Assembly (NCBI GenBank): GCA_041577335.1
Contig: JBFGJH010000017.1
Coordinates: 1 to 53,181 of the forward strand
Length of the DNA: 53,181 nucleotides
Origin: Acidimicrobiia bacterium
Lineage (GTDB): Bacteria > Actinomycetota > Acidimicrobiia > Spongiisociales > JAENVV01
Reading direction: 5' to 3'
This document shows, piece by piece, positions 1 to 53,181 of this stretch. How positions within the stretch are numbered: the first letter of the stretch is position 1; every line of letters begins with the position of its first letter. Both the position numbers and the translations under genes were made by a program. The notes beneath the pieces are model-generated. The model did not search any database. It was not told the DNA's origin and saw only the letters and a list, made by a program, of their open reading frames with translations.

Positions 1-1713
1 AGCCGGACGATTCAACACAGCGAGAAGGTCGTCGACCGCAATCAGGTCGGGCGCCAGACCGATGCGGATGTACGCGAGTAAGGCCTTGACGGCCGATCGA
101 TCGAGGAACTCTTCTCCGACGGGTGCGTTGTGAGGCACACTACGGACCGTCAATTCGAGCTGGATGGGTAGGAGCGCGTGGTTGACCCGCGATAACACGG
201 CGATGTCGGTCAACGAGCGGTCCACTCGCCACCGGTCGATCTTGTCGGCGGCGGCCGCAGCCAGCGCAGTGGGGGGAAGCTCGATGACTTCCAACCCTCC
301 CGGCCGGCCCGACGAAGAGGTGATCGACTTTTCGATTCTTCGTTTGTTGTAGCCGAGCAGCGTGGCAGCCGATGTGGTCACATCTCTGGGGCATCGGTAG
401 TTGGCCTCCAGCGCGTATGCCTGGGCGCCGGGGAAGAGGTCGGCGAAATCGATCAGGAAGTCCGGGGTGGCGCCCGCATATCCGTAGATGACCTGATCGT
501 CGTCTCCCACTCCGAACACGTTGTACGCAGGTGCAGCCACCAAACGGAGCAACAGCAGAAAAGCCGGTGCCAAATCCTGAAACTCGTCGACCAGCAGATG
601 GCGGGCCGACCCTTGTACTCGGCGCCGCACCGCCGGATCCGTGGCCAGGATGGAGATCGCCTGTGAGATCTGTTCGTCGAAGTCGAGGAGGTCACGTTGC
701 TGCAGGATCTCGCAGTACCGCTCGAACAGGTCTACGAAGCCAGGGACGTCGTCTCTGGCTTCAGCGACGATTTCCGGCCGTTCGAGACCAATCCGTACCT
801 GGCGAAGCGCTTCCAGGTAGGGCGCAGTGATGTCCTTGTTGACGGCCGGAGCCTGGGTGATGAGCGGCGCCAAGAGACGGCGTTGTTCGCCTTCCGTGAT
901 GACTTGAGCCTGGGGGCGCTTCTGGCGGACGATGGCGTAGGCCAACGAGTGGATGGTGCGAACGGTGGCAGGGAGATCTCCGAGTCGTTTCATCATCTCG
1001 TCCTTGGCCCGGGTGTTGTAGGCCACCGCAGTCACCAACTCAGGTTCGATCCACCGGTCGCGACGGAGATGCTCGAGCCGGGCGGTGAGCGTCCTCGTCT
1101 TCCCTGAGCCCGCTGGAGCGATGATTCTCGCTGGTCCGGAGCGGTGAGCCACAGCGGCGAGTTGATCGCTTGCCAGTTCGACAGACGGCGCCTTTGGGCT
1201 TGTCGGCGACGTATGCAGGGCGCCCAGCTCGATGCTTTCCCGATGCACAACTGGAAGATCTACCGCAATCGGGCCCCGCGGCCCGCCGTCGACCCAGGCG
1301 GCGCGACCATCTGCCAGCTCGACGTCCGCCGGTCCGCCAATTGCGGCACCGAGGCGTTCGGCTTTGCGCGCATGCCACCACACGAGCTCGCCGGAGCGGA
1401 GGTCGTAGTTGTTGGCCCACACCAGGAAGTGCAGTCGGTCTCGCTCGAACTCGAAGCGGGAGCCGAGCAGCCACGGCGGGCGGGAATCGATTTGTGGCTC
1501 GAGCAGCTCGCGCTGATCGACCAACAGGCGTACCACCACCGGAGCGCGAGAAGCGAACGCCTGATGCAGCCGGCTCAACACGTCGGCTGAATCCTGAAGA
1601 GCCGCGGCGGGGATCGCGACCGTCTCGGCACCGGAAAAGGCGTCCGGCGGAGCCTGGTCAGGACCGATGACGACACCCCGTCCGAGCTCAGGCGGTCCTG
1701 GGAAGGAAATCAT
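1..1713 (-). CDS. UvrD/PcrA-family (SF1) ATP-dependent DNA helicase with long N-terminal extension; 3' end runs off the window
   Basis: Manual translation: ATG at 1713 (MISFPGPPELGRGVV...), in-frame Walker A APAGSGKT (~1096-1119), Walker B LLVDEFQD (~575-600), VGDDDQVIYGYAGA motif. Absent from the ORF track because no stop lies in the window. Confidence 0.88.
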   Translation of the reverse strand, partial: MISFPGPPELGRGVVIGPDQAPPDAFSGAETVAIPAAALQDSADVLSRLHQAFASRAPVVVRLLVDQRELLEPQIDSRPPWLLGSRFEFERDRLHFLVWANNYDLRSGELVWWHARKAERLGAAIGGPADVELADGRAAWVDGGPRGPIAVDLPVVHRESIELGALHTSPTSPKAPSVELASDQLAAVAHRSGPARIIAPAGSGKTRTLTARLEHLRRDRWIEPELVTAVAYNTRAKDEMMKRLGDLPATVRTIHSLAYAIVRQKRPQAQVITEGEQRRLLAPLITQAPAVNKDITAPYLEALRQVRIGLERPEIVAEARDDVPGFVDLFERYCEILQQRDLLDFDEQISQAISILATDPAVRRRVQGSARHLLVDEFQDLAPAFLLLLRLVAAPAYNVFGVGDDDQVIYGYAGATPDFLIDFADLFPGAQAYALEANYRCPRDVTTSAATLLGYNKRRIEKSITSSSGRPGGLEVIELPPTALAAAAADKIDRWRVDRSLTDIAVLSRVNHALLPIQLELTVRSVPHNAPVGEEFLDRSAVKALLAYIRIGLAPDLIAVDDLLAVLNRPA

Positions 1714-1721
1714 CGTCCGCC

Positions 1722-1743
1722 AGAGTAACTCGGCTGTGTGACA
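1722..1743 (-). promoter_or_regulatory. PafBC/RecA-NDp-type DNA-damage promoter, near-leaderless, for the helicase
   Basis: Minus strand TGTCAC-ACAGCCGAGT(10 nt)-TACTCT, 8 nt before the ATG at 1713. Confidence 0.7.
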
Positions 1744-1767
1744 GGAATGGAGCTGTTGGCAGCGAAT

Positions 1768-2094
1768 TCAGTCTTGGGGCCCCACGGTCGGGAGTTGAGC
1801 CGGCATGAGGGGATTGGGACGCCGGTCGTGGTACTCGCGTAGGCGGGCTCGGTCGCACTCACTGCACAAGTCGATGGGCCGGGTCCCGACGACGGAGAGC
1901 TGGGTGCCTCGTCCCTTTTCGACGATCGCAAGCGGAACAGTCTGCACGTCGGTGCCGCCGCAGCTCGGGCATTGTTTCTCGAGAGCGCGAATCCAGCTGT
2001 GGCCGCAGGCGTCGCACACCATCTCGACCGAAGCGTCGGCCGGAGCGCCGCGCAGGTGCTCGTCGGAGCCACAGTTGGGGCAGACCGGGATCAT
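1768..2094 (-). CDS. Small zinc-ribbon protein (4 CxxC motifs), function unknown
   Basis: 108 aa with CPNC, CDAC, CPSC, CSEC; starts 2 nt after the DUF427 gene stop. Confidence 0.75.
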   Translation of the reverse strand: MIPVCPNCGSDEHLRGAPADASVEMVCDACGHSWIRALEKQCPSCGGTDVQTVPLAIVEKGRGTQLSVVGTRPIDLCSECDRARLREYHDRRPNPLMPAQLPTVGPQD

Positions 2095-2096
2095 CC

Positions 2097-2840
2097 TCAG
2101 GCGAAATGTGTCTTGGGCTTCGCTTCGAGCTCGCCGTCGACATAGATGTCGACCTTCTCGTTGTAAAAACAGACATATCCGGCGATCTCAATGGATTCTT
2201 TGACGGGAAATGGATAGCTCCACACCACGTCTTCGTGCCGGGCGACACCGGTGTCCACGGTCCAATAGACGGCGTCTCCCTTGTAGGGGCAGGATGTCAC
2301 GAGATCGGTAGGAGACAGAAGGTCCATCCGGACATCGGTCTTGGGGAGGTAGTAGCGAGTCGGTAGGCCGGTCTCGAAGAGCAAGCGCGGCTGGTGCGAG
2401 TCGGCCACCACCACCCCGTCGATTTCGACTCGGATGTGGCGGGAGCTCTGGAGGATGTCGACGCGACTGAACGGGTCGCGGGGATGGACGTACACCTCTT
2501 CGTCTTCCTCATACCAGTGATCCATCGCGGCCCAGATGAATGCCACATGCTCGGCCAGCTCCTCGATTTTCGGTTCTGGGTATGCATAGGCACCAGCCGG
2601 CGCGGTCACACCATTGGCGTGCACGTCGTAGACGGTTGCCGTGCCGCGACTTGGTGACCGCTCCGTCTCGCCGGAATCGACGAGCACGCCGGGATCGATA
2701 TCGGAAAGCGGGAGGTAGTACGTGGGATAGTACGGCTTCTCCCAAACGAGCAAGGGCGACGTCGTGTCGGCGATCACCGTTCCGCCCAGCTGGACGCGCA
2801 CGCGCTTGTGACCTCTCTCGACTCTGACTCGACCTGCCAT
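2097..2840 (-). CDS. Tandem DUF427 domain protein
   Basis: Two DUF427-like repeats (LVWEKPYYPTYY; LFETGLPTRYY...SCPYKGDAVYW), linker WYEEDEEVYVHPRDPF; GGAGG RBS before ATG 2840. Confidence 0.88.
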   Translation of the reverse strand: MAGRVRVERGHKRVRVQLGGTVIADTTSPLLVWEKPYYPTYYLPLSDIDPGVLVDSGETERSPSRGTATVYDVHANGVTAPAGAYAYPEPKIEELAEHVAFIWAAMDHWYEEDEEVYVHPRDPFSRVDILQSSRHIRVEIDGVVVADSHQPRLLFETGLPTRYYLPKTDVRMDLLSPTDLVTSCPYKGDAVYWTVDTGVARHEDVVWSYPFPVKESIEIAGYVCFYNEKVDIYVDGELEAKPKTHFA

Positions 2841-2931
2841 GATGACGCCTCCTTGATCCTGGGTCGCGCAACGCACGGCGTGATCCCGGCATTCCCTGAG
2901 CGAGAACGGTCACGGCGATATCGCGGAGTGC

Positions 2932-5562
2932 TCAGTTGCCGAGCGGCTCCAGCGAAGCGGCGAGGCGGATGATGTTGATCTCGTCCTCCGCACGGTGCAA
3001 GAAGGCGGCCATTTGGGCACGGGTGACGGTGTCGCTGGGGCAGTACTGGTCGGCCGTTGGCGGGTTGCAGCTCTTGGTGATGCCTGAGGTTCCCAGTTTG
3101 TTGATGTCTGCTTCGAACACCGAGGCGTTGTCGTCGGTGTACAGGTCGGCGTCGGCTCCTTCGGTGAGGCCGAGTGCTCTGACGATGAAGGCAGCCATTT
3201 GGGCGCGGGTGACCGATCCGCCTGGACAGAACTCGTCGTTGGTAGGTGGGTTGCAGCCCACCGTGATGCCGGCCCAGGCGAGCCATTCCACGTCTGCGAA
3301 GAAGGTGTTGTCGGACGGTACGTCTTCGAATCGGGCAACCGCGGGGATCTCGAAGACGTCGACAACGTTGATGGTGGCGGTGGCGGTGTCGCTGAGAGGT
3401 CCGTCTGAGACCGTCACGGCCAATTCGAAGGACGGCGTCGACTCGAAGTCCAGTGGGCCGGCAACGGCGATGTCACCGGTGGCGGAGTCGATGGCAAAGG
3501 CTCCCCCCGTATTCCCAGAGTCGATCGAATAGGTGACCGCGTCACCGTCTGGGTCGGTGGCCACCATTCTGCCGACGACCTCTCCCGCCGAGGCTGATTC
3601 GGGTACGGCGAAGGTTCCATCCTCGGCCTGGGGAGCCTCGTTGACCGCCAGGATATCGATCGTCACGTTTGCGATATCGGCGAGACCGCCGTCGGAGACC
3701 AGGATCGCCAGCAGGTATGAGGGCGTGGTCGCAAAGTCGAGGGGTCCTTGCACAACCAGCTCACCTGAGCTCGCATCGATCGAGAAGGCCCCACCCACAT
3801 TGCCCGAAGTGATCGCGAAGGTGAGAGGATCCATATTGGCATCTGAGGCCGACACTGTTCCGATGGTCGTTCCCGCACCGGCATCCTCCGCCACCTCGAA
3901 CGCGGCGTCGACGGCCACCGGAGCTTGAGCGGTCGCACATGATGGCTCCACGAAGTTGCCGATTCTCGACGACCACGTGCTCCCCGATGTCGCTGCGTAG
4001 TACTCCGTGGTGAACCAGAAGGTGCAGTCGTCGCTCGGATCCACCGTCATGGCGGAGTAGTCGCCCCAGCGATTCGAGCTGGTCTGCGAGCCGAGCCCGG
4101 CCTGCATCACGATCTCCGAACCGAGCGTTCCCAGTGGGTCGCCGGCCCGCCGTGTGGCATAGCGGATCGAGGGCGCCGAGCTGGAGGACGAGGCCGAATA
4201 CCCGAGCGCGATGTTGCCGGCTCGATCCATTGCGATCGATGACATCCACCGGTCGAGTCCGTCGGCGAGGTCGTGGGTTCCCTCCTGGTGGAGCGTCCAT
4301 GCTGCGCCTCCAACCGACCGCAGCTCGAACCAGCGGACTGCCGAGCCGACGTCGCCGGCGCCGCCGCCGACGGCGAACGTCCCGACCATCGACTCGTGGG
4401 TTCCGAAATTCCGATACGGCCATCGCCACATCGGCCATTCGCCGACCTGGTCGACCCTTTGGGCGGTGCCGGGCTGGCGAAGACATTCGAGATTGAAGAA
4501 CCCGCACGCCGTGTAGGTGAATGGGGCCACCGGGAGCGAGGCGACCAGGTCGAAGGTGGTATTGGCCGGTGTTCCCCAATCGACGTGGAAGTCGTGCACC
4601 TCGATCCGGTCGGCGCCGCCGTGGAAGCTGTTGTCTTTGAAGGTGTAGAAGTGGTTCGGCGTCCCGGCCGGTGGAGGTGTTGGCCCGTCGACGTCACTGG
4701 GAAGCAAGAAGTTGGTTTCGCCGTCGAACTTCTGATAATTCGCCGCGGCGCCCGAGAGCATGGCAGCGCGGTCGAACACGTACGCCGTGTAGGTGGATTC
4801 GTTGGCGGACATGTAGTAGCCGTCGGGCCAGACGCCGATCTTGAAATAGTCGGGAAACTCGGATACATCGAACTGGTACAACCAATACGACCCGGTGGCA
4901 TCGCCGGTGAGAGATACCGCGAAACACATGTGGTTCGGTTCGGCGAACTGCGTCAGCAACCATCGGTCGGCGAGCGGATCGTAGAGCGCGATGGGGTCTC
5001 CCCGATTGCCGGTACACACGCCCGTGGACCACAGGCTCCCCAAATCGAATGGGCCAACGAGGGACGTGCCGGCCTTGTCCCAGATCTGGACCTTGGTGGC
5101 ATTGACCATTTGGACGTAGTGATTGGGCCCCACATCGCCGTTGGTGTCGGGAGGGGTGCAACCAGAACATGCCACCGGGTTTCCGATCCCTTCGAAGCTG
5201 AGGCCGAGTTCGGGGCTCCGAGCCGCCGACAGTTCCCTGCCGATGTTGATCAGCGGATCCAGCGGCGTCTCTTGGCGATTCCACGTGCCGCGAGCTCCAC
5301 CGTCAGTCTCGCTTGCGAGCGGGTTGCGCCGAGGAGATGTCTCAACGGTGACCGCGGCGGGTCCCGACGGCGGCAGGTCGCGCAGCGGCTCACTCAGTGA
5401 AGGGCTGGTAGGGGTACCGAGTATCGGGCCGGAACCTTCGGGCGCCCGATCCTGGGCCGTGACGAGGGAGTCGGTGGGTGCGCCGGTCACGGCCGGCAGC
5501 ACCGTGACGCCTCCCGCCACCGTGAGTACGACCAGCGCGGACGACCAGATTCGATTGCGCAT
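2932..5562 (-). CDS. Secreted/cell-surface protein: signal peptide, large beta-rich domain, two cadherin-like repeats, C-terminal SLH-like repeats
   Basis: Hydrophobic N-terminus; PPDTNGDVGPNHYVQMVN...RWGDYS domain; cadherin motifs (A.D.D, FSIDASSGEL, LDFE); C-terminal GCNPP..FCP...VTRAQMAAF repeats; GGGAGG RBS before ATG 5562. Confidence 0.8.
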   Translation of the reverse strand: MRNRIWSSALVVLTVAGGVTVLPAVTGAPTDSLVTAQDRAPEGSGPILGTPTSPSLSEPLRDLPPSGPAAVTVETSPRRNPLASETDGGARGTWNRQETPLDPLINIGRELSAARSPELGLSFEGIGNPVACSGCTPPDTNGDVGPNHYVQMVNATKVQIWDKAGTSLVGPFDLGSLWSTGVCTGNRGDPIALYDPLADRWLLTQFAEPNHMCFAVSLTGDATGSYWLYQFDVSEFPDYFKIGVWPDGYYMSANESTYTAYVFDRAAMLSGAAANYQKFDGETNFLLPSDVDGPTPPPAGTPNHFYTFKDNSFHGGADRIEVHDFHVDWGTPANTTFDLVASLPVAPFTYTACGFFNLECLRQPGTAQRVDQVGEWPMWRWPYRNFGTHESMVGTFAVGGGAGDVGSAVRWFELRSVGGAAWTLHQEGTHDLADGLDRWMSSIAMDRAGNIALGYSASSSSSAPSIRYATRRAGDPLGTLGSEIVMQAGLGSQTSSNRWGDYSAMTVDPSDDCTFWFTTEYYAATSGSTWSSRIGNFVEPSCATAQAPVAVDAAFEVAEDAGAGTTIGTVSASDANMDPLTFAITSGNVGGAFSIDASSGELVVQGPLDFATTPSYLLAILVSDGGLADIANVTIDILAVNEAPQAEDGTFAVPESASAGEVVGRMVATDPDGDAVTYSIDSGNTGGAFAIDSATGDIAVAGPLDFESTPSFELAVTVSDGPLSDTATATINVVDVFEIPAVARFEDVPSDNTFFADVEWLAWAGITVGCNPPTNDEFCPGGSVTRAQMAAFIVRALGLTEGADADLYTDDNASVFEADINKLGTSGITKSCNPPTADQYCPSDTVTRAQMAAFLHRAEDEINIIRLAASLEPLGN

Positions 5563-5630
5563 CGGAATTCCCTCCCAGTGGGCCCGCACGTGTCGTTCAT
5601 GATCGCACGCCGCCGCTGCCGTCGCCTCGC

Positions 5631-5681
5631 AAAAGGGGGCTGCCTGGAACGGCCGAGCCCAACGAGAACGACGCAGCCCCC
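5631..5681 (-). terminator. Possible intrinsic terminator after the DUF1992 gene
   Basis: 9-bp inverted repeat GGGGGCTGC (5635-5643)/GCAGCCCCC (5673-5681) followed by TTTT on the minus strand; the loop is long (29 nt). Confidence 0.35.
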
Positions 5682-5685
5682 GATT

Positions 5686-5970
5686 TCAATCCGGAAGCGG
5701 TGAGTCGTGGTTGCGCTGTTCCAGGGCGGCGTACGCTTCCCGCACTCGAGCAGCGGTGCGCGAGGCGGCTTCCTCACGCAGAACATCTCGCAGTCGCTCT
5801 CGCTCCAAGAGCTGTCGCGCCCACCAATCGGGATCGTATGGCCGATCCAACCCGGTAAGCGGTTTCCCTTTCCCGGGGAGGTCATCGAATTCCCCGGCAG
5901 CCATCGCTTCGCGGATGCGGCGTTCGACGAGCGACGTTGGGGGTTCAGGGAGAGGCTGTGGGGGTGGCAT
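5686..5970 (-). CDS. DUF1992 (DnaJ-associated) domain protein
   Basis: VERRIREAMAAGEFDDLPGKGKPL...DPDWW signature; start at ATG 5970. Confidence 0.82.
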   Translation of the reverse strand: MPPPQPLPEPPTSLVERRIREAMAAGEFDDLPGKGKPLTGLDRPYDPDWWARQLLERERLRDVLREEAASRTAARVREAYAALEQRNHDSPLPD

Positions 5971-7594
5971 CGTTGGACCTTTGATTGATCGCCGAGTCGG
6001 TTCGATTCCACGACGCTTCGAGGCTGGCTTCCGTGGCACTGGATTCGGCGCCGGACGCGATTGCCTCGGCGGCTGGCAGGATTCGGAAGGTGCCCCCCTG
6101 GACCCATGTGGGGGTATAGGCGGCACCGTACGCCACCCATCGCCCGTTTCGCTCCGCGAATTCAACGGTCACGATGACGCCATCCTGGGTTGGCAGCGAC
6201 CATTGTTGGTTGGAGAGGAAATTCCCGAGCCCGTAGACGATGTATTCATCGTCGACCAGCTCGATGGGTTGCACCACGTGGGCGTGGTGGCCGATCACGA
6301 GGTCGATGTCCTCGGACGCGATGAGTGCGTGTCCGAGATCATCCTGAAACGACGTTGGCGTCGTCTGATATTCCGCTCCCCAATGAATCGACGTGATCAC
6401 CACGTTGGCTCCATCAGCGCGGGCCCGAGCTGCATCGGTGAGCATGGTGTCCTCGTCGATCAGATTGACGAGCCACGGCTTGTCGGACGGGAGGACCAAG
6501 CCGTTGAGGCCGTAGGTATACGACAGATGGGCCACGTTGACGCCGTTGACCTCGTACATCGGCGTGCGCAGTCTCTCGTCCTCGGAGCGGGCCATACCCG
6601 AGAAACCAATCCCGCGACCCTCGAGGACATCGATCGTGTTGATGACGCCGGTCTGGGACCGATCATACGAGTGGTTCGACGCCACCGAGCATCCGTCGTA
6701 GCCGGCGTAGACGATGGCGTCTGCCAGCTCCGCCGGGCCTTGGAACGAGGGATACCCCGAAAGCCCGGTGCTCGTGGGAGAGAGCGGAACCTCCAAATGG
6801 CAGATGGCCAGGTCCGCTCCCGCCAGGATTGGCTGAACCTCATCAAACATGGGGCGGAAGTCGTATGCTTCGCCGCTGAGGTCGCCGTAGGCTTCGGCGG
6901 CATAGTTGACCGGCATGTGCAGCAACAGGTCACCGGTGAAAGACACGGTGAACGTGGGTCGAGGCGGCACCGCCAGGGGCGTCAGGTCGAGGCCCCGCCC
7001 GAGGAACGAGGCCATCTGATCGCGGCGAACGTCTTCGCCGGGACAGAACCGATCATTGGCCGGCGGATTGCAGCCGGCGGTGACACCCGAAGCTGCCAGC
7101 GCGTTGATGTCGCTCTCGAACAGGGAGCCGTTGTCGTCGACAAAGGCATCCGGACCCGATTGGAGCTGCAATGCCCTGACGAGGAATGCTGCCATCTCGC
7201 CCCTGGTCACATAGTCGGACGGGCAGAAGAGATCGGGCCGGCACCCCGACGTGATTCCGGAGTCGGCGAGCCGGTTGATGCTGTCCTCGAAGATGGAGGT
7301 GCTGTCGTCCGTGAACCAGTCGGTTTCGGTGAGCCGGGGCAAGTCGAGGGCTCGGACCAGGAATGCGGCCATCTGGGCACGGGTTACCTCGCTATGCGGG
7401 CAGTACTCGTCGGCGTAGTCGCCGCCGCAACCACGCGTGATATCGGCGGCGGCAATCGCTTCGATATACCCTTCGTGAACGTTGCCGTCGTCATCCCAGA
7501 ACGTTCCTCCGGGCGGGAGCGTCTGAGCAGGAGCGGGTAGTGCCGACGCCATAGCGCCCAGTGAGAGGGCAAGGACAACCGCCAATGTCCTCAC
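5945..7594 (-). CDS. CapA/PGA_cap-family metallophosphatase-like protein with N-terminal SLH-like repeats
   Basis: Signal peptide, three SLH-like repeats, then FTGDLLLH, CHLEVP, SVASNHSYD, HWGAEY, IGHHAHVVQP, YGLGNF. Confidence 0.88.
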   Translation of the reverse strand: MRTLAVVLALSLGAMASALPAPAQTLPPGGTFWDDDGNVHEGYIEAIAAADITRGCGGDYADEYCPHSEVTRAQMAAFLVRALDLPRLTETDWFTDDSTSIFEDSINRLADSGITSGCRPDLFCPSDYVTRGEMAAFLVRALQLQSGPDAFVDDNGSLFESDINALAASGVTAGCNPPANDRFCPGEDVRRDQMASFLGRGLDLTPLAVPPRPTFTVSFTGDLLLHMPVNYAAEAYGDLSGEAYDFRPMFDEVQPILAGADLAICHLEVPLSPTSTGLSGYPSFQGPAELADAIVYAGYDGCSVASNHSYDRSQTGVINTIDVLEGRGIGFSGMARSEDERLRTPMYEVNGVNVAHLSYTYGLNGLVLPSDKPWLVNLIDEDTMLTDAARARADGANVVITSIHWGAEYQTTPTSFQDDLGHALIASEDIDLVIGHHAHVVQPIELVDDEYIVYGLGNFLSNQQWSLPTQDGVIVTVEFAERNGRWVAYGAAYTPTWVQGGTFRILPAAEAIASGAESSATEASLEASWNRTDSAINQRSNDATPTASP

Positions 7595-8346
7595 AGCCGT
7601 TCGCCGAACCAGGTCGCCAGTCGCTCGCCGGCGAATCGGATGTGGTCCGCATCGGTGAGTAGATGATCGGCGCCCACGAGTGGAACGAAAGCTTTCGGTT
7701 GGGCAAGCATGCCGAAAATGCGTTCACCTTCCTCAACGGGCACGATGGAATCCTCGGGCGAGTGCAGGATCATGGTCGGGATCGTAGAGGCACCGATCGC
7801 GTTCGTGGAGTCGAATCGGTCGAGGTCGTCGAGAAACTGTTTCGATATCGGGAAGGTGCGACCTGCGATTGTGGCGAAGGCACAGCCCTCGATCTGAGCT
7901 CGCGCAGCCACGTCGGGTTCGATCAAGTTGGCGACGTGCTTGGCGCTGGCCGGCGCACCGATGATGGCGATCGCTCGGACGGGCCGGATCTTGGGCGCCG
8001 CCGTCAACACGGCCGCTCCGCCCAGAGAATGCCCGATGAGCCCGAGCGGCGCCGAGGTCTGTTCCGTGGTCCAGAGTGCCGCTCGCACCAGATCGCCGAT
8101 GTTGGCAGCGAACGTAGATTGCTCGAATGCGCCTTCGCTCTCGCCGAGACCGGTGAAGTCGAACCGCAGCACGGCGAATCCGCGGTCGCTCAGGTGTGTC
8201 GCCAGTCGGGACACGATGGTGAGGTCCTTGGAGCATGTGAAGCAGTGCGCCAGGACGAGGGCGCCTCGGAGGGGTGCGGACGGCTCGTGCCACCGGCCCT
8301 CGAGGGTGTCGCCGTGAAAACCGGCAAATGTCACTGCTTCGGCCAT
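7591..8346 (-). CDS. Alpha/beta hydrolase (type often fused to OsmC)
   Basis: AHCFTCSKD, LRFDFTGLGESEG, GHSLGG nucleophile elbow, HSPED, ADHLL; TACGCT -10 8 nt before ATG 8346. Confidence 0.88.
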   Translation of the reverse strand: MAEAVTFAGFHGDTLEGRWHEPSAPLRGALVLAHCFTCSKDLTIVSRLATHLSDRGFAVLRFDFTGLGESEGAFEQSTFAANIGDLVRAALWTTEQTSAPLGLIGHSLGGAAVLTAAPKIRPVRAIAIIGAPASAKHVANLIEPDVAARAQIEGCAFATIAGRTFPISKQFLDDLDRFDSTNAIGASTIPTMILHSPEDSIVPVEEGERIFGMLAQPKAFVPLVGADHLLTDADHIRFAGERLATWFGERL

Positions 8347-8427
8347 TCCCATACAGCGTACCCGAGGGGCTTCAGTCGCCCGAGAATCGGGCCGATAACG
8401 AGAGGAGACCCTGGAGGGGACTACGTC

Positions 8428-10005
8428 GTGACTGATCGGCAAACCGAAACGCTGAAAGCTGCCCTGGAGGCAGCCGAGGCGGAATCTGCGGCCAAATCGC
8501 GGCTGATCTCTCATACCTCACACGAGATCCGCACCAACCTGGCTGGAGTGCTCGGACTCGCCCAGGCCGCTCAAGAAACTCGCCTTACACCGGAACAGCA
8601 GGAGTTCTTCCATCTCATCGTCAGCTCGGGCGACGCCATCTTGACCCTCGTCAATGACCTGCTCGACCTCTCCAAGATGGAAGCGGGCATGCTGGTCGTC
8701 GACCACACGCCCTTCGATCTCCACGGCACGATCGACGATGTTGTTGCGGCGTACCGGGGCACGTTTGCCGCCAAACACCTCTCGCTCCGCGTCGAACTCG
8801 ATGAGCATCTACCCGCGAGGGTTGTCGGTGACCCGGGCCGCATTCGCCAGGTTTGTGCCAACCTCCTCGCCAACGCAGCACGTTTCACCGATACCGGCGG
8901 AGCGGTGCTCGAAGTCTCCGTGAAGGAGCGGAGCGCAGATTCGGTGCGGGTACAGTTTGCCGTCATCGACACCGGTGTCGGTGTGCCCGAGGATCGACGG
9001 GCCGCTATTTTCGCTCCCTACACTCAGGCGAACGCGAGCGCGGCGAGCAATCGGGGGGGCTCGGGTCTGGGTTTGTCGATCTCCCGCCAACTGGTTGAGC
9101 TGATGGGAGGCACGCTCAATCTGGAATCGACCGTCGGCGAGGGATCACGGTTCTTCTTCGATGTTCGCTTGGGTGTTGCTTCCGGCTCCGACGTCGCCGT
9201 CAGGCGGGCTGGTCTCGGCGATCTGAGCGACCTGCCAATGCTGGTTCTGTCTGCGCGACCGGAGACCGTTCAGGGAGCCATGGGAATCGCCGACGCTTCC
9301 ATCGATGTTGCTGCCGACTCGGAGCAGATGGAGAAGTACCTGGCCAACTCCGCCGATCAGCCCTACGCATTGTTGATTCTCGAAGCCGGCGATGCTCTCG
9401 AAATCGCCCGAGTCCTTCGCCAGCGCGAAGAACTAGAAACTACTCACATCATGATCCTCACATCGACGGGCGAGCGTGGCGACGGCGCCCTCTGCCGAGA
9501 GCTGCGCGTCGGCGGCTACCTGACTGCGCCATATTCGGCCGACGACGTGGTCACAGCCGCCGCCGAGGTCATCGCCGGGCCGGCACCTGTCGACCTCACG
9601 GTGCTTGTCACGCGGCATTGGTTGAGAGAGCGGCGCAAACACCTGAGCCTCCTGATCGTGGATGACAGTCCAACGCTGAGGATGACATCGAGTCGGCTCC
9701 TGGAGAGGCGTGGGCACTCGGTCAAGACAGTCGGCAGTGGAGAGTCGGCGCTCGAAGCAGTTGCGGTTCATCGCTACGACGCCATCGTCATGGACATCCA
9801 GATGCCGGCCATGGATGGTTATGAAACCACGGCGCGAATCCGCAACTCGGAGTTCGGCGCCGACATTCCGATCATCGCCGTCAGCTCACACGCGAGTGCA
9901 GAGGCCGAATCCAGGATCCTGGCGGCAGGGGCTTTCGCGCTCCTGGCCCGGCCCTTTGACGTGTTCGACCTGGTCGCCACCATCGAGCGAGCCATAGGGG
10001 ACTGA
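8428..10005 (+). CDS. Hybrid histidine kinase (HisKA-HATPase-REC-REC) lacking an input domain
   Basis: GTG 8428 after a GGAGGGG RBS; SHEIRT H-box, NLLANAARFT, DTGVG, GSGLGL; degenerate first receiver; second receiver with VDD...MDIQMP. Confidence 0.85.
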   Translation: MTDRQTETLKAALEAAEAESAAKSRLISHTSHEIRTNLAGVLGLAQAAQETRLTPEQQEFFHLIVSSGDAILTLVNDLLDLSKMEAGMLVVDHTPFDLHGTIDDVVAAYRGTFAAKHLSLRVELDEHLPARVVGDPGRIRQVCANLLANAARFTDTGGAVLEVSVKERSADSVRVQFAVIDTGVGVPEDRRAAIFAPYTQANASAASNRGGSGLGLSISRQLVELMGGTLNLESTVGEGSRFFFDVRLGVASGSDVAVRRAGLGDLSDLPMLVLSARPETVQGAMGIADASIDVAADSEQMEKYLANSADQPYALLILEAGDALEIARVLRQREELETTHIMILTSTGERGDGALCRELRVGGYLTAPYSADDVVTAAAEVIAGPAPVDLTVLVTRHWLRERRKHLSLLIVDDSPTLRMTSSRLLERRGHSVKTVGSGESALEAVAVHRYDAIVMDIQMPAMDGYETTARIRNSEFGADIPIIAVSSHASAEAESRILAAGAFALLARPFDVFDLVATIERAIGD

Positions 10006-10015
10006 TCGACCTACG

Positions 10016-11410
10016 ATGCAGCGCATGCGCGTGCTGCTCCTTTCCACCTATGAGCTGGGTCATCAGCCGCTTCACCTCGCCGTTCCAGCCGCCCGCCTCG
10101 AAGCCGATGGTCACACTGTGGAAGTCATCGACCTTGCTGTCGATGCGCTCGACTGGCACGCGGTGGAACGTGCCGGCGCAGTGGCGATCTCCGTGCCGAT
10201 GCACACGGCCATGGTCCTGGCGGTTGGCGTTGCTCGCAGGGTCCGGGCGCAACGGCCCGATCTTCCATTGGCGTTCTACGGCCTCTACGCCACGCTCGGC
10301 ATCGACCCAACCGTGGATCGACTAGCCCACCGGGTCATCTCAGGTGAGTATGTGGAGCCTTTGAGCGAATGGATCGCAGAATTGTCGACCGGTCTGGCCC
10401 ATCCCGGGCGTGCGATCGTTCGCGTCGGCAAGCCGCCGGCGGCGGTCCCACAACGCTCCGGCCTGCCCGCGCTCGACCGGTACGCACATCTGAAACTCGG
10501 CGACGAGCATCGTCTCGTTGGGTATGTCGAAGCCACCCAGGGTTGTCGGCACACCTGCCGACATTGCCCGGTTCCTGCCGTATATGGAGGGAGGTTCCGG
10601 GCCGTCGACGTCGAGTCGATACGTGCCGACGTCGACCAGTTGGTTGGTGGCGGAGCGCAGCACATCACTTTCGGCGATCCGGATTTCCTCAATGGGCCTG
10701 CCCACGCAGAGCGTGTCCTCGGAGTATTGCGCAGCGATCATCCCGAGTTGACGTTCGACGTCACAGTCAAGGTGGAGCACATCCTCGCCCACGCCGATAT
10801 CTGGGAGCGCCTGGCAGCCACCGGGGTGTTGTTTGTGGTCTCGGCGTACGAGTCGGTCGACGATCGGACTCTGCTTCTCATGGACAAGGGCCATACCGCC
10901 GCTGATCTCGGTCCGGCCACCACGGTGCTGAGATCAGCCGGCATCGATGTTCGTCCGTCGCTGCTTCCCTTCACCCCGTGGACGGAGCTCCAGCATCTAC
11001 CTTCTCTGTTCTCGTTCCTCTCGGAGTTCGATCTGCTGGGAAGCGTCGATCCGATCCAGCTGGCCATTCGCCTCCTGATTCCCAAGGGCAGCCTGATGCT
11101 CGAGCTTCCCGAGACCCAGGCCGCGGTAACCGGGTACCGGGCCGAGTCCCTGAGCTATCAATGGGAATCGGCCGACCCGCGCCTCGATGCTCTCCAGCGG
11201 CGGCTGGCGGATATTGCCGAGTCGGGTGCCGACCGAGAGGACCACTCCGCAACGTTGCTCGAACAGTGGGGGGCCGTTGTTGATGTCAGCGCCAGCACCC
11301 TCCCGGTGGCGATCCCAGCGGGAGCAGTTGCTGGGCGGCCCCGGCTCACGGAACCCTGGTTTTGCTGAGCGGAGCCAACTGCGAGCCAGGTTGGCTCGCT
11401 CGGCGATTGA
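10016..11410 (+). CDS. CUAEP-tail radical SAM selenoprotein (TGA 11366-11368 read as Sec)
   Basis: N-terminus STYELGHQP, CxxxCxxC (CRHTCRHC); the frame continues past TGA as ...EPWFC-U-AEPTASQVGSLGD-stop(11408-11410); SECIS-like hairpin follows the TGA. Start may be ATG 10025. Confidence 0.88.
11381..11399 (+). promoter_or_regulatory. Bacterial SECIS-like hairpin
   Basis: GCGAGCCA-GGT-TGGCTCGC: perfect 8-bp stem with a GGU-containing apex, starting 12 nt after the in-frame UGA. Confidence 0.75.
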
Positions 11411-11588
11411 GGGGCGGATACGCCCGGCTACCATCCGCGTAGGCCGCCGAGCGCACAGCCACATCGACGGCACACACATTGGCGATGGGCCCATGACGCC
11501 TGCGCGATGTCCGGCACGACACGAGTAGCAGCGGTCACTTCGGCCCTACCGTGCGAATCCGATGACCAGAGGCCGTCTCCGGCTGCGC

Positions 11589-13901
11589 TCAGGCCAGCGA
11601 ATCGATTCGGGCTGTGACGTCACGGATCTCGCGGGCGAAGGCAGCTCGACGCTCGGCGAGACCAGGCCCGGTGAGCAATCCCCGGTTGTCAGCGAGCTTG
11701 AGCCCGGATTTGAAGAGCACCTGAGAAACCGCTTCCTCCGACGAGATCTTTTCCTGGAGGCGATACAGCTTGCCGAGCTCCAGGGCGCGTGCCAGAAATC
11801 CAGCCTCGTCGAATTCTTCGGAAGCTTCCTCTCGTTCGAGTTGGTCGCCCACGACCATATATGCCTCCATGAACGGCTTGAGCGCCCACGTGCTGAATAT
11901 CGGTCGGCGCGCGGCCAGCATTTGCCGAGAGTTGCCTTCCTCGAGGTTCTGCTGCCACTGGCGATCGTGAAGGCGCATCTCGAATCCGAGCTCCGAGCGG
12001 AAGCTCTCCTTGTCTGGGAAGAAGAATTCGAACTTCAGCAGGTCGCGGAGGCGCATGACCTCATCCCAGAAGCACTCGACGGGGTCGCTGTGGGGGTGGG
12101 CGGCGAGGTGGACGAGCGCCAGTTCCACGATGCTGCCGCCCACGAAGTAGTGCACGATGGTGTTCCGGTAGTACGAGGCTGTGAGGTATTGGTCGTCGTG
12201 GATGCGATACACCGGTTCGGGCCCAGCGGTGAACGCGGTCACGATGTCATGCTCGGCCAAGCGATCGAGCGCCTCCTGGACCTGGTCCCGCCCATCCAGG
12301 CGCACCCGCTCGGTCACGGGAAGACGCCGCTTGTAGACGTAGGAGGTGAGGTCACTGAGGCTCTCCACGATCTGGTCGACCGTCATGACAACTCGACCGC
12401 TGGCCAGGAGCGCCAGGGTCACCGCCGACGTCGGAGTAATCGGCGTTACCCGGCTGATGCGCACCATCACCTCGAAAGCCAGTTTCTGGAGGGCGAGCGA
12501 CATCTCCTCCGAATCGGGTGGCGTGCCGTCGGAAGCGGCGGGAAGCTCTTTGGCCATCGATATCGGCTCGCCAAACCTTATGTGCACGTTGCCGTATCGC
12601 CGTCGCAGCGATCGGACTGCCTTCACGAGCCACGTGAGGGACTCGCCCTCCTTGGCCTCGCCGCGCTGCTCTCTGGCATAGTCCGATACGTCTTGTATCT
12701 GGTCGTACGCGATACAGATGGGTATCAGGATCACGTCCTCGGCCTTGTCCCGGCGAAGGCTGTCGGCGACGTACGTGAGCATTCCGAACTTGGGCGGGAG
12801 CAGCTTCCCCGATCGCGACCTACCCCCCTCCGGATACCACTCGAGTGGGAAGCGCTTCTCGATGAGAAAATCGATGTACGACTGAAGCGCAAACTTGTAG
12901 ACCGGCTTGTCTTTGAATGAGCGGCGGATGAAGAAGACACCCGATCGGCGGATCAACGGCCCCACCGGGAAGAAATTGAGGTTTATGCCCCCGGCCGTGT
13001 GATTGGGCGGGAGGTCGTTTTCCCACAGCATGAATTGCAGGACGAGTCGGTCGAGCTGCGACTTGTGCGACGGCAGGAAGACCAGCGGGTGCTGCTCCGA
13101 CATCTGGTAGATCTCAGCGAGTTGGGAAGCGTCGTAGTTGAGGGAGTTGTACCCCTGGCGGTAGAGCCAGTGGATGAGGTTGGCCATGACGTCGATGACG
13201 AGCGGGCTGTGTTTGGCGGCGATCTCCCTGAGATTGCGGCTTGCCTGGCGGTGAACGGAGTCGTACGACCGCGACCCTTCGTCGGCCAGGTGAGCGATCC
13301 CATCCTTGAAACTGCCCGATCGAAGGATTTCCTCGTGCAGGAATTTCGGAACCTTGTACCGATCGCCGCGAAATGCCCGTTCGGCACGCTCCAGGGCCAG
13401 CCAGGCGCGCCGCGCCACGAAATCGCCGAGTGAATGGGTGTCGGATCCGCTGCGCCATGCTTCGCGAAGCTCGGCACCGCCTGCGCCGTCTCCCAAAACC
13501 AGGCGGACCCGATCGGGAGCCATCGCCAGGATGGCGTACTGGCGGAGAGCGTCGGGATCGCGCGGGTCGCCCAGCTTCGCCAGATCGGTGATGCGGACCG
13601 ACCTCGTCCCCTGGCGATCAGGCCCCGCCCACACGGTTTTCACCGGAACCACGAGTGGGTCGTCATCGCGGCCGAGCCGGGCGTGCAGCCGCCGATCGGG
13701 TCGGCGAACCCTCCGGCGCCGTGACGAAGGTATGCGGATGGTCTCGTAACGGCCCTGGGCGTGGCGGCGTGCCCAGCTCTCGATGAGACGCATCTCGAGA
13801 GTGGTCGAGGCGTCGACGAGCAGAACAGTCGTACGCCCCTCGGCGGCCGGCCATGCGGGCTCATATGGCAGCGGCGTTTCTCCGTTGGGGACCAGGTTCA
13901 T
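11589..13901 (-). CDS. plsB: Glycerol-3-phosphate 1-O-acyltransferase
   Basis: LPSHKSQLD (HxxxxD), GVFFIRRSF, YPEGGRSRSGKLLPPK, PICIAYD; TAGAAT 6 nt before the ATG. Confidence 0.9.
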   Translation of the reverse strand: MNLVPNGETPLPYEPAWPAAEGRTTVLLVDASTTLEMRLIESWARRHAQGRYETIRIPSSRRRRVRRPDRRLHARLGRDDDPLVVPVKTVWAGPDRQGTRSVRITDLAKLGDPRDPDALRQYAILAMAPDRVRLVLGDGAGGAELREAWRSGSDTHSLGDFVARRAWLALERAERAFRGDRYKVPKFLHEEILRSGSFKDGIAHLADEGSRSYDSVHRQASRNLREIAAKHSPLVIDVMANLIHWLYRQGYNSLNYDASQLAEIYQMSEQHPLVFLPSHKSQLDRLVLQFMLWENDLPPNHTAGGINLNFFPVGPLIRRSGVFFIRRSFKDKPVYKFALQSYIDFLIEKRFPLEWYPEGGRSRSGKLLPPKFGMLTYVADSLRRDKAEDVILIPICIAYDQIQDVSDYAREQRGEAKEGESLTWLVKAVRSLRRRYGNVHIRFGEPISMAKELPAASDGTPPDSEEMSLALQKLAFEVMVRISRVTPITPTSAVTLALLASGRVVMTVDQIVESLSDLTSYVYKRRLPVTERVRLDGRDQVQEALDRLAEHDIVTAFTAGPEPVYRIHDDQYLTASYYRNTIVHYFVGGSIVELALVHLAAHPHSDPVECFWDEVMRLRDLLKFEFFFPDKESFRSELGFEMRLHDRQWQQNLEEGNSRQMLAARRPIFSTWALKPFMEAYMVVGDQLEREEASEEFDEAGFLARALELGKLYRLQEKISSEEAVSQVLFKSGLKLADNRGLLTGPGLAERRAAFAREIRDVTARIDSLA

Positions 13902-14023
13902 AGCCCGATTCTATGGCCTGATCGGACCGGCCGTCGACCGGAGCGAGGACCGAAGGCGCACAGCGTGGACATCGTCGGCGGAGCAGGGGTTCGGTCTCGG
14001 TCTCCCTCGACTAGGTTGCCCGC

Positions 14024-14479
14024 ATGCGACTGGTCGTTCAACGAGTCACGGGTGCATCGGTCACGAGTGACGGCGCCTCTGTCGGTGCCATCGGTCCCGG
14101 CTTGGTTGTACTCATCGGCGTCACCCAAGCCGACGGTGAGGCTGATGCCGCGGCCCTTGCCGACAAACTCGCCGGGTTGCGGATCTTCGGCGACGAGGCC
14201 GGAAAGATGAACCGCAGCGTCGCCGACGTTCATGGATCGGTTCTCGTGGTGAGCCAGTTCACACTGTATGGCGACGCCCGGCGAGGACGCCGTCCGTCGT
14301 TTACCGCGGCGGCCGAACCGGATCATGCTGAACGGCTCATCGAGCTGTTTTGCGTTGAGCTGGCCGGCCACGGCGTGCCGGTCGAAACGGGCCGGTTCCG
14401 AACCTCTATGCAGGTTTCGCTCACCAACGACGGGCCGGTCACCCTCATTCTCGAGGCTCGGGGTGGCCAGATTCTGTGA
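14024..14479 (+). CDS. dtd: D-aminoacyl-tRNA deacylase
   Basis: [34 protein letters not shown]. Confidence 0.96.
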
Positions 14480-17400
14480 GTGCTTGCAGGTGAGCGCGGC
14501 CCGGTTCACAGAACCTCACAAAATCACACGACCTGCACGCCGCGCCCGGAGTGGGGTCGAAAGCGGCGTCACTGATACCGGCGACGACCGTCTGCAGGTT
14601 GCTGCGAGCAGTTGCCAACCAATCGGCATCGACCGCCTGGGAACGCTCCTCGAGGACTCCTCCGCCGAGATAGGCGAAGGTCACTGCCAGCTCGGCGGGT
14701 CGAGGGCCGAAAGCGCCGTCGGCGACCGCCAACGCGTAGGCCTCGAGCTGGCGGTCGGCCGCCTCGGCGTTTGACGACCGCCCCGACTTGAAGTCAACGA
14801 TCTCCCAACCCGGGTAGATCGCGTCGACCCGGCCGCGAATGGCTGCTCCTTCCAGGCTCAAATCGAAGGGCGCCTCCACGAACAGAGGCTGAGTCTCGGC
14901 GAATCGAGAGGCTTCGAACACCTCGAACGGCCCCGGTCCTGTCCGTGACTTCGGCGCATCGTCGAGCGAGGTTGCGTCGTACAGCGAATCGGAGATGTCG
15001 GTGAGGGGGATGGCCCCACGGTTGTGAAGCTCAATCCGTCGGTGTACCTCGACGCCCACGGTTGCTGCCGTCGAGGGTCGCCGGGGAAGGGGGTCGACCG
15101 CGGTCCAGAAATACCGCTTGGGGCACATCGAGTAGGTGACGAGGTTGGTGACGGACACTTCAAAACGGGATGAGGCTGCCTCGGGCTCGTGAGGCGATGG
15201 CAGGCTGAAGAGCATTTCCTGCATGGAGTCCATGGCGACATCGTAGGAGGACCCAATCCCGAGCTCCGCAGCCCGCGAGGCGGCCCAGCTCGGGTCAGCG
15301 AATAGGCGCCGAATCGCTGCGCTCCACCCTTCATCGCCGAAGAGGGGATCGGGTCCCAGGCCGTCGGCGTCAGGAAGAAGCATGCCGGGCGGAGCCTCGG
15401 GCATCTCTGCGGTGCCACGATCGGCTACGACGGGGCTGGCCTGGGCCAGTTCGTAGAGGTCGCTCTTCTTCTTGGCGTTCTTGGTGGGAGTGGGGTGGCC
15501 GTACCACCAAGCACCGGTGATCCACAGGCGCGATTTTGCTCGTGTGGCAGCGACGTACGCCAAACGCCATTCAGATCGGTTGTGGCGGTCCCTGAGGATG
15601 TCCTTGCGGACGCGCGGCGTCATGTCTGCTGTCACGGCGGGATCGGGTTGGCCCTCGATGCGGAGCTCGTACGGCAAGATCGTCGCCGAAGCGAAGGGGT
15701 CATCGAACCGCTGTGATTTTGATGGAAAGTTCTCGCGATACACGGTCGGGACGAACACCGCCTCCCACTCGAGGCCCTTGGCCCGGTGAACCGTCAGGAG
15801 TGCCACTGCGTTCTCGCCAGACAGGTGAGCGGCACTCAATTCCTCGGCATCCTCTGCGGCCATCATTCGCAAATAGTGCAGGAACGTATCGAGGGAGGGA
15901 CGACCCTCCAACGGGCTCCATTCTTCGGCCAAGTCGAGGAACCGATACATGTTGAGGCGTGCTGATTGACGTGAGGCCGAAGCCATTGCCTCGATCTCAG
16001 GCCACGTGCCTGTCTCGCTGAGTATGTGGCGCACAAGCTCAACCAGCCTCACTCCCTGGGCTGCTTCGAGCAGGCGTCGGTAGGTGACGGTGAACTCGGC
16101 GAGCGCTTCGACAGCCCGGGGCTCGAGGCCTTCGATGGTTGGTGCGTGTTCGGCGGCTTCGACGAGCGTGTGGACCAGATCGGCATCGCCAGCGTCGGCA
16201 TTGTGTGACTTGATCCAATCGGCGAGCGGACGAATGTCTCCAAGACCGAGCCGATAACGACTGCCAAGCAAAACGCGAAGGAGGGCTGCGTGGTCGCCCG
16301 GATGGCCGAGGATTCGTAGCCACGCATGGACATCGGCGATTTCCGGGATGTCGAGGAGGCCACCGACGTTGGCAACCTCGACAGGGACGTCAGCATCTTC
16401 GAGCGTTTTGCGGATGAGCTCGATGCTCCGGTTCTTGCGAAAGAGCACCGCCATGTCGCGCCACTCCAGCCCGTCGGCCTTCATGCGGAGGACTTCGTCA
16501 GCGATGAAGCCCGCTTCGTCGACGGCCGTTGCGAACCACCGACAACTCACCTCTCCCTCGACGGCGCCGTCGACAGGGGTGAGGTCAAGCGTTCCACGAG
16601 CGGCAACGATCCCTCGAATCGTGTTGGCGAACTCCAAGATGCGACGGCCCGATCGACGGTTGAGCGAAAGAGGCAAAGATTGGGCGGGCTCGCCCGCCTG
16701 GTCGGGAAAGTGATCGGGGAATCGTTCGAAATTGGCGGGAGTTGCCCCGCGCCATTCATAGATCGTCTGGTCGACGTCTCCAACTGCCGTGATCGGAAAT
16801 CCGAGGCCGAAGATCGTTTGCAGGAGCATTCGCTGGGCGGGATTGGTGTCCTGGTACTCGTCAAGGAACACTGCTCGGTATCGGCTTCGGATTCGCGCTG
16901 CGATGTCAGGGAATCGGGACACGAGGAAATAGGCGCGTCCGATCAGATCTCCGTAGTCGATCACGCCGAGTCGCCGTTTCGCCGTCTCGAACCGCTCGAT
17001 CACCTTTGCGTAGTCGATGCGCTCGAGGCCGAGCGGTTGTGTCGGATCTCCGCATGCTGCCAGCTGCTCGGGCGTCGCCAGGTTCTCGGCCAGTCGCCCG
17101 GCCAGTTGTGTTGCCAAGTCGACCGTCTGGTCCCAGGTGGTGTTGAGTACCGTCACGGGCGTTTCGTCGATCGCATCAGACATGATTTGGCGAGCGAAGG
17201 TGGGCGTTATGAGACCGGCACCTCGCTCGACGCCGACGAACGCTCCAAACTCCTCGAGAATCGAGTGGGCGAACCCGTGGTACGTCTTGATGTCCACGAC
17301 ATCAATGGCTTCGAGATCGGACTCTTGCCGAGCGCCGGCCACGGTGGAGTTCACGCGCGTAGAGAGCTCGGCTGCTGCCTTGTTGGTGAAGGTGAGCCCG

Positions 17401-17558
17401 AGGATCGTGCCGGACTCGGCCGCAGATGTGACCAGCGCCGCAATACGAAGGGCCAAAGTCGTCGTTTTGCCCGTCCCGGCGCCTGCCGCAATTCGGAGAG
17501 GGGCATCGGCAGCCGCGAGGATCGCCGATTGTTCGGGTGTCGGAACGATGCGAGTCAT
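14445..17558 (-). CDS. adnB: AdnB-like helicase-nuclease (UvrD-type motor + C-terminal PD-(D/E)xK nuclease with 4-Cys motif)
   Basis: [61 protein letters not shown]...[10 protein letters not shown]; start overlaps the upstream stop (ATGA). Confidence 0.85.
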
Positions 17559-20527
17559 CTGACAAACGCCTCCCGTCCTTCGGGAAAGGCCGGGCATACC
17601 AGTCTCACCGAACATCGCTCGCATTTCGGGCTCACCCGCGGGTTCCAGTTCTCGGCCGCGATTCCGTCGGCGATGGCGCTCAGCCGCTCCCTGATCTCAG
17701 GTAGGCGGGTGGGGTCGAGCGCTCGATAGGTCGGCCGGGGGCGGCCGAGTGGGAACCACAGCTCCGCTTCGGCCGGTTCTCCGAATTCGAGTATCTGGGG
17801 GTCCTCGAGAGCGGCGAGGAGATAGAAACCCAATTGAAGGGAGGTGGCGGCATCGTCCTTGGTTGTAACCGTCGCGGACGTCTTGTAGTCGACGATGCGG
17901 ATGAGGCCGTCCTCTTCCTCGATCCGATCTGCACGGCCAATCCAGGCGACACCATCGATGTCGAGCGAAAGCGGATGTTCGAGCAGCCTCACCCGTGCAT
18001 TCGGCCGGATCCACTCGTCGTACAGCGCGTCGATGAGGCCCCGTGCCCGCCTTCGCCACGCAACCCGGCGCTCGCCGACGCCGAGCTCGTAGAACTCGAA
18101 TGCAGCCTCGAGTGCGGCGGCCGCATCCTCGCGCGTCGAGCGCGGAGCTCCGCGCTCCAGCGCCGCGCGCTCGGCCAACTCGAGCACGTCGTGGATCATG
18201 GTGCCAAACGTCCCGTACGGGCCGTAATCGGCGTCGACCGCCAATCGCCGCTCCAGGGCATATCTGCGCGGACAGGCGTCGTACTTCTCTGCCTGGCTCG
18301 GTGAGAGGCGGAGCGGCGGCGCAACCACGCCAGTATCCGGTCCTTTCGGGCGGATCGTGGTGAAAGACGACGCGGGCCGCACGCCAGGATTCGGCCGCCT
18401 GACCAGCAGGTCCACTGCTGCCAAGCGAGACGGCGCCGGGCCGGTGGGGTCTGCGGCCATTCGACGCAACGATGCTTCTGCTTCGAGATAGGTGAGCGGC
18501 GTATCGTCACCTTCCGCCGTTGGACCTGTGAGGATTTCGCGTCCGGCTACCACGCTGAGAAAGCGGCTGGGCCGTTCGTTGCCGAGATCGAATCCGGCCG
18601 TAGTGGAGGTCCAAACGACTCGGCGCGAGGCTCTGGTGGTGGCCGTGTAGGCGAGACGGGTCTCTTCTCGCATCTGTTCGGCCGCTTCGGTCGCCGGGTC
18701 CTCGATCCATTGAGTCCCAAGCCGTCTGGGCTGAAGAAGCGACCGGTGTCTTCGCAGGTCGGGGAACACGTCCTCGACGGCGTCGGCGACGAACACCACG
18801 TCGAAGTCGAGGCCCTTGGCCTGGTGCAACGTGGTGAGAGTGACCCGCTCTTGGTTGGTTGCCCCGAGCGTCAGCAGCGGTTCCGCTTCGAAATCGTCGC
18901 TCTCGGCCAGCCGCCGGTATTCGAGGAGGGATCGGTGCGGATCACGCTCGTACAGCCTCCCCAGCGACTGGCTGAAGGACGCCAGTGCTGCCCGCCAATC
19001 CGAACGTGCTCCGACGTCCACCACGGAGGCGAATTGGGGTAGGGCGGTCCAGGCATGCCAGAAACCAGCGGAGGCGGGTTGATCGACGGCCCAGGAGGGA
19101 TCCGCCAGTAGCGCGGCGAGGTGGTGGGCGTCGTCGAAGGTCTCACCGAGGATCGTCGACCATCTGCTGTCGGTGAGATACCTGGCTCGGAGCGCTCGCC
19201 GCTCTGCTCCCAAGGTCAGTCGGAACAACGGACCCAACAGCAATCGCCGCACGGCCCGATCGACCTCGGCCGCCATCGTCGGTCCCAGCGGGGCGGCGTC
19301 GTTGGCTGCCGCGAAGGCAAGATCGAAAACGGCTCGGACGGCGGGATGGTCGACGAGGCGTGCGTCTGGAGTGTTATGAGTGATGCCGCGGCGGGAGAGT
19401 GCCCGTGACAGCTCGTTGAGCAGGCCCCGCTTGGTACGGACCAGCACCGCCACACGCGATGGAGAGATCTGATCGGTGAGAGTCATCCGCTGGATCTCTG
19501 CCGCGATCCACTCGGCCTCCTCCGACGCCTGGCTGAACACGTACGCCTCGACCGATCCGTGATGAGGAGCCGGCGCAACCTCGTCGGCATTGCCCGAGTG
19601 GCCACGCCCCAGGAGACGGCGCCCCGCCTCGAGGACCTGTGAGGGGCAGCGAAACGATTGAGCGAGGGTGATCGTGCGGACTGGGCCGTGGTGGGAGAAG
19701 TCGTCGGCGAACGACAGGATGTTTCCCGGCTCGGCGCCGCGAAACCGGTAAATCGACTGGTCGGGGTCGCCGGCCACTGCGACATTGCCGTGTCCGGCAG
19801 CCAGATGTTGGATCATGAGCCCCTGGGAGGCGGTGGTGTCCTGGTATTCATCGACCAGCACATAGGAGAACTGTTCGGCGACGGCTTCCACGACGCCTTC
19901 GGTTGACAGCACGCGCACGGCTTGCGCCTGGAGCGTGCCGTAATCGATGCGGCCATGGGCTTTGAGCTCGTCGAGATATCGACGCCGGAAACGCGCCAAG
20001 CCGCGCCAATCGGGGTGGGCGGCCTCTCGCTGGGCGAGATCTTCATCGTCAACCAGATATTCCTGACTCCGCATGATGAAGTCCGCGACCTCTCGGGCGA
20101 ACGTCTGCGTGGTCAGGATGGTACGGAATGTCGGTGACCATTGGCCGTCAGGCTCGGTGCTGAGCAGGTCTTTCACCACGGCGACCTGCTCGGGGCCCGT
20201 GAGCAGGGTTGGCATGGCCGGCCAACCGAGGTGCTCGGGCGCGTACGTCTCGAGAATGCGATACGCGAGAGAGTGGAACGTGACACCTCGGGGTGGAGTT
20301 CCGCCGGCTTGGGCTCTGATTCGCTGGGTGAGCCGATCGGCTGCGCGCCGCGAAAACGTAAGGACGGCCATGGATCTTGGTGGCACCCCCTGTTCCACCA
20401 GGTATGCGCATCGGCGAGCCAAGAACTCGGTCTTTCCCGTGCCCGGCCCGGCGAGGATCAGCTGCGGTCCGGAAGCGTCCGCCACGGCGGCAGGCCAATC
20501 CCCAGGGTTCAAACGAACGGTTTCCAC
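17555..20527 (-). CDS. adnA: AdnA-like helicase-nuclease
   Basis: AGPGTGKT, VDEYQD, GDPDQSIYRFRGA, TLHQAKGLDFD; GRADRI..IVDYKTS; CPR...CERCSVRLVC; GTG 20527 lies 7 nt after TACTCT. Confidence 0.83.
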   Translation of the reverse strand: METVRLNPGDWPAAVADASGPQLILAGPGTGKTEFLARRCAYLVEQGVPPRSMAVLTFSRRAADRLTQRIRAQAGGTPPRGVTFHSLAYRILETYAPEHLGWPAMPTLLTGPEQVAVVKDLLSTEPDGQWSPTFRTILTTQTFAREVADFIMRSQEYLVDDEDLAQREAAHPDWRGLARFRRRYLDELKAHGRIDYGTLQAQAVRVLSTEGVVEAVAEQFSYVLVDEYQDTTASQGLMIQHLAAGHGNVAVAGDPDQSIYRFRGAEPGNILSFADDFSHHGPVRTITLAQSFRCPSQVLEAGRRLLGRGHSGNADEVAPAPHHGSVEAYVFSQASEEAEWIAAEIQRMTLTDQISPSRVAVLVRTKRGLLNELSRALSRRGITHNTPDARLVDHPAVRAVFDLAFAAANDAAPLGPTMAAEVDRAVRRLLLGPLFRLTLGAERRALRARYLTDSRWSTILGETFDDAHHLAALLADPSWAVDQPASAGFWHAWTALPQFASVVDVGARSDWRAALASFSQSLGRLYERDPHRSLLEYRRLAESDDFEAEPLLTLGATNQERVTLTTLHQAKGLDFDVVFVADAVEDVFPDLRRHRSLLQPRRLGTQWIEDPATEAAEQMREETRLAYTATTRASRRVVWTSTTAGFDLGNERPSRFLSVVAGREILTGPTAEGDDTPLTYLEAEASLRRMAADPTGPAPSRLAAVDLLVRRPNPGVRPASSFTTIRPKGPDTGVVAPPLRLSPSQAEKYDACPRRYALERRLAVDADYGPYGTFGTMIHDVLELAERAALERGAPRSTREDAAAALEAAFEFYELGVGERRVAWRRRARGLIDALYDEWIRPNARVRLLEHPLSLDIDGVAWIGRADRIEEEDGLIRIVDYKTSATVTTKDDAATSLQLGFYLLAALEDPQILEFGEPAEAELWFPLGRPRPTYRALDPTRLPEIRERLSAIADGIAAENWNPRVSPKCERCSVRLVCPAFPEGREAFVR

Positions 20528-20561
20528 CGCGCTCAGAGTAGAGCGAAGTCGGGCGCCGCTG

Positions 20562-20684
20562 TCAGGCCGCGAGCGAGTATTCGTCGCTCTCCGAACGGCA
20601 CACTGGACAGTCGGCGTGGTCGCCGCTGAAGATCTCGTCGACCGTGATTCCGAAGCTTGCAAAGAGTTCGTGTACTGATTTCAT
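20562..20684 (-). CDS. 40-aa microprotein with a CxxC motif and ssrA-like C-terminus (not in the ORF track)
   Basis: MKSVHELFASFGITVDEIFSGDHADCPVCRSESDEYSLAA*; the ATG lies 6 nt after the -10 of a PafBC-type promoter. Confidence 0.65.
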   Translation of the reverse strand: MKSVHELFASFGITVDEIFSGDHADCPVCRSESDEYSLAA

Positions 20685-20690
20685 GTCATC

Positions 20691-20712
20691 AACATACGAT
20701 GAGGGTGTGACA
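20691..20712 (-). promoter_or_regulatory. PafBC/RecA-NDp-type promoter upstream of the microprotein and adnAB
   Basis: Minus strand TGTCAC-ACCCTCATCG(10 nt)-TATGTT. Confidence 0.72.
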
Positions 20713-20836
20713 TATTCTCATCGGAGGCGAATCGTGAGTCCGACGGGCCACCTCATCATCGAAGCACACGCCTGATTCGGACAGGTGCGCCTCATTTCCG
20801 CTGTCGGCGCGGTGAGCGGGCTGCCGGAGCCTCGCC

Positions 20837-21529
20837 CTAGCGACGGCCCATGAACAAACGAAGGATGTACCAGAACATCAGCGCCACGGCTGCGAAGAGC
20901 TCGAGAGCTGCCGCGACGTAGCGGTCGGTTGGGAAGTGGTGCAACACATTCGAGGTGTTGTAGAGAATGACTGCCCCAGCGAACACGATCATCGCAATCG
21001 AGAAGAGCGTGCCCAACTCGAAGCCGACGAGTACGGACGCCACGATGGCGGCCAGTGCTCCGAATCCAATCCAGATGAGCGCCGTCCGCATGAAGGAGAA
21101 ATCCTTGCGGGTGACGAACACGATGCCCGTGAGAACGGTGAAGCCCACGAGGGTGGCGAACGCCGCAGAGGTGATTACACCCGGATACGACGTCGCGGCG
21201 AGGAGCAAGATCGGGGCAAAGATCAAGGCCTCGGCAACCACGTAGATCCCCAAGGCGAGGTACTGGAGCGGTCGAGACAGCGCTCGGTGGGCCATCGAGG
21301 AAGCCACCGAGGCGATCGCGATGAAGCCGAAGATGATGAGCAACCAGTTCGTTCTCAGGACGAAGTCGAGCAGCGTTTCGGCAATTCCGCTCGCGAAGAA
21401 GACGTATTCGACGGCGACGAAGGCCATGATCGCCGCGAAGAGATGAGCATACGTGCGCGTGATGAACGCAGAGCGCTCTCCCACACTGGAGGCGTCAGCC
21501 GGAATCCGAGGAATGTCCATTTCTCGCAC
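20837..21529 (-). CDS. Bax inhibitor-1/YccA family membrane protein
   Basis: ERSAFITRTYAHL, TRKDFSFM, ILYNTSNVL...YVAAALELF; about 7 TM helices; AAGGAG RBS before GTG 21529. Confidence 0.9.
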   Translation of the reverse strand: MREMDIPRIPADASSVGERSAFITRTYAHLFAAIMAFVAVEYVFFASGIAETLLDFVLRTNWLLIIFGFIAIASVASSMAHRALSRPLQYLALGIYVVAEALIFAPILLLAATSYPGVITSAAFATLVGFTVLTGIVFVTRKDFSFMRTALIWIGFGALAAIVASVLVGFELGTLFSIAMIVFAGAVILYNTSNVLHHFPTDRYVAAALELFAAVALMFWYILRLFMGRR

Positions 21530-21621
21530 GATGTCTCCTTGTTTGCCAGGCCATGCCCGGCTCGTAACCAGACATGGTATCGGGTTTGACCGGTAATCCG
21601 TGAGGAAGGTTCCGCGGAATC

Positions 21622-21643
21622 TGTCAGTGTGGCGTCGTACGGT
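21622..21643 (+). promoter_or_regulatory. PafBC/RecA-NDp-type promoter, leaderless
   Basis: TGTCAG-TGTGGCGTCG-TACGGT (= TGTCAGTG-N8-TANNNT), 7 nt before ATG 21651. Confidence 0.78.
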
Positions 21644-21650
21644 CGGAGTC

Positions 21651-21884
21651 ATGGACACGATGACCCACCAGATCAGACCCCACGAGCACGAGGCGCTACG
21701 CAGCGAGGCCGGCGTTTCCCTGATCGATGATGCCGAGTTGTTCGGGGCCCCCGTCTTGGCCTTCGACCAGTCGCTCTTCGTTTGCCCCAACTGCGAGCAC
21801 GGGCATAGCGCGATGCTGGAGTTGCAGAGCCTGTACACCGAGGTCGCCTCTTGTGCCGACTGTGGAATCGTGCTGGCTGCCTGA
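21651..21884 (+). CDS. Small zinc-ribbon protein (77 aa) ending in -LAA
   Basis: MDTMTHQIRPHEHE...CPNC...CADCGIVLAA*; ATG at the leaderless position after the promoter. Confidence 0.72.
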   Translation: MDTMTHQIRPHEHEALRSEAGVSLIDDAELFGAPVLAFDQSLFVCPNCEHGHSAMLELQSLYTEVASCADCGIVLAA

Positions 21885-21897
21885 CGAAGTCAAGGGC

Positions 21898-22329
21898 CTA
21901 CCAGGAGGCAAGATCTCCAGGAGTTTCTTTGATCGGGAGGTGGTCCTGGTACGGGCGGAGAGTGCCCGATCTCGAGATCGTGGCGAGACTCAAACCATGT
22001 TCCAGGGCTGCCGGTGCGAGATGTTGAGGATCACGTTCCACCAGAATCGCCACTCGACTGTACTTGGCGATTTCGGCGAGGCTCCTGACGGTCGCCGACA
22101 GAGCTTGGCGATCACGCTCGCCGACCGGGCGATCGCCAAGCCGATCGCCGCGTCGGAGGTAGCCGAATCCAAAGGCCGAGCACAGGGCTCCCAACACCGG
22201 GAAAGAGAAATCGCCTGGTTCGTCCGACGATCGTCCGTCGACCAAGGTATCGACTCGATTCAGCTCGAGCAGGCGCGCCAACTCCGAATAGGAGAGATCC
22301 GATCTCAGGATGAGGTACAGGTCGTGCAC
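21898..22329 (-). CDS. Hypothetical protein, distant DUF488-like
   Basis: LLELNRVDTLVDGRS...GFGYLRRGDRLGDRP resembles the DUF488 pattern; fills the gap before gdh. Confidence 0.5.
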   Translation of the reverse strand: MHDLYLILRSDLSYSELARLLELNRVDTLVDGRSSDEPGDFSFPVLGALCSAFGFGYLRRGDRLGDRPVGERDRQALSATVRSLAEIAKYSRVAILVERDPQHLAPAALEHGLSLATISRSGTLRPYQDHLPIKETPGDLASW

Positions 22330-22414
22330 GATCTTCGCAGTCTCGAATTCGGGGCGGTCTCAGCCGCGCCGGCCAGTGTGAAGCCTCTAACTTAGTGAGG
22401 ACGCGAGGAGACAG

Positions 22415-23683
22415 ATGGAGTCCGAAGTACTCGAGTGGGAATCGCCGATGTTCGCCGAGGCGGTCGGCCAGTTCGATCGCGTGGCCACGTTCATAGGACT
22501 CGACGAAAACGTCGCTGCTCGGCTGCGCACGCCGCAACGGTCGCTGGTGGTCACTTTCCCGTTTCGGCGCGATGAGTATGGCGAGGTCGACACCCTGTAC
22601 GGGTATCGCGTTCAGCACGTACTCACGATGGGCCCAACCAAGGGTGGGATTCGATATGCGCCCGACGTGAACCTCGGCGAGGTCGCTGCGCTAGCCATGC
22701 TGATGACCTGGAAGTGCTCCATTGTCGGATTGCCCTTCGGAGGCGCCAAAGGGGGTGTCCGGGTTACGCCTCAGGGGCTCACGAGAGCCGAGATGCAGCG
22801 CGTCACCCGTCGGTACACGGCCGAGATCATCAACTTCATCGGCCCCAGCAACGACATCCCGGCTCCCGATCTCGGCACGAATGAGCAAGTGATGGCATGG
22901 CTGATGGACACGTACTCGCAGCACGTCGGGCACGCGACGCCGGCGGTGGTTACTGGAAAGCCCCCTGAGCTCGGCGGATCCATCGCCAGACGGGAGGCCA
23001 CGGGTCGAGGAGTTGTCAGCCTGCTCCCATCGGCGGCTGCTCACGTTGGCATGGAAGTAGATGGGGCCCGGGTTGCAATCCACGGCTTCGGCAACGTCGG
23101 CAGGTATGCCGCCGTGGCGGCGGCCGAGATCGGCTGCCAAGTGGTGGCAGTCTCCGATATCTCGGGCGGCCTGTACAACCCGGCCGGACTGCCCATTGCC
23201 AAAGTCACCGAATGGGTCGACTCGCACGGAACGTTGGAAGGCTGCCCGGAGGGCGAGCCAATCTCCAACGAGGACGTCTTCCTCGTGGATTGCGAGGTGC
23301 TGATCCCGGCCGCCGTGGGCGGCGTGATCACCGACAAGAACGCTCGGGACATCACCGCAAAGATCGTCTTGGAGGGGGCCAACAACCCGACCACGGGAGC
23401 TGCCGATGCCATTCTCGACAGTCGTGGCGTGTTCCTCGTTCCCGACATCCTGGCCAACGCCGGTGGGGTGACCGTGTCCTATTTCGAGTGGGTCCAGGAT
23501 CTCCAAAACTACTTCTGGTCGGAAAACGAAATCGTCGGGCGGCTCAGGGAGATCATGAGTAGGGCCTTCGACGACGTGCTGGCCGTTTCCGAAAAACGGC
23601 AGGTGAACATGCGAACCGCAGCCCTCATCAAAGGAATCGAACGGGTCGCGCAGGCCAAGCTGGTTCGGGGCGTCTATCCCTGA
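22415..23683 (+). CDS. gdhA: Glutamate (Glu/Leu/Phe/Val) dehydrogenase
   Basis: GPTKGGIRY, LPFGGAKGG, DIPAPD, VVTGKP, HGFGNVG, EGANNP, PDILANAGGVTVSYFEW. Confidence 0.95.
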   Translation: MESEVLEWESPMFAEAVGQFDRVATFIGLDENVAARLRTPQRSLVVTFPFRRDEYGEVDTLYGYRVQHVLTMGPTKGGIRYAPDVNLGEVAALAMLMTWKCSIVGLPFGGAKGGVRVTPQGLTRAEMQRVTRRYTAEIINFIGPSNDIPAPDLGTNEQVMAWLMDTYSQHVGHATPAVVTGKPPELGGSIARREATGRGVVSLLPSAAAHVGMEVDGARVAIHGFGNVGRYAAVAAAEIGCQVVAVSDISGGLYNPAGLPIAKVTEWVDSHGTLEGCPEGEPISNEDVFLVDCEVLIPAAVGGVITDKNARDITAKIVLEGANNPTTGAADAILDSRGVFLVPDILANAGGVTVSYFEWVQDLQNYFWSENEIVGRLREIMSRAFDDVLAVSEKRQVNMRTAALIKGIERVAQAKLVRGVYP

Positions 23684-23750
23684 GCGTCCTCGGGGCCCGC
23701 GACGGCCAACGAGGAGGTGATGGAGCTCCATCGGAGCTAAATTACAAATG

Positions 23751-23772
23751 TGTCACTTCGGTGGCGTATAGT
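23751..23772 (+). promoter_or_regulatory. PafBC/RecA-NDp-type promoter, leaderless
   Basis: TGTCAC-TTCGGTGGCG-TATAGT, 7 nt before ATG 23780. Confidence 0.75.
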
Positions 23773-23779
23773 CCCACTC

Positions 23780-24589
23780 ATGGCACTGGAACGCCTTTCA
23801 CCTAGCCGAGCGTCAGACTTCAAGCTCTGCCCGCAGCTCTTCAAATTCAGATCGATCGACAAGATCCCCGAACCCACCACGGTGCATCAAGCGCGGGGAA
23901 CAACTGCTCACCTCGCCCTGCAGAACCTTTACGACCTCCCGGCGAGCGAACGGACGGCCGATGCGCTCTACGACCTGTTCCGCGAGGCCTGGTCTGAGCT
24001 CCGCCACGACGAGGAGTTCTTGGACTTGTTCGAATCGATCGAAGAGGAGCGATCGTGGGGGCTCGAATCGATGGAACTGCTCCGTAACTATTTTGCGGTG
24101 GAGGATCCCACCAAGATCACGCCACTCGATCGTGAGCTCGACATGACGGAAGACCTGGACGGCGGCTTGGTCATTCGGGGAATCCTCGACCGGATCGATG
24201 AGCTTCCCAACGGCGACCTCGTGATACTCGACTACAAGACGGGGAAAGCTCCTCCAGAGCGCTACTCGCTGCCTGCATTCTTTGCGCTCAAGATCTACGC
24301 GCTTCTTGTTCGCCAACGGTTGGGCAAGACGCCGGTCGAGCTCCGCCTCATGTACCTGAACGGCCCGACTCTGTATCGGATTCCTGTCCACGATCGCCAG
24401 CTCGATGCGATGGACCAGCAGCTGCGAGCGCTGTGGCAGCGGATCAACCTCTGCATCGAAACGGACACGTTCCCTCCGCGTGTCAACAAGCTGTGCGACT
24501 GGTGCTCCTATCAGGACCGGTGTCCCGCGTTCGCCGAGGCCCAGTCACAAGCGGAGGCCGAAGAGCTGTCTGTCGCGGCCGTCGGCTGA
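23780..24589 (+). CDS. RecB-family PD-(D/E)xK exonuclease with 4-Cys (Fe-S) motif
   Basis: LSPSRASDFKLCP, RGILDRID, ILDYKTG, CDWCSYQDRCP. Confidence 0.9.
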   Translation: MALERLSPSRASDFKLCPQLFKFRSIDKIPEPTTVHQARGTTAHLALQNLYDLPASERTADALYDLFREAWSELRHDEEFLDLFESIEEERSWGLESMELLRNYFAVEDPTKITPLDRELDMTEDLDGGLVIRGILDRIDELPNGDLVILDYKTGKAPPERYSLPAFFALKIYALLVRQRLGKTPVELRLMYLNGPTLYRIPVHDRQLDAMDQQLRALWQRINLCIETDTFPPRVNKLCDWCSYQDRCPAFAEAQSQAEAEELSVAAVG

Positions 24590-24602
24590 GAAAAACCTGG
24601 GT

Positions 24603-24658
24603 TCGCGAATTCTTTCCATCAATCTGGCTTGCAGAGTGCCCGGCGGAACAAGTACTTT
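24603..24658 (+). promoter_or_regulatory. Promoter of structured RNA 1: TCGCGAA box, -35 TTGCAG, -10 TACTTT
   Basis: TCGCGAA 24603-24609, 19 nt, TTGCAG 24629-24634, 18 nt, TACTTT 24653-24658. Confidence 0.65.
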
Positions 24659-24664
24659 GATCTG

Positions 24665-24818
24665 ACCGTCGCAGGGGAGACCCTGAGGCGGATCGGTGAA
24701 GCTTCGGTTTCATCGAAGCGGCCAGGAGGTCGGGCTTTCGGGTCCGGAGGAATGGTCGCACGGAAGGCCCCGAGGGGACGAAGGTGAGAGCCGGAGTCTC
24801 AGCGGGGTCTTTCGCTTT
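24665..24818 (+). ncRNA. Putative structured ncRNA 1 (~155 nt, four hairpins)
   Basis: Consecutive stems capped by GAGA (24677), UUCG (24703), UUCG (24737) and GAGA (24786); G-U pairs fix the strand; last stem followed by a U-rich tail. Confidence 0.7.
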
Positions 24819-24952
24819 GCGTCGACCCTCGTAGGCTCGGGTCGAGCTGTGCCTCACCTTCGGCTCGGCTTCGTTCTGTTCGTGCGAGCCCTCCGTGCCG
24901 CCGCGCATCCGCCGCACCTCCCTGCTCGGAGATCCTGCTTCGTCGGCGACGC

Positions 24953-24983
24953 ATGACTCACGACTCATGACTCATGACTCATG
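24953..24983. repeat. Tandem heptamer repeat (ATGACTC) x~4.4
   Basis: ATGACTC ACGACTC ATGACTC ATGACTC ATG. Confidence 0.9.
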
Positions 24984-25084
24984 GGTCTTGGGTCGAACCT
25001 ACGGCCTGTCGATCGAGTTCCAACTCTTGGACGGGTTCCAAGGCGTGTCGTAAAAACGATCCCAAAGCGGGGTAATTCGAGGGG

Positions 25085-25159
25085 TCGCGAAAGTTTCCAA
25101 AATCTCGCGAAATCTACCTACGCTCTGAGCTTGATCCCGGGATGCGGCTGTTCTACTTT
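25085..25159 (+). promoter_or_regulatory. Promoter of structured RNA 2: two TCGCGAA boxes, -35 TTGATC, -10 TACTTT
   Basis: TCGCGAA 25085-25091 and 25105-25111, 19 nt, TTGATC 25131-25136, 17 nt, TACTTT 25154-25159. Confidence 0.7.
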
Positions 25160-25166
25160 CCTACTT

Positions 25167-25660
25167 GTCCGGAAGGGGAGACCCAGAAGGAGGCAGGTGG
25201 AAGCCAAAACGGGTTCGCTCGGGATGGTGGAAGTCTGGCCTCGGTGGAAGCCGGCGCCTTCGGGCGACGGGGGAAGTCGGGGAGAATGGATTCTTCGGAA
25301 TCCAGCCCGCTGGCCAGAGATGGTCAGCACGGCGGACGGAGTCGGTGCCCTTCGGGGTAGTGGATCCAGAAGCCCCGGCCTTCGGGTCGGACGCCGAAAG
25401 CAGGGGAATCCTTCGGGAATTCCATGCGGACGGCAGGGGTCTTGGAGACAAGATCTCGCCGGCGAAGAGGTGAGAGCCTCAGAACCGGCAGCGGAGCTCA
25501 ACCCGAGAGGGGATCGAGCGCCGGCTCGGAACAGCCCTCGGGCTGGTACGGGCAAAATGCCCGGTCAGGGGACGACGCCTTCGGGCGGAGAAACCGGCAG
25601 GGTTTGAGAGCCCCGAGAGGGTGGACGCTTCGGCAGATACTCCCTCGGGGTTTCTCGCGT
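25167..25660 (+). ncRNA. Putative large structured ncRNA 2 (~490 nt, more than 12 hairpins)
   Basis: Eight UUCG-capped, one CUCG-capped and five GAGA-capped stems with purine-rich internal loops; final long stem 25606-25656; no credible protein in any frame. Confidence 0.78.
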
Positions 25661-25702
25661 CTGGGGGGTTGATCGAGCGCTCTCCCCGCTAGATTCCTAG
25701 CC

Positions 25703-26296
25703 ATGGGATTTCCCGAACGACACCTCAGCGACAATGAGGAAATCGTCCGACAATTCCGTCCCCATTGGAAAGTCCTCCTCGGCTCGATCATTCTGTTCGA
25801 CGCCATCATGGCGATCGGGATCCTGATCGGTGTGTTCACGAGCCTCACTACCTGGTTGCCGATCCTCATCGCGTTCGGTGTCGGACTGGTCGTCATCGCA
25901 CGCCCGATCGTCGATTGGATGTTCACGCTCTATGTCATCACCTCCGAGCGGGTGATCGTGCGATCGGGATGGCTCAGTAGAAGCGGCAAGGAGATCCCTC
26001 TCGAGGTGATCAACGATGTGGCATTCGACCAAACGGTGGGCGAGCGCTTCTTCCGGTCCGGTGATCTGCTCATCGAGAGTGCCGGCGAATACGGCCAGAG
26101 CCGGTATAGCGACATTCCTCACCCTGAGGAGGTCCAGGCCGTGATCTATGAGCTGCGCGAGGATCGCATTGCCGCGTTGAACACGGGCCGATCGCCGGCC
26201 GATGACTTGGCCACTCTTGCCGAGCTGCACCGGCAGGGCTCGCTGACCGACGAAGAGTTCGCCGACAAGAAGCGCAAACTGCTCGACGAGATCTGA
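25703..26296 (+). CDS. Membrane protein with bacterial PH (bPH_2) domain and C-terminal SHOCT domain
   Basis: Two TM helices; YVITSERVIVRSGWLSR, GDLLIESAG; LAELHRQGSLTDEEFADKKRKLL. Confidence 0.88.
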   Translation: MGFPERHLSDNEEIVRQFRPHWKVLLGSIILFDAIMAIGILIGVFTSLTTWLPILIAFGVGLVVIARPIVDWMFTLYVITSERVIVRSGWLSRSGKEIPLEVINDVAFDQTVGERFFRSGDLLIESAGEYGQSRYSDIPHPEEVQAVIYELREDRIAALNTGRSPADDLATLAELHRQGSLTDEEFADKKRKLLDEI

Positions 26297-26772
26297 TGGT
26301 GGACAGCCCTGCCATCACGGCTGCCCTGGCGTTGGGATTGGCGCACGAGGTCGTGACCTATGGGCGGGTCTCGTCCGCTGAAGAGGCAGCCGCCGCTCGC
26401 GGTATCGGGCTCGATCAACTCATCAAGACACTGGTCGTGCGAAGGGCTGAGTCCGACTACGTATTCGTGCTCATCCCAGGAGATCGTGCGATCGATTGGC
26501 CAAAACTGCGCACGGCGCTCGGCGTTTCTCGGCTGTCGCTTCCCGACGCCGAAGAAGCCCGGGCTGCCACGGGCTACGAACGTGGCACGATCACGCCGCT
26601 CGGGGCCTCCCATCCCTGGCCCGTCTTCATGGACCAGCGGCTGCTCGAACCGTCGGTGGTATCGATCGGAGCAGGGAAGCACGGAGCGGCCATCAACTGT
26701 GCGCCGACCGATCTGGCCGACCAAACGGCAGCCGCCACCGGCGACTTCACAAAAAAGATTCTTTCGCCGTAG
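26296..26772 (+). CDS. YbaK/EbsC-family aminoacyl-tRNA deacylase
   Basis: LIKTLVV, ATGYERGTITPLG, SIGAG. Confidence 0.9.
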   Translation: MVDSPAITAALALGLAHEVVTYGRVSSAEEAAAARGIGLDQLIKTLVVRRAESDYVFVLIPGDRAIDWPKLRTALGVSRLSLPDAEEARAATGYERGTITPLGASHPWPVFMDQRLLEPSVVSIGAGKHGAAINCAPTDLADQTAAATGDFTKKILSP

Positions 26773-26828
26773 CCGGATTCGTTGGTATTATCGAATCAAT
26801 TGGGGGCCAGGGAGGTCTGAACATCTAC

Positions 26829-27107
26829 ATGTTCGAAGCGATCGAGTACATCGAGGTACAGCCCAGTCTCAATGCGCGTAACCCAGCTCCTAGTGAGCGT
26901 TCTTTGGGGACGTATGAGTCTGAGGAAGAGGCGATTGAGGCCGGTCGAGAAGCCCGCCAGGCGCTACTGGAGATCGACCATGAGCCGTATGCGTGGTGGA
27001 TCGTCCGCCGAACCGGAGCGCGTCTCGCGCATTGGATTGCCGACTCCCACTCGGACCAGGAATTCGTGCTGGACCTGACTACCGGCCAACTCATCGAGGT
27101 TCCGTAA
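26829..27107 (+). CDS. Hypothetical protein (92 aa)
   Basis: MFEAIEYIEV...AWWIVRRTGARLAHWIADS...; GGGAGG upstream; typical codon usage. Confidence 0.7.
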   Translation: MFEAIEYIEVQPSLNARNPAPSERSLGTYESEEEAIEAGREARQALLEIDHEPYAWWIVRRTGARLAHWIADSHSDQEFVLDLTTGQLIEVP

Positions 27108-27162
27108 CAGCCGCAACCGGCCTACCCGGTCTACTGTGTGAACAACAGTTACGGGAGGACCT

Positions 27163-27525
27163 CTGCTTCGTCAGCTGCATCAATCCTTGGCGCCGGTCGT
27201 TGTGGTGGCCAACGGAACTGTGGGCCTCGTCGGACTGATCCTCGTACGCCGGTCACCTGCTCCTCGCTGGTACCTGCCGGTCACGGTCGGCGCGTTTGCG
27301 ATTGCGTTGCTTCAAGTAGGCCTCGGGGTCGTCCTCTTGAGCCGCCAGCCCGCCCCCGGGTCGTTCCACACGTTCTACGGGATGGTGATTGCGTTCACGT
27401 TGGCCTTCACCTACATCTACCGGTCTCAGCTAGCCAAGCGGCCGATGCTCGGCTACTCGCTCATTGCCCTGTTCGTGATGGGACTCGGCATTCGCGGTTG
27501 GATGAATTTCGGCATCAACCTGTAG
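27163..27525 (+). CDS. Small 4-TM membrane protein (start uncertain: CTG 27163 or TTG 27187)
   Basis: Four hydrophobic segments, FHTFYG motif; GGGAGG at 27153-27158. Confidence 0.7.
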   Translation: MLRQLHQSLAPVVVVANGTVGLVGLILVRRSPAPRWYLPVTVGAFAIALLQVGLGVVLLSRQPAPGSFHTFYGMVIAFTLAFTYIYRSQLAKRPMLGYSLIALFVMGLGIRGWMNFGINL

Positions 27526-27534
27526 GAGGTCACG

Positions 27535-28341
27535 ATGTTGCTCGAAGGGAAACGATTGCTCATCACGGGCGTCCTCACCAGCGATTCGATCGCATGGCAC
27601 GTTGCCCGCGTGGCGCAGGAGCAGGGAGCGGACATTGTTCTCACCGGGTTTGGGCGGGGCCTGAGCCTCACGGAACGATCGGCGCGAAGGTTGCCCGGCG
27701 AAACCGAGATTCTCGAGCTCGACATTCACTCAGAGGAGAACATGGCTTCCGTTGCCGCCCATCTCGATGCCAAATGGCAGGGGATCGATGGAGCGCTCCA
27801 CGCGATCGCCTACGCACCCGAGGACGCCCTCGGCGGCCGATTCCTCGAGACCCCACCAGAAAGCGCCCAGATCGCCTTCATGACATCGGCGTTCAGCTAC
27901 AAGACACTCGCCGTGGGTTTGCTCCCCTTGCTCGAGAAGGCTGGTGGCGGCTCGCTCGTCACCCTCGACTTCGACAATCGCCAGGCTTGGCCGACCTACG
28001 ACTGGATGGGCGTAGCCAAGGCCGCCCTGCAATCGGTGACCCGATACCTGGCACGTGATCTCGGTCCCTATCGGATCAGGGTCAATGCCGTCTCGGCGGG
28101 ACCCCTGAGCACGGTGGCGGCAAAATCGATACCAGGGTTCGCCGGGTTCGAGAGCATATGGGCCGGCCGGTCCCCGCTGACCTGGGACGCATCGGATCCT
28201 GAGCCCGTGGCCAAGATGGTCTGTGTGATGTTGTCCGACTGGGCGCCTATGACCACCGGCGAGATCGTGCACGTCGACGGCGGCTTCCATGCGGTGGCAG
28301 CCGGAGCCGGAGACGGCGACGGAAGCCCACCCACCGCCTGA
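27535..28341 (+). CDS. fabI: Enoyl-ACP reductase (FabI/InhA type)
   Basis: LEGKRLLITGV..SIAW, YDWMGVAKAAL, VNAVSAGP, TGEIVHVDGG. Confidence 0.95.
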   Translation: MLLEGKRLLITGVLTSDSIAWHVARVAQEQGADIVLTGFGRGLSLTERSARRLPGETEILELDIHSEENMASVAAHLDAKWQGIDGALHAIAYAPEDALGGRFLETPPESAQIAFMTSAFSYKTLAVGLLPLLEKAGGGSLVTLDFDNRQAWPTYDWMGVAKAALQSVTRYLARDLGPYRIRVNAVSAGPLSTVAAKSIPGFAGFESIWAGRSPLTWDASDPEPVAKMVCVMLSDWAPMTTGEIVHVDGGFHAVAAGAGDGDGSPPTA

Positions 28342-28352
28342 CAACACTTCAC

Positions 28353-30173
28353 CTAATGAGAGCTGTCGACAGGGGCCGGCATCGCCTTTGAGAGGCGGGG
28401 TTGGAGAGGCAGGACGATCGTGAAGGTAGCGCCGCCTCCGGGAGTGGCGGTGAGCTTGATGGAACCGCCCATCTGCTCGACCAACGACTGCACGATCGAC
28501 AAACCAAGGCCGGTGCCGCCCTGGCTGCGGGTATTCGCCGGATCGAGCTGGGAGAACGGCTCGAACGCCTGGGTGCGCTTTTCGGCAGGGATGCCGGGGC
28601 CATGGTCGGAAACGGCGATGGCGACGCTTCCCAGGCTCTCGACTGCAGTGATTTCGATCTTCGATCCGGGCGCGTATTTCAAGGCGTTTTCGACGAGGTT
28701 GCGGAACACACGGCTCAAGTGATCCGGGTCGGCCTCGAGGGTCAGGCCCTCCGGGCAGTCGGTGGTGATGAGGTCGCCGCCCTCGGGGATGGCGGCTGCT
28801 GCCTCGTTGAGGAACGCGTCGAGTTGGAGCGACTGGGGGTGTTGGGGGAGGCCGGCGTTGTCGAGCCGGCTCACCATGAGCAGGTCTTCGATGAGGCGAC
28901 GCAATCGATCAGATTGCTTGCGGGCTGAGGCGAGGAGCTCCTGGGCGGCCGGGGAGCTCGGGGCAAGTTCAGGCCGGGCGATCGTGGCCAGCGACCCGAT
29001 GATGCTCGTAAGTGGCGTCCGCAGCTCGTGACTGACCACCGAAACAAAGTCGGACTTCATGTTGGCGAGCTCCTCCATCCGCCGGGAAGACTCGGCAGCG
29101 AGCTCGAACCGCTCGAGTTGGAGCAGAACCAGTGCTGCGGGAGCTGCCAGCGACTCCAACACCGTCATGTCGGCAGACGTGAAATGCCCGCGCAGCTTGT
29201 CGCCGACGAGCATGACTCCGATGGTTCGGTTCTCCACCGTGAGCGGCACGATCATGGCGTTCTGCACACCCAGCTCGCCGAGCAAGCCGTCACGGGGTGA
29301 GGATTTGTCCTGGTTGGCGAGGATTCTGGGCTGATTGGAGAGGAAGACTGACACCACATCGGAGTCGACCCGCAGCGGCACCCGGTATTCACCAACGTCG
29401 AGCGGCGCCCCCGTGGTCCACACCGGGCCAAGGATCTCCAATGCGGCTTCCTGAGAGTTGTGGAGCAGGATCGCGCCGAGGCGGGCGTCGAGGTAGGTGC
29501 CGATCTTGCCGACGAGCTGCGGTAGGACCTCGTCCAGCGACTGGCCCGCCGCAACGGTCCGAGACACCTCGTACAGCCGGGCGACATCGGCTTCGCGGGA
29601 ACGGATGGCAGATATCCGGCTGACACCTGCAAATGTTTCGCGTCGGAACTGGCTGGCGACGGCCGACGTGAGTATCGAGACGAGGATCAAGCTGGCCGTC
29701 TGCACGGCGAGTTCCTCCGGTGGAACATCGATGTTGAACGCAGTCGGCAGTGTGGCGTTGAGGACGATGACCAGCAGCGTGGCGCTGAACTGGAGGAGCC
29801 GTCCGCCCAGAGCAGCGGTGATGGAGACCACGCCGAAATACAGGATGAAGATCAACTGGCGAAGCTCAGGAATCGTCGAGATGATGGCCATCGACCCGAT
29901 CAACACCAGGGTGGCGATGCCCAGCAGAAGTTCGCCTGACAGGCGCCTTGTGTGGTTTTCCCAATCGACGAAGTGGAGAAGTCCCCAGCTCGCCGCCAAA
30001 GCCAGGGCCGCCCCGCTCAGCCTCGGTTGCAGCAGGTCGACGCCACTGCGGAAGGCGGCAAACCCCGTCAGGGCGAGCAAGATCCATCCCGCCCTCAGCG
30101 AGAACCGGAAAATGCGAGCCCGGAAAGGCGCCAGGGCCTCTCTGCGCTCCTGCTGGGTTAACTCAGCACTGAT
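28353..30173 (-). CDS. Membrane sensor histidine kinase with GAF domain (start uncertain: ATC 30173 or TTG 30080)
   Basis: About 5-6 TM helices, GAF region, SHELRTPL, NLVENALKY, DHGPG, GTGLGL. Confidence 0.88.
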   Translation of the reverse strand: MSAELTQQERREALAPFRARIFRFSLRAGWILLALTGFAAFRSGVDLLQPRLSGAALALAASWGLLHFVDWENHTRRLSGELLLGIATLVLIGSMAIISTIPELRQLIFILYFGVVSITAALGGRLLQFSATLLVIVLNATLPTAFNIDVPPEELAVQTASLILVSILTSAVASQFRRETFAGVSRISAIRSREADVARLYEVSRTVAAGQSLDEVLPQLVGKIGTYLDARLGAILLHNSQEAALEILGPVWTTGAPLDVGEYRVPLRVDSDVVSVFLSNQPRILANQDKSSPRDGLLGELGVQNAMIVPLTVENRTIGVMLVGDKLRGHFTSADMTVLESLAAPAALVLLQLERFELAAESSRRMEELANMKSDFVSVVSHELRTPLTSIIGSLATIARPELAPSSPAAQELLASARKQSDRLRRLIEDLLMVSRLDNAGLPQHPQSLQLDAFLNEAAAAIPEGGDLITTDCPEGLTLEADPDHLSRVFRNLVENALKYAPGSKIEITAVESLGSVAIAVSDHGPGIPAEKRTQAFEPFSQLDPANTRSQGGTGLGLSIVQSLVEQMGGSIKLTATPGGGATFTIVLPLQPRLSKAMPAPVDSSH

Positions 30174-30251
30174 AGTCGGATCCTCTTGTACGTCAGGGTA
30201 ACCTGCCCCGCATGCTCAACAGGCGCGCGCATGCGGGCGGGCTTCTCCTAG

Positions 30252-31022
30252 ATGATCGGCAGTCTTGACGTGGCGCTGAAATCCTTTGTTGGAGGAACGG
30301 TTTTTGGTGCAACGACGGGATCGGGCCCGCCAGAGGTCCTGGCACTGCACGGGTGGGGTCGTACTCATGAGGATTTCCTCGGCGTCCTCGACGGCTTCGC
30401 CGCGGTCGCCGTCGATCTGCCCGGATTCGGAGCGACCCCACCTCCCAGTGCGGTCTGGGGCGCACATGAGTACGCCGCCGCCCTCGTACCGATCCTCAGA
30501 GACTTCGAGACGCCGCCGGTTGTGATTGCCCATTCCTTCGGAGGGCGAGTGGCAGTGTGCCTGGGCGCTACCCACCCGGAGCTGATCGCCGGCCTTCTGA
30601 TCATCGGAGCGCCGCTCGTGCGTCCACCCGACCAGGCCAAGAAGCAGCCCCCGTTTCGCTACCGGGCGGTCAAGTTCCTGAGAGGCCTCCGCCTCATCCC
30701 AGAGTCGCGCCTCGAGGCCGCCCGCCACCGATATGGTTCCGCCGACTATCGAGCGGCGTCAGGCGTGATGCGAGACATTCTCGTTCGGGTCGTGAACGAG
30801 AGCTACGAGCCCCAACTCAGGTCGTTGTCGGTGCCCGTTCATCTGTTGTGGGGTGGCGACGATACGGCTGCGCCCGTGTCGGGTGCTCGCCTTGCCAAAG
30901 CCGTGCTCGACGACGCCGATGTCGGTGCCTCGCTGGTGGTGCTCACGGGGGTAGGGCACGATGTTCTCGCAGAGGATCCCGAGAAAGTGCGGGCCGAGTT
31001 GACGATGTTGCTCGGCCGATGA
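30252..31022 (+). CDS. Alpha/beta fold hydrolase
   Basis: LHGWG, DLPGFG, AHSFGG, WGGDD, GHD; start may be GTG 30270. Confidence 0.88.
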   Translation: MIGSLDVALKSFVGGTVFGATTGSGPPEVLALHGWGRTHEDFLGVLDGFAAVAVDLPGFGATPPPSAVWGAHEYAAALVPILRDFETPPVVIAHSFGGRVAVCLGATHPELIAGLLIIGAPLVRPPDQAKKQPPFRYRAVKFLRGLRLIPESRLEAARHRYGSADYRAASGVMRDILVRVVNESYEPQLRSLSVPVHLLWGGDDTAAPVSGARLAKAVLDDADVGASLVVLTGVGHDVLAEDPEKVRAELTMLLGR

Positions 31023-32536
31023 GCGGCTCGGCGGCCTTCGCCGCAGTGGTCGCAACCCTTTCCGTCGCCGTTGCGTCGCTCCGATGGTTGCGGGTCGCCC
31101 AGCGGGAGCACTACCTGCCGGGCACCGTGACCGTCTTCTATTGGCGTTGGGTGAGGATCGATCCGATCAACGGCGCCGGCTTCGCGATCGCTGTTGCTGG
31201 CGTGGTGGCGGGGGTAGTTGGGCTGATCCCCATATGGGCCGCCGCCGTGATAGCGGGTGTCTTTGCAATGCTGGCTCCTCGTGGTCTCGGTCTCAAAGGC
31301 ACCTCGGCGGCGCTGCGATGGACCGATCGACTCAAACGACTGGCGGGACTGCTTGCCGTGGCATGGGTGGGACTCGCGGCGATCGGGCTGTTCGTGCCGG
31401 GCTTGGTGGTGGTGGGTGTGCTCGCGCTCCCATCGCTCGTCGACGCGGCCCTCATCGCCGTTCAGCCCATCGAACGGCGGCTCGGCGACCGATGGGTTCG
31501 CACGGCGGCTGAGACGATCAAGACGGTGAGTCCCCAAGTCGTCGCCATCACCGGAAGCTATGGCAAGACGACAACGAAGGAATACGTCCGCCAACTCGTA
31601 TCCCATCAACTGCTCACCGTGGCATCACCCGCTTCGTTCAACAATCGCATGGGACTGGCCCGCGCTGTCAACGAGCACCTCACGCCCGGGGTGGCGGTGT
31701 TCGTGGCCGAGATGGGCACCTACGGTCCGGGCGAGATCGCCGACCTGTGTCGGTGGATCCAACCCGACATCGCAGTCATCACGGCGATTGGCCCTGTCCA
31801 TCTCGAGCGTTTCGGCAGTCTTGACAAGACGTTGGCCGCCAAATCGGAGATTCTCGAGAATGCCTCCACAGCCGTGCTCAACATCGACGACCCGAGACTG
31901 GCTCGGCTGGCCGACAACGTATCGGATTCCGAGGTCGTCACGGCGTCGGCCTCTGGGGCGACGGCAACCGTCTCTCTCGACCCGGTCGGCGATGGTTTTC
32001 GGGTGAGTGTTCACGGCCGTGAGATCGCCATGATCGGACCGGTTGCGTTCCCTTCGAATTTCGCCTGTGCCGTTGGGGTGGCGGTTGCGCTCGGTGTGTC
32101 TCTCGATGGGATCACCGACCTCGTCGCAGCTGTTCAGCTGCCGCAACATCGGCAGTCGCAGTATCGGGCCGACGCTGGGTTCGTCATCATCGATGACACC
32201 TACAACTCGAACCCAGCGGGAGCTGCGGCTGCACTCGCCGCCCTGGCCGACTTGCCAGTCGAACGCCGGGTCGTTGTGAGTCCCGGCATGGTCGAGCTCG
32301 GCCCTGTCCAGTTCGCCGCCAATCGCGAATTTGCCGTGGAGGCTGCCAAGGTGGCGGATGACGTGCTGATCGTTGGCAAGACCAATCGCTCAGCTCTCCG
32401 ACAAGGAGCGGAAGAAGGTGCGGCATCCGTTATGTTGATGCGGTCGCGGGCGGATGCCGTGGATTGGGTAAAAGCCAACCTTGGTCCCAATGATGCCGTG
32501 TTGTACGAGAATGACCTACCCGACCACTACCCCTAG
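31019..32536 (+). CDS. murF: MurF-type UDP-MurNAc-tripeptide--D-Ala-D-Ala ligase with N-terminal TM segments
   Basis: AITGSYGKTTTK, SFNNRMG, AEMG, GPVHLE, IIDDTYNSNP, PGMVELG, ENDLPD; ATGA overlap with the hydrolase. Confidence 0.85.
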   Translation: MSGSAAFAAVVATLSVAVASLRWLRVAQREHYLPGTVTVFYWRWVRIDPINGAGFAIAVAGVVAGVVGLIPIWAAAVIAGVFAMLAPRGLGLKGTSAALRWTDRLKRLAGLLAVAWVGLAAIGLFVPGLVVVGVLALPSLVDAALIAVQPIERRLGDRWVRTAAETIKTVSPQVVAITGSYGKTTTKEYVRQLVSHQLLTVASPASFNNRMGLARAVNEHLTPGVAVFVAEMGTYGPGEIADLCRWIQPDIAVITAIGPVHLERFGSLDKTLAAKSEILENASTAVLNIDDPRLARLADNVSDSEVVTASASGATATVSLDPVGDGFRVSVHGREIAMIGPVAFPSNFACAVGVAVALGVSLDGITDLVAAVQLPQHRQSQYRADAGFVIIDDTYNSNPAGAAAALAALADLPVERRVVVSPGMVELGPVQFAANREFAVEAAKVADDVLIVGKTNRSALRQGAEEGAASVMLMRSRADAVDWVKANLGPNDAVLYENDLPDHYP

Positions 32537-32542
32537 GGAGAC

Positions 32543-33631
32543 TTGATGAGCATGCCGGCGGTTGTGTTTGGCGGTCCGTCCCCCGAACACGATATCTCGA
32601 TCCTCACGGGCCTGCAGGCAGCTCGATCGCTGGTTGAGTCAGGCGAAACCGTTGAAGCGATCTACTGGACCAAATCGGGTCAATGGTTCTTGGTCGACCC
32701 TCGCGCGGAAGCCGCTGACTTCTCGGACGGTGTGCCCACCAAAGCCAAGCCGCTCCGGTTCGTGGCCGAGCCGGGTGGTGGATGGCTCCAGAAGAAGCGC
32801 CGGCTGGATCTGTCAGCTGTGCTCAACTGCTGCCACGGGGGCCCTGGCGAAGACGGGACTCTGCAGGCGGCCTTTGACCTGGCCGGCATCAAGTACACGG
32901 GACCCAGCGTGGCGGGCTCGGCACTGGGCATGGACAAGCTTGCTTTCGGGGCCGTGATCGATGGGGCCGGACTGCCGTCTCTTCCTCGCATGCTGGTTCT
33001 CCCGGGGGCGAAGCCCGAATTCGACTCGCCGTTCATCATGAAGCCGCGTTTTGGCGGCTCATCGATCGGGATCCACGTCGTCGAGGACTATGAAACGGCT
33101 GAAGCGCTTCTCACCAGCTCTCCCCACATGCGCAGGGGAGCAGTGCTCGAACCGTTTCTCGCAGGGAGCCGCGACCTCAACATCGCGGTACGGACATACC
33201 CGTCTTTGCAAGTCTCGGCAATTGAGGCTCCGGTTCGGGAAGGCGACGCGATCTACGATTACAGCCAGAAGTACCTCGAAGGCCCAGGTGGAATGGATTC
33301 GGCGAAGCGAGAGTTGCCGGCCAATCTTCCCGATGCCCTCACGAACCGGATCCGGTCGATTGCGACGACGGTGGCGGCGCTGGCCTCGGTTCGTTCGGTG
33401 AGTCGAATCGATTTCCTGTTGCACGGCGAGGATCTCTACGTCAACGAGATCAACACCATCCCGGGAAGCTTGGCGGCCTATCTGTGGGTCGACCCGCCCG
33501 TCGCTCGCGCCCAACTGCTGCGGGATGCCTTGACCGAGGTGACCGAGATTCCCGCCCGTCAGTACAACACGGCTGGAGCCGACGGTACTGCCCTCAGGAG
33601 CGCCGGCGCCATCGCCAGCAAACTCGGCTGA
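32543..33631 (+). CDS. ddl: D-alanine--D-alanine ligase
   Basis: FGGPSPEHDIS, HGGPGEDG, MDK, KPRFGGSSIG, YDYSQKY, NEINTIPG. Confidence 0.9.
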   Translation: MMSMPAVVFGGPSPEHDISILTGLQAARSLVESGETVEAIYWTKSGQWFLVDPRAEAADFSDGVPTKAKPLRFVAEPGGGWLQKKRRLDLSAVLNCCHGGPGEDGTLQAAFDLAGIKYTGPSVAGSALGMDKLAFGAVIDGAGLPSLPRMLVLPGAKPEFDSPFIMKPRFGGSSIGIHVVEDYETAEALLTSSPHMRRGAVLEPFLAGSRDLNIAVRTYPSLQVSAIEAPVREGDAIYDYSQKYLEGPGGMDSAKRELPANLPDALTNRIRSIATTVAALASVRSVSRIDFLLHGEDLYVNEINTIPGSLAAYLWVDPPVARAQLLRDALTEVTEIPARQYNTAGADGTALRSAGAIASKLG

Positions 33632-33641
33632 GGCAAGCCTC

Positions 33642-33875
33642 TCAGAGGTGGACCACCGGGCAGGTCAAGGTACGAGTGATACCGTCGACGGCCTGGATGC
33701 GCGCCACCACCAGCTTGCCGAGCTGGTCCATGTTGTCGGCTGCGGCTCTGACGATGACGTCGTAGGGGCCGGTCACGTCGTCGGCCGACTCGACACCTGG
33801 GATGGCGCGAACTTCTTGTGCCACAGCGGCGGCTTTACCTACCTCGGTCTGCACCAATACAAACGCCTGAACCAT
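33642..33875 (-). CDS. Stand-alone Lrp/AsnC ligand-binding domain protein
   Basis: MVQAFVLVQTEVGKA...VTGPYDVIV...GITRTLTCPVVHL. Confidence 0.92.
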   Translation of the reverse strand: MVQAFVLVQTEVGKAAAVAQEVRAIPGVESADDVTGPYDVIVRAAADNMDQLGKLVVARIQAVDGITRTLTCPVVHL

Positions 33876-33918
33876 GGTTCGATCCTCTCTCTTGGGGTCT
33901 CGGTTTTGCGAACTCGGG

Positions 33919-34131
33919 TCAGTAGCCCTCGGAGCCGACCCTGACAGAAGTAGCGAACGGTTTTCCGTCGACTGTTTCTACCTCAAAGTTGATCCTTTGA
34001 CCTTGGCGCAGCGATCGGAAGATCGACCCGGCCAAGGCGCCTGCCCTCAGATAAACCTCGGAGCGATTGTCGTCGCGGACGACGACGCCGGCGCCCGTCG
34101 AGGGGTCGTAGAGTTTGACGAAGCCTTGCAT
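33919..34131 (-). CDS. Cold-shock-domain-like protein
   Basis: MQGFVKLYDPSTGAG...FRSLRQGQRINFE; TAGCCT 7 nt before the ATG. Confidence 0.8.
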   Translation of the reverse strand: MQGFVKLYDPSTGAGVVVRDDNRSEVYLRAGALAGSIFRSLRQGQRINFEVETVDGKPFATSVRVGSEGY

Positions 34132-34152
34132 GAATCGGAGGCTAGCTGACCG

Positions 34153-34341
34153 CTATGCCTTCTCGATCTTTCCGGCCTTGATACACGACGTGCACACCCG
34201 AGCACGACGGGTGTTCGTTCCGTGTTTCACCCGCACCTTTTGGATGTTGGGATTCCACCGGCGGCTGGATCGCTTGTGGGAGAAGGTGACTTGTTTCCCA
34301 AAGCTCGGTTCTTTGCCGCACACCTCGCAGCGGTATGACAT
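34153..34341 (-). CDS. rpmB: 50S ribosomal protein L28 (Zn-binding form)
   Basis: [36 protein letters not shown]...[10 protein letters not shown]. Confidence 0.97.
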
Positions 34342-34449
34342 GTCAAGACTCCTCGAAAACTGGCGGGGAAGGGTACCATCGCACGCGCCGTTGCAGACGG
34401 TGCGAATACTTCGGTAAGGATAGTCGCACATGTCCCGTCGACCCCAATC

Positions 34450-36636
34450 ATGAGCAGCCTCGCCTATCTCTCCAACATCGACGTCGACAACGTCTCGGGC
34501 CTGGCCGGCAAGAGAGCCGCCTCTCTGAAGAAAGTCGGCATTGACTCCGTCGCCGACCTGCTCCTGCACGCGCCTCGTCGGTACATCGATCGTTCCCGCT
34601 TTGTTCCCCTGGATCAGGTGTCGATCGGTGAGGAGATCACGGTTCTGGCAACGGTCGAGAAGACGACCACGCGCCGAGTGCGCCGCAATCTCGCCATCAT
34701 CGAGTCGCTGCTCACGGACGGCCGTGTGCAACTCAAGGCGACGTGGTTCAATCAGACCTTTCGTCAGCGGCAGCTGGCGGCGGGTGCCGAGGTTGCGCTC
34801 TCCGGCAAGGTGGAGCGATATCGGGGCCGGCTTCAGATGAAGAGCCCGGCTGTTGATGTGCTCAAAGGCAGCTCGGAGAGCCTCGAAACCGGCCGGGTGG
34901 TGCCCATCCACCCTTCCGCTGGAGATGTCTCGCCAGGAGTCATGCGGCGTTCGATTCACAATGCGCTCAAGAGGTCCCGGCCGATCGAGGACTCGATTCC
35001 GGAGGGCCTACTCCACGAGCACGGCTTGATCGGGAGAGATCGGGCCTTTGCGGATCTGCACTTTCCCGAAACCCTCGAGGACGCCGAAATCGCCAGAAAT
35101 CGCCTCGTCTTCGATGAGCTGTTCCGGCTCGAGGTGGCTTTGGCGCTCACGAAGATGCGCCGGGCCGAGGAGTCGAAAGGCATCTGCCACACCGAAGCAA
35201 CCCATCTGCGCGATCGGTTCATTGCTGCTTTGCCATACGAGCTGACGAGGGCCCAGAGGCGTGTGATCGACGAGATCCATCGCGATATGCGTGGTGAACA
35301 TCCCACCCATCGGCTCCTTCAGGGTGAAGTCGGCTCGGGCAAGACGGTCGTCGCCGTTGCCACACTTCTCACAGCCGTGGATGGCGGCTACCAAGGCGCC
35401 GTGATGGCTCCCACCGAAGTCCTGGCGGGCCAGCACTACCTCGGCATCGTCGACCTGCTGGCCGGAGCCGGCATGGAGCCTGCCGCGTGGACGAGCCACA
35501 AGCACGGTATGCCGAGCCTGTTCGAGGCGAGCGCTCCTGAGCCGGAATCACCAGTGGTGGTGGCTCTGCTCACCTCTTCTTCTGCCGAGCTTTCCAACCG
35601 CCGGCCGGGGGAGGCGACTCGCGACGACGTCTACGACTCGGTTCGATCGGGCGACGCCCAGATCGTGGTCGGGACTCACTCTCTGATCCAGGAAGGAGTC
35701 GCGTTCGCCAATCTGGGGGCTGCGGTTGTCGACGAGCAACACCGGTTTGGCGTGCATCAGCGAGTTGCGCTCAAAGAAAAAGCCGGCGACCGCGACCCCG
35801 ATCTCGTCATCATGACCGCCACTCCCATCCCGCGAACGCTGTCGATGACGCTTTACGGCGATCTCGACGTGTCCATCCTCGATGAGATGCCTCCCGGACG
35901 CACGCCCGTCGCGACGAGCGCAGTGGGTAAGTCGGCCCCAGAGCTGGAACGGCTGTACTCACTCATCAGGCGTGAGGTTGCTGCCGGCCGGCAGGCTTTT
36001 GTCGTGTGTCCGTTGGTCGAGGACTCGCCCAAGGTCGAAGCAGCTTCAGCCGTGGCCGAGCACGCCCGGCTGAGCGCCATCTTTCCCGACTTGACTGTGG
36101 GGCTGCTCCACGGCCAAATGCGCCCGGCCGAAAAGGAAGCCGTCATGGAATCGATGCGGGCAGGCGAAGTGGACGTGCTTGTTTCGACGACAGTCATCGA
36201 AGTGGGCATTGACATCCCCAACGCCACGGTCATGGCGATCGAAGACGCTGAACGCTTTGGATTGTCGCAGTTGCACCAGCTGCGGGGACGGGTAGGCCGA
36301 GGGGAGCATGCCTCTCATTGTGTTCTCGTCTCTGAGCCGGGGACTGAAGATGGCGAGGCGCGGATCGGGGCCATGCTCGAGACAAACGACGGGTTTCGCC
36401 TTGCCGAAGAGGACCTTCGGATACGCGGGCAAGGCACGGTGTTCGGCGCGCGGCAATCCGGGATGGCCGATCTCCGGTTGGCCGACATCCTGCGGGACAT
36501 GGACACCCTCGTCACGGCTCGGCGTGAGGCGTTCGCCCTGGTTGCTGCGGACCCGAAGTTGGGGGAACACACCGAAATCCGCGACGAAGTTCGCGCCATG
36601 CTCGGCGAAGCCGTCGAGTGGCTCTTCATGTCATGA
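34450..36636 (+). CDS. recG: ATP-dependent DNA helicase RecG
   Basis: [46 protein letters not shown]. Confidence 0.97.
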
Positions 36637-37175
36637 GGATCATCGCGGGTATAGCCAAGGGTCGTCGATTGGTTGCGCCGCAGGGACAGTCCACCAGGCC
36701 TATGCAGGATCGGGTCAAGGAGGCCTTGTTCTCGTCGCTCGGGCCCGATGTGGCGGGCGCCGATGTCCTCGATCTGTACGCCGGGACCGGATCGATGGGG
36801 TTGGAGGCTCTCAGCAGGGATGCCTCGTCGTGCGTTTTCGTGGAGACCGACCGTCGAGCACTCGCGGCGCTGAGCACCAACGTTGCGGCGGTGGGACTCG
36901 GCGGTACCGTCCAGTCCGTCGATGCGGCCCGATTCGTCAAAACGCGACCGGGAGGACCCTACGACCTCGTATTCGTTGACCCCCCCTACGACCTGGAGCT
37001 AGCGTCTGTTGAAGCAGTGTTGATTGATCTGTGCGCGAGCCTGAAGGAGGGTGCGACGGTGATGGTTCATCGGCGTATGGGAGAGCCCGCCCCGAGGGTA
37101 TCCGGCCTGGTACTCGTGGATGAGCGCACGTACGGCTCTGCTCAGTTGTGGCGCTTCGAAAAGGACCTGGCATGA
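36633..37175 (+). CDS. rsmD: 16S rRNA m2G966 methyltransferase
   Basis: MRIIAG, TRP..DRVKEALF, LDLYAGTG, DPPY. Confidence 0.95.
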   Translation: MRIIAGIAKGRRLVAPQGQSTRPMQDRVKEALFSSLGPDVAGADVLDLYAGTGSMGLEALSRDASSCVFVETDRRALAALSTNVAAVGLGGTVQSVDAARFVKTRPGGPYDLVFVDPPYDLELASVEAVLIDLCASLKEGATVMVHRRMGEPAPRVSGLVLVDERTYGSAQLWRFEKDLA

Positions 37176-37639
37176 CCATCGCACTCTGTCCTGGCAGCTT
37201 CGACCCGCTGACCAATGGCCATGTGGACGTCATCAACCGGTGTGTCGGACTATTCGACCGAGTGGTTGTCGCTGTCGTCGAAAACCCCTCGAAAGCTTCG
37301 ATGTTCACAACCGAGGAGCGCATCGGCCTCATCCGCGAGGCCTTCGGCGATGACGTGGAGGTGACGTCGTTTCAGGGGCTCTTGGTCGCTTTCGCGCAAG
37401 AAATCGGAGCCGACGTGATGGTGAAAGGCCTGCGGGGGGTTTCCGACTTCGAGTATGAACAGCAGATGGCTCAAATGAACCGGCACATCGCCGGAGTGGA
37501 TACGATGTTCATTGCGACGAAGCCGGAATACTCATATTTGTCGTCGTCGCTGATCAAAGAAGTGGCCAAACTGGGAGGCGACGTTGCCGAGTTGGTCCCA
37601 GAGGGCGTGGCCCGGGCACTGAAGGAGCGACATGGGTGA
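37172..37639 (+). CDS. coaD: Pantetheine-phosphate adenylyltransferase
   Basis: PGSFDPLTNGH, KGLR..SDFEYE, LSSSLIKE. Confidence 0.97.
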   Translation: MTIALCPGSFDPLTNGHVDVINRCVGLFDRVVVAVVENPSKASMFTTEERIGLIREAFGDDVEVTSFQGLLVAFAQEIGADVMVKGLRGVSDFEYEQQMAQMNRHIAGVDTMFIATKPEYSYLSSSLIKEVAKLGGDVAELVPEGVARALKERHG

Positions 37640-38306
37640 CAATCCACTCGACGATTTTGAAGACATCGTTCCCGACTGGGAAAACGACGCTGCCGCGACG
37701 CAGACCTCTGAGCTTCCGCTGGATGGCGAGGACGATGAGCGTCCTGGCGACAAAGTGACGCCACTCCACCCTGTCGATGACCCGCTCGACCAGACGGAGG
37801 TTGGAACTGCCGAAGCCATCATCAATGAGATGGTCGATGCGCTCCAAGCGGCCAAGACCGTGCCGCTGTCGGGCAACGTGCTGGTGGACCGGAATGCCAT
37901 GGTGAACAACCTTCAGCGCGTTCTCTCGAGCCTTCCCGAGGAATTGCGCCAGGCGCGCTGGATGATCCGCGAACGTGAGGCGTTCGTGGCGAGGACCAAC
38001 GAGGCCGGTCACGAGATCACCGATCGCGCCAAAGAGCGGGCAAAACAAATCATCGCCCAGGCTCAGTCCCGGTCGGATGAGCTCGTGAGCCAATCTCATG
38101 TGCTCAAAGAAGCGGTGGAAGAGGCCAACATCCTGATCCGCAACGCAGAATCCGAGGCCCGCCGGATTCGCCTCGACGCCGAGGACTACAGCGAGGAACG
38201 CCTCATCCACTTGGAGAATCTGTTCGGCAGCCTCCTTCATCAGGCCCGCGAGGCGCGCTCCGAGTTCCATGACCCGCGGCCGCCGTCACCTGAGCCGCCC
38301 ATCTAG
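37632..38306 (+). CDS. Coiled-coil DivIVA-like (SepIVA/Rv2927c-type) protein with acidic N-terminus
   Basis: AKTVPLSGNVLVDR..LPEELRQARW; conserved position between coaD and DUF177. Confidence 0.75.
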   Translation: MGDNPLDDFEDIVPDWENDAAATQTSELPLDGEDDERPGDKVTPLHPVDDPLDQTEVGTAEAIINEMVDALQAAKTVPLSGNVLVDRNAMVNNLQRVLSSLPEELRQARWMIREREAFVARTNEAGHEITDRAKERAKQIIAQAQSRSDELVSQSHVLKEAVEEANILIRNAESEARRIRLDAEDYSEERLIHLENLFGSLLHQAREARSEFHDPRPPSPEPPI

Positions 38307-38315
38307 AGCCGGCTG

Positions 38316-38822
38316 ATGTCGGCATTCCGTCTTCAGGTATCGGACCTCATCGGTCGTGCCGGCGCGAGCCGGACAGCTGAGTTCACGGCTGATCTCGAAA
38401 TTGCCATGGACATGGCCGTGCTCACTGGCCCGGTGTCGGTCAACGTGAGGCTCGATGTCACCTCCCAAGACATCATTGCTGCAGGAACCGTCGACTATCG
38501 GGCAGTCCTGACCTGTCATCGGTGCCTCAACGCCAACGAAAGTGGCGGCCGTGCTCGGTTCTCCCAGGTCTATCGATTTCGGGGCTCCAGCGATGATGTT
38601 GACATCATGGAGGTCGACGCCAACGGATTCATCGATCTCTTCCCACCGGTGAATGACGAAGTCGGATTGTCCCTGCCACTCGCCCCGATCTGTCGCGAAG
38701 ATTGCGCCGGACTTTGCCCGACGTGCGGAAACGACTTGAATACTGAGCCTTGCGGGGGCCACGAGGAGCTATCCTCGTCGCCGTTCGCCGTCCTCGAACA
38801 CCTTTTGGACCCTCAGGAGTAG
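38316..38822 (+). CDS. YceD/DUF177 family protein
   Basis: CHRCL, PICREDCAGLCPTCG, immediately upstream of rpmF. Confidence 0.92.
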   Translation: MSAFRLQVSDLIGRAGASRTAEFTADLEIAMDMAVLTGPVSVNVRLDVTSQDIIAAGTVDYRAVLTCHRCLNANESGGRARFSQVYRFRGSSDDVDIMEVDANGFIDLFPPVNDEVGLSLPLAPICREDCAGLCPTCGNDLNTEPCGGHEELSSSPFAVLEHLLDPQE

Positions 38823-38830
38823 GAAACGCC

Positions 38831-39016
38831 GTGGCAGTACCCAAGAAAAAGATGTCGCGCTCGAGAACCCATCGGCGCAAAGCTCAATGGAAGACCTCCA
38901 GGCCGACGCTGTCGGAATGCCCTGTGTGTCATCAGCCCAAGCGTCCCCACCGGGCGTGCACCAACGCCGAATGTGGCATTTACCGCGGCCGTCAAATCAT
39001 CGACGTCGCCGAGTAG
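38831..39016 (+). CDS. rpmF: 50S ribosomal protein L32
   Basis: MAVPKKKMSRSRTHRRKAQW...CPVC..HRAC; GTG start. Confidence 0.97.
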   Translation: MAVPKKKMSRSRTHRRKAQWKTSRPTLSECPVCHQPKRPHRACTNAECGIYRGRQIIDVAE

Positions 39017-39026
39017 GCGGGAACCC

Positions 39027-40004
39027 ATGGCGCGTGTGGCCCTCGACGCAATGGGGGGTGATTTTGCGCCGATCGAGACCGTGGCCGGCGCAGCTGCCGC
39101 CGCCGATGAAGGCTATGACGTTCTCCTGGTCGGCGACGAAGCTGTTCTACAGCCTCTCCTCGACGAATACGGGGCGGAGATCCCGATACGACACGCGAGC
39201 CAGTCGATCGAGATGGCGGACAATCCTGCTGCGGCGATCCGGGAGCGCCCAGATTCTTCGATCGTACAGGCCGCCAAGGCGGTCCGCGAGGGCAGCGCGG
39301 GAGCGCTGGTGAGTGCCGGCTCCACCGGAGCAGCCCTGGCCGCTGCAGCCATCGTCATCGGGCGGCTGCCCGGCGTCACTCGGCCGGCCATCGCCACCAT
39401 TTGGCCAACACCCGGGAGCGCCACCGTTCTTCTCGATTCGGGTGCCAACCCGGACTGCCGGCCCGAGCAGCTTGTTCAGTTTGGGGTCATGGGATCGCTG
39501 GTTTCGGAGATCTATGTCGGTACGGTCGAGCCGCGAGTCGGACTCCTCACCATCGGTGAAGAGAAGGGCAAGGGCCGTGACCTCGAGCGCGCCGCATACG
39601 ACCTCTTGCACTCCCACCCGTCGATTCGTTTCATCGGCAATGTCGAGGGCCATGATGTCGCCGAGGACAAGGCCGACGTCATCGTGACGGACGGCTTCAG
39701 CGGCAACGTCATGTTGAAAACAGCCGAGGGAGTCATCCGGTTGATGTTTTCGATGTTTCGTGAGCGCCTTTCGCAGGTCGATGACGCAGCGAAGGGAGCC
39801 TTCTCGGCGCATTTTCGTTCGATGACCGATGAGCTCTCCACCGAGCTCGCCGGCGGCGCCCATCTCGTCGGCGTGAAAGGTGTGGTCGTGATAAGCCATG
39901 GTTCGTCGTCACGGGTAGCGATCAAGAACGCCATCGCCATGGCCGCAGAGGGCGCCGAGGTAGGTTTGGTCGACCGTATGGCGAAGCATCTCGACAAGCC
40001 CTGA
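39027..40004 (+). CDS. plsX: Phosphate acyltransferase
   Basis: ALDAMGGDFAP, VSAGSTGA, LDSGAN, GNVEG, VTDGFSGN, SHGSS. Confidence 0.95.
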   Translation: MARVALDAMGGDFAPIETVAGAAAAADEGYDVLLVGDEAVLQPLLDEYGAEIPIRHASQSIEMADNPAAAIRERPDSSIVQAAKAVREGSAGALVSAGSTGAALAAAAIVIGRLPGVTRPAIATIWPTPGSATVLLDSGANPDCRPEQLVQFGVMGSLVSEIYVGTVEPRVGLLTIGEEKGKGRDLERAAYDLLHSHPSIRFIGNVEGHDVAEDKADVIVTDGFSGNVMLKTAEGVIRLMFSMFRERLSQVDDAAKGAFSAHFRSMTDELSTELAGGAHLVGVKGVVVISHGSSSRVAIKNAIAMAAEGAEVGLVDRMAKHLDKP

Positions 40005-40675
40005 TGCCGTCTCTCGACCGCCTGGCCCATGCGATCGGGCATGAATTTGCTGATCCCGGTCATCTCCAGACGTCGGTGATTCATCGGTCGTTTGTTGCCG
40101 AGAACATTGACCACGCAGACAACGAGCGGCACGAATTCCTGGGTGATGCCGTTCTCCAACTCGTTGTGACCGACTTTTTGTTTCAGGAGTTTCCTGACCT
40201 GCCCGAAGGCAAGATGGCCAAGGTCCGAGCTGCCTGTGTGAACCGAGATGTCTTGGCAGAGATCGCCCGGAGTCTCGAATTGGGGCGATATCTCCATCTC
40301 GGCCGGGGTGAGGTCGCCTCCGGCGGCCGCACGAAAGACTCGATACTCGCCGACGCGATGGAGGCTGTGATCGCCGCCGTCTATCTCGACGGCGGGCTCG
40401 AGGCAACCCGCCGCATGGTGCTGGCATTGTGGGAGCCCATCATCGTCAGCCGGGCTGTAGATCCAGGTCAACGGGATTACAAGACCAGGCTCCAAGAAGT
40501 GCTGGCTCCAGGTGGGGAGCGGCCCGAGTACACCGTTTCCGAAGAGGGGCCCGACCACGCCAAGCAGTTCACGGCCCAGGTCGTGGTCTCTGGGGTGGTA
40601 TCAGGACGAGGCGTTGGCCGTTCGAAGAAGGAAGCTGAGCAGGCAGCCGCCCAGGAAGCGTTGCGTTCACTGTGA
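40004..40675 (+). CDS. rnc: Ribonuclease III
   Basis: NERHEFLGDAVL, ADAMEAVIAAVYLD, DYKTRLQE, SKKEAEQ. Confidence 0.96.
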   Translation: MPSLDRLAHAIGHEFADPGHLQTSVIHRSFVAENIDHADNERHEFLGDAVLQLVVTDFLFQEFPDLPEGKMAKVRAACVNRDVLAEIARSLELGRYLHLGRGEVASGGRTKDSILADAMEAVIAAVYLDGGLEATRRMVLALWEPIIVSRAVDPGQRDYKTRLQEVLAPGGERPEYTVSEEGPDHAKQFTAQVVVSGVVSGRGVGRSKKEAEQAAAQEALRSL

Positions 40676-40676
40676 C

Positions 40677-41507
40677 ATGCCAGAGCTTCCCGAGGTAGAG
40701 ACCACCCGGCGTGGCTTGGTCCCCTTCATGGAAGGCAAGCGGATCGCGGCGGTGGAGGTACTGCGCCCCCGGATGGCACGCCACAATGAGCGACCTGAGG
40801 ATGTGGTCGACCGCCTCTCATGGCGGACGCTGATCCGGCTGGGACGGCATGGCAAGTTCATCGTGGGAGAGGTGGAAGGTGACCTGGCCTTGATCGTCCA
40901 TCTCGGCATGTCTGGTCGGATGCAGGTCGGCGCCCCATCCGACGAACGCCCCCCGCACACCAATGTCATCTTCCTCATGGATTCCGGGGTGGAGATTCGA
41001 TTCATCGATCCACGCACATTCGGGTTTGTCGCCGTCCTCACTCCCGAAGAGCTCGCCCATTCGAGCGTCAGCATGCTGGGACCCGATGCCTTGGATGACC
41101 TGCCACGTTCGAATGCCCTGGCATCCGTGTTGGCCGGCCGAACCGTGGCAATCAAGACGCTCCTGCTGAATCAGTCGGTAATTGCCGGGCTTGGCAACAT
41201 CTACGCCGACGAGGTGTTGTCCCGGGCCGGTATTCGCCCCGATCGGCCGGCAGGATCGCTGTCGGGCGAAGAGATCAAGCGACTCCGCGCGTCGATTCGT
41301 CCGGTTCTCGAGGCTGGGTTGCGCCACGGCGGCACCAGCCTCGACGACCTCGCCTATCTACTCCCGGACGGCCGCGCCGGAGAGTACGTGGCCAGGCTGA
41401 AGGTTTATGGCCGGGATGGCCTGCCATGCCGACGGTGCGGGACGCCCATCGAACGTATGGTCCTCGCGGCCCGTTCGTCTCACTTCTGCCCGGCCTGCCA
41501 GGTCTGA
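40677..41507 (+). CDS. mutM: Formamidopyrimidine-DNA glycosylase
   Basis: MPELPEVE, HLGMSG, DPRTFG, GLGNIYADE, C-terminal zinc finger CRRC...FCPACQ. Confidence 0.97.
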   Translation: MPELPEVETTRRGLVPFMEGKRIAAVEVLRPRMARHNERPEDVVDRLSWRTLIRLGRHGKFIVGEVEGDLALIVHLGMSGRMQVGAPSDERPPHTNVIFLMDSGVEIRFIDPRTFGFVAVLTPEELAHSSVSMLGPDALDDLPRSNALASVLAGRTVAIKTLLLNQSVIAGLGNIYADEVLSRAGIRPDRPAGSLSGEEIKRLRASIRPVLEAGLRHGGTSLDDLAYLLPDGRAGEYVARLKVYGRDGLPCRRCGTPIERMVLAARSSHFCPACQV

Positions 41508-41571
41508 GATGTGAAGGCCGCTCGACCGCCTGTGATAATCTGGCCCTACTCAAATCACAGGTATGTAATTC

Positions 41572-44500
41572 GTGTTTCTGAAGTCCATGAAGATCACGGG
41601 ATTCAAGTCGTTCGCTGACAGGACCCGCTTGGAGCTCGAACCGGGCGTGACCGTAGTTGTTGGGCCCAACGGATCGGGAAAATCCAACATCGTCGACTCG
41701 ATCGCGTGGGTCATGGGAACCCAGTCGACCAAGTCTCTGCGTACCGAGAAGATGGAAGACGTCATTTTCGCCGGCACTGCCACCAGGCCTGCTCTGAACC
41801 GGGCGGAGGTGACGTTGATCTTCGACAACTCGCGCCGCAGCGTGCCGCTGGAGTTGGACGAAGTCTCTGTTACCCGGCGGCTGTACCGTGACGGCTCGTC
41901 CGATTACGAGATCAACGGCGTTGAGTGCCGGCTGCTCGATGTTCAGGACCTGCTTTCCGATTCGGGAGTCGGCCGCCACCAGCACGTCATCGTGGGCCAA
42001 GGCCAGCTCGACGCCATTCTCAACGCCAAGCCCGATGATCACCGTGCCGTCATCGAAGAAGCCGCCGGAATCCTGAAGCATCGACTTCGGAAAGAACGGT
42101 CGATTCGGCGTTTGGAGCGGACCGACCAGGACGTGCTCCGCATCTTGGATATCGCCAAGGAACTGAAGCGGCAGCTGGGTCCCCTCAAGCGCCAGGCCGC
42201 AGACGCCGAACGTCATGATGGGCTCAAGGCCGAGATCGTTGCTCTCCGTTTGTTCTTGGGAGGCCAGGAGCTCCGTTCGATCGGGACGAGACTCGAGGGC
42301 GCTTCAGCTGAACAGGCTCGTATTTCCGCCGACAAGGACGCAGCCGTTCGCGAGTTGGCAGCGATCGAGAGCTCGCTGGACGGCCTGGCTGATGCCGCCG
42401 GGGAGGCAGGACGCGCCCTCGACCGAGATACCGCGGCAGCAGCGCGTCTCGAGACCACCGCTGAACGGCTTCGCTCGATCGCTCACCTTGCTTCTGAACG
42501 TATTCGAGCACTCCAAGGCCGACTGGAAGGCGCCGATGAGCGCCGCCAGGATCTCGTTGACGAGCAAGCCACCATCGAAGCCAACCTGGAAGGATCGCGC
42601 CGGGCCGAGGAGGAGAACGCCGAGCAGATCGAAAGAGCCGAGCGGGTTCTGTCAGCACTCGAAGACGAAGAGCGCTCGCTCGCCGAGCAGGAGCAGATGC
42701 CAACCGAGGGAGCGGTGGCCATGGTCCGCGGGGATCTTCGCTCGCTCCATGCGGCCGCTGATCGTGATGCACGCGAAGGCATCAATCTCGTTCAGCGCCT
42801 CGAAGCCTTGCAGGCCCAGGTTGAGGTCGAGAGCTCCGAAATCGACCGGTTGGTGGCGGATATCGCGGCGACGGATGCCCTGGCCAGAGCTGCTGAGATT
42901 GCCTACCGAGAGGCGCAAGCGGCTCGGGCGAGCGACCAGGAGGCGTGGGAAGCGGCCGACGAGCGGCTCCGGGCCGCCGAGATTGCGATCGCGGGGAGCG
43001 AGGCGCGGCTCGAAGCGTTCGAAGCCGCCGTCCGCGGAATGGCTGACCCGGTGGCCCGTGAGCGGATTGAGGGCGCTCCGACCGCGACGGGTGCGCTGTC
43101 GACCGCCCTTCACATCCCCAATGATCTGGCGGCAGCCGTTGACGCGGCGTTGGGTCCCTGGGCGGATGCCATCACGGTGGCCGATCATCTCTCGGTCGAA
43201 GACATGGTTGCGGGCCTCAAGGCGGACCAGCTGGGAGGAGTTCCGTTGGTGGCCCCGCCGGCCGAGACCTATGACATCATCGCTCGTCCCATCGCCGAAG
43301 AGACAGGGCTGGAGGCTCTGGTCGATCGGCTCGGTCCAGCCGCCGACAAGCGCCTCGCCGCGATGCTGTTGGGAGACGTGCTCTTGGCTCCTGGATGGCC
43401 CAAAGCGTATGCCGCGGCTCAGCAACATCCCCAGGTACGAGTCGTGACGCCGGACGGCGATCTCGTGACATCACACGCCATCCGGGTCGCACACCCAGAA
43501 GGCGCCAGTCCGGCCATGGTGGAAGCCGCCAGAGCCGACCTGGACCGAGCCAAGGAAGCCGGCGCCCGAGCGCGGAGCCTGGCAACATCGGGAAGACGGG
43601 CCCTCGACGGGGCCAATCAGCTCGAGCAGAAGCGGCTGGAAGAGAGGGAGCGCCTCGCGGTCGTGCTCGCCAGCGCATCCGAGACACTCGACCGGCGAAA
43701 CCGCGCTCGTGAGCAAATGGAGGCTGAGATCATTCGACTCTCCAGTCGGCAGGAGACGATCGCCGAAGCGCACGAAGATCGGGTCGGCCAGATCGAAGTG
43801 TTGCAGCGGCGCCTGTCTGCGCTCGAAGGCGAGGAATCGGAACAGCAGCAAGCGTGGGAACAGCTCGTCGAGCGGCGCCAGGCGGTGGCGCGCAGGCGAG
43901 ACGAGGCACGTCGCGCCCGCCAGGAAGTCGCTGCTGCCCACGGTGCTGTGGTGGAACGGCGAGCCATGCTCGAGCGACGCCTTGCCGAGCTGAAGGTAGA
44001 GCTTCACGACCTGGCTGAGCATCCCGTCGACCCCGAGCAGATAACCCACCACGCAGGCGTCGAGTCGTCCGCCCGTGCTGCCCACACGGTCGTCCGATCC
44101 CATATCGAGGCGCTGCGTGAGCGCCAGATCGTGTTGCGACGTGAGGCCGGTGAGGCGGGTCGACGCCTTGCCGCCGCACGTTCTCGTCGCGACGAGCTCC
44201 AAGCTTCCATAGCGGCGTTCAAGGATCGGTTGTCGCAGCTGGCGGTGGAAATGGCTGAGATGAGGGTACGCCGAGAGAGCATCGCGGAGACCTTGCGACG
44301 GGACATCGACGCGAGTGAAGCGGAGGCGCTGGCTGCGCCCGAGCCCGCCTACGACGAGTCTGTCGATCGAGCTGCCCGTTTGCAGACACTCGAAGCCGAC
44401 TTGCGGCGCATGGGACCTGTCAATCCGCTCGCCGCTCAGGAATATCACGATCTCAACGGGCGATATGAGCACATTCGAAGTGAGCTTGGCGATCTCGAGG

Positions 44501-45027
44501 AGGCCCGCAACGAGCTGCAGCGAGTCGTTCGATCGCTCGATGAGACGATCGAGGAGCTCTTTGTGGAAGCATTCCACGAAGTGGCTGCCTTCTACGAAGA
44601 AAACTTCGCGATCCTGTTTCCAGGCGGCCGGGGGAGGGTCGTCCTCACCGATCCCGACCGGCCACTCACCTCCGGTGTCGACATCAAAGCCCAGCCACTT
44701 GGCAAGAAGGTGTCTCGACTCCAGTTGCTGTCGGGCGGTGAGCGATCCCTGGCGGCGTTGGCGTTCCTGTTTGCGGTATTCAAGGCGAGACCCAGCCCTT
44801 TCTACATCTTGGACGAAGTCGAAGCTGCACTCGACGATGCCAACCTTCGCCGGTTCCTCAAGCTGGTGGCCAGCTTCCGCAGTGCCGCCCAGCTTGTCAT
44901 CGTGACTCATCAGCAGCAGACCATGGAGGCGGCCGACACGTTGTATGGCGTGACGATGGAGCCCGGCGGCTCCTCCCAGGTGGTCGCCAAGCGCATGACC
45001 GGCCAATTGGTCCTCGACCCGTCGTAG
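41572..45027 (+). CDS. smc: Chromosome segregation protein SMC
   Basis: GFKSF, GPNGSGKSN, coiled coils with hinge, LSGGE, LDEVEAALD. Confidence 0.97.
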   Translation: MFLKSMKITGFKSFADRTRLELEPGVTVVVGPNGSGKSNIVDSIAWVMGTQSTKSLRTEKMEDVIFAGTATRPALNRAEVTLIFDNSRRSVPLELDEVSVTRRLYRDGSSDYEINGVECRLLDVQDLLSDSGVGRHQHVIVGQGQLDAILNAKPDDHRAVIEEAAGILKHRLRKERSIRRLERTDQDVLRILDIAKELKRQLGPLKRQAADAERHDGLKAEIVALRLFLGGQELRSIGTRLEGASAEQARISADKDAAVRELAAIESSLDGLADAAGEAGRALDRDTAAAARLETTAERLRSIAHLASERIRALQGRLEGADERRQDLVDEQATIEANLEGSRRAEEENAEQIERAERVLSALEDEERSLAEQEQMPTEGAVAMVRGDLRSLHAAADRDAREGINLVQRLEALQAQVEVESSEIDRLVADIAATDALARAAEIAYREAQAARASDQEAWEAADERLRAAEIAIAGSEARLEAFEAAVRGMADPVARERIEGAPTATGALSTALHIPNDLAAAVDAALGPWADAITVADHLSVEDMVAGLKADQLGGVPLVAPPAETYDIIARPIAEETGLEALVDRLGPAADKRLAAMLLGDVLLAPGWPKAYAAAQQHPQVRVVTPDGDLVTSHAIRVAHPEGASPAMVEAARADLDRAKEAGARARSLATSGRRALDGANQLEQKRLEERERLAVVLASASETLDRRNRAREQMEAEIIRLSSRQETIAEAHEDRVGQIEVLQRRLSALEGEESEQQQAWEQLVERRQAVARRRDEARRARQEVAAAHGAVVERRAMLERRLAELKVELHDLAEHPVDPEQITHHAGVESSARAAHTVVRSHIEALRERQIVLRREAGEAGRRLAAARSRRDELQASIAAFKDRLSQLAVEMAEMRVRRESIAETLRRDIDASEAEALAAPEPAYDESVDRAARLQTLEADLRRMGPVNPLAAQEYHDLNGRYEHIRSELGDLEEARNELQRVVRSLDETIEELFVEAFHEVAAFYEENFAILFPGGRGRVVLTDPDRPLTSGVDIKAQPLGKKVSRLQLLSGGERSLAALAFLFAVFKARPSPFYILDEVEAALDDANLRRFLKLVASFRSAAQLVIVTHQQQTMEAADTLYGVTMEPGGSSQVVAKRMTGQLVLDPS

Positions 45028-45048
45028 ACTCCCCCTTCGGGAGACGCT

Positions 45049-46059
45049 ATGGATCCAATTCTTCTCATCATCATTGTCGCAGTGGCTGCTGCCCTGATCG
45101 TCGGCGGAGGTGTGTGGACGGTCCGCAGACGATCACAGCTTCCCGCCGCCCTCAAGCCCGCGGCGCTGCCGTCCAAGACCCTTGCCGATCGTCTGGGGAA
45201 GTCCCGTCAAGCGCTCGGCGATCGACTCCGGGCCGCCTTTGGCCGCGAGGATCTGGACAGCGGGTTCTGGGAGGCCGTCGAGGAGGCGCTCATCGCCGCG
45301 GACGTCGGTGTCGCGACGTCGAGTTCCGTGGTGGCAGCCATTCGGCGCACCAATCCCGAGGATGCCGACGCCGCCAAGGCGGCGCTTCGGGAAGAGATGC
45401 TGGGGATCCTCGCCGGTGCCGACCGGTCCATCAAGAGGGCCAATGACCCGTCGGTGGTGATGGTGGTAGGCGTCAACGGGGTCGGGAAGACAACCACCAT
45501 CGCCAAACTGGCGGCTCGCTTGCGTGAGGAGGGGGCCGAGTCTCTGCTTGGCGCGGCTGACACCTTTCGAGCGGCTGCCGATACCCAACTCCGGACCTGG
45601 GCAGATCGGGTGGGCGTGGACATCGTGGCGGCGGAGTCCGGCTCGGACCCGGCATCGGTGGCTTTCGACGCCTACCAGGCCGCCAAATCGCGTGGCAAGG
45701 ATGTGCTCATCGTGGACACTGCCGGCCGCCTCCATTCGAAGACCAACCTCATGGCTGAGCTCGCCAAGATCAACCGAGTCTTGGAAGGCGCAGCGGGAAG
45801 CATCGATGAGGTTTTGCTCGTGCTTGACGCCACGACGGGCCAGAACGGTGTCGCCCAAACGAAGCAATTCACCGAAACGGTAGGTGTTACCGGCGTGGTG
45901 CTCACCAAGATGGATGGCACCGCCAAGGGAGGCATCGCAATTGCCGTGGAGAAGGATCTGGGCATACCGGTGAAGTACATAGGTGTAGGCGAAGGAATCG
46001 ATGACCTCGTGCGGTTCGACCCCCGTGAGTTCGTGGATGCGCTCCTTGCCGATGCATGA
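45049..46059 (+). CDS. ftsY: SRP receptor FtsY
   Basis: GVNGVGKTT, DTFRAAA, DTAGR, TKMDGTAKGG. Confidence 0.97.
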   Translation: MDPILLIIIVAVAAALIVGGGVWTVRRRSQLPAALKPAALPSKTLADRLGKSRQALGDRLRAAFGREDLDSGFWEAVEEALIAADVGVATSSSVVAAIRRTNPEDADAAKAALREEMLGILAGADRSIKRANDPSVVMVVGVNGVGKTTTIAKLAARLREEGAESLLGAADTFRAAADTQLRTWADRVGVDIVAAESGSDPASVAFDAYQAAKSRGKDVLIVDTAGRLHSKTNLMAELAKINRVLEGAAGSIDEVLLVLDATTGQNGVAQTKQFTETVGVTGVVLTKMDGTAKGGIAIAVEKDLGIPVKYIGVGEGIDDLVRFDPREFVDALLADA

Positions 46060-46060
46060 C

Positions 46061-46450
46061 ATGGACGCCGAAGGTATGACACTCGCCCAGGCTCGCGAGG
46101 TTGCACTCCGCGCCTACGCCCCGTACTCCAACTTCCGGGTGGGAGCGGCCGTGGTCGCCGCTTCAGGTGCCGTCTACCTGGGATGCAACGTGGAGAACGC
46201 CGCCTACGGATCAACGATGTGTGCCGAAGCCAACGCAATCGGCAACGCCATCGCTGCAGGAGAGTCGGGCCTGGTCTCGATCTCAGTGGCGTGCATCGAT
46301 GCCGATTCGGTAGACGGAGCCTATCCCTGTGGGAACTGCCGCCAACTCATGGAGGAGTTCGGCATCGGCCTCGTCGAAGTATCCGCCGGCTCAGGCGAGT
46401 CTCGGAAGCACCAGCTCAGCGAGTTGTTCCCTCATGGTTTCAAGCTCTAA
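46061..46450 (+). CDS. cdd: Cytidine deaminase
   Basis: AYAPYSNFRVGAA, NVENAAY, CAE, PCGNCRQ; start may be 46052. Confidence 0.94.
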   Translation: MDAEGMTLAQAREVALRAYAPYSNFRVGAAVVAASGAVYLGCNVENAAYGSTMCAEANAIGNAIAAGESGLVSISVACIDADSVDGAYPCGNCRQLMEEFGIGLVEVSAGSGESRKHQLSELFPHGFKL

Positions 46451-46728
46451 TTGAAAGCCTGAGGGGATAGCGCGCCCGGCCGATCCGGTGCCGGAAACCT
46501 CGGCTGGTCGGGACGAAGATCGGCATTTGCCAAGCGTCGCGCTCGGCCGGCCTCTATCGAGCATCGCCTTGCGGCTGATCAGAAACTGACACTTCGATAG
46601 GAAAGCGTCCAAAGCGAGGCGCCCGATGCCGACGGTGCTTGGCCGGCGATCAGTATCGCCCACCGGCCGTTCGACGGGACATCTTGAACTCGTGAGAAAG
46701 CCGCCAGCTCGGCTCCAGGTGGATCGAC

Positions 46729-47226
46729 TCAGGCCGCTTGGTTCGACTGCCCCATCAACCCGAGCACGCCACCGACTGCGACGAGGGCGGTTCCGATGAT
46801 CACAACCAGGAATCCGGCGCCGGTGGAAACCGTGAACGCCTGAGGAACCGCGCCACCGGCTGCCGCCTCGGCGAAGGCGCCCTGCAGCGCTGACGCATCG
46901 TCGCGCGCCTCGATCAGCTTGACGATGGCGTAAACCATCAGCGCAACGCCGAGGACACTCGTCACCAGCGCGGCATTCCGATCCTGCGCCACCCTGATCG
47001 GAGGTCGGACGGCGAGTCCGATCACGGCCACAATGGCGATCACCACCAGTACCTGGGCCAACGTGTCGAGGCCTCCCCATACCGTGGGCAGGCCGTCGGG
47101 AAACGCGGGGTTCGCTTGGTTGAGCGCAGGAAGCAACGACTCTCCGTCGCTGGTAGCGCCTTTGAAGAACAGGCCCACGACGCCGATCAAGGCGCCAACT
47201 ATCGCAACGATCCGACCAATGTGCAC
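46729..47226 (-). CDS. Hypothetical membrane protein (about 4 TM)
   Basis: GTG 47226 after AAGGGAG; MHIGRIVAIVGALIGVVGLFF...; hydrophobic segments. Confidence 0.72.
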   Translation of the reverse strand: MHIGRIVAIVGALIGVVGLFFKGATSDGESLLPALNQANPAFPDGLPTVWGGLDTLAQVLVVIAIVAVIGLAVRPPIRVAQDRNAALVTSVLGVALMVYAIVKLIEARDDASALQGAFAEAAAGGAVPQAFTVSTGAGFLVVIIGTALVAVGGVLGLMGQSNQAA

Positions 47227-47509
47227 GGTGGTCTCCCTTCCTACTGCGCCACAGGCTACGGTCACCCCCGCTCGAGAGCAATTGGATCTTCTGTACGAGA
47301 TGCAACCCGGAAGGCTGGCCGGCGCCCCACACCTACCAGCCGGTCGACGGTGCGAGCGCAGTGGACGTGGTGCAGACGATGGTGGACCGTAGGGTGGCGC
47401 ATCTCGAACCGAGCAAATGTACCCCGGAGTGGCACCGGCTGCGATCATGCGACGTATCTGTTGAACCTGGTTCGCCAGCTGCGCCCTGCGCGTGACCTCG
47501 ACTCTTCGC

Positions 47510-48487
47510 CTACGCCGCCGCCAGCAACGCTTCGCTGATGGCCCAGAGCCTCTCCGCCGACTCGTCGCTGCATGCATGCTCGTCGACGCCTTGGTAGCGG
47601 GCCATCGGGCTGTCGAGGTCGGTTGGCGCCGCGATGTCGCAGTCCTCGCAGTAGACCCCGGGCTTGCCTTCGAGTTTCGCCGAGGTCGCCGCCCACAGCG
47701 TGGTTGAGCAGCCCTGTTCGGGCGTCTTGAAGCCGACTTTGGCGAGCTCGGTGAGCTCTCCGTTCTCGTCGAGCCAGCCCAGGGCGACCATCTCCTCCTG
47801 CGGGAGGTGACGCTGGAGCGGTGTGAGGATCCCCCCCGGATGAACTGCGAATGCCAGTGCGCCCTTGTCTGAGATGCGCCTCGAAAGCGCGTTGGCGAAG
47901 AGCGCGTTGGCGGTCTTGGCCTGTCCGTACGCCTGCCACTTGTCGTACGCGCTGTTCTCGAACTGAAGGTCGTCCCAGTGGATGTCGGTGAGCTTGTGGG
48001 CGGTCGAGGACAACGCAACGACGCGGGACCCGGGAGTCTTCTCGATAAGGGGCAGCAGGGTGTTCGTGAGTGCGAAGTGGCCCATGTGGTTGATGCCAAA
48101 CTGCGACTCCCAGCCCGGTCCGACTCGCGCCTCCGGGCAAGCCATGATGCCGGCATTGTTGATCAGGAAGTCGAGCCGATCGAGCTCGCCGAGCATCGAC
48201 TCACCGAACCGACGAACCGATGAAGGGTCGGCCAGGTCGAGCGGCGCCGTCTTGACGTCGCCCTCGACGCCGGCCAGGTTCTCGGTTGCCTTCTCCGGAG
48301 ATCGGACCGGAACGACGACCCGCACGCCTTTGGCAGCAAGAGCGCGGACGGTCTCCAAGCCGATGCCGCTGTAGCCGCCGGTCACGATGGCGGTCTTGCC
48401 GGCGAGATCGAGGTCGGCTATCACGTCGGCACCGTCGGTCCTGGCTGCGAACCCTGAGTTCGTGGGAACTTGATCGGAGACTGCCAT
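47510..48487 (-). CDS. SDR family oxidoreductase (retinol dehydrogenase/WWOX-like)
   Basis: TGGYSGIG, INNAG, NHMGHF, YGQAK, HPG; start at MAVSDQ. Confidence 0.92.
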   Translation of the reverse strand: MAVSDQVPTNSGFAARTDGADVIADLDLAGKTAIVTGGYSGIGLETVRALAAKGVRVVVPVRSPEKATENLAGVEGDVKTAPLDLADPSSVRRFGESMLGELDRLDFLINNAGIMACPEARVGPGWESQFGINHMGHFALTNTLLPLIEKTPGSRVVALSSTAHKLTDIHWDDLQFENSAYDKWQAYGQAKTANALFANALSRRISDKGALAFAVHPGGILTPLQRHLPQEEMVALGWLDENGELTELAKVGFKTPEQGCSTTLWAATSAKLEGKPGVYCEDCDIAAPTDLDSPMARYQGVDEHACSDESAERLWAISEALLAAA

Positions 48488-48922
48488 GGGGTCCTCTCGA
48501 AGGGTCGGGTAGCGCTCGAGGGTACAGGGCGTCGTGTTCTTGTCGGTAATGATGCCCTCGTGTCGGCCAGATCCCATGTTCCATCTCGTCGGCACGGCAC
48601 CGATGGTTGGCCCCTACGCTCGGTACGGCTCAGCGGTCGATCGCGTGAGGTTTGACGAGTCGGCGACCCGGCACGGCACTCACCGGCGGGGTATATAGCG
48701 TTCGTAGACGCCGAAGCGACCGGCGGTCTGCTTCCTTGATGCGCGTCTTTTTCCTGTGAAGTATCGGCAGCACTTCGAGCCCTCCCAGGCTTGCCCAACG
48801 GGCACGATATCAGCGTGCAGAACGCCCGCCAACTGCGGTGTCTCTCTGGCGGGTTCGCAACTCCGGAAGGCGGAGACTCGCTGAGGGGTTCCGACCACTG
48901 CCGGTGTTGGCCGGCTGCCGGT

Positions 48923-49873
48923 CTACCGGTTGTTCAACGCCTCGATGAGCTTGGGCAGCACGGTGTGGACGTCACCAACAATGCCGAGGTCCGCCACCGA
49001 GAAGATCGGGGCTTCTTCGTCCTTGTTGATGGCGATGATGATCTTGGAATCCTTCATGCCAACCAGATGCTGCATCGCTCCCGATACCCCGGCGGCCAGG
49101 TAGATGTCCGGTTTCACCGTCTTTCCTGTCTGGCCCACCTGTTTGGAGTAGGGCACCCATCCGGCATCAACGATGGCGCGTGTCGCTCCGGTGGCTGCCT
49201 TCAGCGGCGCGGCGACCTGCTCGATCAACCCAAAATGCTCGGCGCTTCCCAGTCCTCTTCCGCCAGACACAATGACGGCCGCGTCGCCCAGTTGAGGGCC
49301 TTCCGTCTTCTCCGCGTGCGATCCTGTGATCGAGGCGCTCCCGGGATGGCCGATGTCTGGCATCGACACCTCGGAAACCGATGGGGCGGCTCCGCCGATG
49401 GCTTCGGCCGCGAACGACTTGGGTCGGACGAGGACGAGATGAGGAGCGGGAGCCTCGAACACGGTCTCGACGAGTTTCGTGCCCCCAAAGATCTCGTTCA
49501 CGACGGAGACCTGGCTATCGGCGATGTTGAATTCGATGGCGTTGGCGAGCACGGGCCGATCGAGCCGAGCGGACAGGCGGCCTGCGACGTCGCGACTGGT
49601 GTACGTCTGTCCAAACAGGAGCAGATCGATACCGTGAGTCGACACAAGGCTTTCAACGGCGGCGGCGGCCGCCGCGATGCCGAGCTGGCCTTGTGCTGGG
49701 GCGAGGTGGTGAACTGCAGATGCGCCATGGTCGCCCAACGTGGCGAACGCTTCCTCTGAGCCCGCACCGAAGTAGATGACGTGCGTTTCGCCCAAGGCGC
49801 GAGCCTTGGCGAGGAGTTCCAGGCCCACGACGGCGGGCTGTCCCTCGGCTTCTTCAACGAACACCCAAGCCAT
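48923..49873 (-). CDS. etfA: Electron transfer flavoprotein alpha subunit
   Basis: [34 protein letters not shown]. Confidence 0.95.
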
Positions 49874-50632
49874 CTAAATCACCTTTGCCTGTTCGAGGAC
49901 CTCGACGATCCGCAGATACGCTTCGCCTTCATCCACCACGATTTCGCCGGAGGCGCGCTCCGGAGCGGTCGTAACCGAAACAATCCGTTGTCCCGGGCCG
50001 GGGCTGACTCCGAGCTCTGCCGCGGTGAGCTGGTCGATGGGCTTCTTCTTCGCCTCCATGATCCCCTTGAAGGTGGGGTAGCGGGGCTCGACCACCCCTG
50101 AGGTAACCGTCACCAGGACCGGCAGCGGCGCTTCGACGGTGTCGTAGCCGCCGGCGGTCTGGCGGTCGATCTGCACGGAGCCGTCCACGATTGCGACGCG
50201 CTTGGCGTAGGTGAGGGCGGGTACGCTCAACAGCTCGGCCACCTGTTGGGGCACGACGCCTGAATACCCATCGGTCGACTCGGTTCCGGCAATCACAACG
50301 TCGAACTCGTCCCGTTTGATGGCCGCCGCCAACACCTTTGCCGTTGTGAGAGCGTCGGAGCCATGCAGGGCTTCGTCGTCGACGATCACCGCTCCGTGGG
50401 CTCCCATGGCGAGCGCTTGGCGGATGCCGTTGAGGTTTCCGGCCGGGCCCATCGACACGAGCGTCACGGTCCCTTCGTGCTGGTCGGCCAGCTGCAGACC
50501 CACCTCCACGCCGTAGCGGTCGGTGTCGTCGAGGACCTGCTCGTTGGGGCGGACCAGCGTGAGCGTTTCGGAATCGAGCTCGTACGGCGATGCCGGATCG
50601 GGAATCTGCTTCACGCAGACGGCTATCTTCAT
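49874..50632 (-). CDS. etfB: Electron transfer flavoprotein beta subunit
   Basis: MKIAVCVKQIPD, ALAMGA, AGTESTDG, EPRYP. Confidence 0.95.
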   Translation of the reverse strand: MKIAVCVKQIPDPASPYELDSETLTLVRPNEQVLDDTDRYGVEVGLQLADQHEGTVTLVSMGPAGNLNGIRQALAMGAHGAVIVDDEALHGSDALTTAKVLAAAIKRDEFDVVIAGTESTDGYSGVVPQQVAELLSVPALTYAKRVAIVDGSVQIDRQTAGGYDTVEAPLPVLVTVTSGVVEPRYPTFKGIMEAKKKPIDQLTAAELGVSPGPGQRIVSVTTAPERASGEIVVDEGEAYLRIVEVLEQAKVI

Positions 50633-50729
50633 TCGGCGCTCCTTCGACGATTCTTTGGCCGCCGGGATGTTAATGCTCGCTCACTTGCTGAGGAAATCAG
50701 CAGCCGCTTCCCGAGCAGCATTGCTTTCG

Positions 50730-52034
50730 CTAGCCAGTGATTCGATCGATGATGAGCGGTGGCGCCTCGGCGGCTTCGCCGACCTCCCATGCCCCTTTCA
50801 GATACCGCATTGCGTCTCCGAGCCGGCCGTCCTCTCGATAGTGGATGAGCGCCAGAGGATCACCTGCCTGCACCTCTTCGCTCACCTTGCGCAGGACGTC
50901 GATGCCGACGGAGGCATCGATGGATGCCTCCTTGTGAGCACGGCCTGCACCCAGCCGCATCGCGGCGACTCCGACGGCCAGTGCGTCGCACTTGGTCACG
51001 ACTCCGGTTCGGTCAGAAGCGAGCTCGAAGGTATACGGCGCATCCGGCAGCAGGCTTGGGTCGTCGATGACATTCGGGTCGCCGTCTTGCGCGGCGATGA
51101 CGGCTGCAAAGAGCTCCAATGCCTGGCCCGTAGCCACCGCCTCGGCAAGCCGGGCGCGGGCGTTGGCGGCGGTGCCGCTGACTCCGGCGAGCATGAGCAT
51201 CTCCGCCCCGAGAGCCATCGTGATCTCGGTGAGGTCGTCCGGCCCTTCGTTGCGCAGCACCGCGATCGATTCTCGAATCTCGTTCGTGTTGCCAACTGCC
51301 CGTCCGAGCGGCTGATCCATGGCCGTGAGGAGAGCGACGGTCTCGGTGCCGGCCCGGTTGCCAATTCCCACCATCGTCTCGGCGAGAGCTTGGGCGTCTG
51401 CCCGGCTCTTCATGAACGCTCCCGAGCCGACCTTGACGTCGAGCACCAGGCCGTCGAGGTCTTCGGCCAGCTTCTTGGACATGATCGAGGAGGAGATCAG
51501 CGGGATCGACGGAACCGTGCCCGTGGCGTCACGGAGCGCGTACATCTCCCGGTCAGCCGGCACCATCGTCTCCGATTGGCCGGCCAGCACCAAACCCGTT
51601 TGTGCCAGCACGGCATGGAACCGGTCGGGATCGAGTTGGGTCGTGAAGCCGGGAATGGACTCGAGCTTGTCGAGCGTGCCGCCGGTGTGGCCGAGCCCTC
51701 GACCCGACATCATCGGGATGGCAACCCCACAGGCGGCCACCATCGGAGCGAGAGGGATGCTGACCTTGTCGCCGACACCTCCGGTTGAGTGCTTGTCCAC
51801 TTTGGGCAGCCCGAGATCACCGAGCGAAAGACGTGACCCGGAGTTGAGCATTGCGTCTGTCCAGGCAGCCAGCTCCGACGGGTCCAGGTCGTTGTGGAAG
51901 ACCGCCATCAGCATGGATGCCATCTGGTAGTCGGGGACGGCCTTGGTCGTGAACGAGCGGATGAGCCACTCGATCTCGTCTCCAGTGAGGGTTCCGCCGT
52001 CTCGCTTACGCTCGATCAACTCCACAGCGTTCAT
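50730..52034 (-). CDS. deoA: Thymidine/pyrimidine-nucleoside phosphorylase
   Basis: DKHSTGGVGDK, MMSGRGLGHTGGTLDKLE, SIMSKK, DVKVGSGAF; start at MNAVELI. Confidence 0.95.
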   Translation of the reverse strand: MNAVELIERKRDGGTLTGDEIEWLIRSFTTKAVPDYQMASMLMAVFHNDLDPSELAAWTDAMLNSGSRLSLGDLGLPKVDKHSTGGVGDKVSIPLAPMVAACGVAIPMMSGRGLGHTGGTLDKLESIPGFTTQLDPDRFHAVLAQTGLVLAGQSETMVPADREMYALRDATGTVPSIPLISSSIMSKKLAEDLDGLVLDVKVGSGAFMKSRADAQALAETMVGIGNRAGTETVALLTAMDQPLGRAVGNTNEIRESIAVLRNEGPDDLTEITMALGAEMLMLAGVSGTAANARARLAEAVATGQALELFAAVIAAQDGDPNVIDDPSLLPDAPYTFELASDRTGVVTKCDALAVGVAAMRLGAGRAHKEASIDASVGIDVLRKVSEEVQAGDPLALIHYREDGRLGDAMRYLKGAWEVGEAAEAPPLIIDRITG

Positions 52035-52074
52035 TCGTCGACCCGGCCTCGGGATGGTGTGTCCGGCATCGCGG

Positions 52075-53181
52075 TCATGAAATGTCGGCGAGAAATGAGA
52101 TTCCTCGTGGAGGAGAAGGGAGTTCGAGACCCTGAGCAATCGTGGCCGCGATATCCGCATACTGGGCGCGGTCGCCCAAGTTCACTCCGGCCGAGTTGAG
52201 GCCGGCTACGAGGAGTGGCACATACTCGCGGGTGTGATCGGTCGAGCCGTCGGTGGGGTCGTTGCCATGGTCGGCGCTGAATACGAGTAGATCGGTGGGG
52301 CGTAGCGCTTCGACGAGCCTCGGCAGATATCGGTCGATGACTTGCAGACCTTGGTAATACCCCTGTGGGTTTTCTCGGTGGCCGTAGACCATGTCCAAGT
52401 CGACGAGGTTGGTGAAGATGATCCCGTCGGGTTGGGAGGCTATGCGGGCCAGGGTGCGTTCGAGCCCGTCGATGTCGCCCTCGGTGTGCTCTGCTGAGGT
52501 GAGGCCCCGACCTGCAAAGAGGTCCTCGATCTTGCCGATTCCATGGACTGGGAGGCCCGCGTCTTTGGCGATGTCGAGCAACGTCGGAGCATGCGGCGGC
52601 ATTGCGTAGTCTCGGCGCTCATAGGTCCGCTGGTAGCTTCCGGCCTCTCCGACGAAGGGCCGAGCGATGACTCGCCCGATATGGAAGTCGTTGCAGTGAC
52701 GCCTGGCGATCTCACAGACCCTGTACAGCTCATCGAGCGGCACGACATCCTTGTGGGCGGCGATCTGAAACACCGAATCGGCGGAGGTGTACAGGATGAG
52801 CGATCCGGTTGCGACATGCTCGGGCCCGAGATCCTCGATGATGACGGTGCCGGAGGCTGCGTAGTTGCCTATGAACCGGTGGCCGCTTTCCGCTTCGACA
52901 GCGTCGACGAGCTCAGGGGGAAATCCGGAATCCGTGAAGGTGGTGAATGGCTGCTCGGTCACCAGTCCGGCGATTTCCCAATGGCCGGTGGTGGAATCCT
53001 TGGCTGCGGACGCTTCTGCACACCTGCCGAATGCCATGGTCGGAGAAGGCGCGGGGGCGCAGCCGTGGAGGTTGGGATGTAGGTTGCCCAAACCGGCTGC
53101 CTGAAAGTTGGGGAGGGAGAACCCTCCGACGACGGAGGCGGTGTGCCCCAGCGTGTCCGATCCTTCGTCACCGTACTCGGC
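52075..53181 (-). CDS. deoB: Phosphopentomutase (5' end outside the window)
   Basis: YGDEGSDTLGH, KDSTTGHWE, YTSADSVFQIAAH, RVIARPF, ADHGNDP, DHTREYVP. Confidence 0.95.
   Translation of the reverse strand, partial: AEYGDEGSDTLGHTASVVGGFSLPNFQAAGLGNLHPNLHGCAPAPSPTMAFGRCAEASAAKDSTTGHWEIAGLVTEQPFTTFTDSGFPPELVDAVEAESGHRFIGNYAASGTVIIEDLGPEHVATGSLILYTSADSVFQIAAHKDVVPLDELYRVCEIARRHCNDFHIGRVIARPFVGEAGSYQRTYERRDYAMPPHAPTLLDIAKDAGLPVHGIGKIEDLFAGRGLTSAEHTEGDIDGLERTLARIASQPDGIIFTNLVDLDMVYGHRENPQGYYQGLQVIDRYLPRLVEALRPTDLLVFSADHGNDPTDGSTDHTREYVPLLVAGLNSAGVNLGDRAQYADIAATIAQGLELPSPPRGISFLADIS

Follow-up and report, generated by a model that had tools for sequence, protein, structure and literature searches.

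A compact four-hairpin RNA gene of Acidimicrobiia as the local member of an order-wide modular class of structured RNAs

Among the structured and sibling RNAs of bacteria, the CsrB/CsrC and RsmX/Y/Z decoys are sibling RNAs with a variable number of hairpins which act by titrating a protein, OmrA/B and PrrF1/2 are examples of sibling small RNAs, and the OLE RNA is a highly structured molecule whose gene lies beside that of its membrane-protein partner OapA. The Ms1 RNA is actinobacterial (PMC4191392, PMC9130861) and, in the accessible parts of its descriptions, appears as an abundant, stand-alone structured RNA of Actinobacteria with an end of the rho-independent type and a long hairpin with a central bubble as its defining feature (PMC4191392), located in synteny with genes for an oxidoreductase and a HAD-IB hydrolase (PMC9130861). 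No description of an Acidimicrobiia-specific regulatory RNA was found in the accessible portions of the literature under the names Acidimicrobiia, Acidimicrobiales and Microthrix.

The locus described here lies in a 53,181-nt stretch of DNA from an Acidimicrobiia bacterium, analysed in full and hereafter called the window, in which two RNA genes are located between a nuclease gene and a membrane protein gene, the latter being followed by a gene for a YbaK-type tRNA-editing domain protein. The features are, in order of position:

23750..24589, co-directional with the RNAs: PDDEXK_1 nuclease gene
24602..24610, plus strand: box TTCGCGAAT (motif CGCGAAW), about 20 nt upstream of the small-RNA −35
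24629..24658, plus strand: putative promoter of the small RNA, −35 TTGCAG at 24629-24634, 18-nt spacer, −10 TACTTT at 24653-24658
24664..24818, plus strand: small RNA of about 155 nt, from the fold and an R2 model match at 24664-24817 (114.9 bits), with predicted ends
24666..24691, plus strand: H1, 10-bp stem with one mismatch and a GAGA (GNRA) loop at 24678-24681, closed by G-C
24693..24716, plus strand: H2, 10-bp stem with a UUCG loop
24718..24759, plus strand: H3, lower stem, 5x5 purine internal loop GGAGG/AGGAA, upper stem, UUCG loop
24761..24814, plus strand: H4, long 3′ hairpin CCCCG-AG-GGGAC...GUCUC-AG-CGGGG with a GAGA loop
25084..25159, plus strand: large-RNA promoter, boxes GTCGCGAAA at 25084-25092 and CTCGCGAAA at 25104-25112, −35 TTGATC at 25131-25136, −10 TACTTT at 25154-25159
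25166..25659, plus strand: paralogous large RNA, about 495 nt long, with many tetraloop hairpins (fold −254 kcal/mol, z −4.09)
25703..26296, downstream of the RNAs on the same strand: bPH_2 + SHOCT membrane protein gene

The minimum free energy fold of 24660-24825 on the plus strand consists of the four hairpins H1-H4, joined by 1-nt linkers and followed by GCUUU; the four hairpins which a preliminary description had placed at 24665-24818 are thus borne out by both the sequence and the fold. The energy of −89.5 kcal/mol compares with a mean of −69.0 kcal/mol in shuffled sequences (z −4.59, with none of 200 shuffles equal), while the reverse complement gives z +0.42 and is equalled or bettered by 130 of 200 shuffles, so that the fold signal is specific to the plus strand. 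The stretch 24664-24818 (plus strand) is best explained as a separate gene whose product, about 155 nt long, is a compact and very stable small RNA; its fold and strand are strongly supported. Directly after the small-RNA tail, at 24822-24845, lies a perfect 7-bp inverted repeat TCGACCC-N10-GGGTCGA, which is not present at that place in the same-genus genome G001 and could be a second terminator hairpin or a part of the transcript.

The preliminary description had named covariation as a check on the fold, and compensatory changes are indeed found at 41 of the 54 pairs when the window's minimum free energy structure is laid on a MAFFT alignment of 43 sequences, composed of the 39 small units described below and four small RNAs of the window's family. 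The alignment is colinear with the window's small RNA, and 76.6% of its cells are paired. The double changes occupy 271 cells, compared with 129.5 ± 11.6 in shuffles, none of 500 of which reaches 271, and with at most 154 when the pairing partners are slid; the window's family alone shows covariation at 15 of 54 pairs (0/500 shuffles). Since the sequences of one order are related, these shuffle controls overstate the significance. Among the individual hairpins, H1 covaries at 9 of 10 pairs with 86% of cells paired, and H3 at all 6 pairs of the lower stem and 3 of 4 in the upper one, its internal loop being GGGAGA/GGAGU in most orthologues. H2 has double changes at 9 of 10 pairs and only 46% of cells paired in the MAFFT alignment, which is due to register shifts and misalignment, each sequence folding an H2 of its own. 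Finally, H4 covaries at 9 of 17 pairs with 86% of cells paired, and its CCCCGAG...CGGGG is invariant in the 43 sequences; H4 is a diverged form of the 3′ element of the family.

No family of Rfam 15 matches the small RNA, which settles a check that the preliminary description had proposed: at gathering thresholds the whole window is without matches, the E-value mode over 24500-25800 returned five irrelevant weak ones (best E 0.11), and there were none in 15 loci with relatives. When 24600-25700 was compared by BLAST with 61 relatives, the small RNA was recovered from G001 and G004 alone and the 3′ hairpin of the large RNA (25611-25659) from 43 of the 61, often as two or three copies within about 1 kb; searched for a second copy of the small RNA, the window's genome (G000) returned the locus itself and nothing else. 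Searches with models extend this range. A model built from three small RNAs (R1) matches 17 of the 22 genomes of the window's family, with clear orthologues in four genera and a 34-nt insertion in H1 in all 8 genomes of genus g2. A second model, R2, built from the 43-row alignment and applied at E <= 1e-6 to genomes at least 94% complete, matches 71 of the 81 genomes of the window's order, usually twice per genome and up to seven times, and the window's small RNA aligns to it in full length. Among public genome contigs, at least 134 stretches carry the 3′-hairpin pattern, and the titles listed are with few exceptions those of Acidimicrobiia or Actinomycetota metagenome-assembled genomes. Within the class, the pattern is present in 96 of the 401 genomes, nearly all of which belong to the window's order (8/9 in family f1, 21/25 in f2, 42/48 in f4 with the unpublished genome G289, used for no other result, among the positives, 3/3 in f6, 5/5 in f7, 10/12 in f10, 2/5 in f11 and 0/2 in f12); about five matches in the 401 genomes fall outside the order and look like chance. 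Viral contigs gave no match to the pattern, and the RNA family was not found with the probes used upstream of PH homologues in 16 genomes of other orders. That the small RNA is the local orthologue of an order-wide Acidimicrobiia class, and a paralogue of the RNA of about 500 nt beside it, is strongly supported.

Two peculiarities of the distribution may be mentioned. In family f7 (G430:C7:121787-128367; G428; G434) there are five to seven R2 matches, some of them with the same score and about 950 nt or 5 kb apart, which points to local amplification of the RNA genes. Contigs labelled Acidobacteriota (L085, L105, L123, L126, L143), Faecalibacterium (L098, L116) or Hyphomicrobium (L118) likewise match the 3′ pattern; L105, L123 and L126 carry complete small-RNA units, L126 also with a nuclease gene, which makes the taxon labels or the binning look doubtful.

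The large RNA starts about 350 nt downstream of the small one, begins with a GGGGAGACCC hairpin and ends with the canonical 3′ element at 25611-25659. Both RNA genes have a CGCGAA box or boxes and −35 and −10 elements at corresponding distances, and both RNAs open with a GNRA-capped hairpin and have a long one on the 3′ side. The words which the preliminary description had seen in both RNAs are borne out by counts: AGGTGAGAGCC has two copies in the window (24782-24792 and 25468-25478; 0.02 expected), capping one hairpin in each RNA, and GGGGAGACCC has three (24674, 25175 and 4994-5003 on the minus strand; 0.32 expected), the last of which lies far from the RNA genes. The same-genus orthologue in G001 has GGCUUCGGCC where the window has AGGTGAGAGCC, which is thus not a feature of the family, and exchange between the paralogues is a possible origin of its two copies. 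As to the ends that the RNAs had been said to have in common, the claim stands for the 5′ side, where the first 40 nt or so align better than 499 of 500 shuffles, and falls for the 3′ side when judged by sequence alone, where 49 of 500 shuffles do as well; the 3′ ends of this pair are unalike because H4 has diverged in the window's family. The small RNA lacks the exact canonical 3′ pattern CCCCGAGAGGG...CUCGGGG, and the single match in G000 is the large RNA. Models made from small RNAs only nevertheless recognize the 3′ part of the large RNA, R1 with 29.7 bits (E 6e-4) and R2 with 82.1 bits. The small RNA, regarded at first as a minimal paralogue, and the large RNA are indeed members of a single family, but the small one is not merely a reduced copy of the other and forms a conserved class of its own. 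The spacer between the two genes contains about four copies of heptamer repeats CATGACT/CTCATGA at 24952-24984, and a TGACTCA-rich stretch resembling them lies upstream of the boxes of the small-RNA unit in L074.

The construction of the family is apparent from 109 loci with the 3′ hairpin, which, parsed from the box promoter to the 3′ hairpin, gave 114 distinct units: one of 116 nt, 39 of 149-175 nt, 21 of 200-300 nt, 40 of 300-500 nt and 13 longer, with a maximum of 831 nt. Longer units have more hairpins (r = 0.97), each of them adding about 37 nt, and the earlier idea of one modular family with a variable hairpin number therefore holds. Of the small units, 37 of 39 fold into four hairpins, the two exceptions, of 175 nt, having five; H1 is capped by a GNRA loop in 36 of the 39, and H2 by GAGA in 24 and by UUCG in 11. 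The 114 units together have 995 predicted hairpin loops, of which 400 are UNCG-like and 368 GNRA (768, or 77%), the linkers are mostly 1-2 nt long, and bulges and internal loops are A/G-rich. Almost all bases of the small RNA are paired or belong to UNCG/GNRA loops, no conserved unpaired stretch exceeds 2 nt in the 43 sequences, and outside H4 the positions conserved to at least 90% are isolated. The 3′ hairpin is the most conserved part, its sequence being invariant across paralogues and genera, which suggests recognition by a protein. The CGAGAGG hairpins were also compared with the sarcin-ricin loop and the likeness was dismissed, only 7 nt being common and the flanking motif absent. A second subtype of the small RNA, in 13 of the 43 sequences (L077, L086, L095, L097, L102, L104, L123, L126, L132, L133, L148, L015 and L030), has the purine loop and UUCG of H3 replaced by a hairpin with an exactly conserved GGGGGCCCGCUUUCC; the conserved loop bases hint at a specific ligand.

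This architecture bears on the mode of action. A trans-acting RNA that pairs with its targets, as one of a sibling pair or array acting antisense through the GGAG-rich loop of H3 or through loop nucleotides, would agree with the stand-alone promoter and terminator, both putative, with the tandem paralogues, which recall those of sibling small RNAs, and with the Shine-Dalgarno-like GGAG words conserved on both sides of the H3 internal loop. Such pairing is nonetheless unlikely, as it would have to proceed without a conserved unpaired stretch of seed length, from linkers of 1-2 nt and from loops most of which are tetraloops of kinds poor at pairing. The lack of such a stretch, the stable tetraloops and the invariant 3′ hairpin together argue for recognition of the shape and of the 3′ hairpin by a protein, and against seed pairing.

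Both RNA genes and their orthologues are preceded by CGCGAAW boxes, then TTGNNN and, 17-18 nt on, TACTTT or TACGTT. The small RNA has one box, the large RNA two, 20 nt apart, and most other units also two, and the promoter position is kept in G001, in G004 and in units across the order. A consensus promoter scan and a terminator scan called nothing at the RNA genes, and the assignments consequently rest on positional conservation. From this layout, the small RNA would start at 24664/24665, about 7 nt after the −10 TACTTT, and would end after the H4 tail UCUUUCGCUUU; H4 is probably its terminator, with a tail that does not reach the rule of the terminator scan (5 T in 8). The boxes are presumably bound by a transcription factor. 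Box pairs spaced by 20 nt are rare and, in four near-complete genomes, found for the most part at the RNA genes: in 2 of 2 cases in G035, 2 of 3 in G045 and 3 of 6 in G310, and in G050 the sole non-repeat match to such a pair is at the RNA gene. CGCGAA boxes also occur singly: one precedes rpsF, and others are in the vicinity of ftsZ and lexA-like promoters. At rpsF, the gene for ribosomal protein S6 (G000:C32, about 26195 on the minus strand, locus L203), a single CGCGAAAT box is followed after about 24 nt by a −35-like TTGGGC, which repeats the layout of the RNA genes, and the site is without an Rfam match. On C54, a ribonucleotide reductase gene that has NrdR-like boxes is preceded by a box pair, probably by chance, and the boxes at scattered promoters gave no CGCGAA regulon.

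The small RNA of the window has the PDDEXK_1 nuclease gene as its neighbour and the bPH_2-SHOCT gene downstream, as in the family. With flanks of 1.2-1.5 kb, the nuclease gene is present in 60 of the 109 loci, in 57 upstream of the RNA and in 55 on the opposite strand, and the PH gene in 48, in 45 of them downstream on the same strand; both neighbours are found in 25 loci and neither in 26. A nuclease gene co-directional with the RNAs, as in the window and G001, is a rare arrangement, and set against the divergent one in 55 of 60 loci it indicates that the window's genus carries an inversion. Of 101 genomes of the class, 94 have a PH homologue; in 16 genomes of other orders, the 2 kb preceding the homologue contain no nuclease gene and no plus-strand box pairs. 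A GAF histidine kinase about 3.5 kb away was considered as a partner or regulator and rejected, nothing linking it to the RNA.

The arrangement could be taken to mean that the small RNA is a cis-acting leader or attenuator, controlling the bPH_2-SHOCT gene or the large RNA by regulated termination, given that the array is upstream of and co-directional with the PH gene in nearly all loci that have one and that CCCGAGAGGG could form an alternative mini-hairpin. Such a role is very improbable: another promoter and RNA intervene between the small RNA and the PH gene, G027 and G038 have the array on one contig and the PH gene on another, and in G010 the small RNA is 16 kb away from the large one, which also argues that the two RNAs are independent units. 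Moreover, the PH gene has a −10-like TAGATT of its own at 25690-25695, 7 nt before the ATG at 25703, which suggests a leaderless mRNA with its own promoter; a −35-like TTGATC lies only 15 nt upstream of that −10. Still harder to maintain is that the region is a DNA-level repeat, REP-like or a remnant of a mobile element, or a protein-coding stretch, for which the several copies per genome, with up to 7 R2 matches in some, and the long ORFs overlapping the region might speak. The fold is strand-specific, with G-U pairs on the plus strand only, compensatory changes are present, the synteny is recurrent, even if partial, and viral contigs have no matches; the ORFs overlapping the RNAs are without Pfam match and the orthologues have indels that are not multiples of three and break the frame, which together mark the RNA genes as not coding. 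This explanation is largely refuted.

Some evidence of expression comes from four runs labelled metatranscriptomic, which were mapped on 24400-25900 as contigs, not reads. The contigs reach depths of up to 23,700 and are confined to 24683-24774 and 25176-25661; with likeness at 90%, those stemming from relatives map to the most conserved parts only, and the contigs carry no ends or strand. Inside the large RNA, X17 and X18 have one contig each (210-220 nt, one mismatch), and X20 and X19 have short contigs that reach the highest depths. Expression of the small RNA is represented by a single contig of X19, a run flagged 'RNA? (probably DNA)', which is 115 nt long, adapter-flanked and of depth 231, and the 6 mismatches in the 92 nt of 24683-24774 show that it stems from a relative. 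The flanking genes and the spacer (24400-24654, 24808-25164 and 25675-25900) are without contigs, which is no proof of silence. Within these limits, the pattern fits abundant, discrete RNAs.

Taken together, the small RNA is best read as a stand-alone, order-wide gene that is driven by a factor through the boxes and serves as a protein-binding decoy or scaffold, a reading to which we assign a probability of about 0.5; the decoy or scaffold role under a dedicated factor is our favoured guess. A factor binding the CGCGAA boxes would drive transcription starting about 7 nt after the TACTTT −10 and ending at the conserved 3′ hairpin, the RNA would then act as an abundant decoy or scaffold for a protein and not by base-pairing, and paralogues with more hairpins would offer more binding modules. 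A broader model, in which one actinobacterial order possesses a new regulatory system where a dedicated factor acts via CGCGAA direct repeats on one to seven 'beads-on-a-string' RNAs whose tetraloop hairpins and invariant 3′ hairpin would titrate or scaffold a protein, with the RNA of about 155 nt as the conserved core member, is possible and can be offered only tentatively. New here are the order-wide four-hairpin class, the covariation, the size spectrum, the distribution of the box pairs and the contig evidence. Soils, sediments, sea water and wastewater all harbour abundant Acidimicrobiia, which are almost entirely uncultured, and an RNA family that is strongly conserved, has a promoter motif of its own and is apparently very abundant provides a handle on their regulation. 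The construction is also unusual among known bacterial RNAs, being a chain of UNCG/GNRA-capped hairpins that varies in number between paralogues and ends in a hairpin conserved in sequence. To our knowledge the phylum lacks Hfq, and a protein decoy or scaffold would, if real, be a new case of such regulatory logic there.

Among the known systems, the 6S RNA model RF00013 gave no match when run on G000 and on 61 genomes of the class, and no long helix with a central bubble is present in the fold, so that identity with 6S RNA was rejected; as the model rarely finds actinobacterial RNAs, its silence says little and is uninformative about a complementary distribution. An RNA that binds RNA polymerase, filling the 6S/Ms1 role in a lineage where neither is detectable, would share with the small RNA an abundant, structured product with its own, putative promoter and terminator, and the silence of RF00013 would leave the niche open, weak as that indication is. 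The small RNA resembles Ms1, likewise actinobacterial, in being an apparently abundant stand-alone structured RNA (PMC4191392). As far as the accessible parts of the Ms1 descriptions go, however, neither fold nor flanks fit, which sets it apart from Ms1: in place of one long hairpin with a central bubble it has a row of four short ones (PMC4191392), and in place of the oxidoreductase and HAD-IB hydrolase genes it is flanked by those for the nuclease and the PH protein (PMC9130861). A polymerase-binding role is accordingly improbable. The protein decoy or scaffold favoured above has its nearest parallel in the CsrB/Rsm RNAs: these too are siblings with a variable hairpin number, and their promoters, each with a conserved upstream site, and terminators correspond to the putative ones here. 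The difference lies in the loops, which in the present family are UNCG-like or GNRA and not GGA, the GGAA loop occurring in 4 of 995 hairpins, and there is no sequence or Rfam match between them and the small RNA; with CsrA (PF02599) not found in G000, a genome 90.75% complete, and GGA loops nearly absent, identity with the CsrB/Rsm decoys was rejected. The OLE RNA is similar in that a structured RNA gene is habitually found beside a conserved membrane-protein gene, yet sequence, size and fold are all unlike, and adjacency to the PH gene is not universal here. Should the broader model of a dedicated factor and a titrated or scaffolded protein be true, the family would correspond in function to the Gac/Rsm or 6S/Ms1 systems while resting on a different RNA architecture.

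Follow-up and report, generated by a model that had tools for sequence, protein, structure and literature searches.

Two RNA genes of an Acidimicrobiia bacterium belong to an undescribed tandem hairpin-RNA family of one order

Large numbers of Acidimicrobiia live in seas, sediments and sludge. Among the structured RNAs of bacteria, ROOL, GOLLD and OLE are known as large and ornate molecules, and CsrA is the classic GGA-binding partner of sponge RNAs. Tetraloops and A- and G-rich unpaired segments are generic features of stable structured RNAs. Another described system, the Ms1 RNA, binds the core of RNA polymerase and builds up in stationary phase. It consists of a 6S-like rod to which extra 5' and 3' hairpins are added, and its gene adjoins a HAD-IB hydrolase gene, while its other neighbour is an oxidoreductase gene, a PH gene or another from a list; in the parts of that account covered here, the Acidimicrobiia are not mentioned (PMC9130861). 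A literature search for small or regulatory RNAs of the Acidimicrobiia found no paper on them.

Here we describe two RNA genes, the long RNA2 and its short sister RNA1, in a stretch of 53,181 nucleotides from an Acidimicrobiia bacterium (the window). RNA2 had been predicted from the letters of the stretch as a large, independently promoted array of hairpins that matched no recognised RNA family. Both genes are housed in the 1.1-kb gap between a PD-(D/E)XK nuclease gene and a gene for a membrane protein with bPH_2 and SHOCT domains, hereafter bPH (Table 1).

Table 1. Positions of the RNA genes, their promoters and boxes, and the neighbouring genes
Feature	Position	Strand	Remarks
PD-(D/E)XK nuclease gene	23750..24589	+	Upstream neighbour, conserved beside the RNA locus order-wide
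RNA1 upstream box, single (TCGCGAA)	24603..24609	+	26 nt before the -35 TTG
RNA1 promoter TTGCAG-18-TACTTT	24629..24658	+	By comparison with family promoters
RNA1, short sister RNA	~24665..24815	+	~150 nt; both ends predicted
CATGACT-like heptamer run in the RNA1-RNA2 spacer	24953..24985		Sequence only; context, with no assigned RNA
Two tandem boxes TCGCGAAA	25085-25092 and 25105-25112	+	Spacing 20 bp; 46 and 26 nt upstream of the RNA2 -35 TTG
RNA2 promoter TTGATC-17-TACTTT	25131..25159	+	By comparison with family promoters
RNA2, hairpin-array RNA	25167..25660	+	~494-495 nt; start placed 7-8 nt past the -10; end predicted in the U-rich tail
5' hairpin of RNA2, GGG-GAGA-CCC	25175..25184	+	The family's conserved 5' GNRA-capped hairpin; by reading of the sequence
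Conserved 3' element of RNA2	25606..25659	+	Lower stem CCCCGAGAGGG / CUCCCUCGGGG (25611-25650) with a fixed A-C mismatch
bPH_2 and SHOCT membrane protein gene	ATG 25703, end 26296	+	Downstream neighbour; -10-like TAGATT at 25690-25695

The 14 loops that the original prediction had listed for RNA2 were all recovered by reading the sequence, namely UUCG at 25214, 25259, 25294, 25351, 25381, 25412, 25580 and 25629, CUCG at 25537, and GAGA at 25178, 25317, 25445, 25472 and 25505. Hairpins were also counted by a script, which required a UNCG or GNRA loop closed by at least four consecutive pairs, a pattern that does not include CUCG. Within 25167-25660, the script counted 10 such hairpins on the plus strand, compared with none on the minus strand. 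Six of the 10 are capped by UUCG, three by GAGA, and one, at 25246 and absent from the predicted list, by GGAA; the remaining listed loops have stems of 2-3 bp or interrupted stems, or are the CUCG loop. In 1000 dinucleotide-preserving shuffles of RNA2, the mean count was 0.89 (sd 0.93, maximum 5). The background of the genome was similarly low (mean 0.55, 99.9th percentile 4, in 27,460 half-overlapping 494-nt windows on both strands of the 3.4-Mb assembly), and the count for RNA2 is the genome-wide maximum.

The stretch 25167-25662 folds with a minimum free energy of -245.3 kcal/mol (z = -3.4), and none of the 100 shuffles was equally stable; the minus strand of 25150-25680 folds at z = -2.5. 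The predicted fold of RNA2 is a row of local hairpins with purine-rich unpaired segments between them. Such recurrent segments had been described for RNA2 beforehand, and they proved to be real and to hold throughout the family. The plus strand is rich in G and A (GC skew of about +0.2 and AT skew of up to +0.3), which is compatible with an RNA that uses G-U pairs. A repeat or a mobile element was considered as the identity of RNA2 and was rejected, since the region is present in a single copy in its own genome.

In the conserved 3' element of RNA2, the lower stem exactly matches the 3' hairpin of the family described below. The upper stem is variable and capped by UUCG, the flanking GAGAG is able to pair with UUCUC, and the element ends in the tail TTTCTCGCG. 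The covariance model of the family hairpin (R1) scored this element at 81.2 bits (E = 1.2e-20). Of the boundaries that had been proposed for the RNA2 gene, the sigma-70-type promoter is conserved in kind across 59 related promoters and was recognised by this comparison only. The terminator-like stem is likewise present, and it probably acts as an intrinsic terminator, but a stricter consensus scan listed neither a terminator nor a promoter at RNA2.

No Rfam 15 family reached the gathering threshold anywhere in the window, and a permissive search (E up to 10) of 24600-26000 returned only matches at the level of chance; the set that was tested covers 6S, tmRNA, RNase P, SRP, OLE, GOLLD, ROOL, HEARO, raiA and 6C. 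With no Rfam match, no coding signal and its presence in RNA libraries, RNA2 bears out the structured, independently promoted non-coding RNA outside the known families that had been predicted. We conclude that RNA2 is a stand-alone plus-strand non-coding RNA gene with its own promoter.

In four metatranscriptome runs, which come from four different studies, contigs map solely within 25183-25634; these are assemblies that were preselected by shared words for holding RNA2 sequence and that report presence and bounds, not strand, exact ends or level. No contig from these four runs falls in 24400-25155 or 25642-26000, so that the contigs cover the predicted transcript only. Three of the contigs are near-identical to the window, those of 210 and 220 nt with one difference each and that of 157 nt with three. 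For a 421-nt contig of a relative, the word depth was 1297 in one run, and the RNA family reaches a very high abundance in at least one metatranscriptome. The bounds of the contigs are compatible with the transcription of RNA2 as a discrete unit. Given this selection by shared words and the use of assemblies, the missing cover over RNA1 is uninformative on the expression of RNA1.

RNA2 had been taken for a one-off of this window; instead, it is the long paralogue in an order-wide family of tandem RNA genes. BLAST comparison with 60 relatives gave matches in 42 of them (43 of 61 when its own genome is counted), nearly always over the last 60 nt. In an alignment of 34 copies of the 3' hairpin, the lower stem with its fixed A-C mismatch is invariant, the upper stem is variable, and the structure is paired in 95% of the cells. 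Changes on both sides affect five pairs, all of them in the upper part. The covariation score was 0.211, compared with 0.143 in shuffles, none of 500 being as high, and the slid controls were all far lower. The covariation is confined to the upper stem of the 3' hairpin.

When 36 genomes of the same order were sampled, the R1 model found the 3' hairpin in 35, for the most part with 2-3 copies in tandem, and some genomes hold additional copies of the RNA gene at other sites. In the other orders of the class, only eight weak matches (E from 1.6e-6 to 6.4e-4) were found among 114 genomes. Two families that had been missed by BLAST, f3 and f11, carry shortened variants; when one genome of f3 and four of f11 were tested, matches were obtained in G023, G031 and G051, and none in G192 and G060. 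A CGCG-containing tail follows the 3' stem in 24 of 32 copies.

RNA1 has the architecture of the short units in other genomes, with a GAGA-capped hairpin at the 5' end, a further two hairpins in the middle and, at ~24761-24813, a diverged version of the family 3' hairpin. It folds at -89.5 kcal/mol (z -4.3), and its 3' hairpin was not detected by the R1 model at E <= 0.001. The window shows the traits of the family, namely the 3' hairpin with its U-rich tail, a sigma-A-type promoter with upstream boxes, and tandem short and long genes between the nuclease and bPH genes. These comparisons indicate that RNA1 and RNA2 belong to an undescribed tandem hairpin-RNA family of one order of Acidimicrobiia.

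The surroundings of the RNA genes are also conserved. In the stretches of about 3 kb fetched from 39 genomes, the nuclease gene was found in 25, the bPH gene in 25, and at least one of them in 36, by our own tally. In family f7 (loci L010, L015 and L019), no bPH gene follows the RNAs within the stretch fetched. In the window, the 3' hairpin of RNA2 ends about 40 nt before the start of bPH and overlaps the putative -35 region of that gene. The TAGATT that lies 7 nt before the bPH ATG suggests that the bPH mRNA is probably leaderless and has its own promoter. This -10 at leaderless distance speaks against RNA2 as a leader of the bPH gene.

In contrast to the ends, the bodies of the RNAs change rapidly. 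We excised 49 units, each with the predicted start at one end and the 3' hairpin at the other; the short ones measure 115-185 nt and the long ones 213-611 nt. The orthologues of RNA2 in its own family (f1) are 354, 457, 459, 494, 529, 610 and 611 nt long and are alignable only at the two ends and the tetraloops; the body hairpins are therefore backed by recurrence, not by covariation. This recurrence is strong: when the last 60 nt were excluded, the 49 bodies held 294 tetraloop hairpins compared with 25.3 expected, and 39 of the 49 units exceeded all 100 of their own shuffles. The loops were UUCG in 130 cases, GCAA in 49, GAGA in 42, GAAA in 31 and others in 42, with 155 of the 294 being of the GNRA type, and a tetraloop hairpin lies inside the first 40 nt in 38 of the 49 units.

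Outside the hairpin loops, the unpaired segments are 79% purine, GGA, GAA and GGAA being the commonest. A k-mer analysis of 42 less-redundant units found only tetraloop words among the enriched 6-mers and no seed-like word. These results indicate that the body evolves via the gain and loss of whole hairpins, while only the terminal hairpins at the 5' and 3' ends and the character of a tetraloop array are retained, and that this character is kept by selection.

The promoters of the family share a second conserved feature. In 59 of them, CGCGAAA(A) boxes lie 26 and 46 nt before the -35 TTG, 20-21 bp apart, and the tandem TCGCGAAA boxes of RNA2, which follow this pattern, are presumed to be sites for a hypothetical transcription factor. 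A weight matrix was trained on the RNA promoters of other genomes and scanned over the whole genome, where only nine sites scored above 14 bits. The four highest sites were RNA2 (25.6 bits), the rpmH-dnaA spacer (20.3), C106:5180 (18.6) and the upstream region of nrdJ (18.2). The C106:5180 site is near a contig end, ahead of a truncated membrane-protein gene. Two promoters with a LexA-type box in this genome also bear one CGCGAAA box at the same distance.

Among the genomes with enough upstream sequence (one unpublished genome was left out), an exact, gene-oriented box precedes the DnaA Walker A motif by 650-1100 nt in all 27, usually as a pair 20 bp apart; in family f11, two of five genomes have a single box at dnaA. 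For nrdJ, a box lies at most 800 nt upstream in 23 of 27 genomes, and the four exceptions all belong to f11. The control, 27 x 2300 nt of coding sequence, contained one box. In four other genomes, eight exact tandem boxes were found, six of them at RNA loci and one at dnaA, and the reversed control pattern gave 0.

The tail of the RNA, UUUCUCGCG, is the reverse complement of a box variant, CGCGAGAAA, found upstream of dnaA. A quick count of the distal-box variants at dnaA gave "none" for 17 of 28, and the resemblance of the 3' tail to the variant may be taken as a lead only. No description of the box motif with dnaA was found in a literature search. The occurrence of the boxes upstream of dnaA and nrdJ had gone unnoticed, and the turnover of hairpins is also new. 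Instead of marking a regulon, the boxes could represent an element found generally upstream of promoters.

For the function of these RNAs, the reading that we prefer is a multivalent protein scaffold or sponge acting in trans, whose expression would be tied to the state of replication and growth; as a whole, this reading is tentative and stands a little short of an even chance, its mechanistic half being the weak one. Under this reading, a hypothetical box-binding factor would couple the synthesis of the RNA to the replication or growth programme of dnaA and nrdJ, with either an activating or a repressing sign. The 3' hairpin would stop transcription and would also serve as a protein-binding handle common to all the paralogues. 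Since the lower stem is invariant in sequence and termination needs only pairing, the 3' hairpin may indeed be recognised by a protein as well. The body would serve a protein as a multivalent scaffold or sponge that resists nucleases and Rho, and the number of hairpin and linker modules, rather than their exact sequence, would set the capacity of the RNA.

A sponge or scaffold role had already been suggested for RNA2, and it remains the best guess, but the repeated loops are mostly generic stabilising tetraloops. Because tetraloops and purine segments are generic, neither is by itself evidence for multivalent binding, and the modules may serve stability or resistance to Rho and RNases alone. 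No partner protein was predicted for RNA2, and CsrA (PF02599) was not found in its genome (G000), which is 90.75% complete.

A more far-reaching version, which we regard as speculative and rather improbable, is that the box factor runs a replication and cell-cycle regulon including dnaA and nrdJ in this order. In this version, the array RNAs would be its most strongly wired targets and its RNA arm, and would act as abundant multivalent RNP scaffolds or as sponges for RNA polymerase or for a replication or division protein, thereby filling the place of 6S and Ms1 with another architecture.

The scaffold or sponge reading has to be weighed against several others. RNA2 could be a functional counterpart of 6S or Ms1, which binds RNA polymerase, as core or holoenzyme, and tunes transcription by growth phase. 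The 6S family (RF00013) was not found in this genome, whose own HAD-IB gene is without the long flanking intergenic region that is the site of Ms1 in other Actinobacteria in the parts of PMC9130861 covered; "PH" is a synteny word and extra 5' and 3' hairpins are a property of Ms1 in the same parts, and RNA2 precedes a PH-domain gene; and the RNA is highly abundant in one metatranscriptome. Nevertheless, neither Rfam threshold gave a match, the folds consist of local hairpins instead of a closed rod with a central bubble, and no HAD-IB or CpaE gene lies in 12-40 kb of the window. In addition, homologues of bPH-SHOCT at 22 loci of other classes (a comparison from which L158 and L160, of unpublished genomes, were left out) have no array, boxes or nuclease neighbour, and the 20 of these loci that were scanned gave no Rfam match. 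Two or three paralogues of very unlike length would also be unusual for a polymerase mimic, and we consider this role rather unlikely. Less probable again is an RNA to which GNRA-loop contacts would give, through folding or self-assembly, a defined higher-order architecture like that of ROOL, GOLLD and OLE. The prevalence of GNRA among the body tetraloops (155 of 294), the loop class of tertiary contacts, the purine-rich internal loops and the size of about 500 nt fit such an RNA, but Rfam gave no match to any of the three, and the number and order of the hairpins are not conserved within one family, which argues against one fixed tertiary fold.

About as doubtful as a 6S or Ms1 counterpart is a base-pairing small RNA, in which target mRNAs would be bound by a short, conserved and unpaired stretch, located in the 5' leader, in a loop or in the 3' tail UUUCUCGCG, with the hairpins serving for stability alone. 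The conserved parts are the two ends, the tail is complementary to the dnaA-upstream box variant as noted above, and in the short units of family f4 a GGGGGCCCGCUUUCC hairpin whose loop is C-rich stays invariant, which recalls the C-rich loops of the actinobacterial 6C RNA (PMC6486639). Conversely, RNA2 of this window has no C-rich loop, no word other than tetraloop words is enriched across the 42 units, the 5' leader varies between families, and a body of 350-600 nt is far beyond the need of a seed carrier. A role in cis or at the level of DNA, as a leader of bPH or by transcriptional interference with it, or as a decoy that titrates the box factor while the RNA is a by-product, is quite improbable. 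The distance of about 40 nt from the 3' hairpin to the bPH start and its overlap with the putative -35, the density of the boxes at the RNA loci (six of eight exact tandem boxes in the four other genomes) and the CGCG-containing tail in 24 of 32 copies would suit it. Against it stand the own -10 of bPH at leaderless distance, the f7 RNAs that no bPH gene follows in the fetched stretch, the extra RNA copies elsewhere in some genomes, and the restriction of the array structure that selection keeps to the transcribed strand (10 hairpins on plus versus 0 on minus). Finally, an open frame of 208 codons (24981-25607), with a Shine-Dalgarno-like AAGGAGG at 25186-25192, 7 nt before a GUG at 25196, could in principle encode a protein. 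In most units, all three plus-strand frames are nearly stop-free because T is scarce, and the frame had no Pfam match; tblastn against the other units showed no consistent frame and only E = 2.2 over 26 residues for the same-genus orthologue, and the length differences between orthologues are not multiples of three. Coding is accordingly the least probable of these explanations, to a degree that makes it close to negligible.

The plan of these order-wide RNAs, in which conserved ends enclose an array of extra-stable hairpins that changes fast, is unusual. If the RNAs replace 6S or Ms1 or form a new kind of sponge, they would bear on the adjustment of growth in deep-branching Actinomycetota. 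The boxes shared with dnaA and nrdJ, together with the 3' hairpin, offer handles on the regulator and on the role of the RNA.

When the family is set beside known systems, its resemblances are partial. Like CsrB and CsrC or RsmX, RsmY and RsmZ of the Gammaproteobacteria, the RNAs are non-coding, have a strong promoter and several paralogues, and contain a variable number of hairpin modules and unpaired GGA segments. Unlike in CsrB and RsmZ, the hairpin loops are UUCG, GAGA, GCAA and GAAA, not GGA, which lies in the linkers and internal loops; a CsrA gene, moreover, was not found in the 90.75% complete genome, and Rfam gave no match.

With Ms1 and 6S, the family shares the properties of an abundant structured RNA in a phylum where 6S is not easily found, with 5' and 3' terminal hairpins and, in some lineages, a PH-domain neighbour, as far as the parts of PMC9130861 covered allow the comparison. 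It differs from them in having no rod-and-bubble fold, no HAD-IB neighbour, no similarity in sequence or in Rfam, and paralogues of differing length. At the locus of RNA2, the PH-domain gene of the Ms1 neighbourhood is present, HAD-IB and CpaE are absent from 12-40 kb of the window, and the HAD-IB gene of the genome lies elsewhere. Membership of RNA2 in the Ms1 family is not supported.

The tandem arrangement is closest to that of OmrA and OmrB or PrrF1 and PrrF2, which are likewise adjacent paralogues with similar promoters, a common regulator site and similar terminators. Those RNAs, however, are base-pairers of 80-150 nt that bear a seed, whereas the bodies in this family reach 600 nt and no seed was detected in them. 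Overall, the family of RNA1 and RNA2 is of the kind of tandem trans-acting structured RNAs.

The CGCGAAA-type boxes, the tandem elements lying 26 and 46 nt before the TTG of the -35 element at the RNA promoters, were also present ahead of dnaA. In the rpmH–dnaA spacers of loci L059–L088, tandem boxes with the same 20 bp spacing and the orientation of dnaA as in this genome (see table) were seen, and an exact CGCGAAA box preceded dnaA in all 27 genomes of the order that were examined. The dnaA-upstream element is the same element as that at the RNA promoters.

Boxes were likewise observed upstream of nrdJ in 23 of 27 genomes (loci L091–L120), and the four genomes without a box all belong to family f11. 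The nrdJ boxes precede sequences in a long leader that resemble NrdR boxes and that we take to be putative NrdR sites.

Features of the window and of its genome assembly (G000; C, contig)
Feature	Coordinates	Remarks
PD-(D/E)XK nuclease gene	window 23750-24589	279 aa; beside the RNA genes
Run of CATGACT-like heptamers (short)	window 24953-24985	within the 340-nt RNA1–RNA2 spacer
Tail TTT(T)CTCGCG	window 25651-25659	directly after the 3' stem; also in relatives' 3' hairpin copies
Tandem CGCGAAA-type boxes, 20 bp spacing	C18:29249-29330	L059/L090; oriented as dnaA, ~300 nt ahead of its start
CGCGAAA-type boxes	C54:3111-3150	L089/L091; upstream of nrdJ (B12-dependent ribonucleotide reductase)
Putative LexA-type SOS box (TCGAAC-N4-GTTCGA) overlapping promoter, with one CGCGAAA box	C67:11578-11632	
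As for C67	C89:7109-7162	
Next richest tetraloop-hairpin window	C46 ~16549-17290	6 hairpins
Next richest tetraloop-hairpin window	C30 ~16302-17040	6 hairpins

The reverse complement of the tail that follows the 3' stem of RNA2 reads CGCGAGAAA, which was found as a variant box ahead of dnaA. The full tail was seen in 16 of the 32 distinct 3' hairpin copies, and CGCG lay 4–7 nt past the stem in 24 of them. The tail may represent a third, inverted site for the presumed box-binding factor, with which every RNA gene would end, or may have arisen by chance.

In the short RNA units of family f4 (L007, L021, L023, L037, L040, L044, and L048), GGGGGCCCGCUUUCC with a C-rich loop is invariant in the third hairpin and could be a candidate pairing seed. 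RNA1 of the window does not contain this invariant element. The spacer between RNA1 and RNA2 is only ~70 nt in a same-genus relative, as estimated from the hairpin spacing and the unit length, versus 340 nt here.

Across the order, the nuclease encoded beside the RNA genes shows unusually strong conservation, with identities of 61–87%, whereas those of the bPH-SHOCT protein, encoded by the other flanking gene, are 40–69%. The nuclease gene is inverted in the window's genus relative to most other genomes.

The tetraloop-rich windows on C46 and C30 are possibly known structured RNAs. At the C67 and C89 promoters, the distance from the CGCGAAA box to the -35 element equals that of the RNA genes, and the motif overlapping the promoter is presumably a LexA-type SOS box. 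Downstream of one of the two lies an unknown 250-aa protein; downstream of the other lies an unannotated 240-aa protein, the region of which was taken for a putative imuA-imuB-dnaE2-type cassette.
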